A DNA stretch of 63,430 bases, the filler included, from Dicyema japonicum (lineage: Eukaryota > Animalia > Dicyemida): the NCBI GenBank assembly GCA_011109175.1. It is 4 parts of 4 records of this genome, joined end to end, with 100 filler letters (N's around TTAATTAATTAA, not from the genome) between each part and the next. Parts side by side here need not be neighbours in the genome. Positions count along the whole stretch, not along the records: positions 1 to 23,883 come from RDEW01000079.1; 3 more parts are not named here. One strand, given 5' to 3'. Positions within the stretch are counted from its first letter, which is position 1, and each line of letters begins with the position of its first letter. Position numbers and translations under genes: made by a program. The notes beneath the pieces were generated by a model. It saw nothing but the letters and a program-made list of their open reading frames with translations, was not told where the DNA came from and made no database searches. Shown here in pieces: positions 1 through 63,430 of the stretch.

Positions 1-296
1 AGTCCACCAAAAATAACAAGCATGTCCGATGTTGGTAGGAGGGTAATTGAGTTTTAGAAATGTCAACATTGGAAAGGTTTTTAGTTATCACATTCGTTTC
101 TCATTTTATAAAATTGAAAGACACAATTAATTATTCTAAAATTGTAAAAAGCAGGCGGCTATTTAAAAACAGAAAGCTTTTGCCGGTCGCTCTCTATAAT
201 ATCGAGGTTTGATGTCGTAGGAAGTTGATTGTGTGTCAAGTTAGTGTAAAATAGAATTATTTAATTAATCATAAAAAATTATTAAACAAATTTCAG

Positions 297-1431
297 TTAA
301 AGAGAAACACTAAGTGTTTTCCCTAGAATTTCTGAGCCTAAAAGTTGGCAATCATTGAGCTGATCCACTGCAACTATCGCTGATATGGGTTCTTCGAAAT
401 AAACAGCCCCAAAACCATTCCTTTTATTTTTATCAATCTAAATATAAATTTTATTAATAATATATGAACCATCAATTTGGATATTTCTCCAAATAATTTG
501 AACTTTTCAGCAATGAAAGTCTCAGGTAACTTCGGGTCAAAGTTCTTTACGATGACCATGGCTCCTTTTTCATTTTTTCGCGGTAACCTCCGATGGGAAT
601 GGTGCCGAAAAACAGATAAAACGGAATTATTAATCAACATACCATCCCGAGCATACATGGCCTAAAATATAAAGAAAAAAGACTACTTTTTCTGCCGAAA
701 CACTGTCGGTATAAGTGACAATACCGAATCTCTTTTCTTTTTCGCGATCAGAAATTTCAACGTTTATAAGATCCCCGAATTTTGAAAAAATATTGAAAAG
801 ATTTTTTTCAGTCATTTCTTTAATTCCATCGACTTTTAAACTCGTAGTAATTTGATGGTCAGGATAGAAAAACATGCATGTTCTAGACAGTAATTAACAG
901 TAATTATACAATATGTCATTTTCGTCAGTCATTGACCGGTCGAGATTTCTAACAGCTGTTTCGGCACTCTTATCTGCCGTGAATTGACAACGACAAACAT
1001 TTCCTTTTTCCGCATCGACAACCATCTACATGATATACATTTTTTAGTACTTGGACAGATTCAATTTTCCCGCAGGATTTTAAAAATTTCTCCATTTCGC
1101 TAAGTCCATACGAGCTAGACATCCCCCATAGTTGAATCCAACTCGTTCGTAAGTTAAATGTCTCCTTTACAAAGTGAAGTTTCCATCCATTGACAGGAAG
1201 TCCGTCCATGAGCTCAACTGCTTTATCGGCTATTGGATTGATTAGATATTTTAAAAATCTACCTTTCTGATGGTCTGAGAAGATGGCATAACGCAGCTCG
1301 TATTTATTAGGTGACTTTAATTCGATGAAGCCAGGAACATGCTTAAAAACTTTTTCAAGGTCCTCATTGGAGATTTCTTGTATTAAGTTTCTAACAAAAA
1401 GCTTCGAAGAAACAGCATTCGTGCAATTCAT
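297..1431 (-). CDS. Multi-exon RNA-binding protein with about 4 RRM domains (PABP/ELAV-like, no MLLE domain seen)
   Basis: Spliced reading gives RRM-type segments KLFVRNL, RFGIVTY, VIVKNFD and GNGFGAVYFEE...AVDQLND, ending TAA at 297-299. Five GT-AG introns of 24-33 nt join the ORF pieces. One extra A in a homopolymer is needed in the last exon. Confidence 0.75.
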
Positions 1432-1589
1432 TTTGTTTTCGACTAATACTGCGTCTATATATAGTCGATCGGCTAGTTACTTTCTGTCTATAATTAGATC
1501 GATATTTCGATTTTTTAATTAAATTTTATTGAATATCGATTTATCGATTTTTGAATGCTGAACTTAATTTTACATTTTAAATAAATACT

Positions 1590-2092
1590 GCAGAACAAGT
1601 ATCATTTATTGACAAGGCTTTACAATGCCTTCGTGAAGCCTGTTCTACTTTATAATTCCTCGACATGGGGGATCTCGGATACTGAACTGAAAACTATAGA
1701 CTTCTTCCACTGCAAGCAGCTGCGCATTCTACACGGACTTCACTGGCCATCTAAAATCAATAATCAGTCACTCTACAAACACTACACGGCTGTCTGCATA
1801 AATTGTGGCAGGCAGCTGGAAACTATTTGGGCACATCTTAAGACTGAGCACAGGCACTCCCGCAAATTTCTAAATGCACGAATACTTCATGAAGTATTGC
1901 GAAAAATATCGTGGACGACCGGGATCTATCCTCCGGCAGTTTTGGTGAAGGGATCTCAGCTCCGTTGGTAAGAACCGCAAAACGAAGATGACCTGGATTC
2001 TCTACGGGCTCTAACAGAGGGGGCTGGACTAGGATGGTTCAGAAGATTACCTCACTTGTTAGACGTGTGGGATTATAACTTAACTTAACTTA
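1590..2092 (+). mobile_element. RTE-like non-LTR retrotransposon 3' fragment
   Basis: RLYNAFVKPVLLYNSSTWG...FHCKQLRIL is a post-RT motif of RTE-type LINEs. Ends in a short (TAACT)n tail. Confidence 0.65.
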
Positions 2093-2397
2093 TGTTCCTA
2101 CTTTGATTTTGTTCCTAAGGAAAGTGTCTTGATATTAATATTAAATTGGTAACTTTTGAAAAAGCTTTTGATTTTATTTTTTATTTAAAAAAACAATTGG
2201 GTTGAAAATATTTATTTTGTTTGTAATATCAATTTTTTGAAAGAAAAATGTTTAGAATTCATCGATTTATTTATTGATTTTGCAAAGCTAGCTTTTTATT
2301 GTTTAATCGACTTGAGAACTTATTGATTAAAAGAATGAAAAATCGGTCTTTTTTCAAAGATTAATTGTTCTTTCATTTGTAATTAAATATGTGTGAT

Positions 2398-2690
2398 TCA
2401 ACTGTCGTGGCTCGTACGCCGAACATGTAATAAATCAGCGGAAGAGGAGTGTGAGGATCCTTAAAAGCTTGACCAGGTTCCATCTGGGTCCGGAAACGTA
2501 CATCTACGTGTACAGAACGTGTGTACAGCGAGTCCTCACATACGGCTACGAGGGCTGGTTCGGTACGGAGGAGAGTGACTATCTTATCGAACAGTTGGAA
2601 AAGACAAGACGTTTCGCACTGAAACTGGCTTACGGAGAACAACTTTACGGTAGGCTAGAAGACTCGCAAGAATCCTCTGTTCCCACGATC
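2398..2690 (+). mobile_element. Fragment of the same LINE family as 49829-53535
   Basis: Near-identical to about 53083-53375 (RILKSLTRFHLGPETYIYVYRTC...). Cut by an N gap. Confidence 0.9.
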
Positions 2691-3034
2691 NNNNNNNNNN
2701 NNNNNNNNNNNNNNNNNNNNNNNNNNNNNNNNNNNNNNNNNNNNNNNNNNNNNNNNAAAAAAATTTCAACTAAAATAAATTTTATTTTTTATTAATTATT
2801 GTTTAATTATCTTAATTATTAATGGCAAACCTATACATTCACTTGAATCAATTAACAGCATGATCAGAAACTTTCCTATGAAGAAAAAAACTATTGATGA
2901 TTATTTTCATTAATTTTTTTAAATAATTTGAGAATTTCTTAACTTTTTTACAATTTTAAATTATTTAATTTTTGAATAATTAATCATAATTCAATTACGT
3001 ATATAATTTTCAATTTTTGGTAAACAACCGGAAG

Positions 3035-3122
3035 TGCAAAACCTCTATTGCTCGCCAAATTCTAAATCTCGCCACGATTTGGTCGGTCCCAAAAAATGGC
3101 GAGATTTAGAGGTTTGACTGTA
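3035..3122. mobile_element. pogo/Tigger-like terminal sequence
   Basis: Ends GAGGTTTGACTG|TA (reverse CAGTCAAACCTC after TA) and contains the inverted repeat ctaaatctcgcca / tggcgagatttag. Confidence 0.5.
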
Positions 3123-3429
3123 GTGGGAAATTTAGGAGATCATTGAATTTCCTATTAATGAAAGTCTCTGAACGGCGATAAAGAAAATTTAGCTTGTAAC
3201 CCGAACTTGTAAGTTCATTAAATTCATTGAAAATCGAATTCGTTGTTAAAAATCGAAAAAATGACAAATTAAGAAAATAAGATCAACCAGAAAAATTTTG
3301 TCTAAAATTTTGTAGTATCTCAATAGTTTAAATTTCAACGTTTTATAGTAATAGAATAAACAAAGATTCAAAAATTAGTTTATTTAAAGTAAAAAAATGC
3401 TAAATATAAATTTATAGGGTTTTACTAGC

Positions 3430-3926
3430 TTTAAAGTCATTAAACTTCAGAGCATTAACGTTTATGTAAGCAAGCATTAACGTTTCAGAGCATTGAAGTT
3501 ATGTAAGCAAGCATTAACGTTTTCCGGAAATTAACTAAAAGTTGTGTTAGAGTAAGAGCTTTATATGAACACAAAAAGAAATGCAATATCCGTTTCAACA
3601 AAAAAACTAATTGTGGAACATTCATACATGATTAGTTTGGTTGATGATAATTAACACTATCAAATTTAAAGGACATGTGTTTTTCTGAATATAGGATAAA
3701 TACCAGTCTGAGTACAATTAATAGATGTCTTTGAGATTTTTCTTTAAATGTGGAAACGTTTAAAAAATGTCTGATAAAACTCAAAGAAATCTGCTGTAAA
3801 ATTTATGATATGACGAATCCATTATTTATAATGGATTAATATTGAATATCTACCACCCTACTCTCCTTTCTTAAATCCCATTGAGAGTATATTTTCTGTA
3901 TGGAAGCATCTTGTTATTTCTGAAAA
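3430..3926 (+). mobile_element. Tc1/IS630-like transposase relic
   Basis: 3841-3915 translates as IEYLPPYSPFLNPIESIFSVWKHLV, the Tc1/IS630 C-terminal catalytic motif. Short repeats (agcattaacg) lie upstream. Confidence 0.7.
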
Positions 3927-4960
3927 TGTCAACAGCGAATTGAAGCTTGAAAAAGTTCAATACTGAATATGTCGCGAGCCGAGAGTGAAACCGAGCCAAG
4001 GGTGAAACCATGACAGGTGTCATAACACTGACAGCCGTCATAAGTCGCCATAAAATAATAATCCACGTTAAAATAATTACTTTGGTCTAATGGCCCATAC
4101 CAGGATGTTTGTTGAACATGATCCAGACTAAAACTTGCTGAAATCCATCCTTGTGTGCAAGACGTGGATATCTCGAAAGCTAGAAAGTTCCGACTAAAAA
4201 AGAAAGCTGGAAATTTCATTCTTATTGACGGAAAGTTGCGAAATACTAATCGATTTCGCAAGCTTGTTATTGCTTTAACAAGCACAGAAGAAATGAAAAT
4301 TATTGCTCAAGAAATCCACGAAACAAACCATTGTGAGCATAATGCTCTGGATGCACTTTGCAGAAGGAGATTTTTCGTAATCAAGCAAAATATCATTCGT
4401 CAAGTCGTAAGTGAGTGCAATATATACAATTTTGCTGTGCCACTGAAACAGTATGACGATTCGAGTCATATTGTCGCTGATTTACCTAATGAAAGGTTTC
4501 AAGTCGATTTGATTGATCCTAAACGGTTTAAACTTTAATAGTTATTATTGTAGATTTGAGAATCAAAATGATCATTTTTCTTGGTTATTGTCTGTAGTAG
4601 ATATATATTCAAAATATGCATTCACCATAGGGTTGCCAACTGTCCCGGAATTGACGTCCGGAGTCCCGTGTCCCGGGCTGAGTCATTTATGTCCCGGAAT
4701 TCGATGATAGCTGGTGAATTTCACCAGGAACCTACTGAACAAAAGTGGAAGAGAAATTGCCAATAAATTAGAAGAAATTTTCATGGATCACGAGCCTTGT
4801 AAATACTTGCAATGACACGGGGTTCAAGAATCACCATAATGCCACGAAGTTCAAGAATTACCATATCAAAAAACTCTGTCAAGAGTACAGAATTAATTCA
4901 AATTCATGGACGACCCAACATCCCCAAAGTCAAGGGATTTTTGAAAGATTCAATCAGAGA
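3927..4960 (+). mobile_element. Ginger-like (Gypsy-integrase-related) transposase pseudogene
   Basis: HHCC-like H..NH...C, ERFQVDLID, LSVVDIYSKYAF and HGRP.HPQSQG.FERFNQ (4897-4960). Possible TGTCAAC terminus at 3927. 28-nt intron at 4526-4553. A hAT-like end (TAGGGTTGCCAAC) is inserted at about 4628. Confidence 0.65.
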
Positions 4961-4984
4961 AAGATGATTTATTTAAACCTAAAT

Positions 4985-6730
4985 GAGGGAAGAAAAGCGT
5001 TTTGGAATTAACTTAATCGGCAAGCAAGCCGAATAGAACAGCTGTTACCACGCACACGACCAACAGGATCCTCTGCATTAGGAAAGTACATTTCTTAGTA
5101 GCCTTTGAGCGTAATGAAAAGAGGTCGCCAAGTTTTTTCAGATAATTAACTGTCTTTGCGCCAAAACACACGAAGTCTCAACAACAATTGGCCATAACCA
5201 AAAAACCGTATAACAAGCGATGATATTTCTAATTTTTGAGAATTGAAATAAGGCAGGGTCCGGATCAATATCTGCAAGTTTATCACAAAGAGAAGAAAAG
5301 GCATTTCTCTTGGAATTAAGAATACGAATGACGGATTGGTCGTGGATCGGAGCACCCAAGATTTCGAGATCAACAGTAGAAGTATTCCCTCAGTTCGGGG
5401 CAAAAGGCCTCGAAACTAAACAAAATGTTTTCAAAGCTGACACGATCGATGTTAAGATTTACAATTTGAGAGAATTAATTTCGAAACCAATGGATGACAA
5501 AACGGGGATTAGAGATTCCCAAGTCGTTTAGCAAAATATCGGGCGGACCACCGATAGTAACAATCATCCAAATACCAAATATTAAGAGGCGACGTATTTC
5601 TTACGGGCAACAAAATCTACGGAAAGGGTAAACAATAATGGACCCCATGGATCGCTATGCTGCACACCACAAGAAGAAGAAATAAGGAATCACCCGCCAA
5701 AGGCTCGGGTACCCATATGAAAGAAAAACAAATAGCAGCAATGAAGGAAATTCTGTCTTTACAAACCTCAAGTAGATGCTTTCTGTTGAGAGAATTGAAC
5801 GCAGTCTTAACATCCAATTTTAATAATAGCCGGGGCTGTTCAGAGAGACGATTTCAATAAATACCGTTATGCGTGGACCGAGACCTCGCACCCCAGACAC
5901 GCCAACTGAATGGGATGGATTTCGGTTACTAATAGATGGAATTACCAGCTTGTGTACCCGACTTTTGCAAACAAACGACGGAAAACGTTCCCGACGGAAA
6001 TAGGCCTAATGCCGCCGTCTTTTTCGTTCGCAATTATCGAGCTTCCTATCGAATTCCCATCAGAATTCCCAGATCTGCCCGTTTTTCTGCGGCGAAGGCT
6101 TTAATAGAGTCGGTCATTTGTGACCAAACCATTCCGAATTGGAACCGATTGTTCTGCTTTGCAATATTTGCCCTCGCCTCCCCAGTTCAGGTTTCGTGCT
6201 GGAACAAATCCCTTTCCTCTTCCATCAAAGGAAAGATAAATAAGTTCATGAAGGAATCCTTCATTCTGCCTCCTCTTATGGGCAAGTCAAAAAAATCAAC
6301 TCCAACCATTCCTAAAGACAACTCCATTCGGTTACGCAAACGCATCAACTCCTGCTTAATGGCGCAAGACGTCGGTTCTGGGGTCCGTATTCTTTCATCT
6401 TCCGATTCCGTCCGCACCATTACTCCGGATGTAGTCAAAATTCTCAGCTCTAAGCACCCGACTGGGAATGTGCCTAACTTTTGTGCCCAAACTCCTGAGG
6501 GGGTCACGATTGCTTCTTCGTCTGTCCAACAACTTCTGTTTGCTCTGAAATCGTTCAGAGTCAATAGTAGTAGTGGTGTTGATGGTCTCCGTCCCATTCA
6601 CTTAATCGACCTCATTTCCGATACTGCCGAGGCTGGAAACCGTCTTTCACAATCTATCACCAAGCTATTTAACTTATTTTTCCGCAGGGATATATCTGAG
6701 CATGCTAGATTGCTTTTCTTCCCTGACAAG
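4985..6730. mobile_element. CRE-clade non-LTR retrotransposon with an inverted 5' segment
   Basis: Minus strand about 6035 to 4985 reads EKDGGIRPISVGNVFRRL, LDVKTAFNSL, WYLDD and a 3' RGNSCSI end. Plus strand about 6040-6730 holds the upstream region (SSGVDGLRPIHL). Confidence 0.7.
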
Positions 6731-6732
6731 GN

Positions 6733-7790
6733 GCTTGCCACAAACGACGTGGCACGGACAAAGAGAAAACTCTGTCGGGGAGTCCGTGAATATATATAAT
6801 CAAATCGACTACATTATATGCCGAAAGTCTGATAAACACGTTTTAAATCATGCACGTTCTACCAGGGACAACAACACATCTTCATTGCAAAACTTTGTGT
6901 AAAAAACACCTGACTGGGAAAAAATACATTGAAAACGCGAAGAAGGCGAGACAAAGACCCGATGTATACTTTCAGACAGAAAAATTGTGGTTAAAGCCCA
7001 CCTGTAAAGCTAAATATCACGAACAAATCAAGACTTTTATGAAGAAAACCGCACCGGAATAATCAGTACGAACTCTGTGGGACCAAACAAAAAGGTAATT
7101 CCAAATCGGCCAATATTGTGTTGGAGTCTGAAATTATCACGCCCTATAATTGGATCACCACCCGAACGTGCCAAATATGGCAAAGCATTGCAGAGAGCTA
7201 TGGCTAAAAGCGGCAAACACGTCAGACGAGAATAAAAAAAGTGCTTAATATCCAACAAAGGGAACTAAAGTGGAAAATCAAAAAATGAACAGAAAACACC
7301 ACGGGAAAATTATATCCCTATTTAAAGATGTAGGAATGCCTAAAAGGACAAACACCTTCACATCAAACTCAAAGATGGAAAATTGTGGTAACTGGAAGAA
7401 AAAGCAGACGATTGATTGCACGCACTTCGAAACACTATTGAATAAAGAAAATAAGGACCTTCCCCCTTTCCAAAAATAACAAAGGCGTAAAAATCCCAAT
7501 CACAATAGAAGAGGTGAAATTAACTTGAAAATAAACTGAGAACAACAACCTGAGCTCCTAAAATATGTGCCAAAAAAACTTAGCGACACAATTGCAAAAA
7601 CCCTTAATGACATCTTTGAAACTAACACATCTAGGAATTGGAAATGGATTATTAATACCCATACAAAAACCGAACAAATCAAAAGGACCAGTAGAAAATC
7701 TCCGCCCGATGATACTTCTGAATTCGATACGCAAGGTGCTGGCAAACATTGCACTAAGCCGAGTCGCCCTGCTGTCAATATATCTCTGTG
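6733..7790 (+). mobile_element. RTE-like LINE fragment (end of APE to start of RT)
   Basis: NQIDYIICR and GLLIPIQKPNK.KGPVENLRPMILLNSIRKVLA. Confidence 0.7.
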
Positions 7791-8480
7791 AGATCCTCCC
7801 ATCTGATCACAACCCCATTTTGATTGAAATTGAACTACAAATCACCACGGGATATTAAAAAAGAAGACATTTATCAAATACAGGCATCGGAGATGGGATG
7901 AGTATCAACTACTTACGGAACAATCCTTCCTAAACTGCCTCTTCGTTTAATTCATTGGAATCTGCTTTAGAATTCTTTAACACTTGCATCAAAGCAGCAG
8001 ATAAGAAATGTTCTTCGAGGATTCATTGAGGCTTTCTCCTGTATTCACGGAGAGATCATCGATTGCATACACAAGATACGTAAATTCAAGAGAAAATCAG
8101 ATGTGACTTATCAATAAGACCGCTAGAATAATACAAATAGCAAGCTCATTTCATATCAGAAAAACTGTAAAATGGAACTCTTTCATCTCGTCTATTGATT
8201 CAAGGGCAAAAACAAATTCCAAAAGATTTAATCAGACAATCACAAGGTACAATATCTATCTGTTTCAAGGTATCGTGGAAAGGTTTAAACAATCTTTGAG
8301 ACGAAATCTTTCAAAGCTGAAGAGTAAACAATCAACTAAAAACTTGATCCAATTTATTAAACGAAGCACTTTTATATATAACAAAACTATTCATTCTTCT
8401 ATAAACGAAACACCATTTAAAAAACTGAGAGGAGTTTCTGATATAAACACCGTCATTCATAAGTATGAAAGTTTTTTTTA
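7790..8480 (+). mobile_element. APE-linker LINE fragment followed by an integrase C-terminal fragment
   Basis: LPSDHNPILIEI at about 7797-7835, then QGIVERFKQSLRR...YNKTIHSSINETPF at about 8266-8420. Confidence 0.6.
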
Positions 8481-9249
8481 ATTTTTTTTGAATTTCAAAG
8501 AAAGTAAGATGATTTCACTGTCATCTGAGGATTTGGATATAGAAAATATTTTAGAAGTTTCAAATGAATTTGTATAAAGTATGCTAAATAATTTTCTATT
8601 AATTTTTTCTCCGCCGAATTTAAATTGTCGTATGTTAAACGGATGAATAAAAATGAATGTTTAATTATAACTGTTTATGCTTAACTTCACATGACGTTGC
8701 TTCTTCTTTGCGTTTCACTTTTTTCGCTGCTTCTCTGCATATTGTTATCTATTTAATGCCTTTTGTTATCTATTAATGTGATAGTTATCTATATAATTGG
8801 TGTGTTTGTGCACCAAAAACTCCCCTAGCTCAGAATAACAAAATAAAAACAAAGAAGATACCACAAAATCCTAGAAAATAAAACTCCAAAAATTTAAAAA
8901 ATTATAACAAAAAATAAAAAAATTATATCAAAAAAACTAAATAAAATACAAAAAATTATAAAAAAAAGTTTTTTGGCTTATTTTTAGAGAGCGAGTGCTT
9001 TTCACATGGACAGCTGTACGGACGACAAACATCGTTTATCAACAGGTGTTATTTAAACTTGTGATTGAATCACAGCTGACATGTAGCCACCATTCGTGTG
9101 GGACGCGACAAAATAAATTATAAAGAAATAGATAATAAATAATAAGGAGATTAAAAATTTATATTTTGCAGGAATTGAATAAAATTTTGATCAAGACTAA
9201 ACATCCAAGAAAATAAAGTCTATAAATTATAAAATATAATAAAATGAGT

Positions 9250-10370
9250 GTATAGAATAGAAACGTAAAACAAATCTTAAAAAATGCATTCAATTGATCT
9301 TAAATTGTCAATAAAATCGACACAATTTAACTTGTAAAATAACTTTTTTCAAGATATTTTACATGTCCACAATATTTAATCTGCAATAAAATGCATTTAC
9401 AAATTTATCTTTAAAAAAAGGTTGAATAAAAAATGATAATAGAAATTCGAAAACATTAACAGCACACCAACAGAACAGCGTTCAAAACATGCTAATGAAA
9501 ATAATTCGATATTTTTATTTATTCAAAAAAATAAATATTTATAGAAAATATATAAGTTAAAATTCGAATATTGATCATATAAGTCGATTTCTGAATAACT
9601 TTTAAAATAAGAGCTGAAAATCTACGCTGGACCATTACCATATACTCATGACAGCCAGAAATAGCATTTTTGTGTCTCCTAATATCAATAATATTCTCAT
9701 TGATTTGCTGGAATATAACCTGGTTCACATAAATGTCAAATCATTTGCAACGTTTGTCGATTTAGAAATTATGTACCAATTATAAAAATTAATTCATAAA
9801 ATTCGACATTGTTGACACGATAGCTCAATGATTAGCATTCATTGTGATTTAACCATTTTTGTGTTCATTTGATCCAATTTATATATTATTGATGCTTGCA
9901 AAATCAAAAATTCACCAAACTTTGCATATTAAAAATAGCTCATAACCATTTGTGTGTACAAAGATTATAGAATTTGTTTCAAAGACAACAAAATTCAGAC
10001 TAGCTAACTTTGCTAGCCATTTGAGCTCTTTGAAAAATTAGATACAATTAAATTTACCTTGGATCTTTATGAATGAATTTAATACTTACCTACACACCGT
10101 TCGCATCATAGTAAATCTAGAAACAATTTCTGATTCATCTAATTTTTGTTGGCAAAATGTTGTCAAACGATCTATTATAGCATCTAAAAATCCTTACCAA
10201 CGGAAATTTTATGTTTCTTAGACAACTTGTGGAGGTTAAGAAAATGCCCTTTTGAGCACTTCGCTGTCGTTAAACATAATTTACAAAATAACTTATGTTA
10301 TTATTTAATTGAAATTCTTTAGGAAATTCGTTGACAATTAATGTTGCTTTAGTTAGAGAGATGGCAGAGG
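9250..10370 (-). other. Possible degenerate multi-exon gene of unknown function
   Basis: Several 24-31 nt GT...AG segments on the minus strand (e.g. gtaagtattaaattcattcataaag) between short Cys-containing reading frames. I could not reconstruct a continuous CDS. Confidence 0.3.
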
Positions 10371-10789
10371 AAAAAAGGTTTAAACTACATGCTGCTAAAT
10401 ATTTAATTAATAGTAAAATAATAATTTGTTGAAAAAATGAAACAATTAAGGTAAATTAGCCTTAAAATTTATTTTTTAACTTTATTATTTTTGAAAATAC
10501 AGTAAACTCGGATTCGAAAATTTTGCCGTTTCAAGAGAGTTGTTTATCGATTTTTAATTATTTTTTTATGAACACATGACAAATTTTTTATTATAAAAAT
10601 CAGTAATTTTACTTTTTATCTAGATTTTCTTAGTTTTTTACAAATATTTTTCAACGTGTTTAAAGTTTCCATGTCTATCACATTCACATTAAAATAGTTA
10701 CTATGAAATGAAAAATGAGTGAAAAAATATTGAACCCATTAATGNGTTTTTTTGGGCAATAAAAAGAATTCAATTCAAAAAATCTAAAA

Positions 10790-11486
10790 TTATGTATTTC
10801 TAAATTGACGATGAAAAGCGTCAAAAATCTGGCTAGCCTTTGTGGTTCCCAACCCCTGACACAAACTGAGTTGTTCCACACTAGCCTGAGCAATGCCCTC
10901 CAAGTCGGTAAAGAAATTAAGTAGAGTTTTGGCATCAGTCTTATTGACTCCCTTAATCGCAGTCAACACATCGATCACCAAGCAAATACAACAGAAGATT
11001 ACTGCGGTGTGTACGTCTTCTGCTTTTTTTGGCATAATTATCCCCGGAGGCTTTTTTTCAAATATTTTATAAGTCTAGACATAGCGGGCAGCCTCCTCCG
11101 AACTAAAGTATGGCGATTATTCTGACCTCCAGCAAACGATCATGCTAAAATCGGCCAATATCGATATTTGAGCCAACTCCGACAAGGCCGAGTCCGGATC
11201 GTCCTATCACGTGTTGCCCAATGAGAACCGAGTCGATTTTGACTAGCAAGACTTTAATTTTGAATCCTCTCTCGACAGAGTTGATTCTCTGATGGATATA
11301 TCGGCGTCTTCCCATGTGAAAGCGGAGACTTAAATATAAAATGCAAGTGCTGGGGGGAATCACGTAGTCTGCGGAGATTGCCTGATACTCCCAAGGCACG
11401 GCTGTGATGTAGTTCAGCAGGGGATTGCCACATCTTCAATATCAGACAGCTTCAATTACTTGGTTGTGATTCACGTGGATACTCAT
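10790..11486 (-). pseudogene. ERCC1: ERCC1 copy A (disabled)
   Basis: GNPLLNYI, VPWEY, LYLSLRFH, VNKTDAKTLL and CQGLGTTKA match ERCC1. Has an in-frame TAG at 11075-11077 (CAG in copy B) and an extra base near 11432. Confidence 0.8.
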
Positions 11487-11613
11487 TTATTATTTGTATT
11501 TAATCCACAACGACGTTCATAGCTAATTTAAATTAATTAATAATCCTGATCATATGCGTTGAAGCCCCAACCGTCGTGTTTTGGAAAGGAATTGAAACTG
11601 GATATCTCCTGCT

Positions 11614-12140
11614 ATGATCGTCATGTGGTTCACCTTCTCGTGGAGACGATTGGATGCTGATTCTCCATCAGCAACAAACAGAACCAACTTTTCCCCCTTG
11701 CCAACCAACCTGTCAACGGTTTGGTTGGTAGTGGCTACGGGACGAGCGTCAAGCTTACGTTCCCTGATTCTATTGTTGATTCGGTGTGGATATGTGGAAC
11801 AAAACCCTGGACCTGAGCCTATTAGAACACTAACCATCCTTCAATTGAACATCAACGGGATTTCTAAGAAATGCAATGACCTACGCTATTTTCTACACAC
11901 GAACTCTATTGATATAGCTCTTATTAAAGAGACCAAACTTACTCCAAAATCCAAAACCCCCCGTTTCAAGGGATATTCCACCATTCGTCATGACCGCCTC
12001 TCTGGAAAGCCTGGCGGTGGTCTTATTACTCTAATTCACGGGGCCATTCCTTTTGCAGATTCAACTGCCACATTAAATCTCTCTTAACTAATGATCGATT
12101 TACCGAAATTTCATCTATTCAGATTAACATTAACAAGATA
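11614..12140 (+). mobile_element. Non-LTR retrotransposon 5' fragment: 2A-like peptide plus APE endonuclease
   Basis: LILLLIRCGYVEQNPGP followed by ILQLNINGI, DIALIKETKL and DR...GGGLITLI (APE motifs). Confidence 0.8.
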
Positions 12141-12496
12141 TGTGAATTAATTTTGAAATTAACTAAAAACTAATAGCTAAGGCGTTTGCCCTTAACTATG
12201 GCGATAGAGATCCTCTCGATGAGTCTAGAGAACTCCTCGATTTAAATCGGCAAAGAAATATTCCAGTTTCCACTTTTTTTGAAAAGATCTGCATTCTGTA
12301 TCAACTTTGCGTTTTGTTGAAAAAGACATCAGCACAAGACAAGAAAACAATTAGAATAATATAAATCCAAAAAAACAATTAATTATTTTTAATTAATAAT
12401 TTTTTATTTTTATTTATATTCTAGAATCAAGATTCTTGTATTTTATTTGGTGTTAAATAATGATTCAAGATTTTAAATACACTTTTAAACTTATTT

Positions 12497-12698
12497 CGCG
12501 GGCCATATGAGATCGTCGGCGGGCCAGACCTGGCCCGCGGGCCGTATCTTTGACACCCCCGCGATAGAGGATCTGAAAAATGAACTGAAAATCATATGGA
12601 ATGAAATTAAAATTGAAGAAAATAAAAGTTTTAATTGAATCAATGCCAAAAAGAGTAGATGCTGTACTAAAATCTCGAGGGAAAAACATTAAATACTA
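12497..12698 (+). mobile_element. hAT (Charlie-type) terminus followed by a Tc1 transposase C-terminus
   Basis: GC-rich cgcgggcc...ggcccgcgggccg...gacaccccc end, then LIESMPKRVDAVLKSRGKNIKY*. Confidence 0.55.
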
Positions 12699-13159
12699 GA
12701 AAGTATTATAATCTTTTGTTACATGACAAAAATTATTATTATGTTTTGGTACATGACAATATATTTTTAGCATGTAATATATTTTCAAGAATTAATTTTT
12801 TTAAGAATGGTTAGATAAGTCAATTTAGAAATTACATGCTAAAAATTAACACTTAAAAAATTGATAAGTAGAGATACAAATGATTTATTGATAAATTTGC
12901 CAATATTATAATGTTTTGGTACAGACTGTAGTGTGTAGAATTGTCATTGGAATTATAATGAGATTTTCTTACGAAACAAAGATCCTTTGGGGTAGGAAGG
13001 TGACTGATTTTTGCATAATGACGATTAAAATGTTGGCTTGATCCCGGAAAGATAGGACAGATTTTTTGGTCGAGATACCAGTGGCATGTGAGAGGGGACA
13101 TGTTTGTCTCGTGTGAATTTTCCTGAGGGTTCTCAAGAAAACACGGGATCAAGTATGTG

Positions 13160-13880
13160 GCGTTATTGAAGTGATAGAATCATTCCATTCAACAGTTTTA
13201 TGTTTCTTGATTAATTCATCAATTTTTTTGTTGATTTCTGCTAGATATTCTCCATTTCCATCTATAGATGTCGCCGATTTGATCCTCCTTCGTTTTTTGG
13301 ATAGTTCAATGATCGGGTTTCGGATGAAGCCGCGGGAATAAATTTTTTGTCCGCAGAAAGAAGTGTATTAGTAAAAAAAGCAACAGCAGCGTCAAATGAT
13401 CGAAAGGAGGAGCAAGAAAAATTACTGAATATACGTTCAGTGTCATTCCTGAACGAGTCCCATTTCCCACGTTTGTAGTTAATGTAGGTCTTCATAATTC
13501 TCTTCTTTACAGGGTGATGGTTTATTTTTATTAGAATAGGATTGTGGTCTGTTGGTAGGTCGTACAGGACTGTCCATTTGGCGTCGAGAGCGATGTTTGG
13601 GGAACATAAGGTAATGTCAGGAGAAGTGTTTGAATCTCCAGGTCGCATTGCACAGCGGGTGTGTAGAAGAAAATTGTTTAGAGTGATCAATTCTTCCGCA
13701 TCCATTATGATTTGTTGGCCACGTTTGTCAGTTTTGTTTGTGGATAACCAAAGAGGATGATGGGCGTTGAAGTCGCCACATAGAATACAGTTTTCAATTG
13801 AAAAAAGAGGCAGTAAGTTCGGTGTATAATTGGGATCACATGACGAAATCGGGGGGATATATGTGTTAACAACAGAATAA
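13160..13880 (-). mobile_element. LINE APE endonuclease C-terminal/linker fragment
   Basis: YIPP, ILCGDFNAHHPLW, SPDITLCS and LPTDHNPILIKI. Confidence 0.75.
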
Positions 13881-13884
13881 CATA

Positions 13885-14437
13885 TCTGCGGAGTTCAAAC
13901 ACCAATGCCGCTGCGGAGTCCAGACGACGAGGACGGATATCATTCTCTTTCCTGTCGTAACGGGTTGGGACGCTCCTCACGGCACACTGAAATAAATGAG
14001 ATCATCCGCCGGTCTCTCCGAACTGCTGGATTCCATTCTCAGCTGGAACCCGTTGGCTTATTCGTCGAGGACGGCAGGAGACCAGACGGGATGACTACTT
14101 TTCCCTTTCACAGGGGTAAGTGTCTGGTATGGGACGCTACATGTGTAAACTCCTACTCAGAGCCCAACATGAAGCTGTCCTGAAAGAACCCGGGGCTCCA
14201 AGCAACCAGGCTGAGAAGAGGAAACTCGAAAAATATTCGGGATCTGGAGAAGCCAACGTTTTCATCCCCGTTGGAGTCGAGACGTCTGGGGTCCTTGGCA
14301 CCTCTGCAATCAACCTATTTCGAAGAATAGGTTCATTAATGGAGAGGAACACAAGAGACCCAAAGGAGTTCTCTAGACTCATCGAGAGGATCTCTATCGC
14401 CATAGTTAAGGGCAACGCCTTAGCTATTAGTTTTTAG
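13885..14437 (+). mobile_element. CRE-like non-LTR retrotransposon 3' end (restriction-like endonuclease)
   Basis: H.LSC, RH..IN, RPDG, WDATC, EKRKLEKY, PVGVETSG and RISIAIVKGNA. Confidence 0.8.
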
Positions 14438-14459
14438 TTAATTTCAAAATTAATTCACA

Positions 14460-14990
14460 TATCTTGTTAATGTTAATTTGAATAGATGAAATTTCGGTAA
14501 ATCGATCATTAGTTAAGAGAGATTCAATGTTGGCAGTTGAATCTGCAAAAGGAATGGCCTCGTGAATGAGAGTAATAAGACCCCGCCAGGCTTTCCAGAG
14601 AGGCGGTCATGACGAATGGTGGAATATCCTTGAAACGGGGGGTTTTAAATTTTGGAGTAAGTTTGGTCTCTTGAATAAGAGCTATATCAATAGAGTTCGT
14701 GTGTAGACAATAGCGTAGGTCATTGCATTTCTTAGAAATCCCGTTGATGTTCAATTGAAGGATGGTTAGTGTTCTAATAGGCTCAGGTTCAGGTTTTGTT
14801 CCACATCTCCACACCGAATCAACAATAGAATCAGGGAACGTAAGCTTGACGCTCGTCCCGTAGCCACTACCAACCAAACCGTTGACAGGTTGGTTGGCAA
14901 GGGGGAAAAGTTGGTTCTGTTTGTTGCTGATGGAGAATCAGCATCCAATCGTCTTCACGAGAAGGTGAACCACATGACGATCATAGCAGG
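14460..14990 (-). mobile_element. Second copy of the 2A-like plus APE fragment
   Basis: LLLIRCGDVEQN followed by a 1-nt deletion, then ILQLNINGI and IQETKL. Confidence 0.8.
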
Positions 14991-15111
14991 AGATATCCAG
15001 TTCAATTCCTTTCCAAAACACGACGGTTGGGGGCTTCAACGCATATGATCAGGATTATTAATTAATTTAAATTAGCTATGAACGTCGTTGTGGGTTAAAT
15101 ACAAATAATAA

Positions 15112-15787
15112 ATGAGTATCCACGTGAATCACAACCAAGTAATTGAAGCTGTCTGATATTGAAGAGTGGCAATCCCCTGCTGAACTACATCACAGCCGTG
15201 CCTTGGGAGTATCAGGCAATCTCCGCAGACTACGTGATTCCCCCCAGCACTTGCATTTTATATTTAAGTCTCCGCTTTCACATGGGAAGACGCCGATATA
15301 TCCATCAGAGAATCAACTCTGTCGAGAGAGGATTCAAAATTAAAGTCTTGCTAGTCAAAATCGACTCGGTTCTCATTGGGCAACACGTGATAGGACGATC
15401 CGGACTCGGCCTTGTCGGAGTTGGCTCAAATATCGATATTGGCCGATTTTAGCATGATCGTTTGCTGGAGGTCAGAATAATCGTCCTACTTTAGTTCGGA
15501 GGAGGCTGCCCGCTATGTCCAGACTTATAAAATATTTGAAAAAAAGCCTCCGGGGATAATTATGCCAAAAAAGCAGAAGACGTACACACCGCAGTAATCT
15601 TCTGTTGTATTTGCTTGGTGATCGATGTGTTGACTGCGATTAAGGGAGTCAATAAGACTGATGCCAAAACTCTACTTAATTTCTTTACCGACTTGGAGGG
15701 CATTGCTCAGGCTAGTGTGGAACAACTCAGTTTGTGTCAGGGGTTGGGAACCACAAAGGCTAGCCAGATTTTTGACGCTTTTCATCG
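15112..15787 (+). CDS. ERCC1: DNA excision repair protein ERCC1, copy B (3' end cut at an N)
   Basis: ATG at 15112. Introns 15139-15164, 15369-15393, 15471-15494 and candidate 15594-15617. Spliced protein follows ERCC1 (SGNPLLNYI...CWSSEEAARYVQTYK...VNKTDA...CQGLG). One A is missing from a homopolymer near 15570. Confidence 0.85.
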
Positions 15788-16129
15788 NTCACGGTGATGA
15801 AGAATTGTCCATGAAAATTGTTGTGAGTAAAAAAATATTTTCTATTTAAATTGTATTTTTAAAAAACTCAACGATATATCTCTATTATTGCAAGGAACAT
15901 GTTCGATACTAAAAAATAATTAAGACATTCATACAGAAAATTGATCTAGAAAATATAACAGAGTTGACGGATATTCGGAATGAATTTAACTTTGAAGATT
16001 ATGCAATTTTCTCAAAACATTTATTTATGTTGAAATCGGAAATAAATTCCCGTTTTCATAATATTAAAAAAATATTCAATTCCAAGATGGATTATCAATG
16101 TTATGCCAATATGTCTGGAATTCAAAAAA

Positions 16130-16608
16130 TATGATTATCGATGTTCTGTTTCGTATTACAGTTCCAAAAAAGCATGGATGACCAGATATATTTTTACTAA
16201 CTGGCCGATCAACCTCGATAACCTTTGAGGGAGAGAAGAAAGAAATTTGCTCCTTATAGATAATTTCGCTCTCATTGCTTGCCATCGAATTTGGTAAATA
16301 TTCTTCAACGAGAATGAAATAGCATCCAAGTTAAGCGAAATTTAATGGATCTTCTTTAGAACATTGAAAAAAAGGATTCCGTTCTTATTACAGCAATTAG
16401 AAGGTTTAAAGAAATTCTAAATATCAAAAGAAGCAAATGGGAATTGGATATTATTTCGATATAACTTAATAATAAGGTTGTTATCATAGAATAGAAGCTT
16501 CAAATGAATATTTTAAAATTATTGAATAAATTCTAAAATTTGACATTTTCCAAATTTGCTGCAAATTTGGCAGAAACCAAAAATGCCAAATTTGAGAGAA
16601 TTTACTGT
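16130..16608 (+). mobile_element. pogo/Tigger DDE_1 transposase relic with right end
   Basis: YYSSKKAWMTRYIFTNW...LLIDNF..H motif. Terminal GAGAGAATTTACTG|TA. Confidence 0.6.
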
Positions 16609-17576
16609 AATAATAATGCAAGAAAAGACTTGCCCAAAAGGAATGGGGCTTCAAACTAAATTGAAAAAGTCATATTAATATGAATAGAATAAAAAATAGA
16701 AAAGGAGAAAATAGACTCTCAAAAGAAAATTCAACAATCAAAATCCATTATTAATAATGCTTATAGTGAAATACGAATACTTTCCAAAACAATCCATATT
16801 AAATGATGAAAGTCTTGAAAGAACAACGAACATAAAAATAATGAATATTTAATAAAAATCATGTACATATATATTAAGATTTTCATAATAATTAAATTAA
16901 GCAGAAAAAAGACCAAAACAGAGCAACAAACTAAACAAGCACGTGTTCATAGCTTTTTATTTATACATTAAATGTTTAATTAAAATGTACAATAATTCAA
17001 ATTAAAAAAATATTAGTTTAATTTTATTGGCATATCTATTTTTACGGAAAACGTTTTTTAATAATTTAAACGTATCTTTTGAATATAGACTCTTCACCCG
17101 GTTTATCGATCACCAAGTGGCTTGACAAGTTTTAAGTCTTCCCGTTCGGTTCTGCAGCACTCGGGAGACACTTCACTTTCAGTGAACTTGGAAAAATGAG
17201 GAATAGAATCGCAAAATAAACTTTCTTCATATTTCTAGTTTTTAGTTAACCTCAAGTGTAGTTGCCAGTCATACGAGCAGAGTATTTAAAATGAGACAGG
17301 GAATAGGGAGAGTACGAACAGGCGGAAAAATCAAAAATGGATTCCGAAAAGTAAAATAAACTGCAGTAATCAAAGATTGAAATAAGAATTATTAAAAAGC
17401 TAATGAATACGCAAAAACGTGAACTGTACTTCAATTTCTATTGTCTCAATTGTGGCTCATTGTCGTTTTAAATTTGGGTTAAACATTCTTTGTATAAAAT
17501 GATCGATGCGATTCGTAGCAACGTTATTAATATTGTTTCGATATTTCCTTTAATCTGTGAACCCTGTCTTCTAATC

Positions 17577-20500
17577 ATGGATCCCACAGGTACTGAAGTC
17601 ATCCCCACTCTAAGAAAATATTAAATGGACAGTTGACCAGAAAAGTACGTATATGAACGATTCAGAATTCAAAAGTCGACTAAAACAACTACAAGCCTTC
17701 ATCGACAACATTTCCTTAAATAATTTTGATGCTTCTCCAGCTCAGAAAAGACAAATTTTTTGTGGTTGGAATTTTTAAAAGCTGACCAGCAGGAAACGTC
17801 CAATTTGAATTTTTTCAAAGAGCAGTAAACTCCATTTTTGAAGACGAGCTCGACATTCGTGGATTACGTAACTGTTTCCTAAAAATATTCACAACACCCG
17901 GACACAAACTTGACTGGACGGAGGTTCCTGTAACAGAAATTTTGACAGATTTTTGGATCATTTGTCCAGGAAATCGGATTGCCCTCAACAAATTCAACAC
18001 TGGCGACACTGGACAGTCAAATCACAAAGCAATCTCCGGTAACATGATCTGGTCAATCTTTCAAGATCTGAGCGCAGGAGACTTTGTCTGCTGTGTGAAA
18101 TACTTTGAACACCTGGAATGCTACAGCACTGCCTCGATTCTGGGAATGGTGTGCATTTGGAACAAAAAAGTAGTTTTTCTAATAATTTGCAGTTCAGAAG
18201 AATAAACATGCTCGTGACAAATGTCGTCAGTGTTGGTATAATCGAATAGAGCAAATACTGGACGGTGGGTTTGGGCTACGCTAAAGTCGGGAAGCGGGTT
18301 GTTCTCATCAACGAAAACGAACTGATAATCTGGGACTACAGAACTTCGGGGAGTCAGAAAGTACCACACGTGGTATATTTTAGAACTACAGCATCCTCAA
18401 TTGCACCAACAAACGAATCACAGCCGCGGTAGTCGACAACTTGGACGACGGGTCTGACGTAATCATTTTTGGCGACAGCGCGGGAAACATTGGAATTCTT
18501 CACTACGAGCAGTCCATGTTGTCTCGACAGGCAGAAATATCAAAAAGTCCTCGATTTTGTTGTTCAATGTCTGCGATTCGGTCAAGTAGTGCAAAGTCGA
18601 ATCCTTTTAGAAATTACCCTCAGTTCCACAGAGCTTCCGTCGAATCAGTTCTTGATTTATTTGCACGTGCATTAGATATTATACGATTCTACGCTAAAAT
18701 TGTTAATCTCGTCGTCAGCCACTAATCGTGGTCAAATTGTTATCACAAAAATCTCAGAAAAGCACGTGCTTAAGTACGTGTCTTGCCGTTAATGTATAGA
18801 CAACAATTCGTCATCATTAAAGAGACGAAATGTTTGGAAGTGACTCAAGGGATGGTCATCGTAGGAGGAAAGGACAAAATAATACACGTGTGGACATCCT
18901 TGAACTTCAATACGAAACCGAGTTGTTTAAAAAATACATTTCGAGACAAACTGTACGGACATAGGACTTGCATCATCGATTTGAAGTCATGTGGAAAGCT
19001 GCTGGCCAGTTTGTCGACGAACGGAGTCATTTTTGTGTGGAGTCTGTCTTCCTTTGTCCTTATACAAGTACTTTTGGCGACTCACTCCGCAAGCAAGTCA
19101 AGGCAAACTCTCCCACGTTTCTAAACTGTCTGTGTTTGGCCAAAAATGAGCTTGTCGCAGGTAATGTTGTTGTCTCATGGCTTAGCATCGACGAAGCTCT
19201 TGTTTTGGAAGGTCAACAAGCTTTCTATGGACCGCCACAAAATAGTTCAATCGCACGAGTTCCCGGTCATTAACGTATTTAATTTTTATACAAAAGTAGA
19301 TGTTTCTTGAAGGAATGACTAGCCAAATGATATCCTACGACCAACATTCCAACATAAAAGTCGTTTTTTGCTTATTTAACAGATTTGGGACTTGATGAAC
19401 ATGGAAAAGACCAGCGAATTCGAGGCCAGCAGTTCCGGGCTTATCACCGCCTGTGAACTCGAGCCTGGCTCATTCACGGCCACGTTTGGATATCAGAATG
19501 GTACCCCTGTCAGTCAAATTCAAACAGGCGCCTTGGAAGTCTGGGATTTGGCATTTAAACAAAAGTTCAAATCATTTGTGCCCGTTGAAGGTTCCTCAAA
19601 CAAGATTTTGGCTTTAAAGACGTACATAGTGAGGAACAAGCTCTCGATTGTGACTCTGAATGACAATAAGGCTCTTGACGTTTATGACGGATCAGTACTT
19701 AAGTGACTAATTTGTAGAAGAGGACAAAACGACTGAAATAATTCTGCTCAATTCTTTCCAATTACCCCCAAGTGAAGGAAAGCCTACTGTGGTCACTTTT
19801 GTCAAAAAAATGGTAATCATCGGGGACAGTCAGGGGAATGTCGAGATATATAATTTGAACACATTGGAGAGAACTGCTCAAAAGTAAACTGATTGAACTC
19901 AATTTTAAGCAAAATCAGCAAGAAAGACGCGGCCATCACAAAAATGGTCATCATCGGAACCAACAACTGGTAAGTACAGCCATTTTACCACTTCTAGTAG
20001 ACCACGTAGCATAATCAAGGAAAGTAAGGTAACTTAATTACTAATGTAAGAAATTAAATAAGAGAATGGATTCAGTAAAGCATAATCCAAGTTCAAGATA
20101 TTTGTAAAAATACAACTCAGATAAAAAATTCATTCTGAATGTGGTCTCCGCCCTATCCGACGGACAATCGTGGTCTGGGAAGTGAAGGTTTCCTGTTTTC
20201 CGCCATTCCCAGGCGAACAAAATAGTGGAACTGAGCCTTCTCATGAAGAAGACATCCGTCGTGTCCAGTCTGGCCTACTCAAGCCAATACTGTGCCTTTT
20301 GGCTGGAACGACGGTTGTCCCTGACCTGTGAATAACAAGATGGTTATATAATCAGAATAACCACGGACTTGAGAGACTCGGTGAATGAAAAGGATGTCGA
20401 CTGGCAATCATGGCAGGGTCACTCAGGAAGGATCAATTCGATCAGAATTACCAAAGACACGTTTCTGACCTGCAGTGAAGACACCTCCATAAGGTTTTGG

Positions 20501-21020
20501 ATCTGTCAGACTGGCAGGGTTTGGGACATGAAAACCAACAGCTTCTCCAATTACTGTCGAACAGGCCGAGTTTTATCAGGATTAATAAACGGAAAAAGTT
20601 TGTGTTTGAAGACATACCCAACAAGGTTTGAGTTTTTTTGAATTACGAGGACGCCGAAACACCAGAAGAATCCAATTATAGCTCAGAACACGGCCGTAGT
20701 GGAGTATTCGGTTAAATTCACTTTTTAGGAAAACCTCGAATTTAAAAAACGACTTTGTCCTGCCGAACATTCTGAAACATAATTACTTTTCCAATATAGG
20801 AAATACTGCCGTGGGCCATACGTTAAGACCAAGTAAAAAACTCGAATTGGAGGACTATATTTGGCTCGATCAAAGTCCATAAGGTTTTTTAAGGTCAATA
20901 TTGGGCAGATCGAATCGGTTCCTTCTGCAAGAACAGTGGCAAAAAAAATTTCAAAAGGGTCCCGGACATCTGATGGCCACAACCAATGATACACCTAACA
21001 AGTTAAAAATACTTTATTAA
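17577..21020 (+). CDS. WD40-repeat protein, WDR64/WDR49-like, many tiny introns (3' end approximate)
   Basis: Spliced N-terminus ...CFLKIFTTPGHKLDWTEIFGSF resembles WDR64. WD motifs include GGKDKIIHVW, LYGHRTCI, IFVWS, LEVWD and WQGHSGRINSI...TCSEDTSIR. Introns are 21-30 nt. Confidence 0.7.
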
Positions 21021-21210
21021 AATTAATCATTTTTTAATTAAATTTAATGCTTTTCATGAATTTTTCGATTTATTGTTGATATAATTTTTGATTACGTTAT
21101 TTTAATTGTTGTTAATGAAATATTTGGAAAAACAATGAATTAAAATTAAAATAAAAAAGAATATAAAAAATAAAATTATCAATATAAAAATAAAGTTTAA
21201 AGACAAATAT

Positions 21211-21620
21211 AGTATGTAGTGTAGTTGTTACTTATATTTTTAGTGAATGATCAGGACAAGGTCCGATTCCGTGCTGAATTAGAGTTCGTGCAGTGCCTTT
21301 CAAGTCCTAAATATTTAAATTGTACAAAATCTATTTCCAACCCGTAGTAATTGCCCAAAAAGGATATTTTCAAGACACTTGTTTTATAAACTATTTATCT
21401 TACCTACAATACTGGAAACAACCCAAATACTCATATTTTATAAAGTATGTTACGTAATAATCCCAGATATCCCACGTCACTATATTTCCTCGATTTACTT
21501 CAAGATCCCCAATTTCGAGAAAGAATAGCACGATGCGAGGTAGCTCAGAACATAGAAGACCAACTGATTCTCCACTGGCAGAACTACCAGCGGAAACGAC
21601 AAGGGAAGCTGACTCAGTGA
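21211..21620 (+). CDS. MED31: Mediator subunit 31 (SOH1), 109 aa
   Basis: Exons 21211, 21244-21321, 21348-21444 and 21467-21620 give MNDQDKVRFRAELEFVQCLSSPKYLNLIAQKGYFQDTCFINYLSYLQYWKQPKYSYFIKYPTSLYFLDLLQDPQFRERIARCEVAQNIEDQLILHWQNYQRKR..., the MED31 signature. Absent from the ORF track. Confidence 0.93.
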
Positions 21621-23389
21621 AAGGAGAAGAGCTCTTTGAGGGCCTCTCCACCTCCTGGGACGTCGTGAATGTCCTCGGCCATTTATTCAAATGCAAACAA
21701 AAATCAGTCCGCGAACAACTGGCTTTGAAACTCCAGGAATTTCCCCAAAGTGAGGAGTATTTGGCACAGCTGTTGAGCATGCACGTGACTAACTACGACG
21801 GAGGGTTCCTCGAGGAATATCTCCTTGCTCGTTGCCGGTCTTCGGTTCGCTTTGCAGTCACTTGCTCGCTCATGTTGAGGGCTCTTTCTCTTGGATATGA
21901 CGGGACATGTCGTCCTTTGGAGAGATATCTATGGAAGGCAAAGAAGAGTCACAGGAGGACATATTCTGATAGAGATAGAGGAGGGTTTGACTCGGGCTGT
22001 CGATGTCCTGTCAGCAAGACACAGTGGGTGGACGCATTTGCTCGAGGGGAGGCCGAATATGGGCGAGGGACATCTCACTGTCGTTGTCAAATCAACTTGA
22101 TTCGTCCACAAGTCGCATTTCTCTCTCAGTTGACTGCCCTTGGGTGTGAGCGGTGTCTTCCACACGAAAGACTAAATGTGCTCGTCAACCAACTCAAATG
22201 TCTTAATTCGAGTCTGCCTGCCCCTGTTTGGCTTCCCTTTTCCACAGAACACATAATTCTTAATATTTGTGAGAACGAGACAGTCATTCTCAATTCCAAG
22301 CCAAATGCCCCCTTCCTCGTATATGTGGAGGCACTACAGCGTCAGGCTGAGGCTACGGTCTCGACGTACTCAAAGTCCGAGTCCAATCTCCAGTCCAACA
22401 CTGTCTACTGTCAGCGTGTGTCTGCTGCTTCTATTCGACACCGATTACAACATTCTGTGACTCCTCTGATTGTGTCTTCCTCCAAGGATTCTACTGCGAT
22501 GGTCCCCGAGTGTTGGAATGTGAAGAAGGCGAGAATAAGGGCGACATCCTTGTTCGGAGATATGCCTAATTGGAGTTTATGGCCAGTCATCGTCAAACAG
22601 GGGGATGATTTGAGACAGGAAGTGCTGATATCCCAGGTTGAGTATTTGGTGATATCTGAGGTGATTGGACTACTCCAGGAGAGTTGGGAGGTCGAGAATG
22701 TGAGGTTGTGGGTTCGTCCTGTTCGTGTGTATGTGACTGGATCACTTCGGGGACTGATTGAATATATCCCCAACACTGCATCACTCCATCAAATCAAAAA
22801 GCGAGGATTTCCCCGACTTCATCAGTATTTTGTGGAACAGTTCGGGTTGGAGACGTCTGAGAAATATTTATGTGCGAGGGAGAACTTTGTGAGGAGCTGT
22901 GCGGGCTATTGTGTGGTGTGTTATCTCCTGCAAGTCAAGGACAGACACAACGGGAACATTCTTCTGGACGATGAGGGCCATATGTTGCATATTGACTTTG
23001 CTTTTGTAATGTCTTCTTCTCCTGGAGGAATTTGGGGTTTGAGGTGTCGCCCTTCAAGTTGACTGACGAGTTTGTGGAGGTGATGGGAGGGCTCGAGTCG
23101 GATATGTTCAGATTCTTCAAGAGTCTCATTTTCCAGGGACTTGTGGGAGCCAGGAAGCACGTGGAGAGGATTATTACATTGATGGAGATAATGCAAGTGG
23201 GGAATCCTACTCTCCCCTGTTTCAAGAACAGTACATGTTCTATTCAGTCCGGTCAGACAGAGGTTTCATGTCTCGTTGAAGGAAGACCAGTTGGAGCAGT
23301 TCACTGAGGAGATGGTTAATTCATCCTTGCGCTCGATCACTACTCGTTTGTATGACAGTTATCAGTACTTTTCTAATGGAATTTTTTAA
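21618..23389 (+). CDS. PI4KB: Phosphatidylinositol 4-kinase beta (start uncertain: spliced A|TG or ATG 21533)
   Basis: Helical region YLAQLLSM. Kinase motifs VIVKQGDDLRQE, CAGYCVVCYLLQVKDRHNGNILLD and HIDF. C-terminus SITTRLYDSYQYFSNGIF*. In-frame 24-nt intron at 22637-22660 and two single-base indels near 23030 and 23250. Confidence 0.9.
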
Positions 23390-23399
23390 TGCTTTTAAT

Positions 23400-23883
23400 C
23401 AATCAATAATATTTTTGGTTTCATGTTCCGCCGATAGAATTGCCATTTACTGTGGTTTCCATTTCACACATTCTTCGCATGTGGTTATTCAAATATCGGG
23501 ATCAGTCGACTATATTTAGAAAGAGTATCAGCCTGCAGTTGATTTTATTATAAAACTAATCAATATTTCTGAAATGGTGATACGACAAAAAGGATTGGTA
23601 TGTTTGACACTTGTGGTCAACTCCACTAATCCTGGTCTTGGGTTGTTGTTGCATAACCCCGGTCTCATATTAGGGTATGAGACCAGCGACGAGCATAAAC
23701 AACAGCGCCTTCGCGGGTTGCTCCCAAAGGACCTCGGGGAGTGAAAAGCACGCCTGTTTGCCTTTTCAGAAATTTTTGTGACATGTTTGTTAAAAGACAT
23801 GGTTGGGTCGAAGGTTAGACCGAAAATAATGGAATGTTTGGATGCGGAGGTCAGAGCCAGAGAGAGATAGCTTGGGATGTATG
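23400..23883 (-). mobile_element. LINE RT C-terminal fragment
   Basis: GLTFDPTMSFNKHVTKISEKANRR. Confidence 0.55.
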
Positions 23884-23927
23884 NNNNNNNNNNNNNNNNN
23901 NNNNNNNNNNNNNNNNNNNNNNNNNNN

Positions 23928-23939
23928 TTAATTAATTAA
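23928..23939. other. Artificial scaffold linker TTAATTAATTAA (also at 49773-49784 and 61521-61532)
   Basis: The same 12-mer, with stops in all six frames, sits centred in three N runs. Confidence 0.9.
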
Positions 23940-24439
23940 NNNNNNNNNNNNNNNNNNNNNNNNNNNNNNNNNNNNNNNNNNNNAAATAGCGGATGTTGTT
24001 TCCACGGATTGAGAGAGTGTCTAATTGCACCGTGTCCCCACCTTTCGTGGTCATTTTTACGTTCTTTAGGTGAGTATTCATGCTGTTATCAACACCTTAT
24101 AAATTTAAATATAGTTATGCCTGTTATCGTTCCATGGACTTGACTACAGTTTTTTAATTCGATTGTCACTGTCTCATGACTTAATTTCATAAGAAAACTA
24201 TGAATTATATAAATTTATATAACCTCACGAGTTTCATCACCACACAAAAAAATTTAAATTTATATTTTAAATATATTTTAATGTTATTTATTGCTTTAAA
24301 TTAAATTACAATTAATTTTTTTGGTGAGGTGGTGACTTGCCTCGTTTCTTAATTGGATCGCAATTGAGAAAAATGTCTAAAGGCAAGGGATACAAAGGGA
24401 TGCATCTCGTCTAAAGGTCTTTACGTTCAATGCTAGAGG

Positions 24440-25515
24440 CTTATCTACGACCTGGTCTAGGAAGATTCCCTGTGGCGACCTGGAGATACGACTTATCTAT
24501 TGGGTGCCTACAAGAGACGAGAGTTACTTGTAGCCTTGATGAGAAATATGGCGAATATCGAATTATATGTCAACTGAGCGACTCAAAATATTATGGATTT
24601 GGATTTGTTATCCACTCAAAGTTAACAAGTGCAGTCCACCGTATATGGATGTGAATGACAGGATTTGTGTTATGCAAATCCGTCTATACGACTTACCTCT
24701 TTCGAAGAGCTTTCTGACAATTGTAAATGTCTATGCACCACATATCTCGTTAGAAGACGCCTGGAAACGCACAAAGGACACCATCAACGAAGCTGCTGAA
24801 GCATGTCTTGGCAAAAGGGAGAATAGTAAAATGCACCTAAAGGCTATTCATCCAGATGTTCCTGAGCTTGCGAAAAGTTTGAAAGAAATAAACATGAGAA
24901 AATCAAATATCTTAACAATGAAATAAAGGCCAGGGCAAAAGGCAACGTCTCAGAAGAAAAATAAAATGTCTGAACAAGAAACTTTTCCTAGAAGAAATAG
25001 CTTCCTTTATAGAAGAGGTAAACAAAGTGAAAGACAACGCACAGGTGTACGTCGCTGCCCGTTTGCTGCGGCAAACAAACAGAAGTCCGAAATCGACTAA
25101 CCATAAAAGACGAGAATGGTAAGCTGATACTGAACACCAAAGAACAAACTGAATCCATCGCGACTCACTTTGAGAAGCTTTTCAACATCAAAACCATAAA
25201 AATGCACCAATTTGATGGAAGACCCCTGGAGATACCAATCATGGCCGAGGAAATCAAAACGGCCTGTCGAAAACTCAAGAATAACAGAAGACCCGGACCA
25301 GATTCGATAAACCCAGAATTACTGAAATACGGCCCTGACCCCCTTTTTGAAAAAATCAATACACTACTAAATGAAATGTTTTTAACTAATTCAACTCTAC
25401 CTCTTGGTACGGGACTACTAATCCCCATACAAAAATCAACAAAACCAGAGGACCGCTCGAAAATTTGCGACCCATCATACTACTAAATTCATTACGCAAA
25501 GTTTTGGCAGGCATG
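24440..25515 (+). mobile_element. RTE-like LINE fragment (APE to RT start, internally deleted)
   Basis: IGCLQETR, IVNVYAPH, LKNNRRPGPDSINPELLKYG and GLLIPIQK...LRPIILLNSLRK. Confidence 0.75.
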
Positions 25516-26879
25516 CCCAATCTCACTGTAAATTGACAAACCATGATTGGATTCAATTTTATCACCGAGTCGGAACAGCAGTTAAAAATATTGAAAGGAC
25601 CAGAAGAAAGTAATAACATAGTTTAAAAAGAAGTCATCATTCAATGATCTTATAAAGTATAAGGAATCTATATGTTTAGTCTTAATTCGACGCAAAATAT
25701 TTTTGATTTGTAATAAATAACGTTTTATGTCGAAAACAAACATTTTATAGTTACTTGATGAATGCGAATTCTCTGAATTTACCTTATCTGCATACTCATT
25801 TGCACACAACCCATTAAATCAAACTTGGTTAATATTTTGATTAAAAATATTTGTAAAATAATATATTAGTCTGTTATGGAAAATGATTTTTGATTACTAA
25901 ACTCCAATTCGGAAGAAATGGTTCATCAAGAGATCTGCCTTTAATTGCTATTATTTCATCCAATTCCCTACAGTGGGGACATTCCTCATAAAAAGAAGTA
26001 GTCGAGGACTCCTAAGGATAAACAGTTTACATTGGTAACCAGATTGTGGGAGATACTCTGATGCTGATTTAAGTATAGCATTCAATATGGAATCATTCCT
26101 TTTAGTGATTATCTAAAACTGAAATAAGGCAAAATTACAGGAGAGAGATTGTAAATAAACATTTTGAGTTTAATTAACTGTTCTATAAATATTTTGGAGA
26201 CCTCTTGGGGGACCTTTCTTGATTTGTGGAATTTGTCTGTTGAATATTCATGTTAATAAAATTATTGGATTTGTGAATATTCTCTTATTAATCTACAAAT
26301 AAGCAAAATATTAGCATTATAGGAGATATTTATTATTTTTATGTTTGTACAATGTTCTTCCTCAGTGCTATCCCAAGTGGTCTCTGTGCCATTTGAAGAG
26401 ATCAAACATAATGGGTCTGTAATCTGTGATTATCATAATACAAACCTCAACGTAGTGAATATATCTTTTGGCATATTTAATGAGCATCCCAGAAGGACTG
26501 GAGACTCCATATTTATGACATGTCTGTTCGAAAAAGTGTGAATACTTAACTTGTACTAATAAAGTTAAATACTTTTCAAATATTCACTATCTTCTTTACT
26601 CACACATTTCAGCAATGTACAGCACTCTGTTTACTCCATAACCCTATATTACACTTACCAATTACATTTTCTGTTATTTTAGCCCACTTTTTTGTATACT
26701 CATATAATGATTTATTATCAATGCATCCTAGTTTTACTTCTTTTCATGTTACTATGACAATATTTTTTAAATATATTTTCACTCAAGCAATTAATACGTA
26801 ATAACAGATTATTTGGATTTTTCTATACGTACTATTCCCTCCTCTTCTGAAATTGCCTCCAGTTTCCCTCTATGATAGA

Positions 26880-29690
26880 CTCGAGTGTTCTGAGGTAATT
26901 TCTTTATCTGTATATTTTCCCAGTAACTTTAATGCTTATGACTGGATCTCTTGAATTTTTATTAGGTTCGTTGCTGCCAGGTTAGATCCCCACGCAGCAC
27001 ATGCATAGCCTATTGTTGGCTCGATATACTGCTTGTAGAGCAGAGGTTGTCAAACGGTTTGCCGCGGCACACTAAGTGTGCCGCGAGACAATTTCTAGTG
27101 TGCCGCCTGCCAAATACAAATTTGAATAAATTTATATACATTTTTTGACCTAATTAATTTAAAAAGATAAATAAATTAAAATAATCATTTTTTATTATAT
27201 ATTAAATGACATTTACATTGGTTAACCATTATTTAATAATTTTTTAATAACGTGCGCATCAACGTGGTTATGGGTAAATCAGTTCGTCGTTCTTATAAAG
27301 ATTCTTATTTGTCTTTTGGATTTATATGCATAGATAAAAATAAACTACCTCAATGTCTAATTTGCATGAAAGTCTTGGCAAATGATGCTATGGTTCCTAG
27401 CAAACTAAAGAGACATTTACTTCCTAGCATCCGGACTATTCCGAAAAATCTGTGGATTATTTTATCCATTTGAAAAAACAACACAAGTATTATTTAGTTT
27501 TTACTATGAATCGTAGATCTAGTCAAATATTTAGTTTTTACTATGAATCGTAGATCTAGTCAGTGAAACTTTTGTAAACACAAAGGAATCATTGAAATGT
27601 TCATACCTGATCTCAGAATTGATAGCAAAACAACTAAAACCTCAAACTATTGGCGAAACTTGATAATCCCTGCTTGTCGTATTATTGCTCGGACAATGTT
27701 TGGTCATAAATATGAACAAAAAATAATGAAGATACCTTTGTCAGATAACACTGTTTCTCGTCGGATAATATTGAAAATACTGTCTCATTTTCGATTAAAG
27801 AAACTCGGTTTTCATTACAACTTGATGAATCCACGGATATTTCGGGAATGTCACATTTGTTGGCATATATACGATTTGTTTATTTTGGGAAAATTACAGA
27901 ACAATTCTTGTTTTGTAAGCCTCTTTTAACTACTACTCGAGCAATTAACATGTTCACGATATTAAACTATTATTTCAATATCAATAATATTTCATTTGCA
28001 AATTGTATTGGTGTATGTACAGATGGAGCCCCGTCAATGTCTGGTCGTATTAATGGACTTGTTTCATTAGTAAAATCTAAAAATAATGAGATAATATCAA
28101 CACATTGTTTTTTGCATCGAGAAGTATTGGTTGTAAAAACATTACCTATGAATTTGAAATCTGTCTTGGATGATATTATCCGAATGATTAATAATATAAA
28201 AAGTCGACCCAAAAAGTCTCGAATTTTTACTACTATTTGCGATGAAATGGGGGCAAACTTTACAAATTTGTTACTTCATACCGAAATTCGATGGCTATTA
28301 AGGGGTAAAGCATTAACGAGGGTTTTTGAATTAAAGGACGAAATGTGTGAGTTTTTTAAATTGGAAGGGCATTCTGAATTTGTTGAAAAAATTCAGAATC
28401 CAATGTGGTCTATAAACTTGCGTATTTATCTGACATTTTACAAATATTAAACGAGGTTAATGCTAGTATGCAAGGAGGTTCTGAGACTATTTTATCGTCG
28501 ACGGACAAATTAAATTCTTTGAAAATGAAAATCAGTTTTTGGAGAAAAAGGGTTTAGATGGCGATTATACTATGTTTCCTAATACGAATGGTTTATTTTA
28601 TATTTTAATTATAATAAGGATATAATGGTGAATCGATACAGGGACTGATTAATGAACATTTAATAATTTTGGAAAACAAAATGGATGCTTATTTTCCAGA
28701 CTTAGAAATTGAAAAATTCGATTGGGTTATTATTTTTTAAATATTTTTAGATACGAAATCCTTTTCTTGTGTCAGAATCAAACACTTATCTGTTAAAGAA
28801 AATGAAGAACTTATTGCACTGTTTAATGATCGATCCTTAAAATTAATGATGACGGAGTTAGACATATGAGAATTCTGGATATATATTCGAAACATATATC
28901 CCAGTTTATCAAAACAAGCACTGACCATAATTTTACAGTTCTCAACGACCTATTTATGCGAAACAGGTTTTTCTACGCTGCATAATATGAAATATAACAA
29001 ACGTGAAAGTTTGAGAAACATTGATGCTGAAATGCGGGTGGCTTTGTCAACCATTCGACTTGATATTGATGATATATATAAAAAACAATAATAATTAAGA
29101 TTTTATTTTTATTATTAATAAAAATTTGGGCATTAAATTACCAATTTTTGTATTTAGTTTTACACATCTTAAAAATTTAATTTTTTAATGTGTGCCGTGG
29201 ATTATTTTTTTACGATTAGTGTGCCGCGGGAATTATTTTTTGAAAAGCTCTGTTGTAGAGGGTCCCGACACCTGGCGAATAAATTCCTCCACAGTTCCAA
29301 AGGAAGGCTTTTACAAAATTGATCTTCTTTGGAAAGGTTGATATGGTGGATTCCACATGGGCTGAGAAGCAGAGGAAAGTATCAAAAGTTACTCCCAGTA
29401 TCTTCTTTCTTTGTGGTATAGGCACTCCATTTAACGTGACATCAATTGTTTGTGTTCCCATCTTTCTATTCTTAGTGAATAGAGTGACTGCTGAATTTCC
29501 GTAACATGCATTTAATCTATTTTCGCACAACCATCCATATATGTTATTTAGTGTTCCTTGTAGTCTTTCTTTAGCATGACATTTACGTCCCTACTATGTC
29601 ATCAGCATAGGAAAGTACATGTCATTATTGTTCATAGGAACGGGGAGATCATTCAGAAACAAATTAAAGAGGATTGGAGACAAAATGTAT
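26880..29690 (-). mobile_element. LINE RT 3' fragment split by the hAT insertion
   Basis: SYADDI and LGVTFD on the right flank; GVGT-LYKQYIEPTIGYACAAWG continues across the TSD into the left flank. Confidence 0.75.
27041..29252 (+). mobile_element. hAT transposon (Buster/Charlie, ZBED5-like transposase), copy 1
   Basis: TIRs CAGAGGTTGTCAAA / TTTGAAAAGCTCTG, 8-bp TSD TTGTAGAG (27033-27040 and 29253-29260). Motifs PQCLIC, PSKLKRH, LDESTD, CTDGAPSM, HCFLHRE, HTEIRWL and TTYLCETGFS. Frameshifted. Confidence 0.92.
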
Positions 29691-29719
29691 GATTAGAAAA
29701 ACCCAAATAGTATAATAAT

Positions 29720-31510
29720 TATTTATTCCTTTTATTACTAAAATTATTAGGTTTCTCTTTAATATATGGAATTGTCGATGCATTAGAGTACACATAAGTG
29801 TAATCATCAGTGTCTACAAATCATCATTGAGATACCATATATATATTTTTACTTCCAAAGACATCATCAAAGGCACCATATACATTATGCTTACTTTCAT
29901 CTTCAGGAGGAGAATGACCTACATCCTCTTTACTTTTTTTATTGTCTTTTCCAAAGACATCATCAAAGGCACCATATACATTTTGCTTACTTTCATATTC
30001 CGTAGGAGAATAATGTACTTTTTTACTTTTCTTGTTGCTTTTAGAAATCAACACAGAGAGCTTGACTCACAACTCAAAACAACCTTATCTTCCATTGAAT
30101 TCAAATGAGTTTTTAGTCTTTCAATGTTTTTTTCATTTTTTGTAGTTGTTGTAATCAGTTCATTTATTTTCAATATATATTTGTTGAATATATCCTTTGA
30201 AATTAACAAAGTGTTAGATACTTGGAAATTTTGGGATTCCATTGTTTCCTTAATCTTCTTGACATCATTTACTAAGCTTTTTTGATCTTTTTTCAATTCC
30301 TCTTTAATTTTAGTGCTATTATTTTCAATTTCGGTTTTAATGATTTCAATCATTTTTTCATTATTCTATAAATTATTTTTTAATTTAAATAATATTAAAT
30401 TGTTTATAATACCGTTTCGATTGATGCGTCTGCACGTGTGTCAATGTTTTTGATTTTCTTCCTTAAAAGATCATCCTTTTTGCATATCATTTCAGAAAGC
30501 GTATTTAAAGCGATTTTAGTTTTAGCTTTATCACGTGCTCTAACAATTATTTACAGGTTATAAACTTTGAACTCTCAATTTCCTGTAGTGACTTTCTGAG
30601 GGATCTGATCTCAGATCTTATTGCTGCATTTTCCTTATTTATAATTGAGCCCACCATCTCCCTTTCTGATATCTTAAATTTATTAAAACTCATACTTCTA
30701 TTTTTTCATCAATTCTCTGTATAACATTATAGATCTCTGACTTTATAAGTGCATGTATCACATCGAACAAGTGTGAATCTGGATTAAACTCGGATTTTAC
30801 TTCTTCAATTTGAAAATTAATTGTCGTAAAATAAATTAAAACTTTTTTTTTTTTCCTCAAATGAATTTAATTTTTTATTTAAATTAGTTTCATTTTGGTC
30901 TAGTTGTTTTTTGAGGTCCTCGACTTGGTTGTCGAGAATATTAAGTAGATCCCTTGAATGCTCTTTCTGGAACTTTTTTAGATTTTCTATCTTCAATTGA
31001 CTGTTTTGTTGATTGCTCTTGAGTTCTTTAAGCAAATTTAAATTCTCATTTTCTCTAATTTTACGTGAAAATAAAACTTTTCCCTTATAAGCGATATTAT
31101 GTTACCCAGTTCGTTGTCGTGAACTTGAATGGCTTCTCTCAAAGTCTTCATTGCACTCCAAATTTGTGTGTTCCTGTGGATTACTCAATGAATGTACATT
31201 TTATTTTCTTTATCAATATTTATGGCATTATTGTTGTCAATATTTTGCAAATTCTCGCTAATGTTCTCAATCTTGTGGTTCTTTAATAAAAATATAATAC
31301 GCACGTTTTTCGTGACAGCGTTCATTATTTTTTTGGTTTCTTCGTTTTATTTGCTGAAAATTCATAAAATTTATTTTCCAGGTCCTCGAATGAGTTTTTA
31401 AGTTCGATGGAATTATTGGTGAGTTTTTCTATTATATGTTTGTATTGGTCATTGGATCTGTTGTGATTACTTATTTACCTTATTTGATTGTAATCTCTGG
31501 GATTATTCAT
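29720..31510 (-). CDS. Orphan multi-exon coiled-coil protein (copy 2 at about 40615-42412)
   Basis: ATG at 31510, tiny GT-AG introns and K/E/N-rich heptad-like exons. C-terminal duplicated motif ESK.NVYGAFDDVFG. Contains indels. Confidence 0.5.
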
Positions 31511-32629
31511 TGCACTTTACTTTTAATTTATATTTTATATTAAATTCATGATTCATTTATTTTAGCATAACTACATTTACGGTTCACTTAACCAATTGTC
31601 ATACTTGATGTTGGTTATTAAGACGACCGTCTCCTAATCATTGAGGATGTTATTGACGAATCTGAACTTATGGATCAGTGCTTTTAAATGTTTAATTTAC
31701 TTTTGACAAGGTTGAGTTAATGTTCTAATAATTACCGAAATTCAATCGATTATTCAATTTCAAATCCATTTTAACAAATTTAATGATTACGGCGTAGTGT
31801 TATGAGTGACCGACATAATTCAAATGCTTCCCTGGTAGAATCTCGCTGCTGTCTATTTTGCTAAAGATTTCATGTATTTACGATGCTTCCGACTTGACGA
31901 GTGACGCCGCCATTAGTACCTCACTGCAATTGGGTTGTCTAAGGAAATCAAAAGAAAAGAAGTTAAGAACATCACTAATGTTTTTACCCCCATTTGCGAT
32001 TAATTAGCATAACTGCTCTTTCGTTTTTAAATAAAGTGTGTGTCCTCCCAAATGAAGGTTTAGTAGTGGAAGCAATAATACGCCTCTACGAAAGGACTAT
32101 TATTATAATTAGGGAAATAAAACTAATCACTCATTTATAAATTCAACTAACTACCAAGCATTCTTACTCATAGACGAAATTACAACACTGAAGAAATGTA
32201 ATCAAATCTCATCAAGAATTTATAAAAAAGATTGTTAGAGACTGGGACTGACGTTTCCAGAGATCCAAAAAGTTGATCCCAAGCGAAAGAAAAAACATAA
32301 CCAAATATAATAATAATTAATACGATTAATCAGCCAGGATGCCGTAGTGTCATAAGTGTCATGCAAAGTCATGAAGGCATGCCGGTATCGAATTACGATG
32401 AGTTAATTGACTGTTCTTCACTAAAATTACGTTTTCCTGCCTATGCGATAAATATAATGGTTATTGTGAGTAAATAATTATAATTCCACATAGAACAAAA
32501 ACTAAAAACTTTAATATTTGTTAATGGATTAGTGAAACATTACTTATTTAATGGTTTGTTGTGAAATGGCTAATTTAAGTGAATTTGTGTCACATTGTAG
32601 AACATTGACCTATTATAAAGTGGTAGTTC

Positions 32630-33160
32630 TGTTTTCGACAGGCAAATTAAACAAATAATAGTAGATGGCTCCGCAGTTCCTTTTCGTCAAGTGGGCACCC
32701 AAGAAAGTATGTCCGCTCCCTGGGTACGACAGTAATTCCAGGTAGTACCAAGTTGAAAGACTCGACACGTTGATAAAATCACTCTCCGAGTATGTGATAC
32801 TTATTAGTTCCGATTTCTTTATATTTAACTCAAGTTCGAGGTTTCGTAGTGCTGGCACAGCATGTGACAAAACATCATGGACTTTTCTCCACGGTTCTCC
32901 AATTGTGGCGTCATCAAGATACCAGAGGATTAGTTGTGTGTTTATAGGCGGACAATTTCATCGATGGCCAGAGTAAAGAAAGGTGGACCAAGTGGGTCCC
33001 CTTGTTGGACTCCAGTCTCCGAACAGATAATACTGTCTCCGAAAACCAGTGAAGAATTGGTTCCGTAAGCGATGTAGACAAGTTGAATAAGTTCCTGGCT
33101 CACTTGCTTGTAGTTTCGAAAATTTGATCCCTTCTCAGTGAATTGAAGGCATTGCAGATT
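32630..33160 (-). mobile_element. CRE-like RT fragment (copy at about 43530-44060)
   Basis: NAFNSLRRD, SETGVQQGDPLGP and WYLDDATIG. Confidence 0.75.
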
Positions 33161-33273
33161 TATGTAAATTTATTAGGGAAGCCATTAATAAAATTCCAAG
33201 AAATGCTTGTTCGCAGTAAAAAATTCCAAGAAACCAATAAATTATATAAATACCCAATTTCAGTAAAACTCAA

Positions 33274-34107
33274 ATGTTCTGGTTTTTATTAATTGTGTTA
33301 GGAATAATAGAGATTTGTATTACATTTTATAATAATAGCACTACAACAATACACACCATACCCTGTGAGAGTGAAATTTGATAATTTCCCAGTAATTTAC
33401 TTTATTAACAATTAGGAAGACGAGATAGATTTTGTCATACCGGTCAAAATGTGTCATTAATGCTTAGGCATTAGGAGAAGTTATGACTATAACCGAAGAG
33501 AATATTAATCCTGAACTTAGCATAACAATAAGGTAATACAACAATTAATTCTTTTAGTCGTGGTCAAGAAAATTGTGATTACAGAGATAGTATTTTAACG
33601 GTAACAGTGCTACAAGATGCTGAAGTATAGATAATTTATATTAATAGATCTTGACTGGAAAAATATTAAAATGTCTGTTAAAAATATTTTGCGAGGAAGA
33701 AGTAATAGACCCTCAATCCCGAGATTTTGATATACTACAGGACGAAAGTGGATGGTTAATAATGTAATATTATTTTAGTGCAAGAATATTATCCGATGAT
33801 CAAGTTTTATTCCTTCAAGAGATAAACAAAGCAAATTTTTGAATAGAATTGGAGGTTAATAAATTTTTAATATTAGAAACAACCTACTGTTACGACCACC
33901 AGTACAACCATTACTCCTATACCTCCTGATGATGACATGGACACAGATGAGCTAGAAGAGATCAATGAATATTCTGAAAACTTAACCACCAAAGATCGCA
34001 GTAATATTGGAATAAATTGTATAATTATAATATATTCAGCATTCAATATTATTCATTTCCTGAATGCTCTAATTATTATTGGAGTTATCATTCAATTAGA
34101 TTATTAA
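33274..34107 (+). CDS. Orphan secreted or membrane-anchored protein (copy 2 at 44180-45016)
   Basis: Signal-like MFWFLLIVLGIIEISL, several 22-25 nt introns, a Thr-rich stalk TTTSTTITP, an acidic patch and a C-terminal hydrophobic segment. Confidence 0.55.
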
Positions 34108-34159
34108 TAATTTGATTGGATTGGGTTCTCTAAATAAAAATATTTATTAAAATAATTTT

Positions 34160-36000
34160 TGACTAAAACTAAAGGTTTACAATCATTGAATAGGTCCGAT
34201 GATGTGCATGGAATTGCGTTCTCAATGGGTCAGCTTTTTCTCTTCTATCCTTTTTCTTTTTCTTGATCTGTTTATCAGGGTCAGAGACATGCTTCTTATG
34301 ATTCCTGCCGTTTCCATGGTGAATGGTTCAAAAATGAACTTTACATTGTTACATTCGAAATTCTTCATCTTTATGGTATCTGTCTTTTCCGAGGCTGAGT
34401 CTGTGTTAGATGTCCAAATAGGATATCCGAGAATCCAAACAAGTGGCGTATCTACCACTTTCTTATGGGAAGAAATTGTTTCTTCATACTTTTTGTTGGC
34501 TGAAGGAAGTCCGATAGGCTCCAACTTGACACAAAATCTAGTCCTCCACCAATAACTCAGATGATTTAACTGCTTCTCGAATTTTCTAACGACTCTTCCT
34601 GTAAAAGAAAGAGTGAATACTTTTAGCGTCGACATTCTTCCACATCTACAGCTATTGATCACACAAACATCTATTTCGAGGCGGAAGCAAACCACAATTC
34701 TTGTGGCTTCGTCATCAAGTGTCCCAAATGAGTTGCATGAGAATGATGTGATTCCTGCAACACTTCGGTTCGTCCTTGTAAAAACAGACGTGCCAAGTTA
34801 TATCTCATCAATAGTCTTTGAGCATAAAAGTTTGTCCCAGTGAAGTTGTTTCGTAGAGTTTCTTTAGGAATCCCACACATAGACGCATCCAGCATTCTTA
34901 AGTTCCCTATGTCACTAGTTCAGAGACCAGTTCACAAGGCTGTAATTAATTATCACCTCGTTTTGATTTCCAAAATATTTTGGTCACTCCTGGTGTCATA
35001 TTTCACAGACCAGTCAATAAGAAGAGCCATGAGACTTCTATAGAAGAGGGTTTATTGTTTCGTCGAGTGTGTGTGTTTGTATGGAAAGCCGGATCGTTGA
35101 GTATGCAGAGACTTTGAAGGTCCTCAATTATCATCTTCCCCCTTTTTGTCATGGGTTTTACTATCAATCACAATGAGTGGTTCGTATTGAAGTCATCACA
35201 GATCCTCATTATTATGCAGCTTAATGCTAACGGTATAAAATCAAGGATCATAGAGCTAAGCATCATCGAGTTCGAGAAAGAATCCACAACAGTGCAGTCC
35301 CATACGACGGAAAGATAGTTAACCCATCCGGTCTTTTCCCATCTCCGCGGACCAATCCCACAGGTTCCAATACTGCTGGGAAGGCTGCCGCTTCAAGAGC
35401 TCGCAAGACAATGTTGTTCATAGCAGCATGGCGGGATGCTCTGCCCGCACTTCTTTTGCACGAGAGCGGGTGCAGCCCTTTGGCATCGACGATCCCTCCA
35501 CAGCAACATTGGTGTTCGACGCAAACATCAGCTCCCAGGCGTTGTGCGATTCCAATCCGAATACAGTCATCGTCCAATAGGGTCTCCAGGGAGGAAGACG
35601 TGAGTGCATCCAGCCACGCTCCGCTCCCATGGTTGGCGGCGGACACGAGGCATGCAAGATGATGCTGGTTAGCCTCAGACTTTAGCACGTCGAAGATATT
35701 CTTGGAGTAAATATCATCACAGTCACGTTGCCTCGAAGGATCGTTCGGCATATCCAAACCAGTTTCACACCATTCGCAACGAGCTTCGTCGAAGACTTTT
35801 TCCCAAGAGAGTCCGGTTGTAATACGTAGGATTTCTTGGACCAAAAGGCTTCCACTTGAGAGCGATGACACATATGCTGGATAGCGCCGATTTTATTATC
35901 AAAAAAAATTTTTTTATTATCAAAATGAATAAAAAATTAAATGTAGGCATTGAATGGCCATGCTATTTCCCTAACAATAGCCAACGAGATACGATCCTCG
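34160..36000 (-). mobile_element. Stacked CRE-like 3' (RLE) fragments
   Basis: GAWLDAL, IGIAQRLG, C.CG..VD..G.H.LSC, RH..MN, EPVGL, KRPDGLT, FEPFTMETAG and RISLAIVR. Confidence 0.75.
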
Positions 36001-36217
36001 GGAAATAAATTAATTCCAGATTCTAATTCGTAATCTTCCAATGTCCCAACTGTATAATAGTATAATTTTTTGAGTAGATCATTAGTGTATGTTATTCCGA
36101 CAATTTTCTCTTTATTAAATATCGAATAGGGGTATTTCCAATGTACCTTGATTGTTGTCGTTTCTTTTCCACCATTAAGGTCCCCAAATTATACCTCATT
36201 GTGTTCTCATGATCTTA

Positions 36218-36630
36218 CACTAAATCCATAAATGATGACCCAATTCCCATAAATGATGTCCAAGTTATATATAATACACAAGTAAATCTATATTTTAATT
36301 TCCCCTATTATGGTATCAACTAATACAGATATGAGAAGTCGCAAGGTTTTTATGAACGAAAGTCTATTTAATCAAATTAAAAGACTTTACAAAGTTTTGA
36401 TTGAGATCACCTCGATCAGTAAAAAGAATTTGAACATGTGTATACAAAAGAGAATTTGTCCTCATATTAGAACCGTTTTTGGGAAAGGTTAAATGGAATT
36501 AATAACAGATTAATTGAATAAAATACTTTTTTCCTAAAATATTTATTAGTATAATATATATAACTTGGACATCATTTATGGAATTGGTCATCATTTATGG
36601 GAATTGGGTCATCATTTATGGGATTGAGTG
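36218..36630 (+). mobile_element. Non-autonomous Tc1/mariner-like element (MITE)
   Basis: TA|CACTAAATCCATAAATGATGACCCAATTCCC... with an inverted right end ...GGGATTGAGTG|TA and a short internal ORF (36310-36492). The right end is repeated at 36633-36722. Confidence 0.7.
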
Positions 36631-37992
36631 TAGTATTTATTAGTATAATATATATAACTTGGACATCATTTATGGGAATGGGTCAACATTTATGGGAATT
36701 GGGTCATCATTTATGGATTGAGCGAATTCTCTGAATTTACCTTATCTGCATACTCATTTGCACACAACCCATTAAATCAAAACTTGGTTAATATTTGATT
36801 AAAAATATTTGTAAAATAATATATTAGTCTGTTATGGAAAATGATTTTGATTACTAAACTCCAATCGGAAGAAAATGGTTCATCAAGAGATCTGCCTTTA
36901 ATTGCTATTATTTCATCCAATTCCCTACAGTGGGACATTCCTCATAAAAGAAGTAGTCGAGGACTCCTAAGGATAAACAGTTACATTGGTAACCAGATTG
37001 TGGGAGATACTCTGATGCTGATTTAAGTATAGCATTCAATATGGAATCATTCCTTTTAGTGATTATCTAAAACTGAAATAAGGCAAAATACAGGAGAGAG
37101 ATTGTAAATAAACATTTGAGTTTAATTAACTGTTCTATAAATATTTTGGAGACCTCTTGGGGGGACCTTTCTTGATTTGTGGAATTTGTCTGTTGAATAT
37201 TCATGTTAATAAATATTGGATTTGTGAATATTCTCTTATTAATCTACAAATAAGCAAAATATTAGCATTATAGGAGATATTTATTATTTTTATGTTTGTA
37301 CAATGTTCTTCCTCAGTGCTATCCCCCAAGTGGTCTCTGTGCCATTTGAAGAGATCAAACATAACTGGGTCTGTAATCTGTGATTATCATAATACAAACC
37401 TCAACGTAGTGAATATATCTTTTGGCATATTTAATGAGCATCCCAGAAGGACTGGAGACTCCATATTTATGACATGTCTGTTCGAAAAAGTGTGAATACT
37501 TAACTTGTACTAATAAAGTTAAATACTTTTCAAATATTCACTATCTTCTTTACTCACACATTCAGCAATGTACAGCACTCTGTTTTACTCCATAACCCTA
37601 TATTACACTTACCAATTACATTTTCTGTTATTTTAGCCCACTTTTTGTATACTCATATAATGATTTATTATCAATACATCCTAGTTTTACTTCTTTCATG
37701 TTACTATGAACAATATTTTTTAAATATATTTTCACTCAAGCAATTAATACGTAATAACAGATTATTTGGATTTTTCTATACGTACTATTCCCTCCTCTTC
37801 TGAAATTGCCTCCAGTTCCCTCTATGATAGACTCGAGTGTTCTGGGGTAATTTCTTTATCTGTATATTTTCCCAGTAACTTTAATGCTTATGACTGGATC
37901 TCTTGAATTTTTATTAGGTTCGTTGCTGCCAGGTTAGATCCCCATGCAGCACATGCATAGCCTATTGTTGGCTCGATATACTGCTTGTAGAG

Positions 37993-40144
37993 CAGAGGTT
38001 GTCAAACGGTTTGCCGCGGCACACTAAGTGTGCCGCGAGACAATTTCTAGTGTGCCGCCTGCCAAATACAAATTTGAATAAATTTATATACATTTTTGAC
38101 CTAATTAATTTAAAAAGATAAATAAATTAAAATAATCATTTTTTATTATATATTAAATGACATTTACATTGGTTAACCATTATTTAATAATTTTTTAATA
38201 ACGTGCGCATCAACGTGGTTAGTAAATCAGTCGTTCTTATAGATTCTTATTTGTCTTTTGGATTTATATGCATAGATAAAAATAAACTACCTCAATGTCT
38301 AATTTGCATAAAGTCTAAAATGATGGTTCCTAGCAAACTAAGAGACATTTTACTAGCATCCGGACTATTCCGAAAATCTGTGGATTATTTAAAAAAACAC
38401 AGTAAAAATATATTAGTCTTTTACTATGAATCGTAGATCTAGTCAGTGAAACTTTTGTAAACACAAAGGAATCATTGAAATGTTCATACCTGATCTCAGA
38501 ATTGATAGCAAAACAACTAAAACCTCAAACTATTGGCGAAAACTTGATAATCCCTGCTTGTCGTATTATTGCTCGGACAATGTTTGGTCATAAATATGAA
38601 CAAAAAATAATGAAGATACCTTTGTCAGATAACACTGTTTCTCGTCGGATAATATTGAAAATACTGTCTCATTTTCGATTAAAGAAACTCGGTTTTCATT
38701 ACAACTTGATGAATCCACGGATATTTCGGGAATGTCACATTGGCATATATACGATTTGTTTATTCTGGGAAAATTACTTAACAATTCTTGTTTTGTAAGC
38801 CTCTTTTAACTACTACTCGAGCAATTGATATGTTCACGATATTAAACGATTATTTCAATATCAATAATATTTCATTTCCCAATTGTATTGGTATATGTAC
38901 AGATGGAGCCCGTCTATGTCTGGTCGTATTAATAAACTTGTTTCATTAGTCAAATCTAAAAATAACGAGATAATATCATCACATTGTTTTTTGCATCGAG
39001 AAGCATTGGTTGTAAAAACATTACCTATGAATTTAAAATCTGTCTTGGATGATATTATCCGAATGATTAATAATATAAAGAGTCGACCCAAAAAATCTCG
39101 CATTTTTACTACTATTTGCGATGAAATGGGGGAAAACTTTACAAATTTGTTACTTCATATCGAAATTCGATGGCTATCAAGGGTAAAGCATTAACGAGGG
39201 TTTTTGAATTAAAGACGAAATGTGTGAGTTTTTTAAATTGGAAGGGAATTCTGAATTTGTTGAAAAAATTCAGAATCCAATGTGGTCTATCAAACTTGCG
39301 TATTTATCTGACATTTTACAAATATTAAACGAGGTTAATGCAAGTATGCAAGGACGTTCTGAGACTATTTTATCGTCGACGGACAAATTAAATTCTTTGA
39401 AAATGAAAATCAGTTTTTGGAGAAAAAGGGTTTTAGATGACGATTATACTATGTTTCCTAATACGAATGGTTTATTTTATATTTTGATTATAATAAGGAT
39501 ATAATGATGATTCGATACAGGGACTAATTAATGAACATTTAATAATTTTGGAAAACAAAATGGATGCTTATTTTCCAGACTTAGAAATTCAAAAATTCGA
39601 TTGGGTTATTATTTTTTAAATATTTTTAGATACGAAATCCTTTTCTTGTGCCAGAATCAAAAAACTTATCTGTTAAAGAAAATGAAGAACTTATTGCGCT
39701 ATTTAATGATCGACTCTTAAGATACATCTTCAGCAATAATGATGACGGAGTTAGACATTGGAGAATTCTGGATATATATTCGAAACATATATCCCAGTTT
39801 ATCAAAACAAGCACTGACCATAATTTTACAGTTTTCAACGACCTATTTATTCGAAACAGGTTTTTCTACGCTGCATAATATGAAATATAACAAACGCGAA
39901 AGTTTGAGAAACATTGATGCTGAAATGCGGGTGGCTTTGTCAACCATTCGACTTGATATTGATGATATATGCAAAAACAATAATAATTAAGATTTTATTT
40001 TTATTATTAATAAAAATTTGGGCATTAAATTACCAATTTTTGTATTTAGTTTTACACATCTTAAAAATTTAATTTTTTAATGTGTGCCGTGGATTATTTT
40101 TTTACGATTAGTGTGCCGCGGGAATTATTTTTTGAAAAGCTCTG
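37993..40144 (+). mobile_element. hAT transposon, copy 2
   Basis: Same TIRs and TSD TTGTAGAG (37985-37992 and 40145-40152). Confidence 0.92.
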
Positions 40145-43100
40145 TTGTAGAGGGTCCCGACACCTGGCGGATAAATTCCTCCACAGTTCCAAAGGAAGGC
40201 TTTTACAAAATTGATCTTCTTTGCACAGGTTGATATGATGGATTCCACATGGGCTGAGAAGCAGAGGAAAGTATCAAAAGTTACTCCCAGTATCTTATTT
40301 CTTTTGTGGTATAGGCACTCCATTTAACGTGACATCAATTGTTTGTGTTCCCATCTTTCTATTCTTAGTGAATAGAGTGACTGCTGAATTTCCGTAACAT
40401 GCATTTAATCTATTTTCGCACAACCATCCATATATGTTATTTAGTGTTCCTTGTAGTCTTTCTTTAGCATGACATTTACGTCCCTACTATGTCATCAGCA
40501 TAGGAAAGTACATGTCATTATTGTTCATAGGAACGGGGAGATCATTCAGAAACAAATTAAAAAGGATTGGAGATAAAATGTATGATTAGAAAAACCCAAA
40601 TAGTTATAATAATTATTTATTCCTTTTATTACTAAATTTATTAGGTTTCTCTTTAATATATGGAATTGTCGATGCATTAGAGTACACATAAGTGTAATCA
40701 TCAGTGTCTACAAATCATCATTAAGATACCATATATATTATTTTTACTTCCAAAGACATCATCAAAGGCACCATATACATTATGCTTACTTTCATCTTCA
40801 GGAGAGAATGACCTACATCCTCTTTACTTTTTTTATTGTCTTTTCCAAAGACATCATCAAAGGCACCATATACATTTTGCTTACTTTCATATTCCGTAGG
40901 AGAATAATGTACTTTTTTACTTTTCTTGTTGCTTTTAGAAATCAACACAGAGAGCTTGACTCACAACTCAAAACAACCTTATCTTCCATTGAATTCAAAT
41001 GAGTTTTTAGTCTTTCAATGTTTTTTTCATTTTTTGTAGTTGTTGTAATCAGTTCATTTATTTTCAATATATATTTGTTGAATATATCCTTTGAAATTAA
41101 CAAAGTGTTAGATACTTGGAAATTTTGGGATTCCATTGTTTCCTTAATCTTCTTGACATCATTTACTAAGCTTTTTTGATCTTTTTTCAATTCCTCTTTA
41201 ATTTTAGTGCTATTATTTTCAATTTCGGTTTTAATGATTTCAATCATTTTTTCATTATTCTATAAATTATTTTTTAATTTAAATAATATTAAATTGTTTA
41301 TAATACCGTTTCGATTGATGCGTCTGCACGTGTGTCAATGTTTTTGATTTTCTTCCTTAAAAGTTCATCTTTTTTGCATATTATTTCAGAAAGCGTATTT
41401 AAAGCGATTTTAGTTTTAGCTTTATCACGTGCTCTAACAATTATTTACAGGTTATAAACTTTGAACTCTCAATTTCCTGTAGTGACTTTCTGAGAGATCT
41501 GATCTCAGATCTTATTGCTGCATTTTCCTTATTTATAATTGAGCCCACCATCTCCCTTTCTGATATCTTAAATTTATTAAAACTCATACTTCTATTTTTT
41601 CATCAATTCTCTGTATAACATTATAGATCTCTGACTTTATAAGTGCATGTATCACATCGAACAAGTGTGAATCTGGATTAAACTCGGATTTTACTTCTTC
41701 AATTTGAAAATTAATTGTCGTAAAATAAAATTAAATAAAACTTTTTTTATTTTTTCCTCAAATGAATTTAATTTTTTATTTAAATTAGTTTCATTTTGGT
41801 CTAGTTGTTTTTTGAGGTCCTCGACTTGGTTGTCGAGAATATTAAGTAGATCCCTTGAATGCTCTTTCTGGAACTTTTTTAGATTTTCTATCTTCAATTG
41901 ACTGTTTTGTTGATTGCTCTTGAGTTCTTTAAGCAAATTTAAATTCTCATTTTCTCTAATTTTACGTGAAAATAAAACTTTTCCCTTATAAGCGATATTA
42001 TGTTACCCAGTTCGTTGTCGTGAACTTGAATGGCTTCTCTCAAAGTCTTCATTGCACTCCAAATTTGTGTGTTCCTGTGGATTACTCAATAAATGTACAT
42101 TTTATTTTCTTTATCAATATTTATGGCATTATTGCTGTCAATATTTTGCAAATTCTCGCTAATGTTCTCAATCTTGTGGTTCTTTAATAAAAATATAATA
42201 CGCACGTTTTTCGTGACAGCGTTCATTATTTTTTTGGTTTCTTCGTTTTTATTTGCTGAAAATTCATAAAATTTATTTTCCAGGTCCTCGAATGAGTTTT
42301 TAAGTTCGATGGAATTATTGGTGAGTTTTTCTATTATATGTTTGTATTGGTCATTGGATCTGTTGTGATTACTTATTTACCTTATTTGATTGTAATCTCT
42401 GGGATTATTCATTGCACTTTACTTTTAATTTATATTTTATATTAAATTCATGATTCATTAATTTTAGCATAACTACATTTACGGTTCACTTAACCAATTG
42501 TCATACTTTATGTTGGTTTATTAAGACGACCGTCTCCTAATCATTGAGGTTGTTATTGACGAATCTGAACTTATGGATCAGTGCTTTTAAATGTTTAATT
42601 TACTTTTGACAAGGTTGAGTTAATGTTCTAATAATTACCGAAATTCAATCGATTATTCAATTTCAATCCATTTTAACAAATTTAATGATTACGGCGTAGT
42701 GTTATGAGTGACCGACAGGATTCAAATGCTTCCCTGGTAGAATCTCGCTGCTGTCCATTTTGCTAAAGATTTCATGTATTTACGATGCTTCCGACTTGAC
42801 GAGTGACGCCGCCATTAGTACCTCACTGCAATTGGGTTGTCTAAGGAAATCAAAAGAAAAAAAGTTAATAACATCACTAATGTTTTTACCCCCATTTGCG
42901 ATTAATTAGCATAACTGCTCTTCTGTTTTTAAATAAAGTGTGTGTCCTCCCCAAATGAAGGTTTAGTAGTGGAAGCAATAATACGCCTCTACGAAAGGGC
43001 TATTATTATAATTAGGGAAGTAAAACTAATCACTCATTTATAAATTCAAATAACTACCAAACATTCTTACTCATAGACGAAATTACAAGACTGAAGAAAT

Positions 43101-46100
43101 GTGATCAAATCTCATCAAGAAATTATAAAAAGATTGTTAGAGACAGGGACTGACGTTTCCAGAAATCCAAAAAGTTGATCCCAAGCGGAAGAAAAAACAT
43201 AACCAAATATAATAATAATTAATACGATTAATCAGCCGGGATGCCGTAGTGTCATAAGTGTCATGCAAAGTCATGGAGGCATGCCCGGTATCGAATTACG
43301 ATGAGTTAATTGACTGTTCTTCACTAAAATTACGTTTTCCTGCCTATGCGATGAATATAATGGTTATTGTGATTAAATAATTATAATTCCACATAGAACA
43401 GTAACTAAAAACTTTAATATTTGTTAATGGATTAGTGAAACATCACTTATTTAATGGTTTGTTGTGAAATGGCTAATTTAAGTGAATGTGTGTCAAATTG
43501 TAGAACATTAAACCTATTATAAAGTGGTAGTTCTGTTTTCGACAGGCAAATTGGACAAATAATAGTAGATGGCTCCGCAGTTCCTTTTCGTCAAGTGGGC
43601 ACCCAAGAAAGTATGTCCGCTCCCTGGGTACGACAGTAATTCCAGGTAGTACCAAGTTGAAAGACTCGACCACGTTGATAAAATCACTCTCCGAGTATGT
43701 GATACTTATTAGTTCCGATTTCTTTATATTTAACTCAAGTTCGAGGTTTCGTAGTGCTGGCACAGCATGTGACAAAACATCATGGACTTTTCTCCACGGT
43801 TCTCCAATTGTGGCGTCATCAAGATACCAGAGGATTAGTTGTGTGTTTATAGGCTGACAATTTCATCGATGGCCAGAGTAAAGAAAAGTGGACCAAGTGG
43901 GTCCCCTTGTTGGACTCCAGTCTCCGAACAGATAATACTGTCTCCGAAAACCAGTGAAGAATTGGTTCCGTAAGCGATGTAGACAAGTTGAATAAGTTCC
44001 GGGCTCACTTGCTTGTAGTTTCGAAAATTTGATCCCTTCTCAGTGAATTGAAGGCATTGCAGATTTATGTAAATTTATTAGGGAAGCCATTAATAAAAAT
44101 TCCAAGAAATGCTTGTTCGCAGTAAAAAATTCCAAGAAACCAATAAATTATATAAATACCCAATTTCAGTAAAACTCAAATGTTCTGGTTTTTATTAATT
44201 GTGTTAGGAATAATAGAGATTTGTATTACATTTTATAATAATAGCACTACAACAATACACACCATACCCTGTGAGAGTGAAATTTGATAATTTCCCAGTA
44301 ATTTACTTTATTAACAATTAGGAAGACGAGATAGATTTTGTCATACCGGTCAAAATGTGTCATTAATGCTTAGGCATTAGGAGAAGTTATGACTATAACC
44401 GAAGAGAATATTAATCCTGAACTTAGCATAACAATAAGGTAATACAACAATTAATTCTTTTAGTCGTGGTCAAGAAAATTGTGATTACAGAGATAGTATT
44501 TTAACGGTAACAGTGCTACCAGATGCTGAAGTATAGATAATTTATATTAATAGATCTTGACTGGAAAAATATTAAAATGTCTGTTAAAAAATATTTTGCG
44601 AGGAAAAGAAGTAATAGACCCTCAATCCCGAGATTTTGATATACTACAGGACGAAAGTGGATGGTTAATAATGTAATATTATTTTAGTGCAAGAATATTA
44701 TCCGATGATCAAGTTTTATTCCTTCAAGAGATAAACAAAGCAAATTTTTTGAATAGAATTGGAGGTTAATAAATTTTTAATATTAGAACAACCTACTGTT
44801 ACGACCACCAGTACAACCATTACTCCTATACCTCCTGATGATGACATGGACACAGATGAGCTAGAAGAGATCATTGAATATTCTGAAAAATTAACCACCA
44901 AAGATCGCAGTAATATTGGAATAAATTGTATAATTATAATATATTCAGCATTCAATATTATTCATTTCCTGAATGCTCTAATTATTATTGGAGTTATCAT
45001 TCAATTAGATTATTAATAATTTGATTGGATTGGGTTCTCTAAATAAAAAGATTTATTAAAATAATTTTTGACTAAAACTAAAGGTTTACAATCATTGAAT
45101 AGGTCCGATGATGTGCATGGAATTGCGTTCTCAATGGGTCAGCTTTTTTCTCTTCTATCCTTTTTCTTTTTCTTGATCTGTTTATCAGGGTCAGAGACAT
45201 GCTTCTTATGATTCCTGCCGTTTCCATGGTGAATGGTTCAAAAATGAACGTTCCATCGTTACATTCGAAATTCTTCATCTTTAGGGTATCTGTCTTTTCC
45301 GAGGCTGAGTCTGTGTTAGATGTCCAAATAGGATATCCGAGAATCCAAACAAGTGGCGTATCTACCACTTTCTTATGGGAAGAAATTTGTTTCTTGATAC
45401 TTTTGTTGGCTGAGGAAGTCCGATAGGCTCCAACTTGACACGAAATCTAGTCCTCCACCAATAACTCAGATGATTTAACTGCTTCTCGGAATCCTCTAAC
45501 GACTCTTCCTGCAAAAGAGAGAGTGAATACTTTTATCGTCGACATTCTTCCACATCTACAGCTATTGATCACACAAACATCTATTTCGAGGCGGAAGCAA
45601 ACCACAATTCTTGTGGCTTCGTCATCAAGTGTCCCAAATGAGTTGCATGAGAATGATGTGAGTCCTGCAACACTTCGGTTCGTCGATGTAGAAACAGACG
45701 TGCCAAGTTATATCTCATCAATAGTCTTTGAGCATAAAAGTTTGTCCCAGTGAAGTTGTTTCGTAGAGTTCTTTAGGAATCCCACACATAGAAGCATCCA
45801 GCATTCTTAAGTTGCCCATGTCACTAGTTCAGAGACCAGTTCGCAAGGCTGTAATTAATTATCACCTCGTTTTGATTTCCAAAAATATTTTGGTCACTCC
45901 TGGTGTCATATTTCACAGACCAGTCAAATAAGNNNNNNNNNNNNNNNNNNNNNNNNNNNNNNNNNNNNNNNNNNNNNNNNNNNNNNNNNNNNNNNNNNNN
46001 NNNNNNNNNNNNNNNNNNNNNNNNNNNNNNNNNNNNNNNNNNNNNNNNNNNNNNNNNNNNNNNNNNNNNNNNNNNNNNNNNNNNNNNNNNNNNNNNNNNN

Positions 46101-46701
46101 NNNNNNNNNNNNNNNNNNNNNNNNNNNNNNNNNNNNNNNNNNNNNNNNNNNNNNNNNNNNNNNNNNNNNNNNNNNNNNNNNNNNNNNNNNNNNNNNNNNN
46201 NNNNNNNNNNNNNNNNNNNNNNNNNNNNNNNNNNNNNNNNNNNNNNNNNNNNNNNNNNNNNNNNNNNNNNNNNNNNNNNNNNNNNNNNNNNNNNNNNNNN
46301 NNNNNNNNNNNNNNNNNNNNNNNNNNNNNNNNNNNNNNNNNNNNNNNNNNNNNNNNNNNNNNNNNNNNNNNNNNNNNNNNNNNNNNNNNNNNNNNNNNNN
46401 NNNNNNNNNNNNNNNNNNNNNNNNNNNNNNNNNNNNNNNNNNNNNNNNNNNNNNNNNNNNNNNNNNNNNNNNNNNNNNNNNNNNNNNNNNNNNNNNNNNN
46501 NNNNNNNNNNNNNNNNNNNNNNNNNNNNNNNNNNNNNNNNNNNNNNNNNNNNNNNNNNNNNNNNNNNNNNNNNNNNNNNNNNNNNNNNNNNNNNNNNNNN
46601 NNNNNNNNNNNNNNNNNNNNNNNNNNNNNNNNNNNNNNNNNNNNNNNNNNNNNNNNNNNNNNNNNNNNNNNNNNNNNNNNNNNNNNNNNNNNNNNNNNNN
46701 N

Positions 46702-46854
46702 TGACATCAATATTTTGCGTTCCCATCTTCCTATCCTTAGTGAATAGTGTGACTGCTGACTTTCCAGAACATGCATTTAGTCGATTTTCGCACAACCATC
46801 CATATATGTTATTTAGTTCCTTGTAGTCTTCTTTAGCATGACATTTACGTCCCT
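46702..46854 (-). mobile_element. 5'-truncated LINE RT fragment (family of 29260-29690)
   Basis: CENRLNACSGKSAVTLFTKD. Similarity to the other copies stops just after the YADD position. Confidence 0.8.
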
Positions 46855-49728
46855 CAACTCCTTAACAGGGAAACTTGCACGTCTAACAAATCTACCCCCG
46901 ATCTTATCCCCCCAATGCTTGACCACGTCGCAATCAAAAATAACGGATCCGGCTTCATCGGTCTGTGTGATCAAGAAACAAGTCGTTTCTTCCATTCAAG
47001 GCTAGAGCCTCAAAAACACGAAATTTGGGGAAAAAACCCACCCCTCTTCAAACTCTAATGAAAGAAGATCGTCGTCTATTCAGGAAAGCCGTGGGTACTC
47101 TGGAGGAACATAGGAAAAACCTTCTCGATCCTGTTGAGGCGTACTTCCCTGCAATAGTAGTGCACTCTTCAACTGCGATAGTAGATTTTACTCCATCTCA
47201 GTTATTAAGGATTGGGGATTTCAGAAAATTAAAAAGGATTTCTCTCTAAAATTCCCTTATCCTTTGCTTTCAATCACTTTTTCTTGGTAGATTCGATCTT
47301 TATGGCTAAATTGGACCTTCACGAGTTGCATGTGTATGACATGGATGGCTTCTAGACAGTTTACATTTTCAATCTTCAGTAATTAAGAGAGAGTTCTCAG
47401 TTACACTGGTCTTCTCTATCATTTCTCTACCACATTTTCAACATGTGGGTTGAAACACGTGTGCATGTCAAAGATCATCCCTGGGATCTACTGCTGAAAA
47501 GATAATGATGCATATTTGCCTTTAATTATACTGTTTGTCTTCTCAAATTTCTTGCCCAAAGTATGTATTATTTCACACGTGGTAAAACAGAAATGACTCC
47601 TAATCAACATGAAGTACCGGTCTTTCGTGTATTTGATAACTCTTGAGTCGTCATTTAGTCCCTTCACATTGAAAGATCGAAAAGAGTGACATGAAGGTCC
47701 TCTTTGGAGTGGAGAATTGGACAACCCACACGTAGACCTTAAATCATCATCGACATGACTAAAATATGGTGACAACTCACCTCGATTGTACACGTACATG
47801 CAAGAGCTGCAGTAGAGAACACCAAGGTTCAGATCAAGGTAGACAGTGTTCTGAATAATATATTGCTGTCTTCCGAATTTTGATCTTGTGGAGAGATGAA
47901 TCACTATTTCATCAGATTTCTATTTTTGGGCAGATCTGATCGGTCTTCCATTTTAAACAAAAGACAAGTCTGCTTATAACTTTTTAGTTCGACTCTTTAA
48001 TAGTGTCGTGTTCTCCTTAAATAGGCTCTATCAGTTCTCCCGGTCAAAATGGATGTACCCTTTCCAAGCATCACGTTCTTTTCAAGGATCCACCATTATG
48101 GAAATCCCGGAGTGAGAAAAAAGGGATCATTTTTTAATACCGGTCAGGCAAGAGCGTCTCCTTAGGTGTATTCAGTGATGCCACTAGGAAATTCGACCCG
48201 CGTAGCACTACCCTATCTGGTCACCCTTCTTTATTCTAACAAACACTTAAGGCTTTTTTGGATTCACAGCTATCAGGTCTTCAAATATAAAAATTTTTGC
48301 GAAACTGTCAATCATTTTGACTTTTTTTAATATAGCAAATTTATTTTGTATAGAGAGCAACTAAAGCATTTTAGCTAAGAGGCAAGGATTGAGTGAGCGT
48401 TCCCTCTGATCATCGCTACAAGAATGTGTTTGCTTGATTTTCATAGACTATAGTCAAATTTTCGTTATTTGGCGGCATTTTTAAGGTGCTATGTCAAGTT
48501 TTTGGAGTTATGAGTCATTTAGTTTAGGATGACTTACTAGTCTGGTTGCTTATAGGCAAACTCATTGATTATAGTTAAACTAATGCTAGGAGCGCTGTTC
48601 GATTTGCTCATTGCCTGCTAGCTCCCTATTTCTCGTATTAAGTCAAAATATTGACCTCTTCTAACTTGGGATCGGCCCTCGTGCTTCCTAATCTGAAATT
48701 GATAACCAAAATCCCACCTAACATATCAAAATTTCTCTATGGTCTCCAACCCGGTCAGAGGTAGTTAAGTAGCGTGAATTTCAGTTCTTCGTGTTAATAG
48801 TGAGGCATCATGAGAAAGCACCCAATTCCAAGACAAAAACAAATCATTTGACTTTTTCCAATCTTACTAGATCATTTCTTGAGAAGATTCTCACGAAAGT
48901 TATCTATTGGACGTTCGTAACAACTTTGTGATGTATCTGAATGGCTGTGTCGACATTGAGAAGCGGTCTCGCTTTCTTGGCTTACTATTTCCTTGGAACC
49001 AACCTTTCAAGGGAACTATCATATTGTTAATGAAGTCAGAGTTAAAGTTCCTCATGGAAAGTTGTGATAATCGGTGATGTTGAATTGATTGACAGTTTCT
49101 GAACCAACCGGTGATCCACAAGCAGACAACCTAGTCCGTCGGATCGGTTCAATGATCTAAAAGGTCACCAGGATCTAAGCAAGACTGTTTTCTCATTTTA
49201 TTAGAATTCTATTTAAAAATAGGTTAGGCAGAACAAAAAAATCATCCAAAATCAAAATCATTTAGCTATTTCTCGATGTATTCCTTCAATACGTTCTACA
49301 TTTTCAGCTTAAAGTACGTCATCTCTTTCAACTAGGCAGTATTTCTCATAATCAAGTCCATCTTATAGTGGATACAGGAGAATATAAAAATTGGTGTTTG
49401 TACGCAACCTTAAAATCACTACATAAAAATATAGAAAGGTATTTTTGTAGATATATGAGTCGTATTATTGTAATCAAAGACAATGTCTTTGGCTTACGTA
49501 CAGTACTTTCCGAGACAACCTCTAGACGAGGATGCCGAAGACATAAATATCCCATTAAGATCAATGGGGATCCGACGTCCGACGTAAAAACATTTTGGAA
49601 GAGCGTTACAATTTCTTCTGCTCCTCTATTTTCAGCCAACTTAACCAAAACATATTTTGAGAGTCCACAACAACCAAAATCTAAGCTTTAATATCAGTAA
49701 ACATACCCATCATTCATTTCTGAGTATT
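46855..49728 (-). pseudogene. Endogenous viral element: degraded L (RdRp) gene of a Mononegavirales-like negative-strand RNA virus
   Basis: Colinear degenerate L motifs on the minus strand: (G)HP ~49530, LDPGDLLD ~49165, HRLVQKL ~49100, LVP(KE.E)AKKARPFSM ~48980, SWN ~48830, LGG-x11-R-A-DP ~48700, L...NP..P ~48260, RDAWK ~48070, RGELSPYF ~47775, EIIHTL ~47565 and LSFQ ~47500. No introns seen. Confidence 0.7.
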
Positions 49729-49828
49729 NNNNNNNNNNNNNNNNNNNNNNNNNNNNNNNNNNNNNNNNNNNNTTAATTAATTAANNNNNNNNNNNNNNNN
49801 NNNNNNNNNNNNNNNNNNNNNNNNNNNN

Positions 49829-52800
49829 CGTGGCCACTCTATTGAGATGATCACCCCTATCAAGCCCGAACTTATTGTACGAAAAATCCCCTACTGGGTT
49901 AAAGACTACGATCTGAAAAAGCTCCTGGCGACTGTAATCTCGAAGGGTTTCGTACTGGAGAGATTTTACAAAAATGGGGAGCCTCTAACCCTCGGAAAAC
50001 TTATTATCTCCGACAAGGCTGAAGCACAGACTCTAATAACCTCGGGAATGAAAATTGGCTTCACAGAATTGAAATTTGAATGGTTCAAAAAACCGCAAGT
50101 GCGATGTTTTCGCTGTCAAAACTTTGGTCACATTGCATCTTTCTGCAAGGAGCCTTTGCGCTGTTTTCTATGAGGGGGCATGCATAAGTCGGAAAAATGT
50201 CCAACCGGAACGGAAGTTAAGCTTCCGTGTATCAATTGTGGCCTGTCGACGCACAGAGCCAACTTGGGAAGTTGCCCAGTCGCCAAACAGTCACGGGAAC
50301 GAAAAATCGGGATAATGCGACAACCCAAGACTGCCTTCGGAATCCCTGCGATATCATCGGATGGTTGGAGCAGGCTTGTAAATAGAAATATTAAAAATGA
50401 AAACTTTTTGAGAGATTCCAAGGACATCACTAATAATGAGTATCCTAAAAGGAATGCACCCAACGAAAATGTTTTGAATGGGAAATCTGCGGAGGGAAAT
50501 ATTCCGAAGGGAACTGTTAAGAAAGGGATTGTTATGAAGGTTCTCATATGGGAGTACAGACGGACGCCGAGTTCGTGGATACTGGAATGAACGGAGTCCA
50601 ATGACTGTCGATTTTGGTATTCAAAGGATCGATCTGTGTGTCACAGAGTGTGAGCACAGTGAAAGAGGCCGCAGTACGGAAAACGGCCAGAAGAAAGCCG
50701 ATGTCCAATGAAACTCCACACTTGGAACAAGCTCTCGAAATGGCTGGAAAGCCTATCATTGTTGCGTCCCCTTTAGCCAAGGTGGCGGCGCTCCCAAAGG
50801 AGGTCAGTCGCCGAAGGCGGAAGGTTTGATCGTACTAACGATCACGAATTCCCGCTCGCTTGCGAGACGGGCACCGGAGCTGAGGCTCCTCCTGGCCACA
50901 GCAAAGTCTCACATCTTGATTAATGAGACAAAGCTGAAGGAAGCAATGAAAGTGGAATTTGAAGGCTATAAGTCTATTAATATACCATGGAAAGTAAACG
51001 CAGTGGCGGGAACAGGAACCTCAGTCTATTATAGGGCGAACCTAAAGGTGAGGAACATCAGAGTTGTGGAGGAGTCACTCTGTGAACTTATTGTGCTCGA
51101 GTTGCACACGACTGCTGGCTGGCTAGCTGTCGGGGAATGTACTCAAAGTCTCTAAGGCACTATCCAAATGTTGTTGAGACGTTCTTTGAGGAAAATTGCC
51201 TGGCAATCATAGCAGGAGATCTTAATGCAAAGAATGTGAGTTATGGTTGTGAAGCTACGAACATGGATGGATCTGTCCTTGAAGACTTAGCCAGTAGCTT
51301 GGGCTTCTCGGTCTTTACTTCGGAAGAACTGAATCATTATGCAGACAGAGGCAGGGCTGATCGCTTGGGTCTCTTTCTATGCTCGGCGTCAATCAGTCCC
51401 TTATGCTACATACCGAGGTTGGAAGCGGACATTGGCTCTGACCATGTACCGCAAACGATGTGGATAAAGATGACTATGAATGTTACGGAGGACTTGTTCA
51501 TTGGTTAAAACCTCGCAAATATGAACTGGAGTTTATTTAAATCATCTATGCGGGAGTCTCTTCGAACCGTCATGCTCCAGGCTTGGGATGCAAAGATGAT
51601 ATCGACAATTTCGACGATCACCTTAGATCGTCAATCATAAAATTCCTGGACGCATATGCTGAGAAAAATGTATGGAGACCTAAAGGAACGTGAAAGAATC
51701 AACTGAATCCGAAACTTGTTACTCTGATCAGAACGAAAGGTACTCTGGAGAATCGCAGAAGAAGATGTCGGGTTGAGTCAATTAAATGCCGCCTAAAAAT
51801 TGAAATTGACAAGATCAAATCTATTATTTTAAAAATGGACAAGGCTGAGGTCGAAAGTAAATGGAGGTCGGAATGCAGAAAACTGGATAAGCGAAATCCT
51901 AACTTCTGGAAAGCATACCAACGCCTTAGCAGGAATGATGTCAAAGGAGCTGAAATTTCACTCAAAGGACCAGATGGAAAATACATCTGCTCTGACCATG
52001 TCCCGGATGCACTCAGGAACCAACTCAGTCAGGTTCAAGAGGTCGAATCTACCGTCCCACAATGACCTATGACAGGATTGTGAAGAAACTTGACTCTTCG
52101 CAGTTGTTGGAGGGACCATTATGTGGGGCGATAACACAGGGAGAGGTAGAAAAGGCAATTGCTGGGTTAAAGAACAAGGCACCTGGTTTCGACTACATCC
52201 CTCAGATATTGTTAAAGAAGGCCCCTGAACTATTGGTACGAGCACTGACTATGATGTTTGACGCTAGCTGGACGTTTGGACACCTTCCATCAGCATGGAA
52301 ACATACGATTGTTCGAATGATACCAAAACCGGGTAAATCGACACTGCTAGCAGTGAACTATCGGCCAATTAGCCTCATTTGTGCTTTCTCCAAAACAATG
52401 GAAAAGATTGTCTTCAACAGACTTTCTCGTTATGTGGAATCACAAAATTTGCTTTCACCCGTACAATGGGGTTTCCGCGAAGGAAGACGCACAGGAGACT
52501 GTTTGAAGGAGTTAGAGCACCAACTATCCCGGGCTTACAGAAACAAAGCCTGGTTAACTGTGGTGTGCCTCGACCTCGCCAAAGCTTTCGATAGCGTATG
52601 GCACCTGGGCCTACTTGCGAGAGTCCATGAAACCGGAGCCGGAATGAAGATTTATCGATGGCTGGAGAGCTATTTGTCTGGAAGAAAATCCTTTGTTCGC
52701 TGTGGGAACTGCCTATCAGGGTGCGTAGAACTTAGAAGGGGCGTCCCGCAGGGGTCGGTCTTGAGTCCACTTCTTTTCAATCTCGTTCTGGCGGACATTC

Positions 52801-53535
52801 CCCTGCCGTCCCTACGTACTGGCAAACTCATCATATATGCTGATGACATCTTGGTCACGGACACCTCAAAAAGAATTTCCCAGTCTTGGAGACGACTTAA
52901 GTCATACATTGCCATGCTAAAGAAGTGGACAATAGAGAAGGGCTTGACCCTAGCACCTGAGAAGAGCACCATTTCATGGATGCGGAGAGGGAGTCGTTGT
53001 GCGGCGTCGTGCGCTTATGCTATGAGTGGTTATATTATGGATCTCTCCAAGAGCTTGAATTTACACTACCTTGGAGTAATTGTCAACTGTCGTGGCTCGT
53101 ACGCCGACCATGTAACAAATCAGAGGAAGAGGAGTGTGAGGATCCTTAAAAGCTTGACCAGGTTTCATCTGGGTCCGGAAACGTACATCTACGTGTACAG
53201 AACGTGTGTACAGCCAGTCCTCACATATGGCTACGAGGGCTGGTTCGGTACGGAGGAGAGTGACTACCTTATCGAACAGTTGGAAAAGACAAGACGTTTC
53301 GCATTGAAACTGGCTTACGGAGTACAACTTGACGGTAGGTTAGAAGACTCGCAAGAATCCTCTGTGCCCACGATCCGGATGGTCCTGGAGAAAACTTGTG
53401 TCTCATCACTATAATTGGGGTAGCACTGAAAGAGACACTTCGGTGCCTTGTTTTTTATCTCCCCGTTAATGATTTTCCTTGTTCTTTGGGTTTTTTGGCT
53501 TTTTAAGAAATAAAAATTCAATTCAATTCAATTCA
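49829..53535 (+). mobile_element. Near-complete two-ORF LINE (Jockey/I-like): gag-like ORF1 and APE-RT ORF2
   Basis: ORF1 has zinc knuckles CFRCQNFGHIASFC and CINCGLSTH. APE motifs INETKL, AGDLNA and GSDHVP. A 450-aa open RT stretch has NYRPISL, LDLAKAFD, GVPQGSVLSPLLF and YADD. Ends in an (ATTCA)n tail. Several disablements. Confidence 0.92.
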
Positions 53536-53660
53536 TAAAAATGTAATTTTACTGTATTTTCAAGTAAATCATAATGATTAAATATAATTAATTCAATACT
53601 TTAATTAATAAAAAATTTAAACGTTACTATTATTATTATTAAAAACGTTAAACAATATCA

Positions 53661-54237
53661 ATGCTAACTTTTGTTACTGGAAATCCAAACAAACTCAAAG
53701 AACTAAAATCAATGCTAGGAAACCAACTTATCAACAAAGTAGACAAAATTTTATATTCATATTAAAGGTTATATCAGAAAATATTGATCTCCCAGAATAC
53801 CAGGGGACTCCTGAAGACATCGCCACTTTGAAAATTAAAAAAGCTTTTAAAATCCTAAAGAGACCCGTCTTGTGTGAAGACACTAGTCTAGCATTCCATG
53901 CTTTGGGCGGGATGCCGGGACCCTACGTTAAATGGTTTTCGGATAAAATTGGCCCTGTTGGATTATTTAAACTTTTGGAAGGATTTGAATCTAAAAAAGC
54001 AACAGCTTCCACAATATTTGCATTTTACGACGGGAACGATATCCGATTATTCCGAGGAGACGTTGAAGGAGAGATAGTCGAACCGAGAGGAAGTAGCTTT
54101 GGGTGGGATCCATGTTTTCAGCCATTATGTGGGATAAAACATATGGAGAGATGACTGTCTTAGAGAAACAGGCCGTTTCGCAAAGATCTGCTGCCTTCAA
54201 CAAATTAAAGCCATTTCTAAATGATTTTCTGTTATAA
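53661..54237 (+). CDS. ITPA: Inosine triphosphate pyrophosphatase (HAM1 family)
   Basis: MLTFVTGNPNKLKE, 29-nt intron at 53739-53767, IDLPEYQG, EDTSL, GGMPGPYVKWF and FGWDPCFQP. After a 1-nt indel near 54131 it reads DKTYGEM..EKQAVSQRSAAF. Confidence 0.92.
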
Positions 54238-54979
54238 ATGATTCATTAATTTAGTTCATTTGTTTTGCTATCTTAATTTTTGATGAAAACATCTTTTGAA
54301 AATAAATAAAATTAGTATTTAAAACGTGTAAAACACATTTTGTATGATAATGGAATATATATCGATCAGGCCAATAACTCATTAGTTTAATTAGTCTAGA
54401 CTCTAGACATTCTCCTTCGCTCATACCCTTAAAAACGGATTAGAGCCTTGAAATTTGTGTTTGAAGCTTCTGTTTAACAAACAATTTTTTTTCGCTAAGT
54501 ATTATTGAATTTAATTACACTAAGATAAAATGAAAAAACTTTTTGATTGTGATTAAAATAATACAAAAATAAATAAATAATTTGTTAATTATGAGTAATG
54601 AATAAATTAAAATCATTAATCCAAGGAATTAAGATTCCCCAGTGGCTGCACCGCGGATAGCAAACGAGTTACCTCGCAAGATTAATACAAATGTATATAG
54701 TTTTTGATCATTCCTTCAACTATTTCTCATCCGACATACCCCGTCACTACTTTTGAGACACCACTTGCAGGAACACGTTCTCGTCATCGAACATTATCAC
54801 GTGGGGCGTATTTGCTGGCCATGCACCAAACAAGGCGAAGCGTGCGAAAATCAATAAATCCCAAACTCTCTTGGATCATTACATATTTCATTCCCGTCGC
54901 ATTCAAAACTTCTGGAGTCGTAAGAAATCTTATCTATGACACCGGGAAAATGATTGCTTCCTTTAAAGATGATCTACGG

Positions 54980-55240
54980 CAGCGTTTCTCAACCTTTTTT
55001 AATGGGGACCCCAAAGTGCTTTAAAAAAATTTCAGGGACCCCCTAGTATCGATTTTATCTTAATCAAGAATTAAATCAAATCTTATTAATAAAAATTATA
55101 ATGTAATTAAACTGCCTAATGGGACTTTTGTTCTTGCATTTTAGAGATTAAAATATCAATGTTCGGCTTTGTCTCAGATAGGGCAATACGCAAATCATCT
55201 TCTACTTTAAGACGATTTCGATACTTTGACTTTAAATATG
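54980..55240 (-). mobile_element. hAT (Charlie-type) 3' end fragment
   Basis: TIR CAGCGTTTCTCAACC. Minus strand reads LKSKYRNRLKVEDDLRIALSETKP. Confidence 0.7.
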
Positions 55241-57061
55241 TGCTGTCAACGTCGTCTTGCCAATCTTCCTAGAGACGGAAACGAATTGATCAAAGCAACA
55301 GTAAGCGGTGAATCGTGTTGTCGCCCTGCCGACAAAGTGTGACTCGAAAGATATCTCAATGGCAAGATAAAACAGACGTAATGAGCTGTATCAGCTGTGC
55401 AATATTTTTGGTACTGTGTGTTAGGCTACAGAGACAATGAAGGAAATCTTCCTTTATATATACTCGAGAGATCTCCCTATATTTTCCTCGGTAGACTTGA
55501 ATTCTTCTTATTATAAAAGGATGAATAAAAAAATAGGAGTGCATCGATCGAAATATGAATTTAACATTTGAGATAGTGTATTCAATTTGTAATTACTCGA
55601 AAGGTTCGTATTCAGAAGAACTATGGAACTAATCCTTTCACTACATCTGCAAAGGTTTGAGCATCCTACGGAGATGCTGTCACTATTGTTGCAAAATTGT
55701 CCAACAATTTTCTAAGTGTTAAAGATAATAATAACGCACTTTCCGGATAGCCGAGGCACGTATAAGTGGCTAAACTACGCACATGCAAGCCACACAGTTT
55801 TTGCAAGAGCAAGAGAACAAGTTAGTAATGCTAATTAATCCGAATTGAGAAGTTGGGTCCGAACCGAAGAGTGTTGTCTTTTGTCTTTGGAGTTTTCTTT
55901 TATTGGAGTGCGGCTGTCGCAGACTAGGAAGCTCAAGACGTCCCATCCGGACTCCAAATAGTGTTTGGAATCCTCGTGCGATGAGACGTCCATGACGGCG
56001 TCACTCGGTAAAACCCGAATGGAGCTTCCGGCACAGGGATATTCTGAGATATTCTTTGTTTATTTTATAATCGGACGCGGGACCAAGAGATTAGACGACC
56101 AGTTCTCAATCATTCAGCCACCATTAAAGATAGTGAGGAATAGTGAGGAAGGTGCATTTTAAACTCCTTAAAAGATAATTAACAATAATTAGTTAATGCT
56201 TACTAAATACTTCCCTCAGCTGCGTGGGTAACGAAAACTTGTCAGTCTGCTGCTAGTGCTGTTCTCGTGAGATCTTCCTGACGGCATAATCGCTGGAGCA
56301 GTTTTCGTCACCGAGCAAAGAGGAAAACGACGTTATTTGGTACGTTACACACAGATTCGAGGTAAAGCGACGATTAACGCACGGAACTGGTAGACAATCC
56401 ATTTCTAAAAATCCTGAGAGGTCTTTTCAGTATCTGCAGAAGAGCGGATTAAATCCAGCCTTTCCGGGTTGTGCAATCTATCCATTTCGCAATGACAGAA
56501 ACGATATTTGTATATTCAGAGAAAGAATTTGAAAATTTAACCAATTTTGAAAATTTTTGTCTTTTATAGGTTCTCAGATAATTTTTTGATTCACATAGTT
56601 CCATTCTATTGAATGGAAATTCATTACAGATAACATTATGTTCCCAAGAACGTTTCCATTTAAATAATCATATTATGTTTTATATATTTTTCAAAATTGC
56701 TTTTCATTACAACATTAATGAATCTCTCAGATATTCTTTGTTTATTTTATAATTGAACGTCACCTTAGTAATTCGAACTTGACAAGTTCTTACAGACATG
56801 GTAAAAATTAAAAATTAATAAACATTAAGATCAATTTTTAAAACCTTTATTATCATTCTAAGAGCGATTAATTTAGATACGAGATTCCATGATTGCGAAA
56901 AGTTTTTTGAGCTTTATTTTTCAATAATTCCAAAAATTGTAAAAGAACGTCGGTTAGACTGATTTTTCTCTTTACAACATAATTTTAGATTTGTCTTAAA
57001 TTCCTAGAAATTGATTTAATGAGTGAAGGGAACATTAAATTTTAAAAATCAGAAACAAAAA

Positions 57062-57802
57062 TTATTTAAAATATTTTGACATGAATTTCTTGTGAAATTC
57101 CGAGCGTATGCTATCATTAATAAATTCGGGCTTTTGTTTATTAGTCTCTTTTGCACAATTTTTAAAAACCACGTCATCATCCCATCTAAAATAAAACAAT
57201 CTCAAATACTTTGCCTTGACTCTAAAATCACTCTTCCTTCCAAATCGCCCGAAAGTGAAATGAGGGGATTTCCTCGCATTATATTTTCATTCCTTATTTT
57301 CTGCTCCTCGAGCTCTTTCTCCATGTTCTGTAAACAGTAACCAAATTTAGTAAAACCATTTTCTTGGCCTCTTCCATTCGTTCTTTTTTGATTTTATTCA
57401 GTTCTGACATTAACTGTGCTGTTTCATCTCCATCAGAGGAATCGTCTGAATCAATCCCACCCTCGTCAATGGGGTCATCTTCGTCCAAATTCACATCTTC
57501 CAACTTTAGTCTCTTCTCACTGCCAGGAGTCTCTTCCAATTGCCCATCAATTTTGTGTTTGTGGAATAATTCCTTCTCTTCCAATACTTGTTTCATGTCA
57601 ATCGATTTCAAATCTTCTTGGCAAGATTGGCCTTTTTGACTAATAAATATTTGTTAGATATTTTACAATACCGAAATTTTAGCTTTAGTTGACTGGGTAA
57701 GTCTCTGGCGGAAAATTGTCTCGTCAGAGAACCAAGATCATTCTCCATCCGAGAACCGCTTCCTTTAGCGTGATCAAAAGTGGGGCGCCCAGCAGTTGTC
57801 AT
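57062..57802 (-). CDS. CWC15: Spliceosome-associated protein CWC15
   Basis: [51 protein letters not shown] and [20 protein letters not shown]. Three tiny introns. Confidence 0.93.
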
Positions 57803-57937
57803 TTATTCTATAAATTGAATGTAATTTATTGAATGATGCACAAGAGACTTAAATACCAACCAGATATCAAACGAAATAATAATTTATTATAAAATAAAAT
57901 ATTACAAAATTGAAAATAAAATTAAAAAAATTAATGA

Positions 57938-59284
57938 TTATCTAAAAAGTACGTCATCGATAACTTCACCAATAACATCGTTGCATTTAACAGCTTATAA
58001 TTTAAAACCATAAACTATACAGTTACTGTCCACAGTCTGACCAGGATAAATCACAGAATTACGTATCTGACAACCATCCCCAATATTGACATGATCAGAA
58101 ATAATGCAATTATCCAACATACATCTGCCAATATACATCAGACACACATAACTTTGAGCCTATTCTAACATTGCTTCCGACAATACAGCCAACCAGTCGA
58201 CTCACATCACCCACTACACAGTCAGGTCCCAAAAAAGTATTTTCGTAAACACAATTCCTAGTCCAATTTTGATGAACTTATTACTCAGAACTTGACGCAA
58301 AATTAGATCTATGAGCCTTTAGATAGTTGAAAATGGATGATATTCTGAATATATCAGCATTGGAAGGGAGAGCACGAATCCAACTGTACGTGCCAGGAAA
58401 TTCTTTTGGATCGAAATTTGCCATAAAATCGAGAATTGTGGTAACAATTCTGATTTTATACAAAACGAGTAACTAAATTTTAATTTAAAAGTAAACAATA
58501 CCTAAATTTTCTACGAATCAGGTCAAGACAAGGAACCGAAAAAATGTAAACCTGGGGATCAACATGAGACACTAAAGTGAGTATGGAATGAGTTCTAAAT
58601 CATAAAGATAAAGTCATTACCGACGAAGATATTGTTTTTTGAGGACCATTTCGTCTTCAAAAAATTTTGTTTGCTCACAGAACATAATCAAATGTTTTTG
58701 TTCGATAGAATCAACACAGCAAATTTCTAATTCTGGTTTGCGATATTTGTGGGGAGCAGGAAGTGATATTTTATTTATTTCAGGTCGAGGCACTCGAATC
58801 ATTGAGATTGGAGGATTGTATTTCAAATGGTCGACAATGACGGATTCAATATCCAAATCTTCCGAAAAATATCGCAAGAAGAAGAGAATTTGATTTTTAG
58901 GAAATTTTGAATTGATTTCGAGCAGAATATTTACTGCAGAAGTAATGTTGTCAGGAACAGTGAACATAGTAAAAGTGGTTTTCTGAAACTCGGAATGTAT
59001 ATTTTTGTAAATATCACAGCTCTCACTTTCATAGCAAGCAATAATAATATCTAAGAAATAAATGATAGTAATTGATTATATAAAAATACCATTAAAATTT
59101 GAATTTATTAATGTTTTAATTGGAAAGTTAATTATAGGTTGGTTGATGACTCTTAATAGACAATAAGGCTTTCCATTAGTCAAGAATTTTAGTTCATTGC
59201 CGATAGCAGCTGTAAGAATTACAGGCCTAATAGGATGATGAGGTACTTTAAATTACTAAATAACAACTAACATGGATAAAACAT
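57938..59284 (-). CDS. EIF2B3: Translation initiation factor eIF2B gamma-like (nucleotidyltransferase-like domain plus left-handed beta-helix)
   Basis: PVILTAAIGNELKFLTNGKPYCLLRVINQPIINFP, VDPQVYIF and hexapeptide repeats GCIVGSNVRIG / NCIISDHVNIGDGCQIRNSVI. Seven GT-AG introns of 26-39 nt. Confidence 0.7.
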
Positions 59285-59919
59285 GGTCCCACAATATATC
59301 TATTAAAATTTAATTTAAACAATGAAAATTAAATTATTAATTAAAGAATTGTCATTTCATACTGATTTTATTTTTGATATTCGAGATTTAGATAACGTTT
59401 ATCGATAATCCCATTTTCCTCTTCTAAGCTGTTTAATTATCGCGGTTGGGTTTCGTGAGCAGGACATTTCTCATATATTAATCAGAATTGGTCAGGCCTT
59501 CTAACTAAATCAAATGTTAAGCTAAAAAGAGTCAAGGATTGTTCATCTGAAATTGTTTTCACAACCTAATCAGAGTAAATTCTTTCCATAAACGCTTGCT
59601 TCCTCAATGTTGCCATTAATAACATTTTAATTCAGTTCTAATCTATAAAAAAAAATGAAATAGATTTTATTACTTCATCAACACCTACATCATAAGATCA
59701 AAAAGAGGAGTTTCCTAAGACAGAAAAGAAGAATAAGATATATGTTAAAATTTTTCGAATCATCCACCTGTTTAATAATAGAAGTAAAAGACAAAAAGAA
59801 TCAAGATTGTTAAATTGTATAATAATACATTCAATAATTTTATTACATTAGAAGAAAACTTATATGTACGAAATCATCAACATTTTTTAAACGAAAGGAC
59901 AACACAGACAAGAATTATT

Positions 59920-60075
59920 TTTTTGAACAGCCGGCGCATAGGATGGCCTGGCAGTTCTCTCGGACGATCGCCAGCGAGACTCTTTGGAAGAAATGGCGAG
60001 TCTCGTTGGGATCCTTATTCTTTTTGGCAATCTTCGTCCCAGTTGACGAAGGAAAGAAAGCGATTCTGTACGAAA
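59920..60075 (-). mobile_element. CRE-like 3' tail
   Basis: LGTKIAKKNKDPNETRHFFQRVSLAIVRENCQAIL. A similar tail lies on the plus strand at about 61150-61310. Confidence 0.6.
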
Positions 60076-60249
60076 TTGACTGCAATAAATGTTATACTTG
60101 CAGTAAATGTTAATTCGCTCGGAAAAAACTTTTGAACTAATTTAAATAAATAATAAAATATTATTAATATTAAGACAAAAATTAAGGATTATGTGTAAGG
60201 TTTTCCGGGGTTGTGTCGGAGTTAACATAAATCTTCTTTATGAATCGGC

Positions 60250-60900
60250 TTAGCTGAAGGATTGTCCCCACGGCCTGGGTTCGTTCTTGTGACAGCTATG
60301 CTCTCTAACGTTTCTTCAGTGCCAAAAATTAAATAAGCATATGTTCGTAGGCTTATATTTTAATGATTTAGCATACTTCAGAAATTGAGCTGCCACAAAT
60401 TCATCCCATGTGAGAACAATCGGCACAATCTTCACCTTTGTGTGATGCATCTCTAGTTTCTTTCGAGAGTAGATTATATTTTTCTTAATTTTTTAAACTC
60501 ACTTGTTGTGAATTATCCGCAGAAGTTACTTCATCGTGCACGAGAAACATATTACTATTTTTTTTTGTCGAACACGAATAGGTCAGGTTTGTTTTGTTCC
60601 ATTATCGTATCCGTTCTGATAAAAGTGTACATTTGTTCGTTCTTTAAGCCAAATTAGCGGCAGAAGTGGAATTGAAGACACCTCACAATTTCATTATGCT
60701 TCTTGAAATATTCTCAGTGAAAGATCTTTCCTTGAAGAAATTCATCAATTGTAGCTAGGCGAGTTTACTTTGAATTTTCGGCTTGAAGAGACGAGACACT
60801 TCTACAAAAGAGGCACTCTTTTTGTTAGATCATCGGATAGTCCAAAAAGAAATCTTTCACTTTTGAAAGATACAGAACTTAGACCTTATCCCATGCTATT
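60250..60900 (-). mobile_element. R4/Dong-like RLE non-LTR retrotransposon C-terminal relic
   Basis: KHNEIVRCL, NKPDLFVFDKK, KYNLL and VKIVPIVLTWD. Confidence 0.6.
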
Positions 60901-60995
60901 ACGGAGAAAGTAGTCTTTGTTTATTACCGAACTTCAGATAGATACATAGTTGAATTAGTTTTGAGCTGATTATACAGTTACGGAAAGTAAAGTAA

Positions 60996-61066
60996 GCCCA
61001 TATGGCGCAACGGTTAGCGCGTGTGGCTGTTAACCACAAGGTTCTGGTTCGAATCCGAGTATGGCG
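60996..61066 (+). tRNA. tRNA-Asn (GTT)
   Basis: A box TGGCGCAACGG, D stem GCGC/GCGC, anticodon arm TGTGG-CTGTTAA-CCACA, B box GGTTCGAATCC, then a T-run Pol III terminator. The acceptor and T stems each appear one base short. Confidence 0.85.
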
Positions 61067-61826
61067 TTTTTTTATTGAGAAATATTTAACTTGTAATTAC
61101 TATAACGATTCATAGTTTTTAATTTGGTTTAATGTGCCTTTTCAACTTTATTTACAAAATGAAAGGAGGCTCACTCGTTCCTCAACGAGGTCGAACTGTC
61201 CATCGCGGGAGAGGCTCAAGGATCCGAGAGAGGGCCTCTGGTTCGCAGCGCGTCGGTCTGGCCATCGTCACGGCAACGCACACTGCGTCCTTTCCGCTGG
61301 GCATCCAATTAATTCACGTTTTTATTCTTTTGGTTTACAAATTCAATTTTCCCAGTATTATACTGATCTTCAGGAGTTTTTTTCTCACCGATGATACCAC
61401 TCATCTCAGACTCAAGTGGAACGAATTCCACACAGTTTGAGAGATTGATGTACCACCCATGATACTACTCATCTTCNNNNNNNNNNNNNNNNNNNNNNNN
61501 NNNNNNNNNNNNNNNNNNNNTTAATTAATTAANNNNNNNNNNNNNNNNNNNNNNNNNNNNNNNNNNNNNNNNNNNNGCAGCATTTCAAATGGTAGTTTCC
61601 AAAGCCAAATTCATAACTTTCAATTTAAACACGCCGTCTTATTTTGTCCTTTTCGATGATATGATTTTAAAAATATGCTGGTTGATTTGGTAATTACTTA
61701 ATGTGGTTTGGTGAAGGCATAGCACTTTCTCCGCAAATGTAAAAACACTCATTGGTCTTTTGTCAACGCGTACGTCGGCTAATGCGTGTGTGTGACGCCA
61801 GTTGACTTAGCAAATGACTCACGTAG

Positions 61827-63430
61827 CTATACCATTTTCCATGCTAAATGAGAATTGTTTCAAGCTAAATGAGAATAGTTTCAAGCTAAATGGAATAGTT
61901 TCAAGCTAAATGGAATAGTTTCAAGCTAAATGAGAATAGTTTCAAGCTAAATGATAATTATTTCAAGCTAAATGGAAAAATGTTAATAAATTGAAAATAA
62001 TGTTTTTTCGTTTTAATTTTTACATAATTTAAATTAATTATAGCTTTATTTAAGATTTTCTCCTTTTTTAGGCAATGGTGAGAAAAACTAAAGAAGCAAA
62101 ATTAGAACTGGCTATTAAAAAATCACGTATTTTTGATCTTTATAACACCGATGGAGATTGGCGACGTTTAGCCATTCAGCTTAATGTTCTTCAACCTACG
62201 GCCTATCGTTGGATAAAAATAGGAAACAAACCTGATTGTCGTGGAGGAGATTATTGTTCTAAAGTTACAGAAATTCATAAAATGGCAATGTGCAGTTACA
62301 TTGAAGTACGGCCTATCGTTGGATAAAAATAGGAAACAAACCTGATTGTCGTGGAGGAGATTATTGTTCTAGAGTTACAGAAATTCATAAATTGGCAATG
62401 TAAAGTTACATTGAAGAAAATCCTCTTATAAAATTAAGTGATTTGGTGGACAAACTTGCTGAATTTCATCAATTGGCTATATCAAAGAGCACAGCTTTTA
62501 GATATTTGGATGCAATGATCTATTCACTCAAAAGAGTACGGTTTGAACCTGAGAAAGCTAATAATATTGAAAATAAAGAAAAAAGAAAAGTTTTCGTACA
62601 AAGTTTATTAGCTTATCAAAGTCAAAATTTACCAATTCTTTTTATAAATGAGAGTAATCTCAATATCCATATCTCCCGATCTGAGGGGAGATCAATAAGT
62701 GGAACAAGGTGCACCGTTGCTGCGGCCGGATCAAAAGGTTATAATATTCACATTATGGTGTATTGGTTCACTTGGATTAATTCATTATGAAGCTAAAAGA
62801 AGAGCATTTTGTCGAGAAAATGCAATTGAATGGATGAGACCATGTTTAAGAAATGCCTACAATATCTACAGAAGATCTGTTGTTGTTGTCTTGGATGACG
62901 CCCTTTGCCATTCTCGTATTGAAGAAATTTTATTTGAAGAGGAATTTAAGATTCATAAATTTTTATGATTCGTACCTTACGGTCCAATAGTTAATCATAT
63001 TGAATATATATGGTCTGTAGTAAAAGCCGATGTAAAAAAAAACCTTGCTGAAAAAAGAGCTGATTTATTAAGTGTTAAACTTCGTGGAGCTTTATCAATA
63101 AGAGAATATCGTCTTCAATTTTTAGAAAGATTTATTGAAAAAGGAAAAAATTTAATCGTTCCTGATTTGTGTTGTAATTGTATTGCCCATATACAAGGAA
63201 TAGTACCGGCAGCATTAGCTTTAGAAGACATGAAATTTTAATAAATGATTTTTTCAAAAATTTAGAAATGTATTAACGTTTTTCCATTTAGCTTTAAACT
63301 GTTCCATTTAGCTTGAAACTATTATCATTTAGCTTGAAACTATTCCATTTAGCTTGAAACTATTCCATTTAGCTTGAAACTATTCCATTTAGCTTGAAAC
63401 TATTATCATTTAGCATGGAAAATGGTATAG
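61827..63430 (+). mobile_element. Tc1/IS630-like transposon with long TIRs built from 20-21 bp tandem units
   Basis: TIR CTATACCATTTTCCATGCTAAATGA matches the window end. Unit TTTCAAGCTAAATG(A)GAATAG. Disrupted transposase at 62075-63240 with HTH, LFINES, LDDALCHS and PYGPIVNHIEYIWS. Confidence 0.88.

Follow-up and report, generated by a model that had tools for sequence, protein, structure and literature searches.

A Probable Bicistronic MED31–PI4KB Transcription Unit with Overlapping Reading Frames in Dicyema japonicum

Dicyemids are tiny parasites living in octopus kidneys, and in the genome of one of them, Dicyema japonicum, two unrelated housekeeping genes, MED31 and PI4KB, lie packed so tightly that one mRNA appears to be common to both. 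Our sequence analysis of a 63,430-nt stretch of DNA from this genome (hereafter the window) suggests that, on balance, both proteins are probably read from a single bicistronic mRNA, in which the two frames would overlap by 88 nt and PI4KB would start at ATG 21533, to which ribosomes would gain access through leaky scanning or by reinitiating after an upstream ORF (uORF). An earlier note on this locus had favored a common first exon alternatively spliced to either protein, listing the 88-nt overlap among its alternatives. The sequence features that it described for the locus are all present in the window, but the overlap proved the better fit, the ATG and the open frame behind it being conserved.

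Recurrence of the MED31–PI4KB Layout

In the window, the MED31 stop codon adjoins the helical domain of PI4KB without a 3′ UTR between them. The same layout recurs in a second locus of the assembly (G000:C68:624167-626362; L003, L005), which is ~70% identical and has neighbors different from those of the window, and in a dicyemid contig within the Octopus sinensis assembly (GCA_006345805.1, VCDQ01002408.1; hereafter L057). The latter is a 1-Mb contig with DNA 91% identical to the window, represented in RefSeq by XP_029655099.1, and is evidently dicyemid, not octopus. In both of these further loci, MED31 comprises 109 codons, begins at AATATAGT..TTTTAG/TGAATGA, and ends in CAG TGA directly before the PI4KB domain. 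A search of the genome for MED31 and PI4KB found no loci beyond those in the window and on G000:C68. Conservation is assessed below over these three loci, which come from two deep lineages: between the window and the second locus, 36 of 78 synonymous codons are identical against 33 expected by chance, a value near synonymous saturation, and the two can therefore be regarded as nearly independent.

The earlier note had also considered that an assembly artifact might conceal a fusion or an ordinary ATG, and had pointed to an indel at 21590–21630 as its possible source. Two real indel errors do exist further down PI4KB in the window, where a base missing near 23023 and an extra base near 23249 frameshift the kinase domain; the public contigs are intact in frame, those of X1 and X3 contradicting both indels and that of X4 contradicting the one at 23023. 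At 21590–21630, however, no indel was found in contigs of the DNA run X1, nor in those of the RNA runs X3 and X4 (other samples, ~94% identical to the window; contigs were used), and the junction is the same in the two other loci. An artifact is accordingly so improbable that we rejected it and take the abutment as real. The layout and the hexamer CAGTGA are present in all three loci. Two small introns that would remove the MED31 stop were rejected as well: excision from GT 21540 to AG 21617 would still leave a stop in frame, and this intron has no counterpart in the second locus, whereas one from GT 21617 would measure 15 nt and be out of frame.

Several observations concern the assembly more broadly. 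A number of E2 genes also occur in diverged pairs, as MED31–PI4KB do; either two dicyemid species may be mixed in the assembly, or these may be duplicates of old date. An expanded tandem E2 (UBE2J-like) subfamily lies on contigs C14, C35, C101, and C323 (seen in L037, L041, L045, L048, L049, L050, and L052), with some copies apparently broken. Within the window, 10809–12186 and 14414–15787 form an inverted duplication, 96–100% identical, containing an ERCC1 gene (PF03834) and a LINE-like endonuclease fragment; it is either real or an assembly artifact.

MED31 and Its Split Start Codon

All features of the locus lie on the plus strand. The AT-rich intergenic stretch at 21000–21210 (GC 0.24 for 21001–21500) is presumed to hold a single promoter and the 5′ UTR, and similar AT-rich stretches precede other genes of the same genome. 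No upstream ATG is common to the window, L057, and the second locus. The earlier note had held that MED31 can only start at a split A/TG, and our analysis supports this: joining A21211, the last base of exon 1, to 21244 after removal of a 32-nt GT..AG intron (intron 1, phase 1; 21212–21243) gives the 109-aa MED31, and the sequence around this A is kept in all three loci. The acceptor at 21243 is among the best scoring on a matrix of 23 introns (5.1, 8.1, and 9.2 in the three loci), and the RNA contigs start within 3 nt of it, at 21244 (X3) and 21241 (X4), as expected if short 5′ tips, spliced and unspliced, were pruned, the upstream side lying outside the contigs. Other genes of the genome also carry introns adjoining the start codon. 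Because of the lack of a shared upstream ATG, the strong acceptor, the contig starts, and the start-adjacent introns elsewhere, a start codon assembled by removal of intron 1 is likely. In the window, A21218 or A21223 could take the place of A21211, the nearer donors at 21219 and 21224 also giving A/TG; in the second locus, the only donor preceded by an A is the homologous one (34 nt). At the 5′ ends of many genes (L015–L050), the AT-rich stretch is followed by a short TG-rich element 10–30 nt before the ATG; a similar element sits inside MED31 intron 1, so that transcription might start very near A21211.

The coding exons (21244–21321, 21348–21444, and 21467–21620) encode 109 aa and end in TGA at 21618–21620. 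Spliced models were searched exon by exon; each exon matches Pfam PF05669 above the cut-off, and together they cover profile positions 2–94, which by profile makes MED31 an ordinary, strongly shortened member of the PF05669 (MED31/SOH1) family. The introns at 21322–21347 and 21445–21466 are absent from RNA contigs X3 and X4. In Planococcus, introns 2 and 3 of MED31 occupy the same positions, and the first intron, which is also in phase 1, lies before the domain, displaced upstream by 12 nt. Human MED31 exons 2 and 3, at 78 and 97 nt, have the same sizes as here. Exon 2 (21244–21321) is identical between the window and L057, exons 3 and 4 carrying ~12 synonymous changes, and extra constraint near the start is one possible reading of this sequence identity.

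A Compact, Nearly Intron-Free PI4KB

The PI4KB ORF (21533–23389; ~610 aa) is interrupted by one intron at 22637–22660. It matches the PIK accessory (PF21245) and kinase (PF00454) profiles with E-values of 1.7e-10 and 4.9e-28, respectively, and its best homologs are PI4KB proteins; by profile it is an ordinary PI4KB/Pik1 family member, again strongly shortened. The PI4KB of the second locus likewise carries apparent frameshifts. In XP_029655099.1, the evidently dicyemid protein with an octopus label, a fragment of a Tc5 transposase has been wrongly joined to the C-terminus, and this Octopus-labelled entry was the only hit of our protein searches for dicyemid transcript contigs.

The single intron is 24 nt long and lies at a non-ancestral position, compared with 11–12 introns in the coding sequences of the spiralians Lottia, Lingula, Owenia, and Bugula. 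All animal PI4KB proteins examined have a variable N-terminal tail of 65–280 aa before the WLLRLF motif, and the 28-aa extension that ATG 21533 adds would be a remnant of this tail. A retrocopy origin of PI4KB is possible. Speculatively, a nearly intron-free PI4KB, retroposed or cDNA-converted, could have landed at the MED31 3′ end and lost its own promoter; such an arrival would explain the missing promoter. PI4KB has one non-ancestral intron, while MED31 keeps its introns.

Spliced RNA Contigs across Both Genes

The earlier proposal that one promoter serves both ORFs is supported by RNA, in that the spliced contigs of X3 (21244–22323) and X4 (21241–22311), being contigs and not molecules, run unbroken across the MED31 stop into PI4KB. 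Their mean depth is like that of PI4KB-only contigs (13.9 vs. 14.2 and 85 vs. 72), which is a weak measure. The 60 nt after the MED31 stop have a GC content of 0.60, against 0.13–0.47 after 19 E2 stops, and neither a poly(A)-like hexamer nor an AT-rich 3′ UTR was found near the MED31 stop. Because MED31 lacks a 3′ UTR, its message must run into PI4KB. None of the 19 E2 genes is followed by an abutting long ORF, and the abutment may be specific to this locus. UPF1 is present in the genome, and an mRNA carrying both genes, with an exon junction 1 kb downstream of the MED31 stop, might be targeted for decay. Elsewhere in the assembly, an LSM-family match at G000:C39:24018-24134 (minus strand) lies against a 2265-aa open frame, which could be another small gene adjoining a large ORF or an LSm-domain protein.

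The Conserved ATG at 21533

The overlap of the two frames spans 88 nt (21533–21620). In the window, L057, and the second locus alike, ATG 21533 (nt 242 of the spliced mRNA) is in the PI4KB frame and is followed by no stop before the domain. The earlier note had named 21779 as the next in-frame ATG, which holds downstream of the MED31 stop only, the conserved 21533 lying upstream in the same frame. Before nt 242, the spliced mRNAs of all three loci contain no ATG other than the MED31 start and one at +4, after which ~235 nt are free of ATGs. The ATG at +4 opens an out-of-frame ORF of 11 codons (21247–21282), which has the same length in the three loci and which the Asn-Asp codons of MED31 largely impose. 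In synonymous shuffles, the combination of ATG 21533, its open frame, and no intervening ATG arises in 6–11% of trials per copy, and any such ATG in 9–16%; over the two near-independent copies, the joint chance is ~0.01–0.02, a post hoc value, the choice of statistics having been made with the data already in view.

Between the window and L057, 2 changes fall in the 88-nt overlap and 6 in the 65 nt ahead of it, a weak contrast, as exon 2 has none; after 21620, most changes, the first two included, are synonymous in the PI4KB frame, which every model predicts. The RefSeq model XP_029655099.1 starts at ATG 21533, which counts for little, being ORF-based. The base at −3 of this ATG varies (A, T, and C in the three loci), and no protein-level constraint was seen in the 28-aa extension.

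The bicistronic arrangement would operate as follows. One promoter would yield one spliced mRNA carrying MED31 and PI4KB, with the MED31 AUG (A/UG) assembled by removal of intron 1. Some scanning ribosomes would pass this AUG, or would read the 11-codon ORF at +4 and then reinitiate; meeting no AUG for ~235 nt, they would start in the −1 frame at AUG 21533, from where 88 nt remain until the MED31 stop codon ends. The predicted product is a PI4KB of ~610 aa, with a loosely constrained tail of 28 aa replacing the 65–280 aa of other animals. Several points count against this arrangement: ribosomes leaking past the first AUG would be captured by the one at +4 unless they then reinitiate, the base at −3 of ATG 21533 and the 28-aa extension show no conservation, and decay of the mRNA could be triggered as described above. 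The −1 frame is open upstream beyond what is needed (P 0.03–0.08), which the arrangement leaves unexplained.

Alternative Explanations

The arrangement favored in the earlier note, in which the donor after A21211 is spliced to 21244 for MED31 or to 21618 for PI4KB and a common first exon gives the A of both starts, now seems unlikely. An exon with one coding base would be spliced 32 or 406 nt downstream, its split A/UG starting a Mediator subunit or a lipid kinase, and the kinase would borrow the UG of MED31's own UGA stop in an animal with introns otherwise of ~24 nt, a construction that we find doubtful. Its attractions are evident: A21211 joined at 21618 does read MKGEELFEG, exactly in the PI4KB frame; CAG/TG is kept in all loci; PI4KB homology begins 1–4 codons after the AG/TG; in D. 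japonicum, nothing but the AG is left of the 3′ splice site signal (PMC13644364); unc-17/cha-1 offers a precedent (PMC3875643); and contig building would discard a short 5′ tip. The coincidence at 21616–21619, proposed as distal acceptor (or as the GUG start considered below), is nevertheless weaker than it looks, because this AG/TG is a CAG codon before TGA, any such pair yields AG/TG, and CAG accounts for about half of the Gln codons of these MED31 genes; it is in frame with GTG 21617 by construction. The spliced X3 and X4 contigs contain no 21211–21618 joint, as far as contigs, which drop short tips and rare joints, can tell. Every intron in a small sample of 23 (20 from E2 genes by spliced alignment, which allowed introns to 450 nt and slightly penalized those >40, and 3 confirmed by RNA) measures 21–31 nt (median 24) and uses the nearest AG that lies ≥21 nt from the donor; dicyemid introns are known to be short, and the 21–32 nt found here agrees (PMC6543705, PMC13644364). 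The junction AG scores −3.2, −5.4, and −4.0 in the three loci. The MED31 acceptor reaches 5.1, 8.1, and 9.2, and the median for exonic AGs is −4.1; none of the 23 true acceptors, scored leave-one-out, falls as low as the junction AG (their minimum is −2.6). The junction AG is the 26th, 29th, and 33rd AG, with score ranks of 12/26, 15/29, and 22/33 among the AGs passed. The WD40-gene intron ending in GCTGACCAG that had been cited as a parallel exists (17765–17789), but the branch-like CTGAC occurs in 0 of 22 introns checked and reads CTGAG in X3, X4, and L057 and ATGAC in the second locus. Lottia, Lingula, Owenia, and Bugula lack an ancestral intron before the WLLRLF motif; loop-out pairing around MED31 is not better than in shuffles, with no conserved inverted repeat; and ATAGT..TTTTAGTG shows no genome-wide enrichment, its 81 matches comparing with 140 when the pattern was reversed as a control. 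An alternative 3′ splice site at 406 nt is thus unsupported, given its exon-like AG, introns of 21–31 nt, and contigs without the joint, and it would leave ATG 21533 unexplained. Were it true, it would imply long-range acceptor choice by a spliceosome that otherwise appears to measure ~24 nt.

Four further explanations were considered. The foremost, though improbable, has PI4KB start from ATG 21533 on a separate mRNA driven by an internal promoter within MED31 (AT-rich exon 3 or intron 3), the long RNA being just a MED31 message with a long 3′ UTR. It accounts equally well for the conserved ATG and open frame, and 21380–21470 is AT-rich, but the lack of ATGs further upstream is left unexplained, and depth shows no increase where contigs cover PI4KB alone, which is weak evidence. 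Initiation at GUG 21617, through a GUGA stop/start overlap with termination–reinitiation or non-AUG initiation, appears quite unlikely. In its favor, the GTG at the domain edge is conserved and a single synonymous change (CAA) would give a classic ATGA overlap; against it, an in-frame AUG lies 84 nt upstream, the last 120 nt lack a TGGGA (calicivirus TURBS-like) motif, and the chance of keeping CAG is about one half. Both ORFs follow AG/TG and the contigs begin at the first acceptor, as they would if spliced-leader trans-splicing resolved an operon and the leader, with A as its last base, completed both AUGs, and flatworm leaders do supply an AUG (PMC9851317). We consider such an operon very improbable, as ~20 E2, proteasome, and window genes with readable starts carry their ATG in the genome, in some cases immediately followed by an intron, which led us to reject a general leader-donated start; the contigs also lack a leader-like loose 5′ end, our literature search found no report for dicyemids, and the junction AG is exon-like. 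A −1 ribosomal frameshift from MED31 into the PI4KB frame has slightly less still to commend it: in each locus the −1 frame opens further upstream than needed, at spliced nt 68 in the window and L057 (P ~0.03–0.04) and at nt 176 in the second locus (P ~0.08), and a slippery heptamer comes after the last stop, but these heptamers sit at non-homologous places and the product would bear 45–85 unconserved residues.

Comparison with Known Gene Arrangements

By analogy, the bicistronic arrangement would resemble human MOCS2 more than the shared split start codon proposed earlier. MOCS2 contains two ORFs in different frames with a 77-nt overlap, the second being read by leaky scanning (PMC9607355). 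Here too, a small first ORF precedes a larger second one in another frame, with an overlap of 88 nt; the in-frame AUG of the second ORF overlaps the first and is conserved with its open frame (ATG 21533, three loci). Between the two starts, ~235 nt are free of AUGs in all loci, but an out-of-frame AUG stands at +4. The differences are that MOCS2 encodes two subunits of one enzyme whereas MED31 and PI4KB are unrelated, that the first start codon would here be made by splicing, and that leaky scanning is putative here. Green algal bicistronic genes offer a second parallel: they show start-codon depletion before the second ORF, and some of their loci have an overlapping stop and start (PMC11291117); they are widespread there, in contrast to the 0/19 E2 genes with an abutting long ORF here. 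In the cholinergic locus unc-17/cha-1 of C. elegans (PMC3875643), the exon in common is untranslated and the nested gene terminates at a 3′ end of its own, whereas MED31 has no 3′ UTR, and acceptor context and a junction in contigs are lacking. Neither a distal AG in acceptor context nor a 3′ end of the nested gene before the distal acceptor is found in the dicyemid locus, the latter because the MED31 stop codon itself follows the AG.

Implications for Genome Compaction

Within the limited library searched, no report was found of bicistronic or overlapping genes in dicyemids or of a MED31–PI4KB pair. For annotation, the locus carries a warning, in that the RefSeq model records only PI4KB there and the Octopus sinensis assembly contains dicyemid genes. 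The pair has persisted across ~30% nucleotide divergence while its neighbors changed. If the bicistronic arrangement is correct, the locus would place two core genes under one promoter and exemplify genome compaction reaching the level of translation in a reduced animal.
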